This document shows, in pieces, positions 1 through 64,000 of a stretch of DNA of 64,000 bases. Position 1 is the stretch's first letter. Every line of letters starts with the position of its first letter. The stretch lies in the NCBI GenBank assembly GCA_964199315.1, contig OZ116703.1:26908001-26972000 (forward strand), read 5' to 3'. Both the position numbers and the translations under genes were made by a program. This DNA is from Orbicella franksi (taxonomy: Eukaryota). The notes beneath the pieces are model-generated. The model was given only the letters and a program-made list of their open reading frames with translations, was not told the origin of the DNA and searched no databases.

Positions 1-26
1 TATTTTCCATTTCTGATATATAATTC

Positions 27-518
27 CAGTCGAACCTCCGGTTGCGACCACCTCTCGTAAGCGAGCAACTCTCCTCAGCGACCAGTTTTCCAAAATACTA
101 AAGTTTCCAAATCAAATCGCTATATTTGGAACCTCTTGTAAGTGACTACCTCTCGTTAGCGACCGCGACCACTTTTAGAGCTATAAGTTTAAAATTTTCT
201 TTTGTTTTTAACCTCCAATAAGCGACCACTTGACAGATAATAGAGAGGAAATTAGATAAGAAGGTGGTGTAACATTATCCGTATTCCTGGGTATTACAAA
301 AGACGGAAATATTTCAGTGGGAAACCGTATTTGGTCTCGAAATTGACTTTTTACATGAATAAAAATGTTTAAAACGTGGGGTAAGTCTCTGAAGTTACAA
401 TATGCTAATGTGGCAAAATTTTGATCCACTATGGTCCAAGCTCCCGTAAGCGACCACCTCCGGTAAGTGACCATCTCGACTTGACATTTTGAGTGGTCGC
501 TTACCGGAAGTTTGACTG
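27..518. mobile_element. Tc1/mariner-type MITE (non-autonomous), in an intron of the CNBD gene
   Basis: TIRs CAGTCGAACCTCCGGTTGCGACCAC / GTGGTCGCTTACCGGAAGTTTGACTG, TA on the right flank, internal repeats of GCGACCAC(C)T. Confidence 0.75.
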
Positions 519-568
519 TAGAGTTTTTTGACGCCTGGTGATAATGTTTTCTTCATTTATGTTATTAG

Positions 569-3500
569 GAGCATCGACTTCTTGAAGGAATGGCCTGTAG
601 AGTTAATGGCCAATAATCCCAAAAAATGTCTTTTCCATTTTTTCAGGTAGGAAAAGTGCTTTGTGTCATATACAGATTAGACGACTTGCATCTTTAAACA
701 AATGCAATAATGCAAGCGTGACAAGCCTTTTCTAATAACATAACGACAAATTATTTTGCCTTCACAAACTTGATGGACGGCAGACTCAACTGCTTCATTT
801 CCAACCAACTTTTAAATTTTTAATCAGCGCATGTTTTTCCTAACACGTGATTTGGAAATGTTTTTTTTTCCTAGAAGCGGATCTGTTCTTGTAAGAGACA
901 GCAATCATTCAGACTGGATTTACATCATAAAATCGGTATTTACATTTCCCTTTTCTGTAACTGTCCTGTGTATATATAGTCTCCCATAGTCTCTAAACTT
1001 AATTCCAGTTCTCTAGTTTTCTTTATTTCTACAATAATTTGTTCTATGAAACCCGTTTTCGATTTTTCTTTCTTCAGGGGAGTTGCCAAGTCCTTAAAAA
1101 GCTGAGAGAAGTGAGATGCTGCCTTACTCAACATAACGACAGGGTTGTAGGATTTGAAAACGGTACTTTGTCCAAAGTTCTTGTGTATTGTTCAATAGAA
1201 TAATTAATTTAATGTCTCACCGATATCAGTTTATTTATTTCAAAACACAATACACTTAAAAAAACGTATCGGGGTAATCGAAAACACACCTTAACTCTCG
1301 TTCACGTGCCATAAAAATTGTGAGGAAGATTTTTATTGAAAAAATTATTTCTGTCTGTTTATAGTAAAAAGCCAGGTTCCCAAAGCCTCATCACGTGACA
1401 GACTGGAGCGAGTGAAGGCAAAGTTGTCAGTTGTGACGCTTTTATTACCCAAGCTGCACCTCAGGCATGGTCTGATAACACATGAAAGCGACAATGACGA
1501 TGATGCTGGAACCGAGGCAAAAACCGCTGACGCCATCGACGAAGTAGCCGCTGCCCAGAAAATATTTAAAACAAGTATTGATAACAGCAGCCAAGGTTCC
1601 CCCGAAGAAAAGTCGATCAAGTCGGTCGGTTTTCGGGCGGCTACACCGCCGCACGGAAGGCGAAAGGGAGTGGTAAGCGCCCCGGAACCATCAACGAGGA
1701 TTCCTACTGACGAACAGTCAAACAATCTAAAACACAGGTTGGACTCAAGGAGAAAGCTTTCGAGTGAACCTGGTCTGATCAGCATAACTCGTGAAGAGAA
1801 CGCGGCTGAAGAGGAGCAGTTAAGAAAATTTTCAAGCTCTGAACTTCCTCGGCGATTAAAAAAAAGAATGACGGGCAATAGCAACTTGGCTTTACCTACT
1901 GTGGAAGAGGAAACCAAGTCTTCATCACCGGTAATAAATAATTCAGAACTTCCAGTGCACCTATGAAATTTTGAGAGATAAAATTTTGCAACATCCTTCC
2001 CCGGCCTTCTCGGGCATTTAAATCTGATTAAGCGATTAGCTGAACATTAGAGAAGCCTGGACACGAGGCTAAGGTCTAACAAAAGTCCTGGGCACGGCGC
2101 TACAGGGTCGTGGCAGAAAAACGTTTCGTAGGAATTTCGGATTCAAATCGAGAGACGTGTTGTTGATCAGTTCATCACAGAAACCTCATGTCTAGATTTC
2201 ATGTTTTAACTTAAAAGTTCTATCTTTAGTTCCAAGCTAGCAGGTAATATGGCAGCTTTCATGTAATTCTGATTGTGTTTTAGACCTTAACTCCACCGCG
2301 TCAACGATTCAGCTCTTTGAATGCAGATTCTGTAGAACACGACCAGAGGACTAGTAGGTCCAATTCAAACACTCGGCCCAGGAGCCAGTCTCCCGCTTCG
2401 AGGCGCACAAGCAGAGTGAGAAAATCTACTGTGACTCCCCCTGCAGGTAGTAAACAGAAATTGTTACTGTCGTTCTGTGAAATAATGACATAGCAACCAA
2501 AAGAAACCTTGAATTATCAAACGGTTGTAGTTATATCTGTGTGCATTCTCTAGGAGATGGCAGTGATGACCTTTTTAGTATTGTCGCAAGTAAGGGGGCA
2601 TTAGACTTAAATGATAAAAAAAAAATGAACGTTACTCCAGCGGAAAGAGATTCAGGAGTAGGTTTTTAGCGCGTTCCGCTAACGAGTCTATGTTGCGTAT
2701 TCAAGACAGAAGACTTTATAAATGATCTAAATTTCATGGCAGAAAATCACGTGTATTTTTGTTTTTTAGAGGACTTATCTGAAGAGGAAAAGAATCTACC
2801 ACTACACAAGATTTCTGTTATTGACGAGGGCGAACAAAGGCCGGTTAGTACGCGACATCCTTCATGCTTCCAAGATTACAAACTACTAAGCTTTGAAAAG
2901 TCAACAACTCGACTAATTGCTGGATGTTTTGTATGCATCTTTCGCCTGGGAAACTTTGAGGATAGGGTGTAAATAATTAATATAATTTCCCCAACTATGC
3001 CGTGTTCTTGTATGGAGAGCTAGCCTCCCACGCAGACGCTCTTTGGGCTCGTCACGTACGTCACGTTCGTGGGGAAGGAAGATTGCCTGATGATCGATGG
3101 GAGCCCAGAAAAACGTCTGCGGAGGAGGCTAATGTAGAGCAGGAAGGATAATACATTTATCTGGTGATGTTAAGCTGTAAGCTACCCCCGGGTTGCGACC
3201 ACCTCTCGTAAGAGTGCTGTAATTGTAACCGAATTGAAATGTTTTTTGTTTATTGTTTTCGTACAGACCGAAGTTCGCATCACAGACGCTGATTTACATC
3301 CCATGTTCGTGCAAGTTGCCCTTCTTCAAAAAGGAGACAGTTTTGTAAGAACCCAACATGATGTTTCTCTTTCAGTGATCAGTGACATCTCTCATGCGTT
3401 CCATGTGACATTCCGTGCATTACATACATGAATTCGACTACGTGCTCACGTTCCCCGATCTTTAATTTTTGTTACGTTCCATTTTTAGAACAAGAAAAGT

Positions 3501-6500
3501 TGATTAGTTCATAGCTAATTACTGTAAACCCTGAACAGGTCAGAGCCACCTTTTTAGGATACTGTGGACGTCATATATACGCAAGGTGTCTTGATAGGAA
3601 AATAAGATACCCTGTCTACTAAAATAAGGTATCTTTGTTCAGCTGTGTATTATCTTACTGTCTAATTGCTCTTCACGTTTCATTCAGGGAGTGTCCTCTA
3701 TGGTATTCGACGAACAGCCCAGTCTCAGCCTGGTTAGTATTGCGCATGTCAGTTATTATGGACTTACATACATCAGATTTACCCCTCCGTCGTCAAAAAA
3801 GAAAGAAAAAATATCCAGTTCCAAAAGATTATTCGGGCTGGTCGGCCCAAAAAAACTGTTCCGTAGATCAAAACTCTGCAGAGGTGACATGCAAGGGGTT
3901 TTAAATTGGTCTTGGAAAGAACAGTAGCAAAGAACAGACTAGTGGACATTGTTGAAGAACTTGGCATATCAAAGTTCCAAAGAACTGAGCACGTAAATTC
4001 ATTCACGGTTGGCTAGGTTAATACAGTCGCGGGCATTTAACCGAACATAACACTGCTTACTCGGTTCCCGTTATTTTCTCTCCACAGGTTAGTAATGGAG
4101 CAGAGTGTATCATGATTTCGAAGAAGTTTTTTCTGACTCATTGCTCCGACGCAATGAAAAGGCGGCTTCTTGTCACGGTAAGAATAAGTCAGAGAGGATA
4201 CTTACATCGCTCTACATCATGACGAGTCTTTGCGCAAACGAAATAATAACGATATGATACCAAGTGATGTTTCATATCGCCCAAAGGGCGTTCTTGTAAA
4301 CCGTTGGAATCGACTTCTTTTCGAAGGCTATGAAATTTCTAGAGAGCGGGGTTGTACAGCTTTCGTGAATTGGGTGACAATAGTTTGTACACTCACATCT
4401 CCTAACTTCTTTGTGAGGAATTATGGGACGGACCACTTTGAGCTCGAAGTGGAGGGTAGGGGTGTTGGGCAAATACCAAGAGGAAATGTTCTGTAAAGCA
4501 GACAGCGAAAAGAAGCAAAAAAAAGTCGCCCGTATAATACGAATAAAGGAACAAGTGTGGAAAACAAGGATTTTGTCTTGTAGTGTACTAAGAAATTTAT
4601 AGAAATGGCCTGACTCTTTTATCGTCGCTCTCGCCCGTAGCGCGCGAGCAACCGGCGAGAGCGGCGATGCCGCGAGGAGCTTGGTGGTTTTTTTCATTCC
4701 CCCCACCAGGCCACTCGCGGCTTCAAAGATCGCCTATAGCAATGTACGTATCACTGAAAGCGGGTGTACCAAAAAAAAAACTAAATTTATTATATGGCTA
4801 GCTCCGTGAGCAGCTCCTCCCTCTCTCCTCCATAGAGGCCTCTTTCGTGCGGCTTTGACCGTAGGCTGGCAGCTTTGAAGCTGGGGGAGGGAAAAACGGA
4901 AGCGCGCAGGGAAAGCCGTCCCTCGCGCGCCTTCCCATTCTCAATATTCAATTTCCCTTAGGGAGCCTCTGCGGAGGAGAGAGGATTCCTCCTCAAAATA
5001 ATTCGCACTCTCGATGAATTCTTTCTCTGGATGAGAAACCAAAATATATAAGAGAGTTTTGGCTTGTTGGGACTGCCGTAGTGGAGACCGTAACCGCAAC
5101 GTATTTTCAAATGGTAAAACTAACAAATCTGACGTATATAGACTACAAGTAGTCCCTCTTTCGCTTAGTCCGTCGTGCGTGACGCGAAAGAAAACCACGA
5201 GAAAAAAATGACCGAACGAAATCCTGGAGGCCTTCAGGATTTGGCGCGGCCATTTTTTTCTCGCGGTTTTCTTTCGCGTCACGCACGACGGACTAAGCGA
5301 AAGAGGGACTACTCGTAGTCTAGATGTATAAGACCTTCTTAACAAAGCCTCGCGTTCGCCTCTCAGTTATGTACTATTCTTCCGCACCCATACATGGAGT
5401 GCAATCATGCGGGAATGTGCTAAATCCAAAAACCCGGTTGAAATACTTTTGGTCACGAATTCAAAACGCTGCGTGATTTTGTCTTTCGTTAAGGATTTTT
5501 TGAATACTAGTTTTGACGAGTCAGCTAAATCGTTTGCCCAAACTTTACATCAGTCACATGCAGCTGTCCTTATATAGTAAAAATCTGACTAAAATCTTGT
5601 GGGATTCAAGACATGACTAACTGGTCAAAATGGCAATTCTAGTTAATTCTAGCTTATACTCTTCACCGACCAAAATAACAGGGGAAAAAAAATTCAAATT
5701 TTTCAGTGCTAAGTTCATGTAGTTGATCAAATGCGCCTCGACCAGTTACAATGGCTGTGGTGACACCAAGGCTGGACAAGAGATAACTTTAGTGAGCTAT
5801 TTCGATAGTGTGGCCTCTTCGATCTATTAACTTTGGTGACACGAGAAGCTGTTCGCCTTGTTATCCACGCTAGTAGAGACGGAGTTTGTTAGACCCCAAG
5901 AGTTTCTGGGATCTGTTAGAGCAAAAAAGATCCATCGGGACGTTACAAAATACACAGTTGCCTGGCTCCAGCAGTAGAGTTTAATCCAGTAACATAACCA
6001 GAAGCAGTCAGACCAAGAATTCTACAGTTCCATTTGAGAGCGAGTCAGTGACGCGATACAAATTATGTTTGCATCAAAAAGACGCCATTTCTAAACCATT
6101 AACACTCTCAGAGTGCTATTGGTCACTGGTAAAACTAAAAGTGTTTCGGAAACATTAATTACTTTCAAAATCTCGCAGGTAGACAAGTTACGGCTTGGTG
6201 CAAGTTACACTTACAGTCAAATAGTTTATTACAGTTATGATCCTATGGCTAATAAACAACATTGGCGCGACTCAAAACCGCAGCACTAAATTCTACGTGA
6301 ATATTTTTGAGAACAAAAGGGCATAAACTAAATAAAACTAAATAACCGATTTTCTCTCCTCACACTCTAGTTCAAGTAAGGAAATTCATACTTCGATAGT
6401 TTCGATGATCGACAAAACGATACAACAAATGAACTATAGTAAAATTTTATACCCAAGCTGGATACTTGGGTTTACAAATGAAAAAGCTCATGGCACTTTA

Positions 6501-9500
6501 CAAAGAAATGTGTTAAACTACACAATCAGTTATAAAATTTACATGCAAAAAAAAAAAGGTTTAAAAACTAAGTACATTTAAAAAATATTCACGATGCCTA
6601 CAAACACAGTGAGTAGCTGTCCACAAATAGTTCAAAGAGGTATGTTTTAAGTCCTTTTTTGAAGCTCTCATAAAGTTTGACTTGCGTATGGCAAGTGGCA
6701 GTTTGTTCCTAATCTTGGGGCACATATACTAAATGCCCTATCATCATAGGTCTTTGTGAAAGACTTCGGCTGATCTATCTAACCGTGTTGTTAGCGTCGT
6801 CGTTCTACAAAATTGTGGCCATCCAGTTAATGATGTACGTATATGCACATGTCTCATACACAAACATTTTAACGAATATCTTTTACAGGGGTAATTTCTT
6901 CTTAGCGCGAACGGCCTCTGGTTTATCATCGGCATTCTTCGTTTCAAAGCAAATGAAAATACCTTCCTTCACTTTGGCATCGAACTTTTGATAGCTCAAA
7001 CCTTGTCGCTGCTCATTCTGCATTTTTCCGCATATAACAACGGTTTTGATTCCTTGCATCTGGAGGAGTGGAGTACATTCATCGCACGGTGTCTTTGTTA
7101 CAAACAACGTTCCGTCCGCAAAGTCCTTGGTGTTGCGCAACAGCAAGGCGTTTTGTTCAGCGTGGATCGAATACGGATACTTCTTATCTTTAACACTTGC
7201 ATCGTGACGAGAAGCCCTTGCAAACTCACCGTACAGCGCCTTCGTCGGGAATCCATTCCAACCGATAGCTACGATTTCATGGTCTTTGTTAATGACCACC
7301 GCACCCACTCCTGCAGTAGGCTCGTCTGTCCGCTCGGCTAAGAATTTTGCAAAGGTTATGAAGAAAGAGGCCTGTGAATGATCAAGCTCGTTTTTCGCTG
7401 GGTCGAACGAGGTCGTTCCATTCTGGTTTAGGGCCTCAAATTTGTATCCTTTTTCTGAGCCTACAAAAACGTGAGCCATCCATTTAAAGAGGCCGTTAAA
7501 ATCACTCTCGACCTGCTTTTTCATAATTTCGTCGAAAGCTAGCCATGGAAGGTCGTCTTTGGCGCGTGCCATCCAGTTTTCCTCCCAGTAGGTTTTAAAT
7601 AGCTCTCTCTGTAGCTCCTCTAAAGCCGCTATGGGTGTCTTGGTTTTCTTCTTTTTCTCGCTAGCTTCCACGACTTCCTCTTCCACTCTGGGAACAAACG
7701 TGGTTTCACCGATTGCGCTAACTTTAAAAAGATTATCGACACACGACTTTTCGGCTTCAAATTTCTCTTTATCTAGACCTATGTATCCAGGTTCAATTGG
7801 CAGGTAGAAGACTCTCTTGACTTTAGATTGCACCAGAAGCTTTGTGCAGAAAGAACACGGCTTTCGTGAGACGAACACTTTACAACCTTGAGCCATATTG
7901 TGGTGCTTCATCAACAGACGGGTTACACCATGGACGTCGTCGCGTGAACATTCTGCAGCATAAAGGATATCATCAGGTAATACAAGCAAGGCTCCAACTT
8001 TCTTGAAAGGATCAGACTGCGGATCTGGGGTTGCTGTAATCTTGGAAGGATCAGGCTGCGCATCTGATGTCGCTGCAACCTTGGAAGGATCAGGCTGGGC
8101 ATCTGATGTCGCTTCAACCTTGGAAGGATCAGGTTTCGCATCTGATGTCGCTGCAATCTTGGAAGGATCGGGCCGCGCAACTTGGGTTGCTGGAAACCGT
8201 TCCATCCAGAGAGCTAAAGCCATAAACAGGTTCTCTTTAGATATTCTGGATTCCCGATCTGCATACGAAGGAGACTCTTTGGGAGTGGAAGCGTGTGCGC
8301 GCTTCCGTCCTCCTCGCGTCCCCATTGTGGCTGAAGCATCTGAAGGATCTGAAGAGTTCGTGGAGCTATTGTGAATGTTAGAAATGCCTTTATTCGGAGC
8401 TTCTGGCGTTTGATTCATTCTCGAGTTGTCAAAAACTCCGCTACTCGTAAAAACGCGTCCAAAGTGGCTGGGATTCTAGAGTTCTGAGAAACGTTTTTCA
8501 CGTGATTTATTGTTCTCGATGTGCCAATCAGAGACGTCGACGTGGACAAATTAGACAAAGGGACGCAGCACAGACTCTTCAACAGAGAGCTTTTTGTCTC
8601 CGTTCGAAAGACAAAAGAACTGAGATGTCAATGATTGTAGCCAGATATATACGGTATCATGGCTGAAAATTTGATCTCAGAAAAACTTCAGCGACAGCCA
8701 ACAGTAACTGCCGACAACGTCATATTTAATCGTCCCCCCTCACCTGCTCCATCCGAATACAAGTGCAGTAAATCTCAAACATAAAAATTTTAAGTCCATG
8801 GGCAACATTATGAAGCGGAGAAAGTTAAATGAACCTCAATCTTTCATATACCGTCATTTGGGTCGTCACGCAACACTTCTCACCAATAGCACGGGGGGTG
8901 GGGCAACGATGCGTGGTGATCCAACAAACAGCTGCGAGGGAGACCACCTAGAGCTTATTCTGTTTTTTTTTTTTTTTGTTTTTTTTTTACCGCACAGAGA
9001 TTTGGGATGTCCATTGGACGACTATATATTGGATAATTTGTGTTTGATATCCTGTTCTGAGAGACCGAGACTCTTACTCCGCGGTTCCCTTGTACGCACC
9101 TTGGGCAATTTTCAGACGCGACATCCTGTCCAAAAGCAGCTAAAAGTAAACTTGAACATTTTTGAAATGCAAAATACCTTCCAGTAGTAAGCCCTACTCG
9201 CGACAATACGCCCCCCCCCCCGGGAATTTTCAACCCCCCAACGAAGGTTCAAAGCACATACTTAACACAGTTACGAATATATTATTTTTTCTACAAGGCC
9301 AAATAAATACTGTATATACCAATTCCATTTTCCGATCGACGTTTGAACGATCGTTAATAAATTCATATTCCTTTTGTTTTATCCTTAAACCTGCTTACGA
9401 CGTGTCGTCTTGCTAAAATCACTGACAACAGATTTTAACATTTTCTGTCCTGTTTTACAGGAAACGCCTTATCCTAACGACGAGTCACTGCAGAAAAGCC

Positions 9501-9688
9501 TACAGGACAAAGTCAACTGGGATGCATACCGCCGTAAAACTCTAAAAACGCTGGTCCGCGAACTACCGACGAAACAAAGAAGAGTGAAAGATCTTTTGGT
9601 GCACAAAAGAACTAAACGCGACATGTCTTTAGGTGAGGACTTGAAAGAAGCCATTAGAAAGATCCAAAGGAAAGATGATGAAACCTGA
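569..9688 (+). CDS. Cyclic-nucleotide-binding-domain protein (CNBD2-like), 5'-partial; gene begins before the window
   Basis: Phase-consistent exons 569-646, 875-935, 1078-1162, 1365-1930, 2284-2446, 2554-2589, 2770-2843, 3267-3344, 3688-3732, 4088-4177, 9461-9688. Translation: SIDFLKEWP..KCLFHFFRSGSVLVRDSNHSDWIYIIKSGSCQVLKKL ... FVQVALLQKGDSFGVSSM..LSLVSNGAECIMISKKFFL..ETPYPNDESLQKSLQDKVNWDAY. Confidence 0.85.
3021..3131. mobile_element. Short MITE
   Basis: TIRs TAGCCTCCCACGCAGACG / CGTCTGCGGAGGAGGCTA. Confidence 0.65.
4821..4983. mobile_element. Short MITE
   Basis: TIRs CTCTCTCCTCCATAGAGGC / GCCTCTGCGGAGGAGAGAG. Confidence 0.6.
5139..5322. mobile_element. Foldback (near-perfect palindromic) MITE
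   Basis: About 75-bp inverted arms TAGACTACAAGTAGTCCCTCTTTCGCTTAGTCCG... / ...CGGACTAAGCGAAAGAGGGACTACTCGTAGTCTA. Confidence 0.75.
6440..6785 (-). mobile_element. 3' fragment of an L2/CR1-clade LINE, degraded
   Basis: Frameshifted minus-strand translation ~QPKSFTKTYDDRAFSICAPRL..KLPLAIRKS..ESFKKGLKTYLFELF matches the typical L2 ORF2 C-terminus; followed by TGTAAAGTGCCATGAG, resembling the L2 3' tail. Confidence 0.7.
6883..8418 (-). CDS. CDADC1: Cytidine and dCMP deaminase domain-containing protein 1-like (two deaminase folds), intronless, 511 aa
   Basis: RISKENLFMALALWMERFP resembles the CDADC1 N-terminus. N-domain H(GVT)..SRKPCSFC lacks the catalytic Glu; C-domain has TAGVGAV..GWNGFP..IHAEQNALL..FVTKTPCDEC. 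Uninterrupted ORF. Confidence 0.9.
   Translation of the reverse strand: MNQTPEAPNKGISNIHNSSTNSSDPSDASATMGTRGGRKRAHASTPKESPSYADRESRISKENLFMALALWMERFPATQVARPDPSKIAATSDAKPDPSKVEATSDAQPDPSKVAATSDAQPDPSKITATPDPQSDPFKKVGALLVLPDDILYAAECSRDDVHGVTRLLMKHHNMAQGCKVFVSRKPCSFCTKLLVQSKVKRVFYLPIEPGYIGLDKEKFEAEKSCVDNLFKVSAIGETTFVPRVEEEVVEASEKKKKTKTPIAALEELQRELFKTYWEENWMARAKDDLPWLAFDEIMKKQVESDFNGLFKWMAHVFVGSEKGYKFEALNQNGTTSFDPAKNELDHSQASFFITFAKFLAERTDEPTAGVGAVVINKDHEIVAIGWNGFPTKALYGEFARASRHDASVKDKKYPYSIHAEQNALLLRNTKDFADGTLFVTKTPCDECTPLLQMQGIKTVVICGKMQNEQRQGLSYQKFDAKVKEGIFICFETKNADDKPEAVRAKKKLPL
8002..8172 (-). repeat. 39-bp coding minisatellite (13-aa PDPSK(I/V)AATSDAQ unit, ~4.5 copies) inside CDADC1-like ORF
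   Basis: CTTG(G/A)AAGGATC recurs at 8002, 8041, 8080, 8119 and 8158. Confidence 0.9.
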
Positions 9689-9831
9689 TACAGTGATGGC
9701 AACGAGGTTATAAAAAATGTAATTAGAAGAATTTCGAGAAACAAAGACCTCAAGAAGATCAATTTTCTTTCATAACTTTTAATAACGAGCTTATTTAAAT
9801 AAAATAAGTAAATAAATAAAATATAAATATC

Positions 9832-9961
9832 TTAATTGAACACTCCCCCAATGGGGCTTTTCACCTAGGCTAATGAAACCAAATGATGAAACAAATAATG
9901 CAAATTAACATAAGAGGGTTAAAAATCCCAACCGGCAGGAGGCAGACCAGTTGGCTATTTA
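9832..9961 (-). mobile_element. 3' fragment of a tRNA-derived SINE
   Basis: Reverse complement GTAAATAGCCAACTGGTCTGCCTCCTGCCGGTTGGGATTTTTAAC resembles the 3' part of the SINE at 35068-35240. Confidence 0.55.
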
Positions 9962-12559
9962 CTATTTACAATTTTTTATTTTCAAATTGTATCAAAATTT
10001 GTGGTGCATGATTTTGAAAATATTTTATTTGTAAACATATTTATAAATAAAATTGTACCTTTTGACCATGTGTGTGACTATTAATAGAACAAATCTTTTC
10101 AGTCTTGTGTTATGACTCGTTACGATGTGAAGATAACCACATATATTTTTGGCATTTTGGACACAGCATGTGCTCGCAGCTTCAAAGCCTTGCCAAAACC
10201 CCTGAGCCAATTTTCCAATGAAGGCTAACCACTAACTTAGAACAGTTGTTTTGCTTGGCTGTGATAGCCTAAGAGACACTTGGTACTCTTTAGCGGCATG
10301 TCAGACTAGTTGCCGAACCATGGTATGTATTTTGGTGAGGCTAATCATGCCTGATTTGTCGCCGTATTGGCTAATTAAGAATTTTGATAGGATGAAATGT
10401 AAAATCGGCACCGACACCGGCACAAACCTGTTTACAGGCGTTTCATACTACTCTGCCTTGCCTGCCCTGAGGCACTGTAAAGAAAAGGAGCGAATGGTGG
10501 CGAACGAACTAAAATGGAGAAATGAAAAGTAAATTAAACTGATCCTGTCTTATTTTTTTGTCGCTTACACTTCACTCCGTGTTAGGCCGGCTTGTGAACT
10601 TGCCACGGGGAAAGCATCTAGTATGGCGCTCCATATTAGCTTCGCTCTACGAACGGTTTTAAATGTGTAATCGCCTCTCTGAAGCACTGAAATCACCGTT
10701 GATTTCCACGCGCAACCCCAGCGCGAGAAAAGCTGTGGCAAAAATTGCACCAAAACTCGTCTGTGTAAATGAGCCTTAAACAACTGAATTCTGTCTATTT
10801 TCAGTTCAGTTGCTTCAATGCACGAATCCATTTGTAGCTTCGTAAAGCTTTTTCTTTTGTACTTTGCTTAAAAGAGTTTTTTCTTATAATACTAACCAAC
10901 GGTGTTTAGCAATACTCCAGTGAACAATTCGTAGAAAACATTTGGAGATGGAACCGAGACAAAACGTACTAGTTACTTCCTCTTAGCTATGATTTCTGTC
11001 GAGAGAGTTGCTGTAGTAACTAATTTTGAATTGTTTAAAAAATTATTTATTTCTTCAGCGATTAGACTGAATCCTGCTAAACGTTTGGTACGTGATGTAA
11101 GCCGTATCTTGCGCTCGCGCGCGGACGTCACCCAGTACTTCGAGTATTCCACGCTGATGGACAGCGAAATGCAAAAGACCAAATCTTACACTTTGACTGT
11201 TAAATCGGTCTTCCACCTCGAGCGTGCAGTTAATTAACAGATGATTTCCTGAATCGGAGTGTGATCTCATGCAAACTATAAATAAATTTTGGAATGTTTA
11301 GCTGAGAAATTTTAATAATTTATCCTTCTAAGAGACAATCGGAGCCAGTTTTCCTGCGAAAGAAAAGCTGTATTGACGCTTTTTGCAGTTTATTTTTTCG
11401 GGCGCTGTGAGTTAAAACCAACATTGATTTAGTCTCAATTTAACAAATAGACTGGGTAAATAATAGCGAACTTGGCCGCGTTGAACTTGATTATTTAATG
11501 AAAACCTACAAGCCTGAAACACGACAAACGAAAATATTGCTTTGACAGAATATCAAGTTTTCATTCGTCAAGAAAAATAGATGCCCTTCCCCTGGGTAAA
11601 CGAGGAGGAATTTGAAAGCATTTTATCTGCCTCCTTCTTCAGAAACGCGCCACCGGACTAGCGCACATCTTGGATTTAAAAATATTGTAATGCTGGGTCA
11701 GATTAATGCGGATTAAAAATATGGAGCGGCAACGTTTTGCGCGGGAAATGTACGTCAGCGTGAAAAATGCACAATATAAACTTCTACAAATTTTATTTTG
11801 ATATTAACTTCAAGGCTAAATTTAGCTATTTTTCATTTTTTACAATATATACATTTTACAAACCGAGGACGCAGCTTTCATTCGAAACGTCATTTATATA
11901 AAGCTTTGCTCCTCGTAAATAGCTAAAATGATTTAATAAGGAAAAAGCGAAAACGTGATTTACAGGCTGTAATTATCTCTGATTGCTTTCTGGAAAATTC
12001 ATGAAGGTTACGTAATATAGATGTGTGTTCTTTTCAGTTTTCTCTCTTAGTAGTAACTTGAGAGTAAGTAAACTTGACTTTCAGTCAGAAGTCTTCTTTA
12101 TATCTTCTGCAAGGTCAAGGCAAAATTACTAACAGGCTTCAAGGAAACCACGCTCGGCCAAAATTCTTGAAATGTTCGCTGTGTAAGCGAATTATAGAGT
12201 TCCTTTCACGGCGTTTTGTAATTGCCTGTCCGTATTGCACTTTTCCAACCACAGCAGTCAGCTGACGGAATGGCGACGAATCAAGGCATGTCATTGAAAC
12301 TGAGATGAATACATCATCGTGACTGCCAACGGGGATTCTATCTTCTGTCTCTTGCGGTATTTATTTACAAGATACCCTACAATATTTCACACCATAAGAA
12401 AATATCTTTCTCCAGCGGGAAAAGCCATAAAGTTACAGCGGGCACGAAGAAAATATTACCAACTTGTTTGTACACTATCCACAGGAGTTCGCTTCCTGCG
12501 CAACTCAAAGAACAGTTATGTAAAAAAGCTATGAAAGTCCTCTCTTTCTACGTTGGTAT

Positions 12560-13226
12560 TTAACTATCTGGTACCGAAATAAAAGTAGCACCACTGAAAA
12601 AGCTGATGATATAGACGAGGATTGAAACGCCTGCTTGGTACGGTAAAGAGATGCGTACAGGTATCAAAAAAGACATAGAAACGCCCTCTAAATTGGCCAA
12701 CTGAAAAACAAACACAGCTGTCGAGCTTCGCACAGTTCGATGGGCTCGTATTTCTTGATTCAAACCGTCTCCAATGCGGGCCAATGTCCTTCCAATTTCT
12801 CTCACTCTCATTCTTCTAACACGGGCCACATCATATTGGGAATGTTCCGTGGAATCGCTTGAATGTTCCCCCATGAGTGAACTGCAGAAGAGAACCATCC
12901 GTTTGTACCAGGGTATAAGTTTTCTGCTGTCGACAAATAAGAAGGAATCGTATAAGCGGCACGAAGAAGTTTTTATCGCGTTTGTGAAACGAATTCGAGA
13001 CTGAACCAGGCGCTGTTGTGATATAATATTCACCCCTGTGTATTTACATTACTGCTCGCACGTATTTGATAAAAACCTATGAAATTTTTATTGCCCTGTT
13101 ATAGCAAAAACAGATTAAAATGATACAACTCTCGGAAAATCAGGAAAAAACACACTTACGATTTAGTTCGTCACTACTTAAAAATATTGTCAAAGGCAAC
13201 TGTAGATATCGTAATTTCCGTCCCAT
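12560..13226 (-). CDS. Candidate BH3-only protein, 2 exons, 180 aa, with C-terminal hydrophobic tail
   Basis: Exon 1 13226-13160 (MGRKLRYLQLPLTIFLSSDELN; donor GTAAGT) joins in phase to exon 2 13035-12560. IGRTLARIGDGLN at 12758-12796 fits the BH3 consensus. Hydrophobic C-terminus; minus-strand AATAAA near 12360. Confidence 0.65.
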
Positions 13227-16200
13227 GAACAAATTTGGTTTATTTGTATATTCGCACTACATTAGTGAGACGTAATTCTCCTTACAAGGTCATTCGAACC
13301 ATCGCGTGAAGACTGCATGGTTGTGCGTGGAATAATTTGATTATCAGTTTGCTGTGTCGTGGAGCAGGTTATTAGGGAATCATAAACAAAATAAATGAGC
13401 ACGCCTTTCCGAATACGAAGGTCACGTTATCTAAAAATGAACTTAAGTGCGTAGTTCTATTTTTTATTTTAGTTTTTATTGTTACGATTTCAGTTGTGAG
13501 TCATAAAACACTGCGGAAACTCGACTAAGTCCTTTTTACATATAGATTTCTCTTAACATAAACAGGATATCTTTTTTGAATAGCCTTAATCGTCTTGGTT
13601 CAAGATAACGTGTTAATTTCAGTTTTGTCATACTATACTAACGTGGCGATTTGAAAAGCCAGTCAAATTTGAAAAGCAAAACTTTACAAGCGTATGTTCG
13701 CAGTTGTGATGTCCCCGAGGCAATCCAAAAGGAACAAATTAGATTAGAATTTGGGGTGGTAACATTTCAAAAGCATTGTGTCTATAAGTATTAAGGAAGC
13801 GTATGAGTTCAGCCTTCTCGTCCTTGGGGAACAAAAAATAGAAATAAAAAAAATACACTTCGACACACCTGTTGGCGATGATTCAGAGCTCTTGATGTCA
13901 AACGGACAAACGGGCTTCACTGGGTGTATACTGCCTGGCAAGTTCAAATTGTTTTCCACAGCTAAGAAGTGATACTTCTTCCAATATCAGTGACCTTCAC
14001 GCGAGTTCTAACGTTTGTCAACTTTTATTGACGGCCAGTGCTAATAAGCTATTGTTTCTTAACGAACGTTTGGCGCCTAACGTGTTGCGAATAAAACAAA
14101 AATTTGAAGCTTTGCATCCAATTTATAGCAGAACATACATGCCAAGCGCCACAGAGTCGCCTGCACTTTGTAAACACTCCATGTAACCCTCTTGTGAAAC
14201 AAAAACACGCGCACGAAACAATTGAACGCACTAATCCCTAAACATTGCCAATGCCCGTCTACGAAGCTTATTTGCATGATGTTTGTCACGCTTCCCGACT
14301 AGAGCTCTCTAATCATGTTAAGGAAGCGACTAATAACAAACATTTTCGTACTTTTCCTGTCTAAACTCTTTGAAAATTGTCTCACATCAGTGTATATTAG
14401 ATTTATAACCAGACTAATTTGATTCGGAACTCCCTTTTGTAGTTTTTGTTGGAAATTTAGTCAGTCATGTGGTTTCCTGGCGCCATTTTGACTATTCTCG
14501 CGTGCTGTGCAACGTTTCCGCGATGTGTCGCAGCAGCTTTGCGATGTAACTCTCAAGTATTTACATCCTGTAAAGGTTGCACGTCTTTTTGAATGTTACA
14601 AACGGTGTTCGTAAAGCAGTGTTCGTAAACATAAGCATAGATTAGTTTTTCACCTTTTTTATGCCGCACGATGATACTAATTAATGGCTGATAAAATCGA
14701 TTGACATTGTTTACAAAATTTTGATGACGAAGCAAAAGCATTGCTATAATTGAATTTGTTTTCCTTAACAAGAAGAATCGTTCAACTCGTTTCCGTTGAA
14801 AACGAAAAAAAGAGAGCTAACCAAAAAATTGAACTTTGATTCCAACATTTCTCACGTCGTAAGGTGTAAAGCTTTTTCAGTGCTGCATGAATGAATACAC
14901 GAAGTTTATTCACTATGTGTTTGCTATTTGAAAAATAATTAGGGAAAAAATACAACAGGTGACCTGAGGATTTTTCGAATGTCATTGGATATTTGTGAAA
15001 CTCTCCGACGGCTTGTAAGTTTTGGAACGGGCCTGTAATCCGTGTCAAATCCGATTTCTTTTCCTCACGTACTGGGCTGGTCCACCAAAAAAATGCAGTT
15101 TTATTTAAAGCAGCAATTGATCTTCAAGCAATAAATTATTCATTGAAAACTTGGTGAGTCATCGCAAGGGGTTTTTCCCTTGATGTCGCTGGAATAAAAA
15201 TGTGCATGAATCAATTGTTTATCAATCGTGTTCCTCTCGTTTTGAGTCGTTCCATAAAACCACTTGACTAGTAAGGAACAGACCCCACAAACTGCACCAA
15301 AAATAAATACCTTAACAACGTAAAAACACCAGCTGTCATAGTCAAAAATTATACCTTGTGCAGCTTTTCTCAGAAAGCTCAGATTAACAATCATTCATGT
15401 CTCATGGCATGGGCAATGGCTACCTTAAAACGTGATGGCTACGGTTTGTTAAATGAATACTGAAAAATCAAGCATTTTCTTTCGACATTTGTCCCCATGC
15501 ACGACGAGACTATTTGCCTTCTCAACATAATAATTTAGTTTCCCTGCCTGATTGAGCTTGGAATCGTTTTAACAAGAACATATAATTAAAAATTTTCATG
15601 TCATCCCATGGTGGATATAAATTGAAAAAGTCTAATATTAAACGGCAGCTTGTTTGATTTAGTTATAAAAGGGAGTCATTGCTTAACCTTTCGTAAAACA
15701 TCTGCGTTAAATTGAAGCACGAAACACTACGAGAGATCTCTAGTGCGTTGAACTTCTAGGAACGTAGGCAAATAAATTTTTACTTTGAAAGAATAAAAAG
15801 TAAATCACATCATTCCCTGATAACTTTGCAATGAGAAGGAATTTATACTTGCAGCGCCAGCCGCCTTGAAAACACACTGAGTTAAACAAACTGATGACGT
15901 CTTAGGTCAGCCGCAGCCTTCTGCAGCTCAGTGGACATATTATCTTCCTACAAATAAGGAAAAGTTAATTGCATATTTTGTTGCGAATTCCGTCATGTTG
16001 TTGTATTGTTACCCGATGTAATGCTCCATAACGATAAGCAATTAACAGTAAGTCTTAGTGAATCTATTTGAAGATCAACTGAAGCAACCTTAACTGGTAA
16101 TTCTGACGATTTTGTTATCATTGCGCAAGGCAAAACAGAACAATATTTCTGCTATTTTTCAAACTTCTCTTGCTTGTTTTGGCGACATTTAATTATTGTT

Positions 16201-18231
16201 TCTTAACGTGACATATATTTTAATTTCAATAGTACCTGATAGTACTACTTTACTTTTCACCTAAAATTGGCACAAAACAAAACAAAACAAAACTGACTGC
16301 ATGAAGGAGAAATTGCAAGTGGGCACGTCGGCTGAGGAATGATCTCAAAGAACAAGGATGTTGTCAAACAACAAGGATGTTGTATTTGTTGTCGGCTTGA
16401 GCACACTGCAAAACTTTCATCGTTGGGTGGTCGGATTAATAATCATATCAAAAAGGTTAACAGAAAAGGCTATGGCAAATTTAGGTTTCACTTGCTTCGT
16501 CATTGCACAAAAGTATCAACGACTTCTGAACCATGTGATTTTCTCGGTTTTTCTTCAGTCCCTCAGTTCTTTTTTCCTCTAGCTAGGCTGTAAAACCAAT
16601 CCTTAGGCTTCAAAAGTTTTACATGGATCCTCTTTTTTCAGGTTCTTCGACTTATTTACCGCCAGGGTTTAAAAGAAATTTACTTCGTATTTCTCGTTCG
16701 TGCATGAGGAAAACATTTCAATTCCGGTAAGAGTCGCGAGAAGTGGGTTGTAGCACATCAAAAATGCAGCCCACAGCTCCGCCCACGAGATTGGCCAGTC
16801 ACGGCGAGCTTACTGTGAATAACGATAAATGCGCATGCGTAACATCCTGTCAATGAACATGATGGACAGTTGTCCATGTTGGCCATCGTTGCCAAATTAC
16901 TATTTGGCTTTCTGTCAAATTAACGTCCTTAACTTAGTTCGAAGCCGACAGCACTGATCACGCACCATTGAGCTTCTAGTCAGTTGCAGTCGTTCAGTCA
17001 CTCAGTGAAGCCTGAGTGGGAAAAACAGCGATTTTAAGGGAACACCAGCCCTTAATTTCCTGCTATGGCAAAAATTATAAAGGATTGCGACTTACCTCAT
17101 TTCCTAATATCAGCATCCGGCAGCAAATCGCTTGGACCATCTTGCTAGTCTCGTCCTGCTATCGAGTGTGAAAGAAGTGCGAGGCTGATCGAACAACAGC
17201 TACATAAATCAAGGCACTGACTGGCAGAATGCCCGCATGTCCATTTTGTTGTCCCACCTAGCGATTCTTCACATCTATTAGACTGTTATTATCTCCCATT
17301 AAATACTTTGCATGCTTGATATCAAGAACTTGAACCTTTTTCAGCTATTTCAACTGCCTGATCGCTAGTTTTCTGGTGATAGCTCTTCAGTGGAACGGAC
17401 CCTCTCTCGGTTGACTTGATCGGTCAGTCGAATGAATGATCAAACTCCGGAGTACTTATTAAAAGACCTATTTAAACTGACCCTTCAGCACGGACTATGG
17501 ACTTCGAAATATAGCAAACAAATGAGCTTTGCCCGAGAGCCCTGCAACAATTCTTTTTAAGGCAGTTTTTGCTATAGTGGGGTACATTTTTTGGGGGAGT
17601 AGCCTTCCAGTAGATCTTGCCGACATCAATCCCTTAATGTCCTCCTCGTAATGCTCAGACTGTTTTGTCCTGTGTTTCACTAGGATACCAAGTCCCGTTA
17701 TCCAGTTCTCCAAAGCCTCGACCTTATGGGACCCTATGAGGTTATGCTTCTGTCCGACCAACACATTTTATTTTCCATACTTGTTTTTTAGAGGTGGCCC
17801 CTAAAATTTAAACCAGTTGTCAGACCTGCCCGCCTGCATGCTAATATATTATAATTATAAATGGCTTCTGGTGATGGTGATTCGTGTTTTATCGTTTAAA
17901 TCATGATACTTGTTCTCTCCTGCTTTTCACCATTTGAAAATTTCGGCTTGAAGATTTAACGGCCATGTGGGGAAAAGAATGTATGTATAAATACGCCCAG
18001 TCGTAGTGTCCAGACCAAAGATTCTAGTTTAAAGACTAAAATTTGTGACTCATTTTGCGAACAGACAACTCAGACCTACCGGTCTTTCTCATGGGTGGAC
18101 TGGAAACCAATCAGAACATGAGTTAGTCACATGGACTATCACGTGATCCTGCGTGCAAGGAAGGACGCCATTGCACGAGTTCCCTGAGATTTTTGTCGTG
18201 CGCTTGTTAGCTCTTACTTGAACTGGGCAAA

Positions 18232-21200
18232 ATGACTCGTGTTTTCATTGGAAGACTATCGATGAGTGCAAGAGAAAGTGATGTGGAGAGATTCCTTCGA
18301 GGTTATGGTAAAGTAAGGGATATAAGCTTGAAGAGAGGCTACGGATTCGTGGTAAGAGGAATACGGATATTGTTGCGTGCTTTCGCTATGGAGTCTTTCT
18401 TTTGTGGCCTTCTGTCTTTAACAAGAAAGCTTACATTTTACCTGTAGGAGTTTGACGATTACCGAGATGCTGACGACGCTATTGCAGATTTGAATGGCAA
18501 GGAACTGATGGGAGAAAGGTGAGTGAAACTAGTTAACCTGGATATGTAAAATATCAGTTGTAAATGATAATAAATTATTGATCACGAGCCGAGTCCAAGT
18601 CCATACAATGCTTACCACAAGCTTATACAGAGATGTATCATGTACGAGTACACATCAACTGTAGCTTCTTATAGTTGACTTCGTTTTCATTAGATTCGAC
18701 TGCCTTCACAGTGAGGGATACATTATTTCAAAATGTCAATATTCCATGCGTTTCATATTTTCAAGTCTTTGATTCGGGACCGCGCCACAAGCACCCAATT
18801 GAGCATTCATGAATCACCGATTTTAATTATTTTGTCTTGAAATTTGCAATGAAAATTGTCAAATTGCAATATGGTGTGTTTTTTTTTCCTATTATGTCAT
18901 GAACATATATTTGTAAGAAGTTAGTTTTACATCTCTTCTTGTGACTGGAGAGTGTATTTGTCTTTCTTCCAGTGTTGCATTAGAACTAGCAAGAGGCAAA
19001 AGGGTTGGAGGAGGTGGCGGTCGTGGTGGTGGAAGAGGAGGTGGTTACGGAGGGAGAAGACCAGTTTGGCTTGACAAGTATTAATATAGACATATTCTTC
19101 TCACCTTTTAATAAGGACACTGGCTCCCCTGTTTTCAACATGACTGTAAACACTGCCCCCATATTCTTCATTTTATTCAGCTAACCTATTGAATTGCAGG
19201 ATATACAGTAGATCATAACAGGAAGTTTAACAGTGCATTTGTTTGTATATCATGTAAAACAAGCATAGATGAGCTTCCCACAGAGTACAGGGAAAGCCAT
19301 GATGTGCAGAATGTGCCTGTATTTACAAGGGAGGCACTGTCCTTAACCATTGTAAATCATGAAATTTAAATTTTACCAAAACCAAAATGTATCAACAGTT
19401 ACTAGCATACTTTAATATCTTACTGTTCGAGTGTAACACAACTTGAGAAATTGTCATATTCTTAGCTAATTTTTGGTTTTGCCATTTGTACTTTTGTTTG
19501 GTACAGTGGAACCTCAATATAATGAAGGGCCAGGGAACTGGCAAAATATGTTTGCTTTAATGAGGTTTCACTGAAGAATATCATTCATTATACAGAGGGC
19601 TTCGTTATATAGAGGTTTGTTAAATTGAGGTTCCATTGTATTACTATATCCATGGAAGAGTTTGTATTTATACAATTTGTTGTGTTTGTTTTCCCCACTG
19701 GGGGTCAAGGTATGGACCTCCGGTAAGGACTCAGTACCGTGTCATCGTTGAGAACATGTCCAGTCGTACAAGTTGGCAGGTAATTACAGTATTATAGTTT
19801 ATTACTATATAATTTTATACGGTAATCTAGCATTGTAACAGGATTTTCTGGATTTTTACACTTTGTTTGTGAAGCCTTAACTACATGTACCTGTTGTATC
19901 CTTTTCCTATACTAATTTGTCAAGTAGATTACAGTACGTTTTATCCTATTAAACCTTGAAATCGAACTTATTTTAATTAATTTTATCTGAATTGTTTTAC
20001 AATGTCATTAGGGGATATACAAATATAGGAATTATGTATAGCCATTGTTATATAAAGGTACCATCTCAAAACTTGGTTTGAAAATGAGTAGCCACCAAAT
20101 TTGTCACCTTAAACCACGGCCACAGGTACTACTTTGTGTACTTGTAACTTTCCAATAATACATAACACTTTCTTTTAATGTTTTATTCTAATAGACACAA
20201 TAGCAGAAACCTGGGTAAAACTAAAACTGAAAATTCTCCATGTCAGAGTTGTGTTGTTAAAATTTCATAAGGTTTTTTTTCCAGTGATTGACTTCAGGCA
20301 AAAAAGCTCACTAAGAACAGTTTCCCATTCTTTACTTTACCTTTGTTTGTTGACAGGGCGTTAAGGAATAAGCGCTTGATATTCACTAAGCAAAGGGTAC
20401 AAATGATGTTGGATCTTTCCCTAAACTGAGAGAGGTTCCTTTTGTGTGTCACTGCCTTGCGACAGTTGTGAAAGCTTGCAAATTAACGATGTGAAGTGAC
20501 TAAATGTGAAATGGGTACAGTGATTGATGAGAAGTCTGCTTGTCAACTCTGAGGCTACTTAACTAAATCTGTGATTTGTGAGAATTTGAAGAGAGGTAAA
20601 ATATCTTCAGGTAAGAGAGAGAGGAGACAATTGCCTTCCTTTCGGGGTTTGAAATCAGGAAAAGAAAAATTTAAAAAATTATCATCTATCGAACTGCTTG
20701 ATACAGCTTATGCGTACAAATTATGCAAAATTTTCTACAAGATAGGTACTTGTACATGTACAGCTGCTTTTGTGACGCAGTTTTTACTGATTATTACTTG
20801 AGATGGTAAAATTAAAGTTTATTGTTTATGAAATCTGTCAATTTTTGATTCCTTTGCATTTTTTACGAGTAATTACTCTGGTTGTTTAAATTAAATTGAA
20901 GATAATCACTACGAACCAGCAGTGTTCAATGCATTGTTGATGTTATTAAACATTTAAAGATATATAAAATAAAATTATTGCATTTGACCACGTTTGCTAT
21001 ATAGTATGTTTCAAGTGTAGTTTTATTTGGTACCTTTCTTTTAGTTTTTAACCATCGTCTTATTTTATTATTACAGGATCTCAAAGACCACCTTCGCCAG
21101 GTCAGCAATGCCAAATTGACTTACGCTGATGCACATAAAAAGAGAGTAGGAGAAGGGTGAGATCAATTATTTTTTTTGGATTTTTTTCATTGCCTTGCAG

Positions 21201-22149
21201 CATTAAATGTATAGTATGTATAAAGCAAAAATAATTCAGCCTTGTATAATACCAAAAGGGTAAAATACTCAATGTAGCAATCTTGGTTACATGAACTTGT
21301 ATTGAAGTCAGTCTTGTGTTTTGTTAGATCTGTGGAGTTTGAGAGTCGCGATGACATGCTGGACTGCATCAGGAAAGCTGACAACACAGAGCTTGGGGGC
21401 AAGAAGATACGATTAACTGAAGTAAGTTCATGTATCTGCTGACAAAAGAGCCACTATTGTACATGACCTTGTGGGCATTGTGTTCCTGATTTTTCACATT
21501 ACTACATGCTCATGCATCTAACGTTGTTCTGTTGGTTTGGTTTAGGAAATTGTTTTGGCTTCTTTCCTGCTCTTTCCCTACCCTTTTCTTGTCAGCCAGG
21601 TTTAAACCTAAACAAAAGTCTGTTTGTCAGTATGTATCATACTCTCAGATATAAAATGATTAAATTGGTGTTGTGTAGTGTACCATTAAACAAACATATC
21701 TTCTTGCAGGATAAAGGCCACCACAGTTCCCCTCCAAGACGTAGTTACAGGAGGAGTTCACGTTCTAGGTCTCGCTCTCGTTCTCCAAGATCTCGATCTC
21801 GTTCCCCGAGGTCACGTTCTCGCTCCCGTTCACCAAGAAGGCATTCAAAGTAAGTACCTGTTAACAGTTTTTCAGCCCGTGTCAAATTCTAAGTAAAGAA
21901 ACGGAAAAAATCTCTTCTACTCTATGTACCTGCTTTTACAGTATGAGAAAAAGGAAAAAAAAAATTTTTTAAGTGGGTAACTTGATTCCATTATTCCATC
22001 TGACTTGCAGGTCTTACTCTCGTTCCAAGAGTCGTTCTGCATCCAGATCACCTGTACGTGGACAGAAGCGCTCCAGAACACCTTCCAAATCTCCTGAGCC
22101 AGCACGGGCACCATCCCCTGGGGACAAGCATGATGACAGTGACGAATGA
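18232..22149 (+). CDS. SRSF4/5/6: Serine/arginine-rich splicing factor of the SRSF4/5/6 group (RRM, pseudo-RRM, RS domain)
   Basis: Exons 18232-18351, 18448-18518, 18973-19077, 19710-19779, 21077-21156, 21328-21421, 21710-21849, 22011-22149. [26 protein letters not shown]; [23 protein letters not shown]|DLKD; RS repeats. Confidence 0.95.
19504..19638. mobile_element. Tc1/mariner-type MITE in SRSF intron 3
   Basis: TA-CAGTGGAACCTC ... GAGGTTCCATTG-TA. Confidence 0.7.
20357..20610 (+). other. Candidate poison (premature-stop) cassette exon in SRSF intron 4
   Basis: Long polypyrimidine tract and acceptor TTGACAG|GGC GTT AAG GAA TAA gives an in-frame stop after SWQ; donor TTCAG|GTAAGA at 20610/20611. 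Confidence 0.65.
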
Positions 22150-24002
22150 TAGTAGACATAATCTTCCTGACTAACACCATTACTTTAACTTGTGGTTTTC
22201 CTTTTGTATAAGGCATGTTGAACTGAATACCACTGTCGTGATGGATTTTACACTCACTATTGCATGTCTCAAGCAACATTTTGTTCTTTTGAATGCACAA
22301 ATGTCACTGTTACCTTAAATGCCATTAGTACATGGGTTATGCTTATATACACTGTGTCTAGTAGCCATGTCAGTGTTGATTCTAGAGGATTGAAATTTTC
22401 GATCATGAAACGCAATCTCTAAGAATTCTGTATTATAGCACTGTATTTTAGTTTTACGGTCAAGTCTGTTGCAACAGAGAAAAACGAAAAATTCAATCTC
22501 AAAGCTAGTAAGTCATGTAGAAGTTATTCTACCAGTACCAGTGGGGCATTTATGGAGTTTATTCATTTAAATTAACCGAAGTTGTAATGTTGTTTTAAAA
22601 TAAAATGCTAAGTTTGACCTTGTGTTGTGGTTTGTATAATTTTGCACTCAGTGTACTGTGATGGGGAATGTTATGTTTGTTAGGAGTGTAATGTTTAGTG
22701 GATTGTTTTTTTGAAAATATATTTAAAATTGATTCAAGGTTGTCTGTCTTGTGCCACTATCTCCACCTGTCCCCATTTAAATCTTGTCTATCTAGGATAG
22801 TGCACTTCTCTTCCATGTGTTGTTGGGGGTTGAAGGCTTTCTAGGGGTTTGTCTCGGCCTTATCCATCTGAGATTGGTGGTTTTGCTTGTCCAAATTAGC
22901 ATTTGTAAAATTTCCACAATGTTTAGTTTCAATACTATTTTCTGGCAAAGTGCAAATCTTTTTGAGCAAAAAAGCACTAGAACAGACAAGCTGGAAGTCA
23001 GAAGTATGCAGGAATGAAATTAAGTACCCCTCTCTTTTTAGTGCTCATCAGTTCTGCTCTTTCGGTAGCATCTGGAACAAGCTCTGAAGTATCCAGCATA
23101 CACAAAGTAGCTTGCGTGCAGGTGTCTCTAAGACTACCACCTCTGTGTGAAACACAGTCAGTAGCAGATATCTACATGTAGGCTAAACACCACGTGACTT
23201 ACCTAGCCAATCTGAGCTTGTTTATGCATTTATTATGTGCAAATAACTATACTACGAGTAGCCCCTCTATCTCTTTGTGCGTCACGCATGACGTGAAAGA
23301 AAACTGTGGAAGAAAATGGCGGTGCAAAATTGTGGGGGCGAGAAGCTTGCAAAAGGGGGATTTCGTGCTGTCAAGTTTTCCCTGCTGTTTATTTACGGTC
23401 TTGTTTGATGGAATAAGCGCAAGAGGCACTACTCATTATCTAGGATTATAGCTGGTCCATGCATGCATTAGCAGCAGTAGGAAACATAGTTGCTGAACAA
23501 ATAGCACATGCATATCACTCACTGAAGACAGTAACCACAGTGTGAAAATGTTTTATTAAAAAAGCCTGTATGTTAAAGAACTGACCTATATTTTACAGAT
23601 CTTGTATATTCCTCTTGTATGCTTTAAATCAGTTAAAGAAGGATGAGATGTCAAGTCCAAAAAGTGAAACAACAATGTAAACATGGATGACAATATTTTT
23701 TGTCCCTGACATTTCTTGGCATAATTCTTAAACATCAGTATTAAATCTAACACACTTTTACCAATAATTTCCTCAGATAGGTTATTTGCAACTTTATTTA
23801 AGTTTTTTTTTTTTGATAGTTTCTGCACTTCATAAAAACTAGTAGCTCATCAAGACAATTCATGTTCTTACATTCCTTCAAACTTGTACAGTATTATATT
23901 TATTGGCCAAAGAAAACTCTGCAAACGTTAACTCTTTTTTTTCATCTAAGCGTTAAGCTGATTGATAAGTAAAGTAAATTATCGTAGTAAGGAACACTGT
24001 AG

Positions 24003-24190
24003 TTCCAGAAAATATCCATACCTCCCCCACAGAAGGGAATTTTTTTCTCAGACCCCCACCCTTGACCCAACCCCACGGGGAATTTCAATTAAGCTTCACA
24101 CATTTCTTCAAATTTTTTGGTCTTACAAAACCCTGCCTACTCCAAAAAATTCCAATCCCTTCCATGGGGGAGTATGGATATTTTCTGGAA
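24003..24190. mobile_element. MITE; related copies near 41123-41320 and 45580-45715
   Basis: TIRs TTCCAGAAAATATCCATAC / GTATGGATATTTTCTGGAA. Confidence 0.65.
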
Positions 24191-24424
24191 AAATTAATAT
24201 GCACATTTTAAAGCTGTGTTGTGCCAAGTCATCAGTTGAGAGTATTAATAGGAAACTCTGGTTTGCTATATATTTTGCTGAAAACATGAGATTGTCTGTT
24301 ACAGACTACAGTCATCCTTTCCAATGGATCACTTGTAAGTTGTTGGAAATATTTACTATTTAGCAACCATAATTATAAATTGTGTAATACTATTAATATT
24401 AAATTAATTAACTCTCACAACATG

Positions 24425-27400
24425 TCATGATGTTGCAACTTGTTTCAGCGGTTGTTCAAGGTATGATGCTAGAGCCTCTGCCTGTTGACAGAAAAAAGCA
24501 ACAGTTTAATCTGCCATGACACATAAACTTGTTCCTGTTTATTTGTTGCTTAATCTAGCTAAAACATACTTCAAACAAAACTACAATACGCAGCAACTGC
24601 CACTTGAAATGGAAGGGGAACAGGCATTGTTTCTGATTCTCAGTATTCAAGTAAGAAATAACAGTGAAAAATTCAATGACAACTATTTTAATGCCAGCAT
24701 TACAAAAAGAGGGTAAGTCAAGTGACAACTTTGGTGATGCAGGTTGCACAGAACAGTCCCTCTTTTACCTTTTCTGAGCAGGAAGCGATCTTCTTGCTTC
24801 TTGCCTTTGATATTTTTTTCAATTTGATTTTGGTTTTTACGCTTTCTTGATCAACTAAATAGACGAGAGGTTGACTACTTGTAGTCTAGAATATAATTAC
24901 TGTAGAGTCAATACCTTGGCCTTGAGCATTCCAAGTCCTACAGATTGTTGTGCATATAGACATAGGATTAGGTTTGCAACTCTCGTGATGGCAACTTTTC
25001 CATCCTGGAAAATTAAAAAAATCTATCTCTTTCATTGTTACATGGGGGATGTAAGTTGATTTACATGTAGCACACCTTCTTAAATAGTACATTATCCATA
25101 ATTCTTATTAAAAAAGTTTCAAGGGCTGGCATCGCCATTCAAATAAAAGTTATCAAGCTAGGTTTGTGCCTTGGTGGATTAATGTAACCATTCAAATCTA
25201 AGCTATTGAGCAGAACCTCTATGGAACAATCGCTGCTGACGTCATCGTAACTTAGTTTATACATTTTTTTCCTCATCAACAAATGACTTTGCGCAGAGAA
25301 GGCATCATGGTAAATACAAATGATTCCAAATATTTTCAAAAAGAGCTTAATATGGAACTTAGTAATTGGTGAAATTTTTTTGCCCCTTCCAGGGTGTAAT
25401 TACTAATATTCAAGGAGATATTGAATTAAAAAAACGCAAAATTTCTGGAATGCAGAAGTTCATAATTTTTTGCAAAGTTTTGATTTCTTCTTATCCTATA
25501 TTGAAGGAAAAAAATTATATACGTTGGGCTCAAATTCCTTGGGACTGTAAATCTTGCTATGCCCTTTTATTTGGACTCACATTTTTGTAGCTTGATCAGA
25601 GAATGAATCATTTATCCTAACGAGGCAAATACTGCAAACAAAGATTCCTTTACAGTGTCCAAACACTCATTCCAGTTTAGAACTACTCTGAACTCATATC
25701 GTACATACAGGATATTACACGGTGGCGAGAAGATATGAATTTTATGTTCGAGTGGCAAGAACAATATCTCACGAGTGAGCGAAGCAGAAGCAGAAGGCGG
25801 GAATCGTGACGTCATTGAATGATACGACACTCACAAAGGTGACATACGGAAAATACGCCACTCAGGTCCCGGATGAAGTGGCGTATGGAATCTACGAGTG
25901 GTTTAGTTCCGAGTAAAACACTCTTCTCCATATAATAATGTAAATTATCCTTTCACGTGTGACTGTTCAAATTAAAGCTACCAAAGAGCACTGTCCTGTG
26001 TACATGTACTGTTTAATATGCTGTACATTTGTACACTACGCTGTTTGCCAATGCTTTATCTTCTCCTCAGTGTTACACTTACCATGCAGTACCATGCAAA
26101 TGCCACAAATTCAGTTTCAAAAGCTATGGCAATTTAACAGATACAAACCTCACAGTCCATGAAGATCACTTTAAGTTCATCGTTGTGGAAAGCCATTTTG
26201 CCATTCTTTTCGTAAGCTGCCCATATACTAGAAGCAATAGCTGCTGTGACTTTGGCGTCTCTGTCTCCTGATCCAGCATATGATAACAATGACCCCTCTT
26301 GGTTGATAAGCCTGTGTGATGGATTTCAAGGCACAATGTCAGTAAGCTCCTCACCAAGGCAACCCTTTGTTCCCCTTGACCAGCAGTCGGGAAACAAGTG
26401 ACACAGGAAAGTTCTGATTGGAAGTTCGCAATTATCAGGCTTCCAGTTTAAAGACCTGCCTCAATCAAGTTACTGAAGTGATGCTTTACTGGCACTCATT
26501 TCCTTTGTTTTCAAACCAATCAAAATTGAGCCTGTAACAATACTTTAAAGAGTCACTTGTTTTGGTCAGTGTAAAACGAGGACTGTGGACTGCAGACTGA
26601 GGGTAAAAATTATGCAAACTGCAGACTTTTTAAGTATAACTGTATTGCGTTATTTCCTAGCTCACACTGTAAGAAACAAAGACTTGAGGAATAAGATTGT
26701 GGTTCAACAAGCTACAAATCAGCATGAGTCCTCAGAAGCTATAGGCAGTGATTTCAACACCAAATTTGTTGGAACATTTCACCCCTTTGACAGAAAATGG
26801 TCCTTGTCATTCCCGCCCCACTCACCCACCCCTTTCTATCATGTGTTCTACACAGCCAATGACATCACTGCTTTGTTTTAAGGGCAAAGGTGAGGGGATA
26901 GTTAAGAAAACTAAATTATATAAGCTTACTGCATGCCCAAAAAGAATTGACAATTGAGTGTTACTTTGTTAATTGTCCCAAAAGCTTTTGGTGAATATTA
27001 TTGTAGTTCATTCAGTCATGACATGGTGGACAAGCCAGTTTCGACAGCCTGTGTGATCAAATTTTGACCTTTACCCAGTTACTACCTCCCAGATGACAAG
27101 CAAATAGGTATGAATGGTACCACGAACTTTAAGTCAATCTGAATATCTCCATAAATTCAATATGTAAGCGATTTAAGCTCAAGCTTATGTTGGACGTGTT
27201 CAAAGTTTAAAACAACAAATTAAGCTTATCGAAAGTGGTATCTGATCTTTGAAAACTTTAACTATCGCTCCGTAGATACACAGTCGGCAGTTTTTCCCAA
27301 CATCCAAAAAGACATCCCTCTTACAAACGAGCATTATTAATAGCTATTTTTGATCTCTTTCAAGCTTCTTCTGCTTGAAAAGTTTACAACATACTCACAA

Positions 27401-27466
27401 CGAACTCATCACTCCTCCACTAATGGCCTGCCCAAGTATTTCAGTGAGAACTTTCGGTTTAAGCAT
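24425..27466 (-). CDS. LAMTOR2: Ragulator complex protein LAMTOR2, 125 aa
   Basis: Exons 27466-27399, 26311-26149, 25004-24915, 24481-24425: [105 protein letters not shown]. Confidence 0.97.
25710..25937. repeat. Interspersed repeat fragment in LAMTOR2 intron
   Basis: CpG-rich block starting ATATTACACGGTGGCGAGAAGATATGAATTTTATG, which I recall as a common coral repeat; not verified. Confidence 0.4.
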
Positions 27467-29820
27467 CTTTACTTGTGGAAATTCTGGTAATTCTACCTCA
27501 CGTTTATCGCCAAACGGAAAAGCATGTGACATTTACTCAACTAAAACTTAACTTGGAACCACTACTGAGAGATGGAAATCCTTCCGACATCACGTGCCTT
27601 TCGGGAGGAGAACATGCGATTGTGTAAGCGGCACAATGTGTCACGCGGTGGTACGGCGATGAATTATATGCCTAAATTTCCTACTACCTGATTTTCCGGA
27701 AATTCATAACTTGGTGCTGATTTTCAACTGAAATATCCAGGCTTTTTTCAACGGTGAAACAGAGGACTCACATGGAGTCAAAAATCCTTCACACTGACGT
27801 CCCAACAATAAGTAGAGTTCGGACAGCTCACAGTCCAGCGTCCTTTCGCACCAAAATTGAGGCTATGGAAAAGGCACCACCCCGGGCCCATAAAACGCAA
27901 CACTGAATGTTCCCCCGGGATTACGAGGCCTCCTCCGAAATGGGGTACCCTTTTATTTGCCCCCACACTGAAGAGATTTCATGGCTGAAAGGGCAGGGAA
28001 CGCAAAACATTAAGTGATCGTGCCTTATATTGAAGGCAACACCGAGCCCAGCAAACAGTGACCGATCTACATTGCCTTTCGCCTAAAGTAGTCTGGAAAG
28101 GCGATGGCCCGGATTTAATACATATCTGATTGAAAAAAAGTAGAGGGCGTTGGCCCCTCGGGCCTCACTGTTTTGCTGAAAAGGACCCGGGTACCTTCCC
28201 TTAAATCCGTCATAAGCGCACTAGATATCTGAACGACAAAACATTTGTTGTCTGTAATTTATTTCATGTTATTTTAAAGCTAAAACGTAGCAATTTTAAC
28301 GGCTATACACTATTTTCTTGTATATCATTAGGAACAACGTAAACGATTCTCGCTTCCTTGCAATTGCAATGTATAACAAGTTCCTTTCTTAACGCAAAAA
28401 CTCGTCTAGTAAATCTTTCTTATTTTGAAAGTTGATTTTTATTCCAAATTATGTTATTGTAAACCTACTATTTCATTTTGCCAGGATATTCTGTTGATTT
28501 AGTTAATTATTATAATTCGTTGATAGTACATAATTCAGTTCAAAAATATAAAATATATATCTCATATCAAACACAAACTAAACTATCCTGTTCAAGACTC
28601 TTCGTTGAATTTACGACTGAAAATTCCTAAAAAAGAAATGAGATATGATACTTTTTAATCTTCAAATAACACATGCCATTTTTCTTTTCTCAGAAGAGAA
28701 TTAAAAAGGAAAAGAGCGCCTGCTTGCATAGCTGTCTAGGTAAAGTAAAAGAGATAACTAAGTGCTTTCCTACTGCAGACAAGAATGAAAACAATCTCAT
28801 TCTGGCCAATCAGAGCAATAGTTAATCATCGAGTGAACCAATCAAAAATCAAAACCAAGGCATGTAAGCAGCACCAAGCGCAGGAAAACGCGCGTTAACA
28901 AAACCACGGATCTTCGCTTCTGATTGGCTGAAAAAGAAAACAGTACATATGCTCTGATTGGTCAGCAAAACAAAGCAAATATAAAATTACTTTTAATCAA
29001 CTTTCCGCATTCGTCATAAGGCAACTGACATCTGTTTATAACTGAATTCTAAATATAACCTGGAATTTATTAAGACTATTAACTTTGCGACAGCAATGTG
29101 CCATTTTAAAATGTAGTTGTTAGCACTAAAAAGAATAAAATTGGAGGATGATTTTTTAAAATTATTAAGACCAAGCAAGTGTAATGCATGTCCCTTAAAC
29201 GGATGTCAACATACAAATTTCTCTTACTTGCCTTATATCTCTGACGATACAGTTGACTGAGAAGAAAATGATTCAAATATAAAATACAGCTTGCCCCCTC
29301 CTGATCTGTTTTCTTATTCTCATCAACGGCATTCAGTAAGAGGAAATTGCATGTGAATCACGATTTATTACTAATAAGAAATGGGTAAAAAATATGAACT
29401 GCCGGGCTAAGGGATACTTTTCCTATCAACAAGAACCAAAAATGTAGCACTATTGACAAAGGTCTTTAAAGGACTATTCACGGCTCTCCGCTTCGGAAAC
29501 TTCCAGTAGCCTGGCTCAGTGGCTCACCAGAGCGCTTGTTTTGACGCTAGAAAGCCAGTTTAACTCTCTGAAACATCTGGGGTGAAACTGCATTCACACT
29601 TTTGATATAATCTCCCTCTCGTGGCTCATAGTCTTGACACAGGCATTGACAACGCAACACAACGCGATCAGAGACATTCATAGGCTAGAAATATAAGTCA
29701 TATATAAACCTCAAACAGCCAAACATCGTCCTGGATGCTTTCTCTCAGAGCTAATGGATGCTCTTTGGTTTGTTTAGTCATCTGCATCGCTGTAAAATAA
29801 CATTTCCGAAAAAGAGACGA

Positions 29821-31135
29821 TTATTTGTTTTCTTTTTTAACAGGTTTCGCTGGAGGAGGCGGAGGCGCGTTCACAGGTCTCGGCGGTCCAACAGACGTCG
29901 CGGTAGCCTTGGGACCGGGTAGTGGTGGAGCAGTGGAAGCATGTCCAGGGCTGGAGGAGCCCATGAATTTCACCAAGGCTGCAGGAGCGTTCTTTTTCTT
30001 TGCTGGAGGAGTGTTGGCTGTTAACGCAGGGGTTTGCTCCACATTAATTATTGCTGGTTTAGTTGCATCTGATTCCTCGGAACTAAAATTCCAGACAGGA
30101 CAAACTTAATTAATGAAGGTTTACCACCTTTAAACAAAAGTGCTATCTTTTTACTGGTCACGCGCTTATGCGCCTGCCCCTTAGGCAGTTTGCCCATGTC
30201 GGTCAGTCGGTCGGGTCGGTCAGTCATACTGCCCGTCCATCTTGTCTGTCTATCTGTCTGACAGTCAAATAAATGTCTGTCTGTCTGTCTGTCTGCCTGA
30301 CAGTCAAATGAATGTCTGCCTGTCTGTCTGACAGTCAAATAAATGCCTTAAATTTAACTCTGCAGTTTTCATGATTTAGTTACTTACTTGTCTGCAGGCT
30401 GGGGGCAGCCGTCGGTACCCTTCAAATTGATGAGACTGACTACTTCCTCTAAGAAGTCCCCAGTAACACTCTTGTACTCCCCAGAAGCCTTTTTAACTTG
30501 AGAACTCTTGTCAGTCATGGTCTGATTCACACCATTCGTCCCTGAAGCTGTTTTACGTGTGAAGTCAATTTCTACCAAAAAAAAAAAAAAACACCAACAT
30601 ATGAAGAATAAGATTAAATCACTTTACCTTATTTCTTTGACTCAACGTACCTACTTCAAATAAGCCTTGTCTTAATACAAACTGCTCTTGCTACTAAACA
30701 GGACAGACGCTTCTCTTTCCGCGCTGCATTTTTTCCGTGTAAGCTCCAGAGAAATTAACGACCATTCATTTAGCCTGCGATCAGGTGTCATTTTTTTTTT
30801 GGAGGGGGAGAAGGAAAAACAAAGAACGTCCTCCTTCCCCGGGATGATATGTAGGGAGGGAGGGTAATTTGTATGATCGCAGGTCACAAAGACGTCGGAG
30901 ATTGGACCCGGAAAATTCCATACTGATGACGTAGCTCTACGGAAATTTCTGATTGGTTGTCAATTGCGCGGGAAAATTCAAAACCGAGAAACAGTCAATC
31001 AGAGACCGCCTTGAACGGATCTGTACAGAGTTACGGCATTAGTATGGAATGTTTCGGGTCCAATCTCGGACGCCTTTCGAACGGGAAAGAAAGGAGTGTA
31101 ATGAAAATTTGACCGAATAAAGGAAGTAAAGCTCG

Positions 31136-31170
<35 letters not shown>

Positions 31171-34100
31171 GAGTGTGCGAGAAGAAGTGTGTTTACCCAA
31201 CCTATTTTTTGTGGGAAAGTTACACGCAGATGTTAATACAACTAAACGGAAACCTGAATTGACGCAACACAGCCTGCTGTAAAGATCTTTCTTGGCAAAC
31301 GATCGCTCAGTGTGCTCGCGAGTGTTGGGTTTAGCTTCAGTCTAGAAGCTAAATGGGCTAAATGGTGACTGGCCCGTTCCTTTTTTCTCTACATGCAAGT
31401 AAATGTCGCGATGTCTCAGCAAGTGGCTACACTGTAACCCAATATGAACACCACCTACCTCCAGGAAAGAACCACTGGTAATGCTGAATCAATGCCTCGA
31501 CAATGGACGATTGGACACCGGTGTGTTGGACATTTACCCCACTGAAAAGAAAGACAGAGTAGAACTCTTACTCTGAGTTAGTCTGGGTTTGCATCAGTTT
31601 CAGACTCATTATCGATCACACAACCCTGTGGCTGACACAGTACAAGAACTTACCCTTCATCCTCTGGCGACCAAATGATGTTGGGCGCTATAACAATAGC
31701 AATATTGCTTGCACTCATTTTATTTACTTCACTATTTTCAGAGAGCTTCCCTAGAAAAGTTATGAGATATCTGAAAAAAAAACAACAACAAAAAAAAAAA
31801 AAACAGGACAGAGAAACCCAAATTAGATGGCTATTGACAATCTTGTTGTCACACTTTCAGAAAAGTGCACCTTGTACAATCTTCCGTAGGAAAAAGGATG
31901 GCGACTGGTACATTTACCCATAGTTCTCAGCGAACGAAAACCTTAACAACGTTCATAAAAATGTACAGAAAAGTTATAAAATCTTCAAACCTAGGCTACA
32001 CAATGTCCTTAGTACAGGGACAAATACTGTAAAAATTTGGCTTTCTTTGTGCCTCATAGGCTGTGTTAGGTTCGCAAGGTATTGTGGTAAAATGTACAGC
32101 CGCCATCTTTTTTCCTACGGTGGATTGCTATGTCACTCAAGACAGTCTCACTTTTTGCTGGAAACATCGATGCGTGGTGCGTGAATTAGAGGGAGGCACG
32201 AAACTTATTCCTGTAGGTCGACTAAGGAAAAACTAAAACTAAAACAACAACAACAACAAAAAAGACATAAAGGGTAAGGGCCAAGCAGCTTGTGAGCCCA
32301 AACGAAAAAGCTGGATCTACTAGCCCCAAATCTAAAGTGATGGCGGTAAGCTTAAGAACACGCCTGACAGTGGGTCATGTTTGTAAATAACGCATCTTGA
32401 CACTTGGACAAGATCTGATGATACTCAATTCTAACCTGAGATTGGCTTTGTACAATGGAGGCATCTTTTCTACAATAGTCCAATAGGCTTGTAACTTTGT
32501 TCCATTATCTTGTATACTGTAAATCAGAGATGTTAATTATTGAAACTTCAGCAACACATGAACTGCAATTAAGCTAACAACTTCTATATAAAGTATTACA
32601 GTCATTGGGCATACATCTAACATTTACAGTCATGTACATGAACCAATAACATCATAGGCTCGCAATGCGTGCAGAAGGTTAGGCCTACTATTGTGTTCCC
32701 ACAGTGCATGCATAGATCTTGATGAGCACCATGGGTGTGGAGAGCGAAACATTAGCAATATTGCAATTAAACTATAGATTCTTACGCTGAAGCCTGTATC
32801 CATTCATTGTAGAGTTTAGAAGTCATAAGAGGTTCTGGAAGCTCTCTAAGATACTGCTTTAGTGCTCCTGTGAAGAAAAATTGCACAATAAAGACAGCTC
32901 CAAGTCCAATAAAGCAAAGCCATAAATTAAAACTTTGTTGTTTTTATCGTGGCAAAAATAGTTTGGAGACATTAATTCACACAGAGCAAAACATTTCATT
33001 CACTATCAATTTGGTAGAACTCAGATCCCCGAACATCTGTCCTGAAACTGGTACCACCTATAAGATCAGAGTTAGATTAAAAAAAAAAAAAAAAAAAACA
33101 CATTTTAATCAAACAAATTGGACTGCAATCTATAAATCCCTACCATGGGCAACACACCTGTCACAACATGAACATCATTGTCAAACTCTGATAAGTCAAC
33201 TAAGCCAGCATCAAATTCAGCCTGCAATTAAACAACAGACATAAACATACTGCTTCAGCAACACAAAAACTTTGTTAAGCATTAAATTTTGTAAGCAAGT
33301 TAATCAAAGAGAAAGTGTGGTTTACTTCTATAGCTTACCGTAAGTTTTCTAATCTTGATAGCACTACCAGCCAGTCGAAATAAACCCTAATAGAAAATAA
33401 AAACACAAAAAAGTTTTCTTGTTTTCTTTTTTCATGCAGTTCCTTTTTCTGACACAAAAACGAAACATTGGAGATTCTGAACACAAGCTAGCAGTAATCT
33501 GGTACCAGGGTGACTTGACACCGAGTTTTGACTTAAACCTTAAACTCTGTTAGTTCTTATGGTACTATATGGCAGAGTGGGGTCCTCTGTCCCCTCACCT
33601 GACCAAGTGGATTATCTGCTTCTGCAGTACTATTCATCAGAATTTACTGGGTTGAAAAATTAAGAATGGTGTGACAAGAGACAATCCTGCATTTTCCTAA
33701 GCAGTCTAAGTTGTTTAAATGATCTAAATGTTATTACATGTTAGAGCAAACTGACTTGAAAAGAAATCAGACTTACTTGAATGTCCATGGCTTCTCTGTA
33801 CAGAAACGTAGCACATTCTTCAATCACAAACGCAATGTCTCTTTCCTGAATTCTTAGGTGGTCCTCCAGTGGGCAGCCATAAACAGGTTGAAGCTCTGAT
33901 TCATCTAACGAAATAATATAAAGATCATTATCAGTAATAATATCATACACATGCATTCTGTGTAAAGAGCTATTATCCAGGGGCCTTTGCATGCAATGCA
34001 AGTCTATGAGGGTAGCCAAAATTTCTGCTGCCTGGGTTTACTTTAAGATTTGTGGAATCTATTTTGATAAAGACAACAATAATGTTAACTAGCAGACGTG

Positions 34101-37100
34101 TTATTAGGCCAACACTACAGAAAGCTTGCTACACATTCGAAATTGACAGTCATGATTTCAAGATGTCCTTGACTAGCTCCTCTGGTGTTGTCCTTTTGTC
34201 TTTTCAGAGTTCCTGGTTATCTTCATTACAATATTATTACTGACAAGCCACTTGTCAGTTAATAATGTCAGCCCTACTATGACACCCACATGGTGCTGAC
34301 AATGCAAACTTAGAAAAGGAAATGACTGTAACTAGAAAACAGGATCCAGTCTGAAGTCAATTTTCATATCAATGGTAATGATCTGTTACCAGATTACTAC
34401 CCAGAACACGCCTTACTTAACAGTTGTAAACACAATAATGACAACAATTTGAGGATAAAAAAGCCTCAGCTTACCCAAAAGTTGCTTAAGGGTGGGCAAG
34501 ATGTTGTCAAGAACAGTCACTGCTTTCTTGTGATATTCCAACTGAGCTTCAATAAACTGAAAAAGAGATAACTTAGAATCAGCCTGCAAATACTATTACT
34601 GTTTTGGCTTTATAACCTCCAGTGCACACAGGAGAAAAGTTTGGAACAGTCACCTTGATAATCCAGTTGGAGTATTCTCCTTCTCTTGCAACAAACTTCA
34701 AAAGCTCCGTAGTCAGAGTATCCTGAAGGAACAAAAAGCCTCAGTCTTAAAATACGTCAATGCCCAATTTTTACACAATTTGACCTTTACATGTAGCTAA
34801 AGATTCAGTCACAGTGGGGGTCTTCAGAGCATAGTCATTACAATTTTGCAAAGTGCAACCCTTGATATAGCCTGCAACTGGGTGAACGAAGATCTCACTT
34901 TGCATGCTTCATTATTTCCCCATGTGCAAGACATGTGAGATTTGACTTGAAAAATTCCACTCTGATGATGTCCCTGCTCTGTAGGGTGTGTGTTTAATTT
35001 TGAAACCAAACAACCACCCATCATGGACACCTCATGGATCTCTGTACAGATGCGAGCAATGGAAATTTGGAAACAGTGTGGCCTAATGGTTAGGGCATTG
35101 GATTTAAAATCAGAAGACTCCCCAGCCTTAAGTCCTCCTCTCTGCCACAGGATGAATATGTGTGGGGTGGTCCCAGATTTAACTACTCCATGTCTTGTAA
35201 AATGGCCAACTGCTCATCATCCTACCAGCTGACTGGGATTTACAATATTTGTTTACTTAGCATATTTCAGTGTCCCAAAATTAGCACAGCATTGCTAAGC
35301 TGACTTATTTTTTTACTTATTTTATTTAAATCTCAGATGTCATTGTTTCAAGTGCATGGGAAAGAATTGAGTCCATCAGGTGTGTGTAGAACTCAGTGCT
35401 CACTTGACATGCTTCAAATTTAGCAGTTTCTTCCTCGTATTCCTCTTTGAGGGTATCTGCCTTTGCTGCAGCAACATGAAAGTCTTTATTTGCTCCATGA
35501 GAGACCTTGACAGCTGCAAGCCATCTAAAAATACACATACCTGTTAGACATTTTTAATGGTAACACACAAGAATTTCTTTAACAAAAGGAGACCCATAAG
35601 TTTTAATCAGTACCATATGAATGTATTACTCAGTAGCAAATATGTACATAACCAACACTTTAAGGCACATGTGACATTCCTAAACTACCTACACGTACAT
35701 GTATATTATTTAAATGAGTTGATAAAGCAGAACTGTACATGCGACCATTGGAAATATGATAGCTAGAGTAAGTAAATGCTTTACATGTATGTCTAGATGT
35801 AACAAGAGTAAATTGCAAATTCAAGGAAATTGACATCACAATGTATTCCCTAATTATACAATATTATACAATATTTAGTTCAAAGAGAGCCGAGCCCAGT
35901 TACGCAGTTATTTTATTTGAGGAAATACCATTTTTATGGATTGAGTTGTTTTTTAAGAAAAGGAAGAGGCTTGACAAAATATTGCAAATTTAATTGTACC
36001 TTGATTTAACAGTATCCATGTCAAGTCTGGTCTTTGTCAGTTTCTTCTTTGTTTGGGTGATATTTGGGACATCATTCTGTAAAACAACCAAATACACAGA
36101 CTGAATAAGAATTGACCAGGAAGAAAACGGGTGTAAATTATCCAGGGGAGAGATAAACTAGACTATTAAGTTCAATAACATTACAAAATATATAAAGGTC
36201 CATGGTGTCTGTGTAAAATGTACATCTACTAGATCTAAACATACATGTAACCTTTGAAGAGAGCCACGAAGAAAGTTACTGAATGTAAAACAAGGCAAAT
36301 GACACAAACTATTTACAAGTTATAGGTAATTGAGATAGTTGCACAATAGTATAGTATCACCTCAAGAAGAGATGTCATTGGTGCCAAAACATCATTTTCT
36401 ACTTGCATTTCGTATTCTGCCAGTTCTCTGGCCAATGATGACTGGACATCCCCTGCTTTTTGCATCACTTCCCTAGAAGAAGAAAACATAGCACTTAGAT
36501 ACTGAACATGTTACTGTGCTCAAATTATGAGAAGATATGCGCGTGATCATTAAAACCAATTACAGACCATATGTATCACCTATGCTGTCAGTAGTCTGTG
36601 TTTAGATACCTATAGGTTTCTCCTTTATTCAAATTTATTTTGACAATTTGATGCAAAAATGCGAGGACAAAACTCCAAACCTTTTCAAGACCAAATATTT
36701 ACATGTAGCTGTAAATATTATTTTTTCCTAAACCATTTCCAGCCTTTGAATCCTCTGCCAAGATCCAGCTTCTAAAGCTGTTACCAAACATAGTTACTTG
36801 CAAACAAAACAATTGGTTTACTGAATAGTGCCAATTGGCAAATACCAGTTACATCTTAAAGGAGAAGGTCACTTCAAAAAGCTTACTTTTTTTCCTTCGC
36901 CTATAGAAAGTCAACACTCAGCTTTGTCACTCACCAAAGATTCAGCCTCTGAAATACCTGCTATCCTGATGAAATTTGTCTCAAAAGAAGCATCCCAGAG
37001 GCTGCCATTTTGAACTGTACTTGGCAGCCAAGCCGTGTTATGTGATTTCATTCCGTCTGACTCGAAATTGGCGGCAATGAGAAAACCCTTACAACTGACT

Positions 37101-40100
37101 TCACAACTGTCTTTGCGTCCTTCACAAGGCCAACAGAATGTCTTTTTTCCAAGTGATTATCCTCTTCACTATCTTCACTGCTGTCATTTTCAGAGAGTTT
37201 GGAGCATGTTTGGCTCAAAATGATACGGCTCAAGAACATCCATAACCCAGAGTAGTAGTTAAAGGGCTTATCGGAAGCCATTTGGACAAAATCTCTCAGA
37301 TGGAATGATATTATGAAAACATGGCCTGGCTCTGAGTACCGTTCAAAATGGTGGCAACTATGTCAAATTTTGGGCTTCTTTGAAGACAAATTTCATAAGG
37401 AAAACCTGCATTGTAGAGCTTGAAACTTCGTTGAGTGGCTAAACTTGGTGCAAGGTTTTTATTAGCGTTGAGAAAAAAATAGACATTTTTTTGAGTGACC
37501 TTCTGCTTTAAACAAGAATATTTTCTCTATTCAAATCAGAGAAATGAGACTAATGAGGTGGAATATGATGTAAGAATGTCTGATGATGTATCTTACCCCA
37601 GAAGTGATCCATTTCCTAACTGTTGACCTGATTCCAACATGCTTTGTGCTAAAGCCGTCTGGTGGAGTTTTCTCTAAAAACAGAGATAATAAAAATAATA
37701 TTTTAGTGAAAAGTACTTATTACTAGTGAAGAAAGCTGTATTCAGTGATCAATTTCTAATAATATTGTTGACGCTGTTGTTTTCATGTTAAAGTAAGAGG
37801 AGGAGGAGGTGGGCGGGGGGAGGGGTGGGTGGGTCTTTTTTCTGGACACTGGGATTACCATAACTAATGCCAATGCTCTGGTAAATGTTTTGAGTAGCAT
37901 CACCTAATGTGGGGGGAAAGTCTGCGGTCACAAGTTTAACAACCTGCACAGTATATAATTATAGGTTTTTCTGCATCTAATGCTATGCCGTGAGCAAGAG
38001 AGAAATCTCTCTCATTTGTAGAGTAGAAACCAACTGCTCACAGGGAATAGACATGAGATTGTATTAAATAAAAAGAATCAACTGATAAGGAAAGTGACCA
38101 GACACATGAAATTATCCGGCATGATTTGAACAAGTTAAAACAGTCCTTCACTCGACTCTGTGCAAGCTTGTCAATATTTAATTTTATTTCACCAACAACA
38201 GTGCTTATCACTGCCCATAATTTCTCTTGTGTCATTTCCCTTTTAAAGAGGCAAAGAACAAAATTAATGATAGCATGACAAAAATTAGTGTGACTGCAGG
38301 TTATCCATGTCTCACTGATGATATTACATGACTGTCCATTAAATGTTTAAATATCAATCTCAAACTAACACGTCCACCCAGTGCATACAGAAAGTCATGT
38401 TCAATGGCCCTGGGCCAGCGGATTTGTCAGTCCTTAGCTTGCCGATGGGCAAGAAATGTTAAGTAAGAAATAAGTGAGAAATATTCTGGGGGTTAGTGAG
38501 GAGGTCTATCACGCTAATACATATAGTGCAGCTTGCCCAAAGAGCAAGTGTGAAAACTGGTTTTCTTTGTACACTTTTCACCACTTGAAAATTATTTTAT
38601 TTACTGTAATCTAACAACATGAACGGTACAACAAGAGCAGTTACATTACTGAGTTATGCTGTAACATGAGAATTTGAATAACCAGCATGGAAACATGCAA
38701 ACACATAACATAAAATGACTGTATCCTAGATACTTGCTATGCTGTGGACAACAGACGAAGAGTACGGGATTGATAATGTGATTGTAAAATATGCCTATCA
38801 GTCAGTACATGTATGTGTTTATCATTAATATTAAATGTTAAAAAACCATCGAAAGCTGATCCGTTAGAAACATAACTATTCAATGGTTCACGCAAATGGT
38901 TCCTTGAGTTACACTGTTTTTAAGGTTGCACATTTTGGTTTATTCATAATTGGATATGCAAAGAATTGCCATCAGTTAAAGAAAAAGGTGAATGTAAAAA
39001 TGGAATGGAAAAATGTAACGTAGAGAACAGGACTAGACCCTGACACTGTTATATTCAGACTTGTCTAGTAGGAAGGAATGTGATATAATGGATATCATAA
39101 TGGTAGATGATTACCATTAGTTCAGATCTCATCTGAGGCCACAGCATAGCAATATCATCTGACCCATGTAATGACTTGAGGAATACTACAGCCTACAACA
39201 GATAGCAATACTCCGAGTGAACTATGTGCCACTAAGTAATTACACGCTGTACAATACGTGATTACATTACCACTCTATGAATATAATGCCTTAAACTTCC
39301 GAAAGCAATGACCCTTGTTACTTTCGGAATTGGTATCCTTTGGGGCTTGTTACTTTTGGGGGGTTGTTACTTTTAGGGAGCAAAAAACGCTATTTTAAGT
39401 TAGGACAAATGAGCTCTTTTTATGGAATAAAGAACAGAAATTCTAAGAACAATTCTTTAAATATCAAATTAAATTCTTGTTCCAGTTTAAATCTATGTTG
39501 CTGCTACAAGGGTGGGCTCTTCAGTGGTCTGCAGGAAAGCTTGTCAGATACTGCAAACTGTCTCTACTTCATGAGGCACTGCTTTGTTAGTCTGCTGTAA
39601 TAATATGTCAGTGCAATTGTCGAGTTTTCAATTTTAATTTAAATAATGTTTCTGTTAGTACATGTATATTCCTGTTCCTTGATGAAAAATTCTGCAGTTT
39701 TTGTTTTAACTTGGTGGAACATTAACTGACAAAGCACAAGTTGACATTTCACAACAGTAATACCTTCCCCTGTTGTGGAGTGATTTAAATCAAGTTACCA
39801 TATGTACCTTTCACAAGACTATTGATTGGAAAAATATATTATATCATGAAAACTTAGTCTCACAATTTTTGGTGGAGGGAGGGGTGGGCTTGCTTCTTTC
39901 AGAGGGGTTGCTACTTTCTGGGGCTTGCTACATGTACTTTCGGGATTTATTAGCAGGCACAACTTTTTGATATCACTTTCAGGGGGTCGTTACTTTTGGA
40001 AGTTTACGGTACATGTATTTCTGTCAACCCTCCAGCACTATGGTAGGATGGATCCCAATGTTTGCATTTGCATATTGACTGGATTTTGTCCTTTCAAATA

Positions 40101-41861
40101 TAAACATTGATTCAAATGAATGGTTAATATTGTCACACTGTTGTCCTCACCAGTCTCTTGTCTAAATCCATTCCAGTACCCTGCATGGAAGCAGCTAATC
40201 TCTTGTTTGTTGTTTGGCATGCATGCTTGATCTTATCCACTGTTTTCTCAACCTGCAAACAGTCATATCAAATAAAATATTTAAGGCTAATTCTGAGACA
40301 TTAAACATTGATAAGATAGTACAGAAATCTCAAGAGCAGGTAGTATTGAGGTATGCAACATAAATACAGTACCAAAATCAGACTAGCGGATCATCTCACT
40401 ATAAAAAAAATTTCTAGGGTCGTAAACTCTGATGTTACTAGCATCCATGCCACTGTGTTAAGAATAGTCTTGAGCCCTGCTAAGAGGGAGATTAAACAGT
40501 GACCTGAACAGAGATTGCACTTTCTCTATAAGATAAAGAACACTCCCCATGCAACAGTTTATTCTGCCTTAACATTTGCTATAAACAGCTCACGGAAGGT
40601 CAAAATTTTAAAGGAATTATGCATGAAGCTAAACTGAAATTTTCAGTCACAACAGGTGGGAAATTTGAGCCTAAAGGCCTTCAGTGGGCAGGGTGGGTTA
40701 GGTTGATTTCTGGAACAACAGAATCAAATTTCCATACAGTTTCCCCATTTAGTAATCAACCTTGTACTGTTGGAGATCAAAAAAGTTATTATAGAGGTGA
40801 AGCCTGCATTTCCATGATCTTTTTTCTAAGCTGGGATCTCATTTAATACCAGCCTTGGAGAACCTATTTCCTGCTACTGTATAATTTGCTATAAAACACT
40901 CCAATACCTTCTACCCCAAAAACTCGAGCTTAAAAACGGAAATAAGAAAGTTTCTTTAATTCATTATTCTATTGATCTCTTCGAGCCCACCTTAAATGAT
41001 ACTTTGACAGCTAAAAATAGTGATGTTTCATCATCAGCAACCTAGCTAGGTGAGAACAGAATCCTTGATTTATATCCCTAAGTTGGATGACAAGCTTCCC
41101 TGAGTTCCACCCCCAGGGTGTCATTCCAGAAAATATCCATGCCTCTCTAAAACAAGTTGTTTTGGTTTGAACCCCAACCCCTTTAGAAATTCCAATTTTG
41201 GTTCATACATTTCCTTATATAGGGGACCTTTCCTTTTGAGACCACCCTTCGAATCCCCCTCCCCTCCTCTTTGGAATTTCTAATAAACCTTCTTTGGGGT
41301 GGGATATTTTCTAAAACCACACAATATTATTACTTATTCCTTAGGGGTAGTGGGATCAATAACCATGATGGGAAAATTATTCCAAAAAATGAATATTTGT
41401 GGCTTGAAATGCAGGATGGTTTACATTTCAAGTTTAAATGTACCTCAAAATTTGACTGAATGTCTCCAAGCTGTTTTCAAAACTATTGCACGAAACCAAA
41501 ATATTCCTCTCAATGCAATTTCGATTTTAAAGCACATTTTCTATGAAGCAGATCTTAAAAACAAAGGCAAACACCACATTACTCACATGTTGAAGATCTT
41601 CTGTTAAAATCTCGGTCTTCTCCGCTCTAGTAAATGAAAAAAATAATACACAATACTTATAATATGCTGACCGCCACGTACAATGTTAGAATGGATTCAG
41701 CTGCCCAGGGCAAAACGTTACAGCCGCATCAATAATATACAAATTGAGATCAAAAGCTTGACTTCCGTTCAGCATGTTCTGTGTTTATGAAGTGCTATTG
41801 CTTATTACCTTCCAACTCTCTGATCGGCCAGCTGCTTCACGCGATAAAACTGTTTCTTCAT
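29821..41861 (-). CDS. ARHGAP17/44: BAR + RhoGAP protein of the RICH family (ARHGAP17/ARHGAP44/SH3BP1-like), 18 exons, 593 aa
   Basis: Exons 41861-41809, 41626-41587, 40252-40151, 37673-37597, 36472-36361, 36076-36000, 35524-35404, 34722-34654, 34556-34475, 33904-33777, 33386-33339, 33221-33158, 32867-32786, 32516-32436, 31770-31654, 31541-31459, 30571-30388, 30082-29821. MKKQFYRVKQLADQRVGRAEKTE (BAR start); GLFRLAG (Arg finger), ALKQYLRELPEPL, VNKMSASNIAIVIAPNI; Pro-rich tail. Confidence 0.95.
30243..30337. repeat. Compound (TCTG)n microsatellite with repeated GACAGTCAAAT unit
   Basis: Direct reading of sequence. Confidence 0.75.
31135..31170. repeat. (GTT)12 microsatellite
   Basis: Direct reading of sequence. 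Confidence 0.95.
31884..32120. mobile_element. MITE in ARHGAP intron
   Basis: TIRs CCGTAGGAAAAAGGATGGCG / CGCCATCTTTTTTCCTACGG. Confidence 0.75.
35068..35240 (+). mobile_element. tRNA-derived SINE, degraded
   Basis: A-box-like GTGGCCTAATGGTTAGGGCATTGGA head, then body ending GTAAAATGGCCAACTG..CCAGCTGACTGGGATT. Confidence 0.6.
36860..37507. mobile_element. Non-autonomous Kolobok-like DNA transposon
   Basis: TTAA on both flanks; termini AGGAGAAGGTCACT / AGTGACCTTCTGCT; internal acidic coding remnant SENDSSEDSEED. Confidence 0.65.
39287..40011. mobile_element. Non-autonomous DNA transposon with subterminal GGGGTTGTTACTTT-like repeats
   Basis: Left TAAACTTCCGAAAGCAATGACCC; right GGGGTCGTTACTTTTGGAAGTTTACGGTA. 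Confidence 0.5.
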
Positions 41862-42708
41862 TATCAAATTAGTGATTATCGCTTGGTCCCAACCTATCAA
41901 AAACCTTCAAAGAAGAGTATCAAGTACTCTTTCTCTCAGACGTTTCACGAAATTTCCGCCATATTGGTATTTACAAAGTGGGCGTGCGTACGTTTGGGTC
42001 AGCGGCATGCCTGTTTCATAGGTTTTACCAGCAGGAGTCTGGAGGGCCAGTTTAACATCAAAAAAATCATAACCGATTCTAGATCTCGAGAAAATTCTTA
42101 TCACAAAAAGTAACGTTGCCTTATACTTCCACACTTTATCTTTTTCACCCTTGTTGCTCTCCAAAACATTCTCGTTTCCTGTCGCTCGAACAACTGCCCC
42201 GGAAATACGTCACATTTTTGTAATCCGAGCCCAGAAGACCCCGGCTGGGAAAGTTTTGTACAGCTTCCGGTTGGTGTTGCGGGGTTGTTGTCCAGTATCC
42301 GTCGAGTGTTTAGAACTTCTGCTTCGAAGGCAAGGTTGTCTCTGGGTGTAAACAACATCGCCTTTATACGCTCGTTTGAGGAGGGATAATGGAAACTACC
42401 GAACCTTAAAGCCTTCGACTGTCAATTATTTAAACAGAAGGTTCGCATACCCCCCCAAAGAGTAATAAGATTTCCTCCGGAGACGATGACCGCGGCCAAA
42501 AGACTCATTTGTTGACTCTTTTGTGACAGATTTCACTGGAGTCTTCATCGTACGTTACAACAGACATTTCCCTATAGCCATGCGTTATGTTACATGCAAG
42601 GATTGTAGCAGTTATGGATGAAGACTTGTTCACGTGGAAAGTTTTCACTTGAGCGCAAGGAAACTGCGGTTTTCACTAAAGCTTGGAAAATTATTCTGTA
42701 GAATCGTT

Positions 42709-45700
42709 ATGGCGACATTGCTTCTCTATATGGCTGGTTTTCAGCTGTTATTTCTCTGGAAGCCCTTAATCGGTGAAGGTAAGCAGTTGTTTTTATGTAT
42801 CTAAACAGTCGATAGTTTGTGAGGCTTACCGGCTGTTTGCAAAGAAAAACAACTTTTATTGAAGTAAGAGAGGCCGACGAGTCGAGGGGCGCTCGTTGTT
42901 GATAAATTTGGCCCACGTATTTGACACTTTTCATACAACAGGTGGGAATATTTTAATGTAGGGCACTTGGTAATATAGATAGTGGGATGAATTTTGACTC
43001 AGCATCGCTATTCTACGATTTCTATTGAGATATTCGACAAAATTTAAGATACGATTTTTGCACAATGGCCTATCGACCTGCTTAATTCGGTTTTGAATTT
43101 TCGTTCATTTGTGGACACGGTCGATTTTTCTAATCCTATCGATCGGATTAGTCTTAAAGATTTTCTTTCCTTTTCCGCGTTTCGAAGATGCCAATATTTC
43201 TAGATTAGGAAACACACAAACATTATGTTTTTACATTCTGTAAGCACAAAGTTTCATTCAGAGGCGAAAATACATCTTGTACATTTATTTCAGAGGAACG
43301 TTGTTTACACATGTGTGAATGTTGCCATATTGATGTTTTACGTAATGAGTGAAGAGGTGATGGTCTGCCAGTATTAACAAATTATCGTCGAAAGCTGCTT
43401 AAATTGTGAGGAGCAACTATCTCATTTGATTGAAACACTCGGAGTTTTCATTTATTTTGGATAGTCTTGTGTCTATGACTGGCAACCTTCCAACTTAGCA
43501 CTGTTTTGTAGCCCACTTTTCCGGTTCCTTTGTCACGTCCGAAACGACCTTAGCCTGTTAAAAACGAAAGATGTTTGTTGATAAGAATAAGATGCTTATC
43601 TTAAATTTCAATGTCATGTTGCCAAAATTTTATTTTGTTTAGGCTGTTTTTTTTTAAAATTATGCATCTTATATACGCTTAGTTCAGCAAATTGCGTGTG
43701 TTAATTAAAAAGAACATCATGGACGTTGTTACACTCTAACGTATTTTTGAAATTGATTACGGAAGCTTTTGTGAACCACAAGTTCTCAAGTTAGAGTAAT
43801 TTGAAATAAGGACCTCTTCATTGTGGTAATTGGGCACTATGAAGAATTGCTTCATTTATTTGATATTTCTAGTATGGAACAATTGACATGTTATAAATGC
43901 ATTTGATTATTTATTATAAATCAGAAAATTATATGTTTATCAAATTTAAAAGTATTTATTCCTGTGTTAATTAACTGTTACCTGATGAATGCCATTAGTA
44001 GTAAAATTACGCATTAAATTGACTATTTTCTCAGAGGTCCAGTTTTTCAGGGGGGAGAGCCTTTCAACAACAAGTGATCAGGTTGTTGCTGCTTTGAAGA
44101 AATCTTTCCATATCTTACTTGGGTTGCTGGACTTGATAGATGACAAACAGTTTACCCTATATATTTTTGTGTACTCACACTTTTTGATTCAAATTATTTA
44201 CTGTGTTGGATAAAAGTAGTTGCCATGGTAACTTTATCATGTGAAAAAACCAACCACCACCCTGAATTTTCTCTTATTGAACAAAATGCTTCAAGGCACT
44301 CAGACACTGAAGATAATATCGTTTAATAAAGTTTTTAAGATGATTTCCACAGAACATTCAAGCAATAATGGCAAAAATAAAGTTACTAAAAACAACCTCA
44401 TAGCATGGTAATATTTTGAATAAAGGTAAGAAGGTTTTATAGAGACTTGAGCTCTCAAGCTCACAGGCCCTGCAAGCGAAAATTGAACTTGAAGTTTTCT
44501 ATATTTCAATTAAAACGGACATTTTGTGTTAGTTGAAAACACAATTATAACACACATAGCATTCTTACTGGGTGTTACATTAAATTTTTTGAGAAAGCTT
44601 GGGGATTTAATTGTGGGGTCATCTAGAGAAACGAATTACAGTCAGATGTTTTAAATAGTATTCAAAAAGTTATTCTGCTGAGAGTAGATTTTTAGTACTT
44701 AGTAGATTTTTTGCACTTATTGTTCGAACTTTGGGCGGAATCCACCTTAAACATCTATCTTCTGTCATGTTCTAAATCACTTTAACTACCAGTACTAATT
44801 ATTAACAATTATTGGACAAGGTGGAGTGAAATATATATCCTCATTTGTCAGTGGCAAGCAGATCAATTATTTTCCAAAGCCAAAGGCTGAGATAAAGAAT
44901 AGATCTGTACGGCAATGGCAAATCCGGATGTTTTGTGGTAACCAAGTTCAATAATAAATTTTATCATTTGATCACCAAGTTTGTTTTCATATTTAAACCA
45001 CTCTCTTGTCACAGCTCAGGGAAGTAATCTGCCGTTTTTCACACAAGAGCATGGTAGTGATTACACATGAGCAGAAAATTAATTGCAGCAAAGCACATTT
45101 AGGTGCTGTTATGCATGAGCAGGACATTATTGGTAGGCTGCCAGTTATTTGTAGGTCACGTGGTGGGCTCTCAGTCAATGAAAAGGAAGAAAAAATTCAT
45201 TGAATGATAATCAATTTTATTATAACTAAATTTCTTGTGATTTATTTTTTTCACAGGCAGTAATTCATCAGCATTGTCCAGCAATGCATCAAGTCTAACA
45301 TCAAACAATGGAGTTGGTAATCAGTTGGCACTAACAAATGCAACTAACACCTCTAGTAATCCAGCTGCATTAAATTCTACCCATGCACCAACAACTCACG
45401 GGTTAACGACAAGGACGACAGGAAGAATTCTGGTGAATGCAGGAAAAGGATCGTCAGCCCCTATTACTCCAACAAAGGATGAAAATAGTGTCTCGGAGAA
45501 ACCAGAAAGTACCAAGTCAGTTGTTAGGGTAGTTTCATCTCCTGCGAACCGAATTGATGATGGAGGTAATGAGTATAGTTCCTGAAAAAATATCCAGACC
45601 AATATCACAGATGGTCACTGAAACTTCCAGGGTCTTGAAGGCCAAAAAATATTAAGGGAACACATGAAACAAACCCTCTGTGGTGGGTGTTGATGGATAT

Positions 45701-48700
45701 TTCCTGGTAACACCATGAAATATTAAGCCACAAATATATAAAGGGTTGAGATGACTAACCTGGCTTTGAAAGAGGGATTTATAATGAGGCGAAGTGTAAC
45801 ATCGTTTTGCAAGCCAAGTCACTTGAAACATTACATCAATCATTTGCTTGCACCAGTTCCATGTTCACTCTATGAGTATTCCCCTGACTACTCAAGAGAG
45901 AAATACACTACCTAGGAGAATTATGCAACCCTTTGCAAAACCCTTCGCATTATTGACAGAACAGACCTTATCAGTAAATACATTATTTTTCAAAATGGTA
46001 ATGGGAACTAGGTGGAGATCGTGATGTAATTAGTAAGACTGACTAGAGACCATGAATGTTTTTAAGGGAGAGATTTTATCGTGGTTTGGAAGCCAGTTTG
46101 AAAACTTAAAAGGATTTGTTAGACTCTCTCTTAGCATACAAAAAAGTTATCTGAACTTAGGTCTGTACATGGGGGATTTCAGAAACAAAAACTGACTCCT
46201 AGTTTAGGATTTGTATGCTCCGTGGCAAAGTTAATGCAATATTCCAACAACTTTTTTTTCAGCAAACTTTTTTAACTTTTAAGAATTGACATGGCTCTTG
46301 ACTTATGCAATGTTGCTTAAATTTCAGAAAAGTTAGTCAGATAGCCAGCTTACATACTTCATTTGTGTAAATCTTTCCGTGTACTCACATGCAATTAACA
46401 TTAAGCACACAGGATATTGTTGACCACCACCCAGAACCACCCAAACTAATCAATTGCTGCTTCCTGTTTTTTTTTTTAATGTTATTTTTTTCTCTTTGCA
46501 TATTGCATTTCAGTAGGGTTGTACTGTACTGTGTTCACTAGGATCATATTAATTTTATAGTGTGCAGGACATAAGGCTTTTTCTGCATTTTCTTTCTTCA
46601 GCTGATATTCCTTTCTGGGTTTATATCCTCATTGGTGTTGGACTCATCTTTATTATTGCTATAATAGCGTGTGTTGTTTATGCAAAGCTGGACAGATGGT
46701 AAGTTTGCGTAGCTGTGTTTGCCTTAATTTTTATTCATCAATATTCATAGAAATAAAGTTTGTAAATTCACTGTCACTTAAGGCAACTCAGAATGAGAGT
46801 TTTGTTTGAGTTATGTTCTTAATCTTGTCTGTATCTCTTTATATGATGATTTTACAAATAATCCTAGAAATGGTCTCATATTTTTTTAGAGAGTCCTTTT
46901 TGGTTTGATAGAGTACAGTCATATTTTTTCTTTAAATTTGATAACTCTTTTACTATTATTGTATATTTTTAACACTGACAATGCTCCATATTATGTGTTA
47001 TTATTGATCCCCTTTAGATTTGTTTCCATCCTTTAGCACATCACAGTTCTTAACATTTTTTCTTACCCTCATTTCTCATCCCTTTGTCACTTTTATTTCT
47101 GTAGGAAAAACCATGGCTCATATATGGTTTGGGATGACAATGAGCTGGAGCTAAGCCCTGCTTTCACAAGGTGAATATTGTTAAAAATATTTTTACACAC
47201 ATTATCAGTTATCAGAGGAAGTTATGTAAACATGAAAACCACTATACATCATCAAAATGTTGACACTACTATTTACAGGGATGTACTATCAAATTGTGAA
47301 TGGGTAATTGTAAAAAATGCAATAATATTATTTATATTTTAGTTGACAGATGGGTGATTTGACTCTGGGTGTGGAGGGGTTAAGGGAAGGGATTAAGGGA
47401 AGGGATTCAGCACTGCCTATTATTTTGGGGGTGTGGTGTAGGAGAGGTACTAAATATGAGAATTGGGAGGAAATTTGATATTTTAATCCTGATCTTCTGT
47501 CGTCTACACTAACCCCTGTTAATGATAAAATGCTGCTGAACAAATAAAAGGTGGCCACTCTAAACGGCAAGAGGAAGTAACTTTGTAACAGTGCTAACTG
47601 CCAAAGGCCTGTGATTAGTTAGAGCCATTCTCAAATTTCATACCAGAAGTGATTGTTTTGTAAAACCTATTGTGTAAACTAAAAGTCTTTGATGTAAGTT
47701 TTTAGATAATTTGAAATGTAAACGAGAGAGTGAAACCCCATTGCCATTACACGTAAGAAATGAATTTGTAGAATACTGCACAAGTTACTGTAATTTAATT
47801 TTACTTACCATTTGCTGCTTTTTCTTTATTACAGGGAATCTGAATTTCTTCTTGATAATTTGGCAAGTAAGTTAAGAATTAGTGCATTGCAGACGTTTCC
47901 ATTAGTTATCAAGAGTTTATAATAATATACGGTAACAGAGTATTTCTTATTCCATTTCAAAAGGCATTTAAATGTGGGATTGGCAAAATGACAGGTGGTT
48001 AAATCCAAAACAAGGACTCAGTAGAACACACATGAAAATGATTGTAGGAGATGTTAACTTCATTTGGGAGTGGGGGGGGGGGGGCGGGGCGGGGGGGGGG
48101 TGGGGGCGCAAAGGGGAAGGGGAGCAGGAGTGGGAAAGAGTTACGTGTTTACTAAGTCCTAATCAATTATTAACAGATTGAAGTTTTATCCCACTATTGT
48201 CATGTGCAGCTACTTTCTTTGAAACTTACAGTTTCTTTGTTTCTTCGTGAAGCTAACCAGGAGCCAGGAACTCCGGAACTCCAAATATATGAGATTCCAT
48301 TGGACTCACTTGGGCATCAACGGGTGTACATCGGAACAAAGCGTATTGCACCCAAAACTGATGAATGTAAGGAGGCTGTAAGGTTTACTAGAAACAAGAA
48401 GTCAAGAAAGAGGGATGGACTTCAAGGCAACACACTTCCCAGAACTGGCAGAAGAGATCATATTTATAGCTCAGTCAATGATGAAGTGACCAGCACCTTG
48501 AGTGAAGGTACAAGAAACATATTTTGTTTTTATTCAGTTAACTGACTAAAATTAATTAATAATTGTTTTAATATATCAGATAAGAATGAATCAAAAACCC
48601 TTTCAAAGAAACAAAGAATGTGAGAAAGCTGTTTTCAAACTGCTTGTTTGATAATAATTATTCTTTGTGGCCATAAAGCTACTGCTGAATATAATTTATG

Positions 48701-51700
48701 AATGTACATTACGAATAAGAAGCGATTTTTCTAAACATTTAACTGTAAAAAATTACGATAAAGTATTTCTAAGCATATTGAGAAAGTTAAAAATGTTGTT
48801 AAAAAACGACGACATTTCCACGTTGAGCTAACGTCATTATCAAGTCAAAATGATAGTTGATAAAAAATGTATAGTCAGTAAAACAATAGTTCAATGAATG
48901 TGTTAAAATGTTTAAAGTTAAACAAAGAGTTTCGCACGGATGGAGTCAGTTTGCGTGTTCAAGCTTGGATTCCGTTCCTTTATGCAGAGCATCTCATAGA
49001 CGAGGCAATCAAATTTCCCTTGGCACTTTCGGAGAATTCGAAACTGGCTTTCGTTGAGGAGGCTTATGTCCCCCTGGGCTTCCAAAAGGTGTTTTCCAAT
49101 CGCCGAGTTTTTATGAAATAATCAAGAACGGAACAAAGATTGAAACACAAGTGTACAGAAAACCGACTAACACTGGCTTGCTGTTGCATTTCCAAAGCCA
49201 CACGGATAGACGCTACTAACATTGCTTGCTCAAAACAATGATTCATCGTGCATATGCCCTATCTTCTACAACTGAAGCTTTCAATCAAGAATGCATTAGA
49301 CTTCGCTCCATCTTTACTCGACTTGATTATCCGATAACGACCATTAATTCCACCATTAACAAATTTATCCTGAACCTTTCATCCGGTGTACGTGAAAGAC
49401 AAGTGGAAGACGGCCGTGTCTTGCGAGTTAGTCCTTCCTTCAAGGATCAAACATCAGCTAACGCGGTTAGAAGGCAAATGCGCGATCTCAACCACAAGAT
49501 TGGCACTACCCTACAAACAGTATTTATTAGTAAGAAACTGGAACAAGATCTTAAGCCCAAAGAAATCAAGCCTCCGATCGTAAATCAACAATGCGTGGTG
49601 TATTTATTTCCATGTGATCTGTTCGATGCAGATTATGTCGGCTACACAGCCCGACACCTCCACCAACGCATTGCTGAACATAAAAACTCGGCGATTGGAA
49701 AACACCTTTTGGAAGCCCACGGGGACATAAGCCTCCTCAACGAAAGCCAGTTTCGAATTCTCCGAAAGTGCCAAGGGAAATTTGATTGCCTCGTCTATGA
49801 TGCTTTGCATAAAGGAACGGAATCCAAGCTTGAACACGCAAACTGACTCCATCCGTGCGAAACTCTTTGTTTAACTTTAAACATTTTAACACATCCATTG
49901 AACTATTGTTTTACTGACTATTTATACATTTTTTATCAACTATCATTTTGACTTGATAATGACGTTAACTCAACGTGGAAACGTCGTCGTTTTTAAACAA
50001 AATTTTTAACTTTCTCAATATGCTTAGAAATATTTTGTCGCAATTTTTTATAGTTGAATGTACATTACTTGCAGAAAATTTTGGACGATTTTAATTGCGG
50101 ACAAAAAATGCGTCCGAAATATTTGCAGTACAGTATAAAGCTTTTAAGTAGCTCCAAAGCTCTAATGGTTCTTTTATGGAGCGAACTCTAGTTGACACAG
50201 TGCTTGAAATACGCAACGGCTTCATAGAATTTTTGTAATATTTGTCTGAAATGAGATAAAAGTGTAATAGGCCACGTGCGATATATCAATATTCTAACAT
50301 AGCTCCGAGGCTTTCGGGACAGAATTGCAAATTTGTTATGTTTCCTAGGTCTCTCAATTCCCAAAAGAGACATGGATACAGAGAGGACATCACCAAATAT
50401 AGAAATTTGTCTTGAAGTCTTCGGAGCCATGTTAGAATATTGATAAATAAGAACGTAGCCTCTTAAAATTGAACTAATTGTATGCAGGTGATTATAGCAA
50501 GACTGCAATACACAAGACAGTGCAACTGGAACCCACTTATAGCGCAATCAGATTACATTTACTTAGTTATAACTGGCTGCTTTTGGCTATTGCCAAAAGT
50601 TTGCAAATTTTTCTTACTATCTGGCTTACGTACCCACAAATTAAGCATCAGCGTTATAATCTACTTGGCAGGTGATCTCTTTGAAGGTAGGAATGTAAAT
50701 GGCCATGCTGTACCTGCAGTTTTATTATCCAGTCAAAACTTGGGCAAGAGCGGTTCCTTGAAACCAATGATCAGTGGATCGCCTTCTCCTGACGAATTTG
50801 AAAGGGAGATGAGATCTTTAACTCTGGGTTCTCGAACGAAAAGTGTATCTAACATATTCCAGAATAGACCTCTTCCTCCCGCTCCGAGTAAACGCTTCTC
50901 AAAGAGTCTTGACCGTCTCCGTTTCTTTGAAGCGCTGCCAAACAGCAGAGGAAAAGTCAAGACGTTTCCATCCCATCACAAGTCACCTCCCATACGAACA
51001 CATCCAGTGTTGGTAAAATCGTCGAGCTTTGGAGGAACGTTTAACAAGATAATCAGTGGATCAATATCGCAGCCGCCTGTACCACCACCAAGGAAGAATT
51101 CCGTGGACGTCCGAGATAAATCGGCGACAATCGACGTGAGTCACTTCAGGAAAACCAACCTGTGTCACAGGCATTCCAAGTCGTTGGACACTCTTCTTCT
51201 CCTTAGAGACATAAACTGGACAGCTTTTGATGTCGATATCTACCACTCCTACGAAAGTGTACACGGTAGCCAGCTGGGAGAGAATAACAATACTAAAGAC
51301 CCATCATATGCTAGTGTGAGCAGTGACGAAAAACCGCCCTCGAGTCACGAAAGCAATGGAAGAGCCAGCACCATGTCTGGGAGTCCCATTGATAGTGACA
51401 CACCTTTAGATGATGGCGACGAGGATCATCCTTACGCCAGTGTCAGCGAAGATGAAAGATCGAAGACTGGGAGTTTTAATGGATCTGATCAGCGCTATTC
51501 AAACCGTGAAAGTGATGTGAGAGATAGCGGGGTGTCATCTGGCCTTCTTGAGCCTGACAGTGACCCTGCATCACCCTATGCTTCAGTACGAATCAGTCAA
51601 ATTCCAGGATTGGTCACTTCTCAGTATCGCCCTTCATTAGATACAGACAGCGACTACAGTGGTGAGGTTTTGGAGAAGGAGAATTCTGCTTCAAGTATAG

Positions 51701-52554
51701 GTACTTGCAAGGATCTTAGAGACTGTGACGATGCAAAGCGAGCTAGTACTCACACATATCTGGAAGTTCTCCCTGACAGTGGTAGAGAGAGTGTAATATC
51801 AGAAGCAAACTCAGGCGATAAACAAGATGACAAGCGGGCTAGCACTCATACATATTTGGAAATTCTTCCTGATAACAGTAGAGACAACGCAATGCCAGAA
51901 ACAAGCTCAGACAAAAAAGAAGATGAAAACGTCAAGCGAGCCAGTACTCACACATATCTGGAACTTCTTCCTGATAACAGCAGAGACAGCGTGATATCTG
52001 AAACGAGTTCGGGTTATGCACGCCCAATAGACGTCGTTACAAGTAAACCAGAGAACTCTGATAACACCCATTTGAATAATGAAAGGCGCACAAGTTTGAC
52101 TGATCTTGAGATACCCAATGAGAGATCTGGAACGCTAGAAAGTACGGACAGTGGTAATGGAACTCTTGAACAGTGCTCCGCATCGAATTCCAGTTCTATC
52201 GCGAGAAAAGGAAACATTCCTTTGGTTTCAGACAGCTCGCAGAGTCACAGAGGAGGAATGACTGACTCAATTGCGGACAGTGCGGTCGGTGCAAATCCTC
52301 GGCGAATATCACAACTGTCATTTGAGGGATTTCAGGATAACGACGAAGATTGCGATGTCGCTGATACAAAATGGGAACCTAGGGACAGTGGTACAGGCGA
52401 ACTCATCTATGACAAATCAGGCTTCACTGGAAACTTGAGAAGTCAACGTGATAGCGAACGGTCAGCACCAGTGAACAGTGGCCCTGATGTGAATGTTAAT
52501 GTACAAACGCTTCGCCTGCAAGAGGCTCGTCACACCGATGAATTCTTTGTCTAG
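42709..52554 (+). CDS. Uncharacterised type I single-pass membrane protein, 903 aa: signal peptide, short Ser/Thr/Asn-rich ectodomain, one TM, ~740-aa Tyr-motif-rich disordered tail
   Basis: Phase-consistent exons 42709-42778, 45257-45565, 46602-46698 (TM IPFWVYILIGVGLIFIIAIIACVVY), 47105-47170, 47835-47866, 48253-48507, 50672-52554; total 2712 nt. Confidence 0.8.
48808..48846 (-). ncRNA. Second, mutated minimal hammerhead motif in the inverted PLE repeat
   Basis: Reverse complement GACTTGATAATGACGTTAGCTCAACGTGGAAATGTCGTC; C>T breaks the ACGT palindrome. Confidence 0.4.
49950..49988 (+). ncRNA. Candidate minimal type I hammerhead ribozyme (U3-A8 variant) in the PLE terminal repeat
   Basis: GAC-TTGATAA-TGACGTT-AACTC-AACGTG-GAAACGTC-GTC. 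Confidence 0.5.
50268..50461. mobile_element. MITE
   Basis: TIR-like TAGGCCACGT..ATCAATATTCTAACAT.GCTCCGA / TCGGAGCCATGTTAGAATATTGAT..ACGTAGCCT. Confidence 0.65.
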
Positions 52555-52787
52555 GTACTTGGCTGTTTATAACAGTGTTAAATGCAACTAATGAATTAAT
52601 CATGTATGCAAATCTTACTGTACAGTACAGAAAAGCAAGTTAGTGGACAACCGTCGCTGAAGTGTTTTCGTAGTTACAGTGCCGGTGTTTTCGTAGTAAG
52701 CACGTGCAGTGGAGAAACGGCAAACTGAAGGATTTCTTAACCTGTCAGTGACACAAGCTACTCTGAAGGACAATTTCGACTTCATAA

Positions 52788-52900
52788 CAGGAGGGGAACT
52801 AATGGCTATGACCTTCATTCCACACACTGTTGGGTCGTTCTACCACTGAGCTGCAGGCAACTCGTGGGAGCGGGGCCAGGTAACTTGAAGGTTCAAATGA
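52788..52900 (-). mobile_element. tRNA-derived SINE fragment in the 3' region of the membrane-protein gene
   Basis: Reverse complement CCCACGAGTTGCCTGCAGCTCAGTGGTAGAACG..GAAGGTCATAG has a tRNA A-box-like segment. Confidence 0.5.
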
Positions 52901-54075
52901 AGTAAACCTTCTGCTCACTGCCGGGATCAGTGAGAACGTGTGGAAAGAATTGACAGTGGTGGGTACCTTGTGTCACTTACTGAAAATGATTTTTTTTGCA
53001 GTCGCACGTAGAAACTAAAGGTTTTATTCAACCCCAAAACTCAACTGAAGTAGTTCGACGGACTTTTCAAAGACCTAAGCAGATAGATTAAAAGTTACAA
53101 GTAAGTATAGCCCATATATATAGAATTTGCATTAAATAATCTCTGTGCGAGGGACTAGATACTATAAAAGGGGCCAAGGAAACACTCAAGTAAGTGATCA
53201 AGAGTGATCGGGAAGTTCTTTTGTGAACTTTTTAAATTTGAAGGACTAAACATGCGACTGGTTCGTATATAGGCGTAGTATCGAGCTGGACTCATTGCTG
53301 AATGTGTATCGTGTTTGAGTGTCGCCTGGCCCATTTGGGAATCTACCGGAGTCAACCGAACTTTCCACTACATAGATATCAGTCTCTTAAATACTGTTTT
53401 CGGCACTGGTTGCCATACATCTTGTTTGGTGTTGAAAAGAGTTAATACGTCAAGATGTTACGTTGAGTGGATTTTCATTATTCTTAAGGGGAAATTTGAT
53501 TAGTCAGGGTCAAACTCTTTTAGCGAGAGGCTTTATTTAAGCTTGTTTCTGTAAAATAAATTTAAAAGTATCCAGAAATCAAAGGTTCGTTTGATTGTTT
53601 TTGAACGAAGCTTCATTGAGAATGACGAGCACTGTAGAATTTTTACTGTTGGCTCACGGGTGATGTTTATGGTAAAGAATCCATTTGTTAGACAAATGTA
53701 TCAAAAAAGGAGCAAATATTTTGACAGTTATGAAAGGTAGAGCGCCAAGAGCGAATAAACTGGGTGAGGCTGGCTAAATGTGTGTTCAGTTTCTGATTTC
53801 ATAAGCTTAGTTGCTATTTGCTCAGTTTCTTCAACTGTAAGTCTCGAAAAAAGAGCGTTTTAATACGTTTAGTGTAAACGTGTCTAATTAATAAACTTAC
53901 AGGGAGATGTCACTTTGCCTTTCTCTTTCGATTCAAGCACAGGGTCCATGTCTTTGTTTCAAGTTATTTAGGTTTCCCTTCTACTAGAAGCTTGCAAGCT
54001 TTGATCTGCTTCCACTAAACAGAGGAAGACGAGGCAGTGGAAAACGTAGAGCTAGAGAGCCAATCAACAGCAAGT

Positions 54076-54256
54076 ATTTTGGAATAAAAACGCTCTCTGG
54101 TTAAAAATATATTGAAAACATAAGTTTTCGGCTATCAGTCTATAGCCTTTCACGAATGAAAAAGTTCATTTTTCATTCGTGAAAGGCTATAGACTGATAG
54201 CCGAAAGCTTATGTTTTCAATATATTTTTAACTAGAGAGCGTTTTTGTTCCAATAT
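54076..54256. mobile_element. Foldback palindromic MITE
   Basis: Near-perfect ~85-bp arms centred near 54165 (..GGCTATCAGTCTATAGCCTTTCACGAATGAAAAA / TTTTTCATTCGTGAAAGGCTATAGACTGATAGCC..). Confidence 0.75.
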
Positions 54257-55784
54257 GTCTTATCCTGGTTACAGTTCTATTTTTACTAGCAAGTATTTTC
54301 CCGCGCTTTTCTGACGCGCCGACCCGCGTCGAGCCTGCACGAAGCGAGTGCATGGAGTACAACGATCGAGAAAAAGGTCTCAGTACCTACATATAAAGTG
54401 GGCTTCATCGGTTTGTTTCCAATGATTAATAGCGTAAGTTGTTTGAAATGAAATGTGTTACATGCATTTTCACCCGACCCCTGATGAATTCACTGGAAAT
54501 CTGGACTCCATGGTCTTGGCGCACTGCTCTGAACTGAAGGTCGAACCATCTTTTCTAGCACGGCTAAGGAGTCCTTCAGGTAAACGTTAAGAAAGCTTTT
54601 AACACAGCTCAAAGATTTGTTTAATGAATCTGCTTAATACTTTAAAGAAAATCGATAATACGGACTAAAGGTCGGAGAGAAAATTCAACTAGGTCGTGTT
54701 TTTACTCGGAGTGGACTTCAGTAACAGGGTTAGGGTTTGTGTGGGACGACCCGGTCTCCTTTTGCTCCTTTGCATCACAATGCATTTGTATGTTACAGTG
54801 AAAGACACGACAACAAAAAAATGAATTAAGTTTAATTCTGACATATTTATTGATGTTGAAAACGGCTGGATATCTCTGATTTTTGTTTTTAAAATTAATT
54901 TCCATGTGGTTTCACTTACAAACTGAAAAGTTCTGAATGAAAGTGGGTACGTCTTTAGATACGTCGGTAAGAAAATAAAAATAACCATACTTAATCTTAA
55001 TAAACTTCTCATAATTGTTTTCCGTGATACCTGCTTAGTATTTCATATAATTGTTTTAGTCAATAATTTATTATTTTCATTACAGATAAATTCGTTTCTG
55101 TTTGTAGTCTCCATGGTAGCCGTTTCTGGAGGTCTTGTTACGTACTGCTTTGCAACAATCGCCAAAAAATGCTCTTTGGAACACTACAATAATTTGTTTG
55201 TCTTCATCACCATTACAGACTAGCTACTGTCTACGTTTTCATCACTCAAAGCAATTTATCAGACCAAAAATACATTCTCAATTACTATAAAATCTAAATA
55301 AGATCTGACTCCTTCTCTTGTCTGATGTTACATCTACTGCATATATACTATGGTAAGCGCTAGTTACAGCTAAAGGTAATACACTGAAACAACATAGACG
55401 GTCTAATGATAACAAGCTATTTTTATACATCTAACTTAGACTGCAACAACGAGCTTCTTCAAGAGGTCTGCAGTTAACTGAATTTACCTATGTTATTAAC
55501 AATCACTGTAAAGTACTTAAAAGACACTGTATTTGAATGTCCCTATGGAAACCTTCAAAAGGAATATCAACATAAAATGATTCTTATATTTTTTGAATCA
55601 GTTTTAACCCATACATCGTCATATATATATGGTTAATAGCTCGTGTCAAAACACTTAAATAATTTATACCTATTTTTTACACAACCTGAATTGATTTTTC
55701 CTAAGTAGACTAAAAGACCAATTTTACACACAATACTGTAGGTTTGACATTAATATATTATTATTCTCTGTAAGGCTAACTAAG

Positions 55785-58700
55785 TCACTCTCGCTGCTTT
55801 ATTGGGAAGAACACTCTTAGTTGCTCCAGGAAGATCCATGTTAGAATAGTGTGAGGAGCTAAACGCACCCAAGCTGGGATGAATCCCTAATGACAAAGTA
55901 CAAGACAATGGTGAAGCATACCCAAAGGTATTAGTACAGTAGAACACTGATGTCTGGAAGTGTATGAAGAAAATTAAAGGCTGGTGCTCATCTGCAAAGG
56001 GGATGTATAATAGAGTTTATAAGTGATTAGCTATTAGAAAACAGCCCCAAGAAATTATACGCCCTGAGTGGTTAAAAATCAGGTTTCTATAACTCAATAG
56101 GAACACTGAACTAGCACAAGCTGATGATACAATGATGGCACAAGCAAAGAGAAAGTTGTTTTCTAAACATAATAGAAAAGAATGTTCTCCGTGTTTCTAT
56201 CGAGTTATAGAAACAGGAGTAGACGTTTGGGAGAACTTGAAACAGCTGTGGAAACACTTGCTTGTTGCCTTGTGTTCCCACAGCATTTCTTGTTTCTCTA
56301 TAACTTGATATAAATGCTGTACATGTTTTCTATTTCTTAAGTAAGACTTAAGTACTTACCTTGTAAAATCCCATGGGTCCAAGCCTTGCTGTGAACAGTA
56401 TGCAATGTGCCACACTCTGCAAAGGATTTACCAGTTGAGTATTAACCAATGAACCTAATGACAGCTGGTTTTGAAACAATCGATACTTGTTTAATATATT
56501 TCAATGTACTTGCAGTAATTGCTTTACCTTATACTGTCCTGGTTTTGCTTCCATAAGTCTTGTCTTCATTACATCAACAGGCTGTGTAATGCCAGTGGCT
56601 ATTGTACCCTAAATGAACATAAATGTAAACTAAGATAAATACTCAATACAACTTACAATAAATACTCTTCAGGAAAATAACATAGAATCAAACTTAAAAA
56701 GTCCTAACCAGAACTCAAGTTTCTTGATCATTAAACTTAGTTTATGTGAATTGGGCTAGCATTCATACTATTATCTACTAATGATGCCATATCATAAAAC
56801 TACATGTAATTATAGCTTACTACACCAAAGTAATTAACACAGTTTTAATTACATTCATCTTACCGCTATAAAACTTGCAGTGAAGTGGGTAATAATGTTA
56901 TCTTTGAAATATCTGTAAAATGATAAACAAATTAGTCAGTCAGATTGCTTATTACCTGACCAACTGATGTTACTTTTAAAACAGCATTTGTGAATATAAA
57001 AGCTGCAATAATATCACATGGAACTCTAGTCAGGATAGACGCATCTACATGTAATTGATCCTACTTTTCTTTTTTTCTTTAGCAACCTCAAAAAAACTGA
57101 ACAGAAGCTGTGCTCCTGCTGAAATGTCAACAATCCTTACTATGTTGGCAAAACAGCAAAAGTATCACATCGCAAGTAAATGACTATTACTGTAACAGTA
57201 CTGCATTCCAATGGATGTGATAACAGTGCTATTAAAATATCAGACTGTTTCATTTCTTCTGTCCCTACAGTCAAGGGAAGTGTTTGCGTTGATAAGCAGC
57301 ATTAGCAGAACCAAGTGACTATTTCCAAACGTTTAATAACCTGATGGTTTTAGATTGATAGAATTAGTGCCAGTTTAAGGAAATCTATTATGCATGCAGA
57401 CAACAATTATACCCAATAACGGTAAAACTATCTTACCCTGATGCAAGTAACAACTGCTTAGCTTGGTCATAACAAGCAACCTAATATGGGGAAAAATGTG
57501 AAAATCTTTATTATCTAATATTACATGAAAACAACGAACATAAAATATCATTCAATTTCTATTTCACTTCAGTAGCCAGTCAGCTGTGTTCTAGTGGTTA
57601 ATTCACGAATCTGATTGGTTCTCTCATCATTTTCTACCTGCTGATTGATAGACAACAATGGTGATTGTGCTGTTCTTGAAAATGAAAATTATTTTTAAGT
57701 TAAGGCTTAAAGAAACCCCACAAAATTGTACACTTTTTTACGTGTCCACTAAAACAATTACAATGGACTATTTGCCCATGTTTTCTATGAGTGATAGTCA
57801 ACTCTGCAATGCCCTGTTCATTATATTGCTCACAGAAAACTTGGGCTCATAGTCTACTTGTTAATTAGGACATCACTAACAATAGAAAATATTCCCAGTA
57901 TTGATTAAAAATAACAGTTGATGAAGTGCAAAGTTTGCCTACTGCAAAAGTTGCAGAAAAGCTGAAAGATGTACAGAAAGACAAATGAGAATTAGCCATG
58001 ATAGTTTTTGGTAAAGCTTACCTGTGCCACTGTCATAAGGAGAGCTCTGGATGAGGTCATTGTGACACCTCTCATCCATGTGGACACACCCTCTGTCAAA
58101 ACAAGCCATAAGTAATGAAATAAATAAATAAAATAATAATATAAACAAAAAATATTACCAAAAATTGTCCAGTGCTACAGATTGAACATTAATTAGATAA
58201 ATATATATTTTATAGTATCTCAGCAGTTAAATTTTGTTGACATGGCACATACCTTCTGTTGCTGTTCTGTAGAGACCATCAAACACATGCTTATAACTGA
58301 AAAACACAAGAGTATATGCATTGGGTAAACTTACACAAGTGAGTGCTATTTACAACATTTAGCCACACTGTGTACCAATTCAATAACTGAAGGTAACCAT
58401 AGGTCACTGAACTTCAGAACTCTGTTTAGAAACTTTCAGAAAACTTTAATAACAACTTACTTTCTCCTCAGTGCTACATCAAGTGTTTTAACATCATTCT
58501 GCATCCTAAAAAAAAAATGTTTTCCCTTAGTATTGCAAGAACATTAATTATTTCCTTTGATTTTGGCAGAGTAATCAGAGGTTCTCTTATAATTGTATCA
58601 CCATAGTGACACCCTAATGGGTCCATATGCCTATTTTGTTTTGGTGGCAGCAGGGGAAGGGGCTGAGGGGGTAACAGGCTTAGGAGTAAATTGTGTCTGG

Positions 58701-61700
58701 TAAGTAACAAATTACATTGCACAGTCTTAAAACTTTAATGCAGCTCTTAGCCCCTACCTCACATTGACCATATCTGCAGGATTTCCTACGATTCCACCCA
58801 GGAAACCTGTTAACAATATGAAAAAAGACCATTTATACACTTGTCTCACAATATTGAAAGTAAGTACACCTAGGTTCAATCCAGACAGGAAGCTTAATAT
58901 AGATGCGTTTAACTCAAACATTTATATAATTTATATTGAGATTATTATCAAAGGAAAGTACAAAATATAGGTAAACCAAAATACCTCTGCTGAAACGAAA
59001 GTATGAAAAACCTTCCCACGCTTTCAATTTTAATTTGTTGAGACTTTTCCTTTGTCATGTTTAACATTATTGCTGGCTACTCACCAGATACTGCTCCTAT
59101 AGCAATTTTCTGGTAAAATGGTAGTGGCTCTAAAAACAAACAAAATGAACAATTTAAGAGAAAATATACATGATACGATTGATTGCTCTCTACTCTACAC
59201 TTGTCACTAGTGGCATTAATTTTCAGTTTAAACATAAACTTGTTCTGTTATTTACTACAATTATCAGTTGAGTAAGGCACAACAAAAGTTTGGTCACCAT
59301 GTTTTAACGTGAAAGTCGTGTTGTTGTCACGGGCAACTGGCTTTGTTTCCAGTGGCAACTTGTCGGCCTTTGACGTCATTGGCAGCAAAGCACGCGAAAT
59401 TGTACATGACGCATGGCTGTTGATATTGCTACCAATAGAAACGAGGTAAGTTGCCTGTGACAACACGGTAATTTTAAGGCCGAAACTTCGTCACCAAACT
59501 TCTGTTGTGCCTTACTCAACTGATAATGGTAGTAAAGATTCCTTCCCAAGTAGTTAAATCTAAACTAAGTGTTAGAGCAGTTTTCAATTGATTGTTAAAC
59601 TAAAACCAAACCAACTACTTACCAATTAGACTACTCAACCAATCTCAAATCATAATAAAACCAAAGTAATTGCCTAATACTTTTGCCACTCAATTGAAAA
59701 TGGCTCTAATCAACATGTACTGGTTGTAATAATTAATAATTATTGCATCAGAAATATAACTGATAGCTAAGCATCTTATGCAACATTGTGTCTCTCAGTA
59801 CAACTTGATTCCCCAGCTGTGTCTGCATGCACCCTTTTACCTTAGTGGCAAGTAGAAGGCAGACATAAACTGTTCAAGTAGCTCGACGGTACACATTTCA
59901 TAGCATTCAGTTTTTAAATTAAACACAATTACAAATAACTGTTATTTGGCTATACAAATTGTAATACAACAAAATTTGTATAAGATATTACCATATAACA
60001 CTGAGTGAGGTACATGTATATTCCAAACTGCCATGATCTAAATGGCCTGATTCAAATTTTATTCAATCCTTTATTTGAATTTTACATTAAATTTTTGAAA
60101 ATCCTCATAAAATTCTTACTAATTCTTACCATCTCCTTTCCTTAATTCTCCTGATACCACTTCATATAATCCATAACGTGTTGTAGAATATGTAAGCTGA
60201 AAAATATACCAAGAAGATCCTCTATAACAGCTTTTTAAACTAACTTTTTGTTGTGATCATGTAACTCTTATTACACTCTTTATTTCCGACAATGGGGTAT
60301 GCATGTACAAAACAGTTATGTTTCATGTACATGTAGATGGTGCACTCATAACAAAATGGTACATATTAGTGAACATGTTGGCACCCCCAATTGACCGTGA
60401 CTGACTGTCCCCTGAATTTTGAATCCACCTGGCTTTTTGCCATTACTCAGACTTATTATTTAATAAAATGCTGCCAACAGAAACTGAAACAGACAGAAAT
60501 CAAAGAGGCACAACTATGTGTACACAGATTATCACTGTTGATGGAAAAGAAAGACACAGACTGACAGACAACAGATTACTTAAACACCCTTGTCTACATT
60601 TGTAAGCTTTTACAAGACACACCTACTTTTACTAGTTATGGAATTGAAGGTCTTAAATTGATTGATAGCACTGTGAATGGTTGTTTACCAGGAAATTAAG
60701 CTATACATATGTGCCATGTACTTTTTAGAAGATGTGTATCATTGAAGAAAGGGTGTATAATGAGCTAATGATATTGAAATCTATGGAGTAGGCTGATGTT
60801 GAGCAACAGTTTTTTTCCATTTGTACACTCCCTTTCGTATGCAATATCATACATAAGATTGCAAATTTATCTGATAGTTAGCCAGTAAGTTCTGCTGATA
60901 ATAATTATGGTGACCTGCACATCTACGTACCTGTCTCATAAGAGAAGCTGATAGCCCATTATAGAGTGCCAGAACACCCTGTGTCCGTACAACATGAACC
61001 GCCATGGATGATAGCCTCTGTGTAACTTGTTGCTGCGTTTGTAGATGAACCTGAAAGAGAAAGAGAAAGAAATGTAGAGGCGCTTCAAAAGAAAATGAAC
61101 TAACAGTAGTTAAGCAAAAAGGAGAACAATAGACATAATAGGACAAAGACGAAACATTTAGACAAAAATTACTTCTCTGCTACTTCAATGCACCAAATAT
61201 AGACACCAAACTATGCTCATGAACTTTAGGTCAATATGTATTTCAAAGATAATTATAAATTAAATCCTGAACAAGACCTTCCTCAGGCCAAAACAATTGT
61301 ACATGTACGGTTGTACATAATAGAGAACTTGGAATGAAAACAACATACGGATTTTGACGACTTGCCAGAAGTTTTCATACATAACCGTGGACGGGTTTTA
61401 GCCGAAATAGTAAAAAATTAACACTTTTTCAGAAGAACATTAACATCAATATTCGCGGTCCGATCGCAAAAAGTAAAACAAAACAAAGCAATTTCGATGT
61501 GAGTCGATCGTTGAGCAATATATAACCCATTGAACAATATGCAGCTGGGCTATCAATGAAAAGAGCAGTATTTATTTGTACCTCCAGTTTTAACAAGGCC
61601 AGCGAATATCTTAAACGATTTAAGATGTGTCGCGCAAAATTTCATTGTTGCAAAAAGACTAGAAAGGATTTCTGAAATTCACGTTTTAAGCCACTGAAAA

Positions 61701-62019
61701 AACTGTAACATCGTTAATTAACTTGAAAAAACACACGCACGATGGAGGCGATGTTTTCACGTTTACAGTTTATCCAAGCCTTTTTCACCCAAACTTAAGT
61801 AAGTTCGATCCATTAGACAAACTGGCGAAAGCGAAGACCAATGCAATTTCCACGCCTTGCAATTGTGTCAAGTGATGGTGATACCTTCAGGAGATCCAAC
61901 GGATGTGTACAACAGGCTGCCATAGCCGAAGCAAAGCCTCCAAGGTACCATCTGTGTTTTTTAGCCGTCACTTTAACAGCTCCAGAGGCTTTAACTCTCT
62001 CTTTTACTTGAATTGACAT
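55785..62019 (-). CDS. SLC25A10: Mitochondrial dicarboxylate carrier, 13 exons, 302 aa
   Basis: Exons 62019-61885, 61050-60931, 60196-60130, 59129-59085, 58806-58758, 58505-58461, 58296-58253, 58092-58022, 57480-57437, 56912-56864, 56608-56528, 56416-56360, 55886-55785. RWYLGGFASAMAACCTHPLDLLKVHLQTQ; GNPADMVNVRMQND; QPVDVMKTRLM; GFIPAWVRLAPHTILTWIFLEQLR. Confidence 0.95.
56160..56340. mobile_element. Degraded MITE
   Basis: Inverted TTTCTATCGAGTTATAGAAAC / TTTCTCTATAACTTGATATAAA and terminal ATAGAAAA / TTTTCTAT. Confidence 0.5.
59251..59536. mobile_element. MITE in SLC25A10 intron
   Basis: ~45-bp TIRs TTTACTACAATTATCAGTTGAGTAAGGCACAACA / TGTTGTGCCTTACTCAACTGATAATGGTAGTAAA. Confidence 0.8.
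59572..59709. mobile_element. MITE
   Basis: TIRs TTAGAGCAGTTTTCAATTGA / TCAATTGAAAATGGCTCTAA. Confidence 0.65.
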
Positions 62020-64000
62020 TTTCTCGTCGAAGAACTGAATGAACTGCCCTTGGTCACATCAGATAGGACGTGTTTGTCACATCGTCTCGCCATCGAATCT
62101 CTGGAACGTGTGCTTGGTCTCGTGCTCAGTAATGTCGCCTGGTTACTAAGCATCCGGGAAAACTCTTGACGTCATTAGTTTCGTCTTTACGTGCACTGAC
62201 TCGACAAAACATGCAGGAAAGGGCATTAAACCCCGGGAAAACTCTTTTGTATTTTTATATTGTACCGTGACGTAAATTCCAATCATGTTTGCCCTTCCGT
62301 GACACATTTTCTTACGTTGACTAAAGAACCTGTGCACATGCACGAGCTGCATTTTCAAGATGCTGGAGAGAATCTTCGAATATTCAAGGAGAAAATCCAA
62401 AGTGGACCGGATTATCAACAGTTTTACAGTTCAAGTGAGTTAAAATATACGTATATAACCCCTCACTTCTTTTCTCATTCTTTTCCCTCTTTTTCTGTTT
62501 TTATTTTATTCACTTTTTCCTAACTTTCTATTTTTCTATTCATTAATACAAAAAAAAGACATTTGTAACTATTAATAGACTGGTACGCCTAGACTAGCAC
62601 TAGTTATCCGTGGGGCAGTCCAACTGTTACGTGTAAATTAAGAAATAAAAAATGATTGATTGATTGATTGATTTAATTTATCAGGAACTGGAAATTTGTC
62701 GATTTGACCTACTAATCAATGGGAGTACCGCTGATCACAGACGGTAGTTGAGCTATGAAATTGACAGTACCTCTCTGCTTGCATAAAAATTACGGAGCGG
62801 TAACCGAGAAAAATGGCATTAGTTCACCTCAATTTGTTTACGTTATATTTCGCTGAGAATTACTACTAAGGGTATGCTTGATTGACCTTGTATAGTTGTA
62901 ATAATAATAGCTTTTTTTTTTCGGCGGTAGCCAGAAAAAAAAAATATGACTGAGGTAATGTCCATAGCTTAATTCTCTTCCTAGGTGTTTAGGGTGTTTA
63001 TGATCATCATTAATTTCATGAAGTGTTAATTTGCTATAATAAGGTAGCCGCATGACGCGGGACGGGACATCATAACGTGATGCGTGATTTGCTATTTTAC
63101 AAGCTCGTGAATCGTGATTTACCAATTAGATTTCCGTGATAAGTGAACGTTCTTTGAACTAGAAGGATAGCATTCATTCAAAGTGAATAGTAAATAGAGT
63201 CTTAAAAAAGATCATTAAATCGTCGCAGACGTGGCATCATTTTCTGGTCTTTTTCGTCCATTTCTTGACCTCTGATGTTTTTGATCTTCCAGAATGTCAC
63301 GGTACTATAGGTCCAAACAATTGTGATACAAATTATAGGAATAAGTCAATTGAAAAGAGTTAAACTTTGCCCAAGGACTATGAGCTTCAGTGTTATTTTT
63401 GTCCGTTTTGTCGACGGATCATTTTTGGCAGTGCATCAGTCGAAGGGAATATGACACCGAATCCGGCTATCATATAAGGTCTGGACGATTTTCGTCCAAA
63501 AGGGCTGAATGATAACACACGTTAGAGTTTGGTGTCATTTTATACCGCTCGAGAAGACAGTTGTGTAAGCAACTGGAGACTACACAAAGATAACGTTTGT
63601 GCACCACTTAATAATGGTCGTCATAAAGACCTAACTGCGGAATTCAAAAGCCACGTTATATCCTTTACAGACATAAAAGCGTTGCCGCACAGAAAAGGAT
63701 TTGCAGGTGTAAAGCTTTGACACAAATTAGAACATGCATGGCAAAGGTGGCATAGACGTCTTCTAAATTCGTATAAAAGATCTCTGCCAACTGAGACTGT
63801 GAACAGGCTCCCGATTGTGTTATCGGGGACTAATAAAAATGTTTAACAAAAGGAGCGGCTTGTCGTTGTACACCTTAGATCTGGATGTCATGAATTTCCT
63901 TTCAGGTATGCAAATCACATACCCTGGTATTCGATTTAACAAATCGAATGTGGTTTAGCGCGGTCTGTACTCCTATCGACAACGATACGCGTCATCACAG

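Follow-up and report, generated by a model that had tools for sequence, protein, structure and literature searches.

An expressed single-exon CDADC1-family deaminase gene in old antisense nesting within a coral host-gene intron

The nested locus

The window analyzed here, a 64,000-nucleotide stretch of the Orbicella franksi genome (contig OZ116703.1), contains a forward-strand host gene whose last intron holds a complete second gene on the opposite strand (Table 1). The host exon at 4088-4177 is flanked by ag and gtaaga, ttttacag directly precedes 9461, and the two exons read in phase as far as a TGA at 9686-9688. The preliminary description had predicted this in-phase splice from the sequence, and poly(A) RNA bears it out: a 554-nt contig of run X1 (depth 83) connects 4176 to 9460 across a GT..AG joint (4177|9461 in window numbering), skipping 5,283 nt. 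The cNMP-binding label of the host gene comes from an Oculina gene model; Pfam scans of the open frames in positions 1-4177 of the window gave no match, and a six-frame genome search with PF00027 gave none at the host locus. The nested open reading frame (ORF), which starts with ATG and occupies one exon of 511 codons plus stop, is as intact, intronless and antisense as had been claimed.

A second X1 contig (record 6; 3,282 nt, depth 409) aligns along 5702-8951 with no gap and a single differing letter. The gap-free contig, together with depths of only 0-80 in the adjoining intron bins, indicates that an unspliced transcript covers the ORF at five times the depth of the host exons; the RNA contigs carry no strand information, and it is the ORF that suggests a minus-strand transcript. 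Fourteen RNA runs from several studies contain the stretch, but since runs were picked for containing the gene, their depths cannot be ranked. Two raw-read poly(A) runs with the same species label, sampled at ~12%, yielded zero reads on the deaminase gene or the host exons, so expression is not universal.

The CCAAT and E-box-like motifs reported upstream of the ORF are both present (ATTGG at 8524-8528, CACGTG at 8499-8504). ATTGG lies inside a 61-nt block, 8508-8568, that is conserved in Oculina patagonica with a local score of 62 (maximum of 27 in 200 shuffles); the E-box lies outside it and is unconserved. The remainder of the host intron gave no blastn alignment with Oculina.

Table 1. Features of the nested locus (window coordinates).
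Feature	Position	Strand	Evidence
Host gene penultimate coding exon	4088..4177	+	Splice signals; RNA contig joins it to 9461; protein 93% identical to Oculina exon
Host intron enclosing complete deaminase gene, 5,283 nt	4178..9460	+	GT..AG joint 4176/9460 (cut +1), X1, depth 83
Host gene terminal coding exon, 75 codons + TGA	9461..9688	+	Sequence; RNA contig over 9460-9790; protein 91% identical to Oculina
Minimal transcribed unit of nested gene (RNA contig ends, not true ends)	5702..8951	- (inferred from ORF)	Gap-free X1 poly(A)-RNA contig
CDADC1-family deaminase CDS (511 aa + stop), single-exon	6883..8418	-	ORF list; PDB 9hfq E 3.7e-31; AF2 model
Candidate promoter element conserved upstream of the ORF (-150 to -90 relative to ATG), including GTCCACGTC and CTGATTGGCACA	8508..8568	-	77% identity to Oculina L011 9866-9926
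N-terminal family motif SKENLFMALALWMERFPA, residues 60-77, N-domain helix 1	8188..8241	-	Conserved from chytrids to vertebrates (alignment A1)
Coding 39-bp minisatellite, 4.6 units (PDPSKVAATSDAQ repeats), disordered loop between N-domain helix 1 and strand 1	8001..8179	-	TRF
N-terminal pseudo-deaminase domain, residues 138-215; HGV replaces HxE, PCSFC retained	7774..8007	-	Human CDADC1 N-domain match E 1.9e-09
Helical linker, residues 216-345	7384..7773	-	AF2 helices; part of full-chain superposition on 9hfs_A
C-terminal catalytic dCMP-deaminase-type domain, residues 346-495; HAE 7156-7164, PCDEC 7075-7089	6934..7383	-	PF00383 E 2.5e-22
T368, at human CDADC1 K337 position	7315-7317	-	Substrate-contact column table

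Protein architecture and fold

Judged by its sequence and its predicted structure, the ORF protein is a full-length CDADC1 homologue, with the pseudo-active N-domain and HAE/PCxxC C-domain that had been read from its letters. Human CDADC1 (PDB 9hfq) aligns with it (E 3.7e-31) over three collinear segments, namely the N-terminal motif, the N-domain and the C-domain, and Pfam dCMP_cyt_deam_1 (PF00383) matches residues 349-462 (E 2.5e-22). The AF2 model (mean pLDDT 82.7) has human CDADC1 chain 9hfs_A as its best Foldseek match (E 1.3e-27, TMt 0.83); the best PDB matches are three human CDADC1 cryo-EM chains, spanning both domains and the linker, and the DCTD structural match covers one domain only.

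The N-domain would bind zinc yet be catalytically dead, and a long helical linker connects it to a C-domain with a complete HAE/PCxxC zinc site. W71, M72 and E73 of the N-terminal motif are nearly invariant, the model helix at residues 61-72 reaching a pLDDT of 98, as are H163, S184, R185, P187, C188 and C191 of the N-domain; the motif and the N-domain signature are common to vertebrate, hemichordate, annelid and chytrid proteins. Five linker helices (217-233, 247-256, 263-277, 280-289 and 297-318) have pLDDT >90, and H419, E421, P444, C445 and C448 of the C-domain are invariant in 52 sequences. The minisatellite (TRF period 39, 4.6 copies, 86% matches; repeat family D1) encodes a loop with pLDDT <50 at residues 103-133, and its units number 0 to 3 in close relatives, with none in Oculina.

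Conserved nesting and purifying selection

In Oculina patagonica the orthologue, also single-exon, lies between the counterparts of these host exons (L011 12631-12542 and 7784-7548), in an intron of ~4.76 kb. The nesting is older than the divergence from the Oculina lineage, which makes this an old nested pair and not a fresh insertion. No host exons lie within 10 kb of the coral copies at L012, L013, L014 and L017. Between the two orthologues dN/dS is 0.38 (bootstrap 0.29-0.54; 416 codons) at a dS of 0.47, which establishes that the deaminase gene is under selection and, as the preliminary description had it, still coding. The ratio is 0.23 in the N-domain and below 1 in every domain; for the last two host exons it is 0.04, and the deaminase's non-synonymous rate is ~seven times theirs.

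It could be supposed that the frame is neutral or decaying, intact by chance, and that its RNA signal comes from host pre-mRNA or genomic DNA: the contigs lack strand, DNA may occur in RNA libraries, and two raw-read runs have no signal. Against this stand an upper bootstrap bound of 0.54 on dN/dS, the retention of the invariant catalytic and zinc residues, intact orthologues in at least seven relatives, the conserved block upstream, and an RNA depth exceeding that of both the adjacent intron and the host exons. The selection and depth data refute the notion, provided that the RNA has the strand of the ORF, and we attach next to no probability to it; the ORF is not silent. The nested gene is real, expressed and, as a gene, ordinary.

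Family range

The CDADC1 family, published in 2025 as vertebrate-specific and cited in the preliminary description as having been described mainly of vertebrates, has members in chytrid fungi, cnidarians (corals and anemones), an annelid, hemichordates and vertebrates. The named relatives in hemichordates, annelid and chytrids contradict the vertebrate-specific label; a literature search found no paper discussing non-vertebrate CDADC1. In the tree, the named cnidarian proteins and the four genes of this genome form one clade (SH-aLRT 98) that stands beside hemichordates, annelid and vertebrates; the chytrid proteins serve as the outgroup. The family is old, and its descent looks vertical in these sequences.

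Origin of the intronless state

Of the paralogues in this genome, four are intact and single-exon, each from a different deep clade, and one is broken. Membership of an expanded coral family, proposed earlier, is upheld; other corals too have multiple copies, and the coral family is undergoing gene birth and death. The other coral copies and that of Actinostola are single ORFs, every anthozoan copy examined being intronless. The Owenia orthologue has 7 exons and that of Tetraodon at least 5; annelid and fish have two introns in the same alignment columns and with the same phases, one corresponding to D365 of the window protein (phase 1) and the other to R428 (phase 2).

The gene had been interpreted as retroposed or mobilized. 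A recent insertion of this kind into the present intron, whether from the processed transcript of a multi-exon parent gene or aboard a transposon, would suit an intronless gene among intron-rich neighbors in a genome whose canonical DCTD is multi-exon, and transposon genes (a Pao retrotransposon, rve) do lie near the coral copies at L012, L013 and L017. However, Oculina has the gene in the identical nested position at a dS of about 0.5, this genome yielded no multi-exon CDADC1 parent, no poly(A) tract follows the 3' UTR, no flanking direct or inverted repeats or target-site duplication were found around the gene, and all anthozoan paralogues are intronless, in clades predating the coral-anemone split. 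Recent insertion is largely refuted and very improbable, and the single-exon state is most likely the older one at this locus.

Retroposition survives as an ancient, family-wide event. Because annelid and fish share two intron positions and phases that the anthozoan copies examined lack, the absent introns are best explained by a retroposition on the anthozoan stem; the founding gene of the Anthozoa was probably a retrocopy of processed mRNA that would then have multiplied by DNA duplication, with birth and death. Alternatively, the shared introns may have been gained on the bilaterian stem.

The open frame, splice, RNA, fold, conserved nesting, purifying selection, family range and intron pattern, all shown here, converge on a functional, expressed, single-exon CDADC1-family gene in old antisense nesting, its anthozoan family probably descending from an ancient intronless founder, a reading to which we assign a probability of about three in four.

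Substrate

Human CDADC1 is a (d)CTP deaminase, converting (d)CTP to (d)UTP (PMC12088426, PMC12184417), and by homology the coral protein most likely acts on a free cytosine nucleotide, which it would, like the human enzyme, hydrolytically deaminate to the uracil nucleotide. That (d)CTP is its main substrate is an even bet. In the human enzyme K337 and K450 contact the alpha- and gamma-phosphates and I396 discriminates against the 2'-OH (PMC12088426). The equivalents of K392, K423, N367, H398, E400 and Y457 are conserved in the window protein. In all eight members of its clade the K337 position is occupied by T, K450 by E, K452 by R and I396 by S, so that two of five triphosphate-clamping lysines are replaced; vertebrates and chytrids have K or R at the K337 position, as do 95 of 110 other coral proteins of the core clade. 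These changes make strict (d)CTP specificity uncertain, and, with a C-domain scoring 68.7 bits against human DCTD and 53.9 bits against the human CDADC1 C-domain, open the possibility of a preference for dCMP, dCDP or CTP. A shifted enzyme, working mainly on dCMP/dCDP or ribo-CTP because of its altered triphosphate clamp and 2'-discriminating residue, nevertheless seems rather unlikely, since K392, K423 and R452 are retained, as are the Y457 and L455 pocket residues, the genome already encodes a highly conserved DCTD for dCMP, and the K450/K452 segment can be aligned only poorly.

A possible role in defense

A narrower version of the preferred reading, and not a competitor to it, would see in the coral CDADC1-like genes an innate-immunity family that has expanded, evolves fast, is expressed conditionally and, by analogy with bacterial anti-phage dCTP deaminases, might block viral or transposon DNA synthesis through dCTP depletion or a rise in dUTP. 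Lineage-specific expansion speaks for it (Montipora foliosa has six distinct clusters, L012 contains a tandem pair, and most of the 355 matches are from corals), as do the broken copy here, the non-synonymous rate, the variation of substrate-contact residues between clades, the difference between depth 409 in one RNA run and zero reads in two others, and C-domain matches to the PADLOC dCTPase and NCBIfam anti-phage dCTP deaminase models (E about 3e-16). Yet the single intact gene that this genome has in each of four old clades is not a large expansion, dN/dS stays below 1 throughout, selected RNA runs do not permit ranking by depth, and the bacterial model is matched at 59.7 bits, below its cut-off of 400, which is domain-level similarity only. 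Expansion, protein evolution faster than that of the host gene and a pseudogene copy fit innate defense but are not diagnostic of it, and we regard the role as doubtful.

Relation to known systems

The bacterial anti-phage dCTP deaminase (PADLOC dCTPase, NCBIfam NF041025) has the same zinc-dependent, dCMP-deaminase-type catalytic domain, and dCTP to dUTP is the reaction that would be common to both; it differs in its N-terminal module, the deaminase core alone matching. Human DCTD (2W4L) resembles the coral C-domain, a dCMP_cyt_deam_1 domain with KYPY...HAE and GWNG motifs, in sequence and fold (E 1e-08), but is a single-domain protein of ~180 aa; beyond this domain the window protein has the pseudo-domain, linker and N-terminal motif, and its residue at the K423 position is K, that of DCTD L. 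The coral's own DCTD (G000:C9:7.53 Mb) is multi-exon and ~80% identical to human DCTD over 75 aligned residues.

Vertebrate CDADC1 (human NYD-SP15; PDB 9HFQ-9HFT; PMC12088426, PMC12184417) has the same order of parts as the coral protein: the LFxxLxLWMExFP helix, an N-domain with PCxxC and without the catalytic Glu, a linker of >100 residues and an active-type HAE/PCDEC C-domain. The two match structurally over the full chain, and both coexist with canonical DCTD. The coral protein is, however, only ~23% identical, is encoded in a single exon and not several, has no counterpart of the insertion that follows GVGAVIW in vertebrates, contains a tandemly repeated 13-aa unit in an N-domain loop and has several paralogues per genome. 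The NCBI proteins named CDADC1-like or CDADC1 (Nematostella, Montipora, Stylophora, Acropora, Paramuricea, Saccoglossus, Ptychodera) belong to the same family and have the same architecture, the cnidarian ones forming one clade with the window gene. Their names are purely automatic annotation; the window gene differs in falling within a separate clade of 8 members (marked by T368) and in being nested in a host intron.

Like animal nested intronic genes, the coral gene lies wholly within a host intron on the opposite strand, and like animal processed retrogenes it is an intronless copy with intron-conserving orthologues elsewhere. It differs from the latter in having no poly(A) tail, target-site duplication or surviving parent; the retroposition, if it happened, is older than the divergence of corals and anemones and gave rise to the entire anthozoan family.

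A CDADC1-like deaminase inside an intron

The protein encoded on the opposite strand within the last coding intron of the host gene is a CDADC1-like deaminase, as the preliminary description had proposed. Its best match among PDB sequences is human CDADC1 (9hfq, E 3.7e-31), through three collinear stretches (residues 40-79, 139-220 and 348-480); Pfam places dCMP_cyt_deam_1 at residues 349-462 (E 2.5e-22) and detects a further, weak stretch of deaminase type at 168-212. An AlphaFold2 model based on a 52-sequence alignment has a mean pLDDT of 82.7, with disorder confined to residues 1-42 and the repeat loop. The best Foldseek matches to this model are the three human CDADC1 cryo-EM chains, 9hfs_A among them; they cover the linker as well as the two domains (E 1.3e-27, TM 0.83, target-normalised); the structural match to DCTD covers one domain only. 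The pairing of a pseudo-active N-domain with an HAE/PCxxC C-domain, also proposed beforehand, stands: the N-domain is of the inactive type, with H163-G-V where an active enzyme has HxE and human CDADC1 has HAG, and it keeps its PCSFC motif, and the zinc/catalytic motifs of the C-domain are invariant in 52 aligned sequences. The N-terminal family motif R[IL]SK.[ND]L[FY]..L.LWME.FP is present as RISKENLFMALALWMERFPA, the counterpart of LFTLLSLWMELFP in vertebrate CDADC1, and is common to all other two-domain relatives, including those of hemichordates and chytrids. The window protein has every architectural feature of CDADC1 that could be tested. A reading as a polynucleotide-editing, AID/APOBEC-like enzyme was rejected: the corresponding Pfam matches lie far below cut-off, and in fold and sequence alike the protein is of dCMP-deaminase type. 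The gene adds a new and somewhat divergent member to a known enzyme family, and its nested arrangement is an ordinary one.

Features of the nested locus and of the encoded protein (nucleotide positions in the window; residue numbers in the window protein)
Feature	Position	Strand	Description
Host exon	4088-4177	plus	acceptor ctccacag before, donor gtaaga after
Palindrome	5136-5325		95+95 nt, 92% complementary, no spacer
RNA contig (run X1)	5702-8951		3,282 nt, depth 409
CDADC1-like ORF	6883-8418	minus	511 codons, ATG start
Coding minisatellite	8001-8179		39-bp repeat, 4.6 units of PDPSKVAATSDAQ, in a disordered N-domain loop after helix 1
Codon of residue 49	8272-8274		Ser
Upstream block	8508-8568		61 nt, 90-150 nt upstream of the ATG
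A-rich run	8955-8990	minus	just upstream of the RNA contig end
Terminal host exon	9461-9685	plus	preceded by ttttacag; in phase with 4088-4177 to TGA 9686-9688
N-terminal family motif	residues 58-77		RISKENLFMALALWMERFPA
N-domain	residues 138-215		deaminase-like; collinear match to 9hfq, AlphaFold2 model
PCSFC	residues 187-191		N-domain
Linker	residues 216-345		more than 100 residues joining both domains; AlphaFold2 model
C-domain	residues 346-495		CMP/dCMP-deaminase-like; match to 9hfq, AlphaFold2 model
HAE	residues 419-421		C-domain
PCDEC	residues 444-448		C-domain

Transcripts of host and nested gene

The arrangement itself, an ORF lying between host exons that are joined to each other, is confirmed by comparison of four RNA runs with positions 3950-9900 (5,951 letters). 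A 554-nt contig of depth 83 in the poly(A) run X1 connects 4176 with 9460 across GT..AG borders; it skips 5,283 nt and shows the host exons spliced together across the nested gene. The ORF is represented by the separate X1 contig listed in the table, which is collinear with the DNA and gap-free, with one differing letter; neighbouring intron bins have depths of 0-80 in the same run. These contigs carry neither strand nor true transcript ends; the ORF and the host occupy the minus and the plus strand, respectively. The contig joint, the deeper gap-free contig and the shallow intron bins thus establish that the host splice is real and that the ORF lies within its own unspliced, more abundant transcript. 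Two raw-read runs bearing the same species label (X23 and X24) have zero reads on the nested gene or the host exons at ~12% sampling, and at least one quarter of the sampled words of the stretch are present in 14 RNA runs from several studies. Low-level read-through that the assembler joined on may account for the extension of the ORF contig to 8951. Depth falls from 409 to ~15 across the A-rich run, so that the end of the contig may be an assembly break rather than a transcription start. Nesting of this kind is an ordinary feature of animal genomes.

Other features of the locus can be noted here. The palindrome in the same intron is the sole place with raw RNA reads from X23 and X24; its contig word depth is 26,705 in X1 and 8,003 in the RNA run X5, with numerous distinct loose ends and opposite-strand joints, and it looks like a very high-copy transcribed hairpin repeat of a MITE/SINE-like kind. 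Residue 49 is Ala in the database protein P0001 (JGI), a difference that is probably allelic within the same species. Neither Pfam on the open frames of 1-4177 nor a genome-wide PF00027 search yielded a cNMP-binding domain at the host locus.

CDADC1 outside the vertebrates

Two 2025 papers in PNAS (PMC12184417, PMC12088426) treat CDADC1 as vertebrate-specific, as having "evolved in vertebrates", and leave open what it is for; the preliminary description likewise placed the family mainly in vertebrates, a placement that does not survive a scan of 1.84 billion cluster representatives, which yields 76 proteins at E <1e-30 and 539 at E <1e-10. Members sharing the N-terminal motif and the two-domain layout are found in corals (Montipora, Stylophora, Acropora, Oculina and the octocoral Paramuricea), sea anemones (Nematostella, with two genes, and Actinostola), hemichordates (Saccoglossus, Ptychodera), an annelid (Owenia), hagfish and jawed vertebrates, and chytrid fungi (Batrachochytrium salamandrivorans, Polychytrium aggregatum). 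The non-vertebrate members keep the CDADC1 architecture, including the N-terminal motif, and most of the triphosphate-binding lysines. The presence of the full architecture in corals, anemones, hemichordates, an annelid and chytrids contradicts a vertebrate origin, and CDADC1 is re-dated to at least the opisthokont ancestor. Within the library searched, a literature search on CDADC1 in invertebrates, corals and chytrids found no paper on non-vertebrate members, and Iyer et al. 2011 makes no mention of CDADC1; the names CDADC1 and CDADC1-like outside the vertebrates come from automatic annotation only. As the family had already been flagged in this way, the surprise is moderate.

The nearest neighbours in the ESM Atlas are one cnidarian cluster and two chordate CDADC1 clusters. 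A quick IQ-TREE phylogeny (LG+C20) rooted on the chytrids resolves a cnidarian clade (SH-aLRT 98) that holds all four Orbicella genes, with hemichordate, annelid and vertebrate groups beside it. The tree, built from two-domain proteins without DCTD, agrees with vertical descent accompanied by many losses; the case for a single origin of the architecture is the N-domain and N-terminal motif that these proteins have in common. Two sauropsid "CDADC1-like" proteins, P0227 (Crocodylus) and P0241 (Sarcoramphus), form a long-branched sister group of vertebrate CDADC1. Each has two PCxxC motifs and, in a scan limited to HAE and the close variants H[AGSCV]E, no such motif in either domain; they may be fully inactive relatives of CDADC1.

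Residues that contact the substrate

In human CDADC1 the triphosphate is bound by K337, K392, K423, K450 and K452, a five-lysine clamp that is conserved from sharks to humans; I455 and Y457 form the narrow base pocket, and I396 discriminates against the 2'-OH (PMC12088426). In a C-domain alignment of 159 two-domain proteins, K392, K423, N367, H398, E400 and Y457 are conserved almost everywhere, and position 337 is K or R in vertebrates, in chytrids and in 95 of the 110 other core-clade coral proteins. The eight sequences in the clade of the window gene all carry T at 337, S at 396 and, in a 450/452 segment that aligns poorly, E at 450 and R at 452: their clamp is incomplete (T, K, K, E, R; three of five cationic). 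The C-domain of the window protein scores 68.7 bits against human DCTD and 53.9 bits against the C-domain of human CDADC1. Overall, the CDADC1 family seems to consist of nucleoside-triphosphate deaminases, while the clade of the window gene may have a relaxed or shifted substrate preference. The genome also has its own DCTD, on another contig (C9), which is highly conserved and multi-exon (E 1.5e-38 to human DCTD), so that the role of dCMP deaminase is filled without the CDADC1-like genes, as it is in vertebrates. At G000:C9:7533327-7533593 (L009), this DCTD is ~80% identical to its human counterpart over 75 residues, and an exon of it ends directly behind KYPY; its multi-exon structure sets it apart from the CDADC1-like genes.

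Selection and the age of the nesting

Compared over 416 codons with its orthologue in Oculina patagonica (P0007, 422 aa), the window gene has dN 0.179, dS 0.467 and dN/dS 0.38 (bootstrap 0.29-0.54), with 0.23 in the N-domain and 0.42 in the C-domain; the last two exons of the host gene have dN/dS 0.04 at similar dS. The window gene is constrained and its replacement sites evolve at ~7 times the host rate. These values bear out the earlier view of the gene as intact and still coding, and the RNA contig at depth 409 shows that it is expressed. The minisatellite has 0, 1, 2 or 3 units in close relatives and none in Oculina.

At L011, the single-exon Oculina orthologue (10001-11269) is flanked by exons on the other strand that match those of the host, with 93% and 91% protein identity to the host exon and the terminal host exon of the window, respectively; it is inside an 853-aa gene model with a cNMP_binding hit. 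Because this orthologue is nested between equivalent exons, the nesting predates the split of the window and Oculina lineages (dS ~0.5). A recent date for the retroposition or mobilisation that the preliminary description had favoured is thereby refuted at this locus, the more so as all paralogues examined are intronless and the window gene has neither a parent nor the marks of a retrogene. Only the coding parts align when the window and the Oculina intron are compared by blastn. A local alignment finds the upstream block to be 77% identical to the corresponding Oculina position, with a score of 62 against a shuffle maximum of 27, and the block is a candidate promoter element. Of the CCAAT and E-box-like motifs previously remarked upstream of the gene, the first is present as ATTGG within this block; the second, CACGTG, is outside it and is not conserved. 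No host-gene exons occur within 10 kb of four other coral copies (L012, L013, L014 and L017), a result that bears on these copies alone: they are not nested as the window gene is.

An intronless family in Anthozoa

Paralogues and their intron status, singled out in the preliminary description as the points to check, were sought in six frames across the whole 497-Mb genome. There are four intact genes: the window gene on C6 (511 aa), one on C13 (436 aa) and two on C2, at 9.58 Mb (406 aa) and 20.2 Mb (566 aa). Each is a single-exon gene from a deep clade of its own. A broken copy on C2 at 26.3 Mb (G000:C2:26305664-26309079; L004, L005 and L008) carries a TAG in frame, frame changes and, within its N-domain, a 2.2-kb insertion, and it retains K at the position of K337. 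The C13 paralogue, which retains K337, is present in 13 RNA runs, so that more than one family member is probably expressed. The other anthozoan copies for which DNA was obtained (Oculina, the L012 tandem pair, L013, L014, L017 and Actinostola) are all single ORFs. These copies document a lack of introns throughout the anthozoan family.

The two CDADC1-like ORFs at L012 (859-2184 and 10001-11206) are ~9 kb apart, with the same succession of small ORFs after each, and constitute a tandem segmental duplication; an rve integrase gene lies near them. Four protein models, P0006 (Paramuricea clavata, 872 aa), P0140, P0150 and P0159, have four PCxxC motifs, or two CDADC1-like units per model, and represent either genuine tandem fusions or neighbouring intronless genes that gene prediction has run together.

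The orthologous gene of Owenia has 7 exons and that of Tetraodon at least 5. They share two intron positions, identical in phase and in alignment column, which correspond to window residues D365 (phase 1) and R428 (phase 2), in a comparison that used only the four 3' introns of the Tetraodon model, whose 5' part is poor (a 980-nt first "exon"). At least two introns thus date to the protostome-deuterostome ancestor. The coral ORF is uninterrupted at both places, and the anthozoan family is without both introns. These introns could alternatively have been gained on the bilaterian stem. The most economical reading would be a single ancient retroposition in the anthozoan stem, because introns shared among bilaterians are missing from a group whose genes, reportedly on the evidence of the Nematostella genome paper, generally retain ancestral introns. 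DNA-level duplication would have followed, the L012 pair being an example. There is no A-run downstream of the stop codon or at the contig end near 5702; a repeat search around the gene found no target-site duplications, flanking direct repeats or terminal repeats; and the genome-wide six-frame search found no multi-exon parent, only single-frame paralogues, the one broken copy and the unrelated DCTD. Absence of such marks is expected for so old an event, and the inference of retroposition is left unproven.

Function, significance and known systems

The notion that the coral CDADC1-like genes serve innate defence through the nucleotide pool is a hypothesis, and an unlikely one. It accords with the expansions in Acroporidae (six M. 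foliosa clusters on one record length), the birth and death of copies, a protein rate faster than that of the host gene, the variability of substrate-contact residues, uneven expression, and a match at the level of the domain to models of bacterial anti-phage dCTP deaminase. Set against it are a single intact gene per old clade in the Orbicella genome and dN/dS <1 in every domain; moreover, the bacterial model NF041025 is matched at 59.7 bits versus a whole-protein cut-off of 400, the best stretch being residues 414-461, and the PADLOC dCTPase match (E 3e-16) covers the same deaminase core. The more elaborate proposal, of an ancient retrogene-derived, inducible defence that depletes dCTP or loads dUTP against viruses or retroelements, and within it a nested clade with a new substrate preference (fixed K337T, K450E and I396S), is more doubtful still; if true, it would supply the long-sought physiological rationale for CDADC1 from outside the vertebrates. 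In mammals the gene is expressed in the testis.

The value of the gene is comparative: it lies in the re-dating of CDADC1, in an intronless family in Anthozoa and in natural variants of the triphosphate clamp. The question moves from why vertebrates invented CDADC1 to why a few lineages kept it and corals multiplied it. With several paralogues per genome and a clade without two of the clamp lysines, corals provide natural variants through which substrate specificity could be explored. Their copies also make a clean case, a whole family that is intronless in an intron-rich genome and has bilaterian orthologues with shared introns. Measured against processed retrogenes, the window gene differs in having no poly(A) tract, flanking target-site duplications or multi-exon parent, and resembles them in being free of introns that its orthologues hold at conserved positions.

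Follow-up and report, generated by a model that had tools for sequence, protein, structure and literature searches.

BH3-only proteins constitute a functional class assembled from several unrelated families, and BH3-like motifs also occur in proteins with other roles. The coral complement of Bcl-2, Bax, Bak, Bok, APAF-1, and caspase genes resembles that of the vertebrates, and apoptosis of the host cell is one of the routes that have been proposed for the loss of symbionts in bleaching. The mammalian proteins Hrk/DP5 and Bik (approximately 90–160 aa) are small, possess a single BH3 helix without BH1, BH2, or BH4 regions, have a hydrophobic C-terminus near the stop codon, and act by inserting the BH3 into the groove of the pro-survival Bcl-2 proteins.

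Within the cnidarians, BH3-only proteins have been demonstrated experimentally only in Hydra (PMC7489894), where HyBH3-only-2 was found to be pro-apoptotic (Lasi et al., 2010; Banjara et al., 2020, PMC7489894) and where the peptide of that protein bound HyBcl-2-4 at 149 nM, with the corresponding value for the BH3 peptide of HyBak1 being 310 nM (PMC7489894). For Acropora, no BH3-only proteins were identifiable (PMC4083563), and the BH3-only repertoire has been called an open problem (PMC4715348). BH3-only proteins have also been hypothesized for Acropora millepora, A. digitifera, and Nematostella (Suraweera et al., 2022, PMC8998228, Figure 5), from sequence alone, which candidates that article describes as intronless genes encoding substantially disordered proteins.

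The locus described here lies in a window of 64,000 nucleotides—the whole stretch of Orbicella franksi DNA that was analyzed—and holds, on the minus strand, a coral gene that is expressed, occurs as a single copy, and has one or two alternative non-coding 5' exons and one coding exon (Table 1). As the best explanation of the whole, to which we assign a probability of roughly 0.6, the product of approximately 104 aa would be a BH3-only protein of the Hrk/Bik layout: a variable N-terminus (residues 1–23), probably disordered, would give way to an amphipathic helix bearing a canonical BH3 of the Bak type (the motif being carried by residues 24–41), after which two conserved segments of moderate hydrophobicity would extend nearly to the C-terminus. 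With Hrk and Bik the candidate would share the small size, the single BH3 helix, the hydrophobic end, and, as predicted from a modelled complex, the mode of action. Outside the motif, in contrast, there is no sequence similarity to either protein, and whereas Hrk and Bik have one transmembrane helix, the candidate has two conserved hydrophobic segments (some 50 aa in all), the last being weak or charged in some members of the family. Since Hrk and Bik are vertebrate families, a shared ancestry with the coral gene is unlikely.

With respect to the motif itself, the closest match is the BH3 of Bak: human BAK1 (residues ~72–87), VGRQLAIIGDDIN, and the Bak-like protein encoded in this genome (L017), IGRRLGEIGDEID, share G-R-x-L ... 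I-G-D with the candidate motif, IGRTLARIGDGLN, which the HyBak1 peptide, LGRVLASFGDEIN, likewise resembles. Bak, however, is a multi-domain pore former of the Bcl-2 fold with BH1, BH2, and a transmembrane helix, whereas in the candidate nothing past the BH3 aligns with that fold; a derivation of the candidate from a Bak-like gene is possible. The HyBH3-only-2 motif, AIGACLRAIGDDIQ, displays the same I-G ... L-x-x-I-G-D frame, but that protein belongs to a different family—the sequence searches gave no match between HyBH3-only-2 and the candidate family in either direction—and its binding and killing were demonstrated by experiment, whereas those of the candidate are predicted. As to the Suraweera et al. 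set, the comparison could be made by description: the candidate has a 5' intron and a half-hydrophobic protein, to which features the intronless and disordered character described there is poorly suited, so that the candidate is probably a different gene. The motif IGRTLARIGDGLN was printed in no paper of the literature collection searched.

Table 1. Positions of the features of the locus within the window, with the basis for each.
Feature	Position	Strand	Basis and remarks
Conserved CDS, 104 aa	12563..12874	-	Alignments, dN/dS, codon-position pattern; stop codon at 12560-12562
Possible 8-residue N-terminal extension MVLFCSSL, giving 112 aa	12875..12898	-	First ATG of the coding exon (12898-12896)
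BH3 motif core, I27-N39 (IGRTLARIGDGLN)	12758..12796	-	Entropy, PDB profile, modelled contacts
Hydrophobic segment 1, residues 52-73	12656..12721	-	Invariant Q58, G64, P72; Kyte-Doolittle mean
Hydrophobic segment 2, residues 83-101, candidate tail anchor	12572..12628	-	Three residues from the C-terminus
Terminal and sole coding exon	11905..12926	-	RNA contig pieces 11901/11908-12926 and joints
Poly(A) signal variant ATTAAA	11932..11937	-	About 25-30 nt ahead of the RNA contig ends
Distal non-coding 5' exon	17096..17433	-	Joint 12926->17096; 5' end approximate
Proximal alternative 5' exon, minor form	13869..14272 (end approximate)	-	Joint 12926->13869
'Exon 1' of the earlier two-exon model	13160..13226	-	Inside the real intron; low depth, unspliced; outside the protein

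The initial annotation, made from the letters of the window, had recognized in this frame the BH3-like motif I-G-R-T-L-A-R-I-G-D-G-L-N, which is indeed present there in a stretch predicted to be helical, with I27, L31, I34, G35, D36, and L38 at the BH3 positions. A loose BH3 pattern (h-x3-L-x2-h-[GAS]-D-x-h) finds approximately one chance match per 60 kb of six-frame translation, and both one other match in the window and chance-looking matches in 60 kb of another contig were encountered, so that a match to the motif constitutes weak evidence by itself; what counts is its conservation, which lies far beyond chance. Throughout 28 family sequences, 12 columns were invariant (S8, G28, R29, L31, A32, G35, D36, L38, N39, Q58, G64, and P72), and eight of these fall within the 13-residue motif (hypergeometric p = 2e-6), where the mean column entropy was also the lowest at 0.63 bits versus 0.92–2.06 bits elsewhere, the hydrophobic segments being at 0.92–1.20 bits. 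Conservation thus peaks on the motif, which check the initial annotation had itself proposed.

A comparison of the family profile with 177,635 distinct PDB sequences returned 43 matches at E <= 10, all except one of which were BH3 regions, aligned in register—those of Bak, Bid, Puma, Bik, and a sponge Bak, the best being the Bak BH3 at E 0.069—which 42 matches go back to only some five different proteins and are each marginal when taken singly, as are all the sequence matches of the family to known BH3s (E 0.01–1). In Pfam, the BID entry matched over its BH3 in 10 of the 28 members, with a best E of 0.013 that lay below the cut-off. Alignment by hhalign with 11 Bcl-2-fold genes of this genome joined 21 columns, BH3 on BH3, and nothing else. 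The lack of BH1 and BH2, as first reported, also held: neither NWGR nor GGW occurs in the sequence, PF00452 matched 0 of the 28 members at E <= 10, and 104 aa are too few for a Bcl-2 fold. We considered and rejected a multi-domain Bcl-2 member, a truncated Bak, and a Bcl-2 pseudogene, since hhalign found no likeness beyond the BH3 and since the dN/dS values place the ORF under constraint.

As a possible partner, we took the protein P0087, the spliced product of an L014-type gene from a close relative, which is 95% identical to the L014 exon of this genome; L014 itself is Bcl-xL-like and strongly conserved, with 66% identity to the Nematostella 'bcl-2-like protein 1'. Residues 10–49 of the candidate were co-folded with residues 1–158 of P0087, and the model reached an ipSAE of 0.79 (0.79–0.81 in three runs) versus 0.03 for the best control, which score expresses likeness and not binding, since many BH3:Bcl-2 complexes have been solved and the value may reflect the memory of the model; of 78 solved complexes, 51 attained the ipSAE mark, as did 2 of 108 mismatched pairs. 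At least 84% of the contacts were common to the three runs, the partner pLDDT was at least 69, and the confident contacts joined candidate residues 20–39 with partner residues 48–101. Among the modelled contacts, R94 of the partner NWGR meets D36 and G93 meets G35, with L31 packing against partner residues 81, 84, 85, 94, 97, 98, 100, and 101, so that the predicted pose would be that of a canonical BH3 in the groove.

According to the mechanism that we propose, the hydrophobic end would anchor the protein on an intracellular membrane, either the mitochondrial outer membrane or the ER; the BH3 helix would enter the alpha2-alpha5 groove of pro-survival coral proteins of the Bcl-2/Bcl-xL type, possibly also that of Bak or Bax, with L31, I34, and L38 occupying the hydrophobic pockets and D36 pairing with the Arg of NWGR; the pore-formers would thereby be released or activated, and mitochondrial apoptosis would begin. 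In this scheme we infer the binding, as predicted by the modelled complex, as well as the membrane location and the killing, whereas the transcript with its splice, the constraint on the coding sequence, the conservation together with the synteny, and the specificity of the motif are demonstrated by the present results. That the protein is a functional BH3-only-type ligand of the coral Bcl-2 proteins is a reading that we favor to a moderate degree, and a new BH3-only family in stony corals appears probable.

The C-terminal half requires separate consideration. A hydrophobic, tail-anchor-like C-terminus had been noted initially, and a hydrophobic stretch is indeed present as segment 2, with a Kyte–Doolittle 19-residue mean of 2.05 here and of 1.1–1.9 in the other members, the corresponding values for segment 1 being 1.57 here and 1.3–2.0 across the family. 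In several members, segment 2 either contains an internal Arg or comprises only about 13 uncharged residues with a basic flank thereafter, so that a tail anchor is no more than plausible; and since another hydrophobic segment precedes the last one, a hairpin is equally possible. AF2, run on the 28-sequence alignment, gave a mean pLDDT of 53 and a pTM of 0.27, with a helix over residues 11–45 at a low overall confidence and, in the C-terminal half, a low-confidence mix of strand and helix or a hairpin, which output hints at strands and not at a clean transmembrane helix. In the ESM Atlas the only look-alike of the whole protein was an unnamed cluster, at 0.75, and none came up for the C-terminal half, while the Pfam search of all 28 members returned nothing beyond the subthreshold BID matches and scattered noise. 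The C-terminal half is nearly as conserved as the motif, with no family match or confident fold in these analyses.

From those properties stems the alternative that survives best, namely, that the gene encodes a small, conserved membrane protein that works mainly through its hydrophobic C-terminal half, the BH3-like helix being used for a different interaction or having a merely modulatory, non-lethal effect on Bcl-2 proteins; such a protein might belong to, or regulate, a complex of an organelle membrane, or it might control mitophagy or autophagy in the style of BNIP3 or Beclin. Taken jointly, we regard these possibilities as unlikely. The invariant Q58, G64, and P72 within the hydrophobic segments, whose entropy is not far above that of the motif, together with the marginal character of the matches to known BH3s, are what such a protein might be expected to show, and a high transcript word depth in ordinary RNA libraries would be unusual for a constitutively lethal protein; but the invariant residues coincide exactly with the BH3 contact set (h1–h4, G, and D), the PDB-wide search brought back essentially nothing but pro-apoptotic BH3s, and the modelled pose is canonical, at 0.76 above the controls. 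BNIP3 and NIX are likewise small proteins that pair a BH3-like helix with a membrane anchor at the C-terminus, and are situated at mitochondria or the ER with a function that extends beyond classical apoptosis. The BH3 of BNIP3, however, is atypical and dispensable, whereas the motif of the candidate is canonical and the most conserved part of the protein; moreover, none of the 28 members matched the Pfam BNIP3 entry, nor was an LIR motif seen.

Whether the ORF is translated at all can be judged from the homologs and from the pattern of substitution. In the 497-Mb assembly the locus is single-copy. A direct search with the ORF gave 12 protein clusters, and scanning the full set of 1.84 billion representatives with an HMM contributed four further distant ones, with a wider profile search arriving at about 29 matching clusters, in which the ORF and its length were kept down to 38–47% identity; the sole named member of the family is the Stylophora pistillata PFX20214.1 / A0A2B4RP57, a 'hypothetical protein'. 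The pairwise dN/dS over the 104 codons ranged from 0.19 to 0.63, and thus stayed below 1 in 21 of 21 pairs; the variable sites were distributed as 48/30/60 over the three codon positions, with position 2 strongly conserved within the hydrophobic segments; and the gaps in the CDS were exclusively in-frame, while the flanks were full of indels. Since the CDS does not exceed its flanks in similarity when close relatives are compared, the case for coding depends on how the substitutions are distributed and on the distant homologs. In the distant corals the ORF, its length, and the motif are kept amid flanking DNA most of which does not align.

Alternatively, the locus might yield a spliced non-coding RNA, or the ORF might go untranslated and have survived by chance or through constraint at the DNA level, which would accord with the equal conservation of flanks and CDS in close relatives and with the presence of at least six upstream ATGs in the distal exon. 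We nevertheless consider that explanation highly improbable in view of the retention of ORF, length, and motif at 38–47% protein identity amid flanks that mostly fail to align, of the dN/dS below 1 in every pair, and of the strong conservation of codon position 2 in the hydrophobic segments. The locus is thus, very probably, a real coding gene.

The genomic context is conserved as well. An SR splicing-factor gene, the first 40 residues of whose product are 95–100% identical, stands head-to-head upstream in three close relatives as well as in Stylophora and another coral, so that the pairing persists in distant corals. In the window this neighbor begins at 18232 on the plus strand, some 800 bp away from where the distal exon approximately starts, and a bidirectional promoter region may serve both genes. 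In Stylophora the gene model likewise includes an intron, located about 57 nt before the core ATG as against 52 nt here.

With regard to the start of the protein, a Met is found at, or adjoining, the position equivalent to 12874 in every family member, and the proteins measure 98–106 aa from that point. At the DNA level, all seven of the compared loci retain the ATG at 12898, which lies out of frame in one of them (L004), and the peptide of the extension is poorly conserved. The protein starts at either 12874 (104 aa) or 12898 (112 aa), which two ATGs the initial annotation had offered as the source of possible shorter forms; the starts of the homologs and the RNA contigs indicate that the real protein corresponds to these. 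A third ATG, at 17100–17098 in the distal exon, is in frame across the junction and would yield 123 aa here; we rejected that codon as a conserved start since it is present in only two of five related species.

The gene model was derived from the RNA contigs of two RNA-seq studies (X1 and X2) placed on 11400–17390. The main splice joint, 12926->17096, skips 4169 bases with CT..AC ends, corresponding to GT..AG on the minus strand, and was seen in the poly(A) RNA contigs of both studies, at a word depth of 312 in X1 and of 22.7 in X2; a minor joint, 12926->13869, had a word depth of 52.8, with a shorter side of 26 letters. Both joints attach non-coding 5' exons to the same coding exon, across which the word depth in X1 was 270–420. 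That terminal exon consists of the acceptor AG at 12928–12927, a 5' leader of 52 nt, the CDS, and a 3' UTR of about 655 nt, with an approximate 3' end, the contigs stopping at 11901–11908. The distal exon, whose donor is GAG|GTAAGT, is 80–88% conserved in sequence across the related species. The proximal exon, with the donor CAG|GTGTGT, has an in-frame TGA four codons ahead of its end and consequently contributes no coding sequence.

The transcript that had been anticipated from the letters thus exists as a spliced poly(A) RNA in both studies, with a splice different from the one that had been proposed. That earlier proposal was of two coding exons, 13226–13160 and 13035–12560: from an ATG at 13226 on the minus strand, 22 codons run to one base before a GTAAGT at 13159, with the donor after 13160, and an AG at 13037–13036 precedes a frame open to the stop codon (ORF 12560–13033), so that a phase-matched join would encode 180 aa. 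The RNA does not bear this model out: the contigs X1#3 (12901–13536) and X2#10 (13059–13438) cross the proposed intron 13036–13159 unspliced, the true acceptor is at 12927/12926, the stretch 13000–13536 that contains the earlier exon 1 and intron has a word depth of 18.9 versus 270–420 over the coding exon, and a 13160/13035 joint was absent among the RNA contigs of the two studies. In the orthologous loci, the donor reads CATAAGT or TTTAAG, with GT in 0 of 6, the ATG at 13226 is an ACG in one (L004), and indels upstream of 12926 break the frame. Even though the ATG, the donor, the acceptor, and the phase match all exist in this genome and the upstream part of the ORF remains open in some close relatives, those observations, along with the start of the distant homologs at the Met equivalent to 12874, leave the 180-aa protein with practically no likelihood.

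One of the at least six upstream ATGs of the distal exon opens an 11-codon uORF (MDMRAFCQSVP) at 17209–17244 on the minus strand, which is largely retained in four related species. With so many upstream ATGs in the 5' leaders, the output of protein may be low; by way of speculation, such leaders suggest that translation is held low until a signal arrives.

Two non-coding stretches of the locus are also conserved. Just upstream of the coding exon, within the intron (window 13040–13330, minus strand), the blocks GGCCAATAAAAATTTCATGG, TACGTGCGAG, and GTGACGAAC are conserved among seven related loci, and low-depth unspliced RNA contigs (12901–13536) cover this region, which may be either an enhancer or promoter located inside the gene or nothing more than retained intron. 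Farther upstream, a non-coding block of about 350 nt within window 13869–14320 (minus strand) overlaps the proximal alternative 5' exon and is conserved among this genome, Stylophora, and a third coral (L028:~9950–10330 and L029:~8470–8870), with the DNA around that block being mostly unalignable among the three. The strings contained in the block include GGCGCCAAA (reverse complement TTTGGCGCC), CACGTGAAGGTCACTGAT, and CATGGAGTGTTTACAAA; the first resembles an E2F site and is a putative binding site. The block is probably the ancestral promoter or first exon.

Extended to its full reach, the BH3-only reading would make this gene the founding member of a stony-coral-wide family, which is described in no paper of the literature collection searched, and a missing upstream trigger of mitochondrial apoptosis, in which a Bak-like BH3 is joined to a double hydrophobic module unlike that of the known BH3-only proteins, and over which the uATG-laden leaders and the promoter-proximal block kept between distant coral lineages would exert a tight control; for this larger construction we would give slightly less than even odds. 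A link to stress or bleaching is speculation. Standard annotation either misses the gene or, as in Stylophora, labels the product 'hypothetical'. With a conserved and expressed candidate, a defined peptide, point mutants, and the modelled partner P0087, the question of the BH3-only proteins in corals becomes directly testable.

Regarding the remaining Bcl-2 complement of this genome, 13 PF00452 loci (L014–L026) scored above the Pfam cut-off, all with NWGR-type and GGW motifs, and include a Bak-like (L017), a Bax-like (L020), and three Bok-like loci (L021–L023); for A. millepora, 11 multi-domain Bcl-2 members have been reported (PMC4715348). One of the 13, at L024:1369–1929 on the minus strand (G000:C11:~10.738 Mb), encodes a complete Bcl-2-like protein of 187 aa with BH1, BH2, and a transmembrane helix and is without the usual intron after GGW, which intron is present in all the other paralogs; this locus is possibly a retrocopy, with a relationship to the L016 gene.

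Further BH3-like motifs were observed in small hydrophilic ORFs elsewhere, with which, should the present reading prove true, the corals would have a multi-member BH3-only repertoire. An ORF of 84 aa, hydrophilic and with no hydrophobic tail, carries REIGKVLARIGDRIN at L031:1438–1689 (G000:C11:~4001176–4001427, plus strand), about 2.3 kb from the Bcl-2-fold gene at C11:3998701–3998997 (L015); its match to the family profile is weak (E 0.2), and its exact protein (P0110) is recorded in 15 contigs. A third BH3-like motif, VAGKLALVGDQLNQ, was found in an ORF of 73 aa at G000:C11:~3971090 on the plus strand (in L036), and shares the ending GDxLNQ with the gene of the window.
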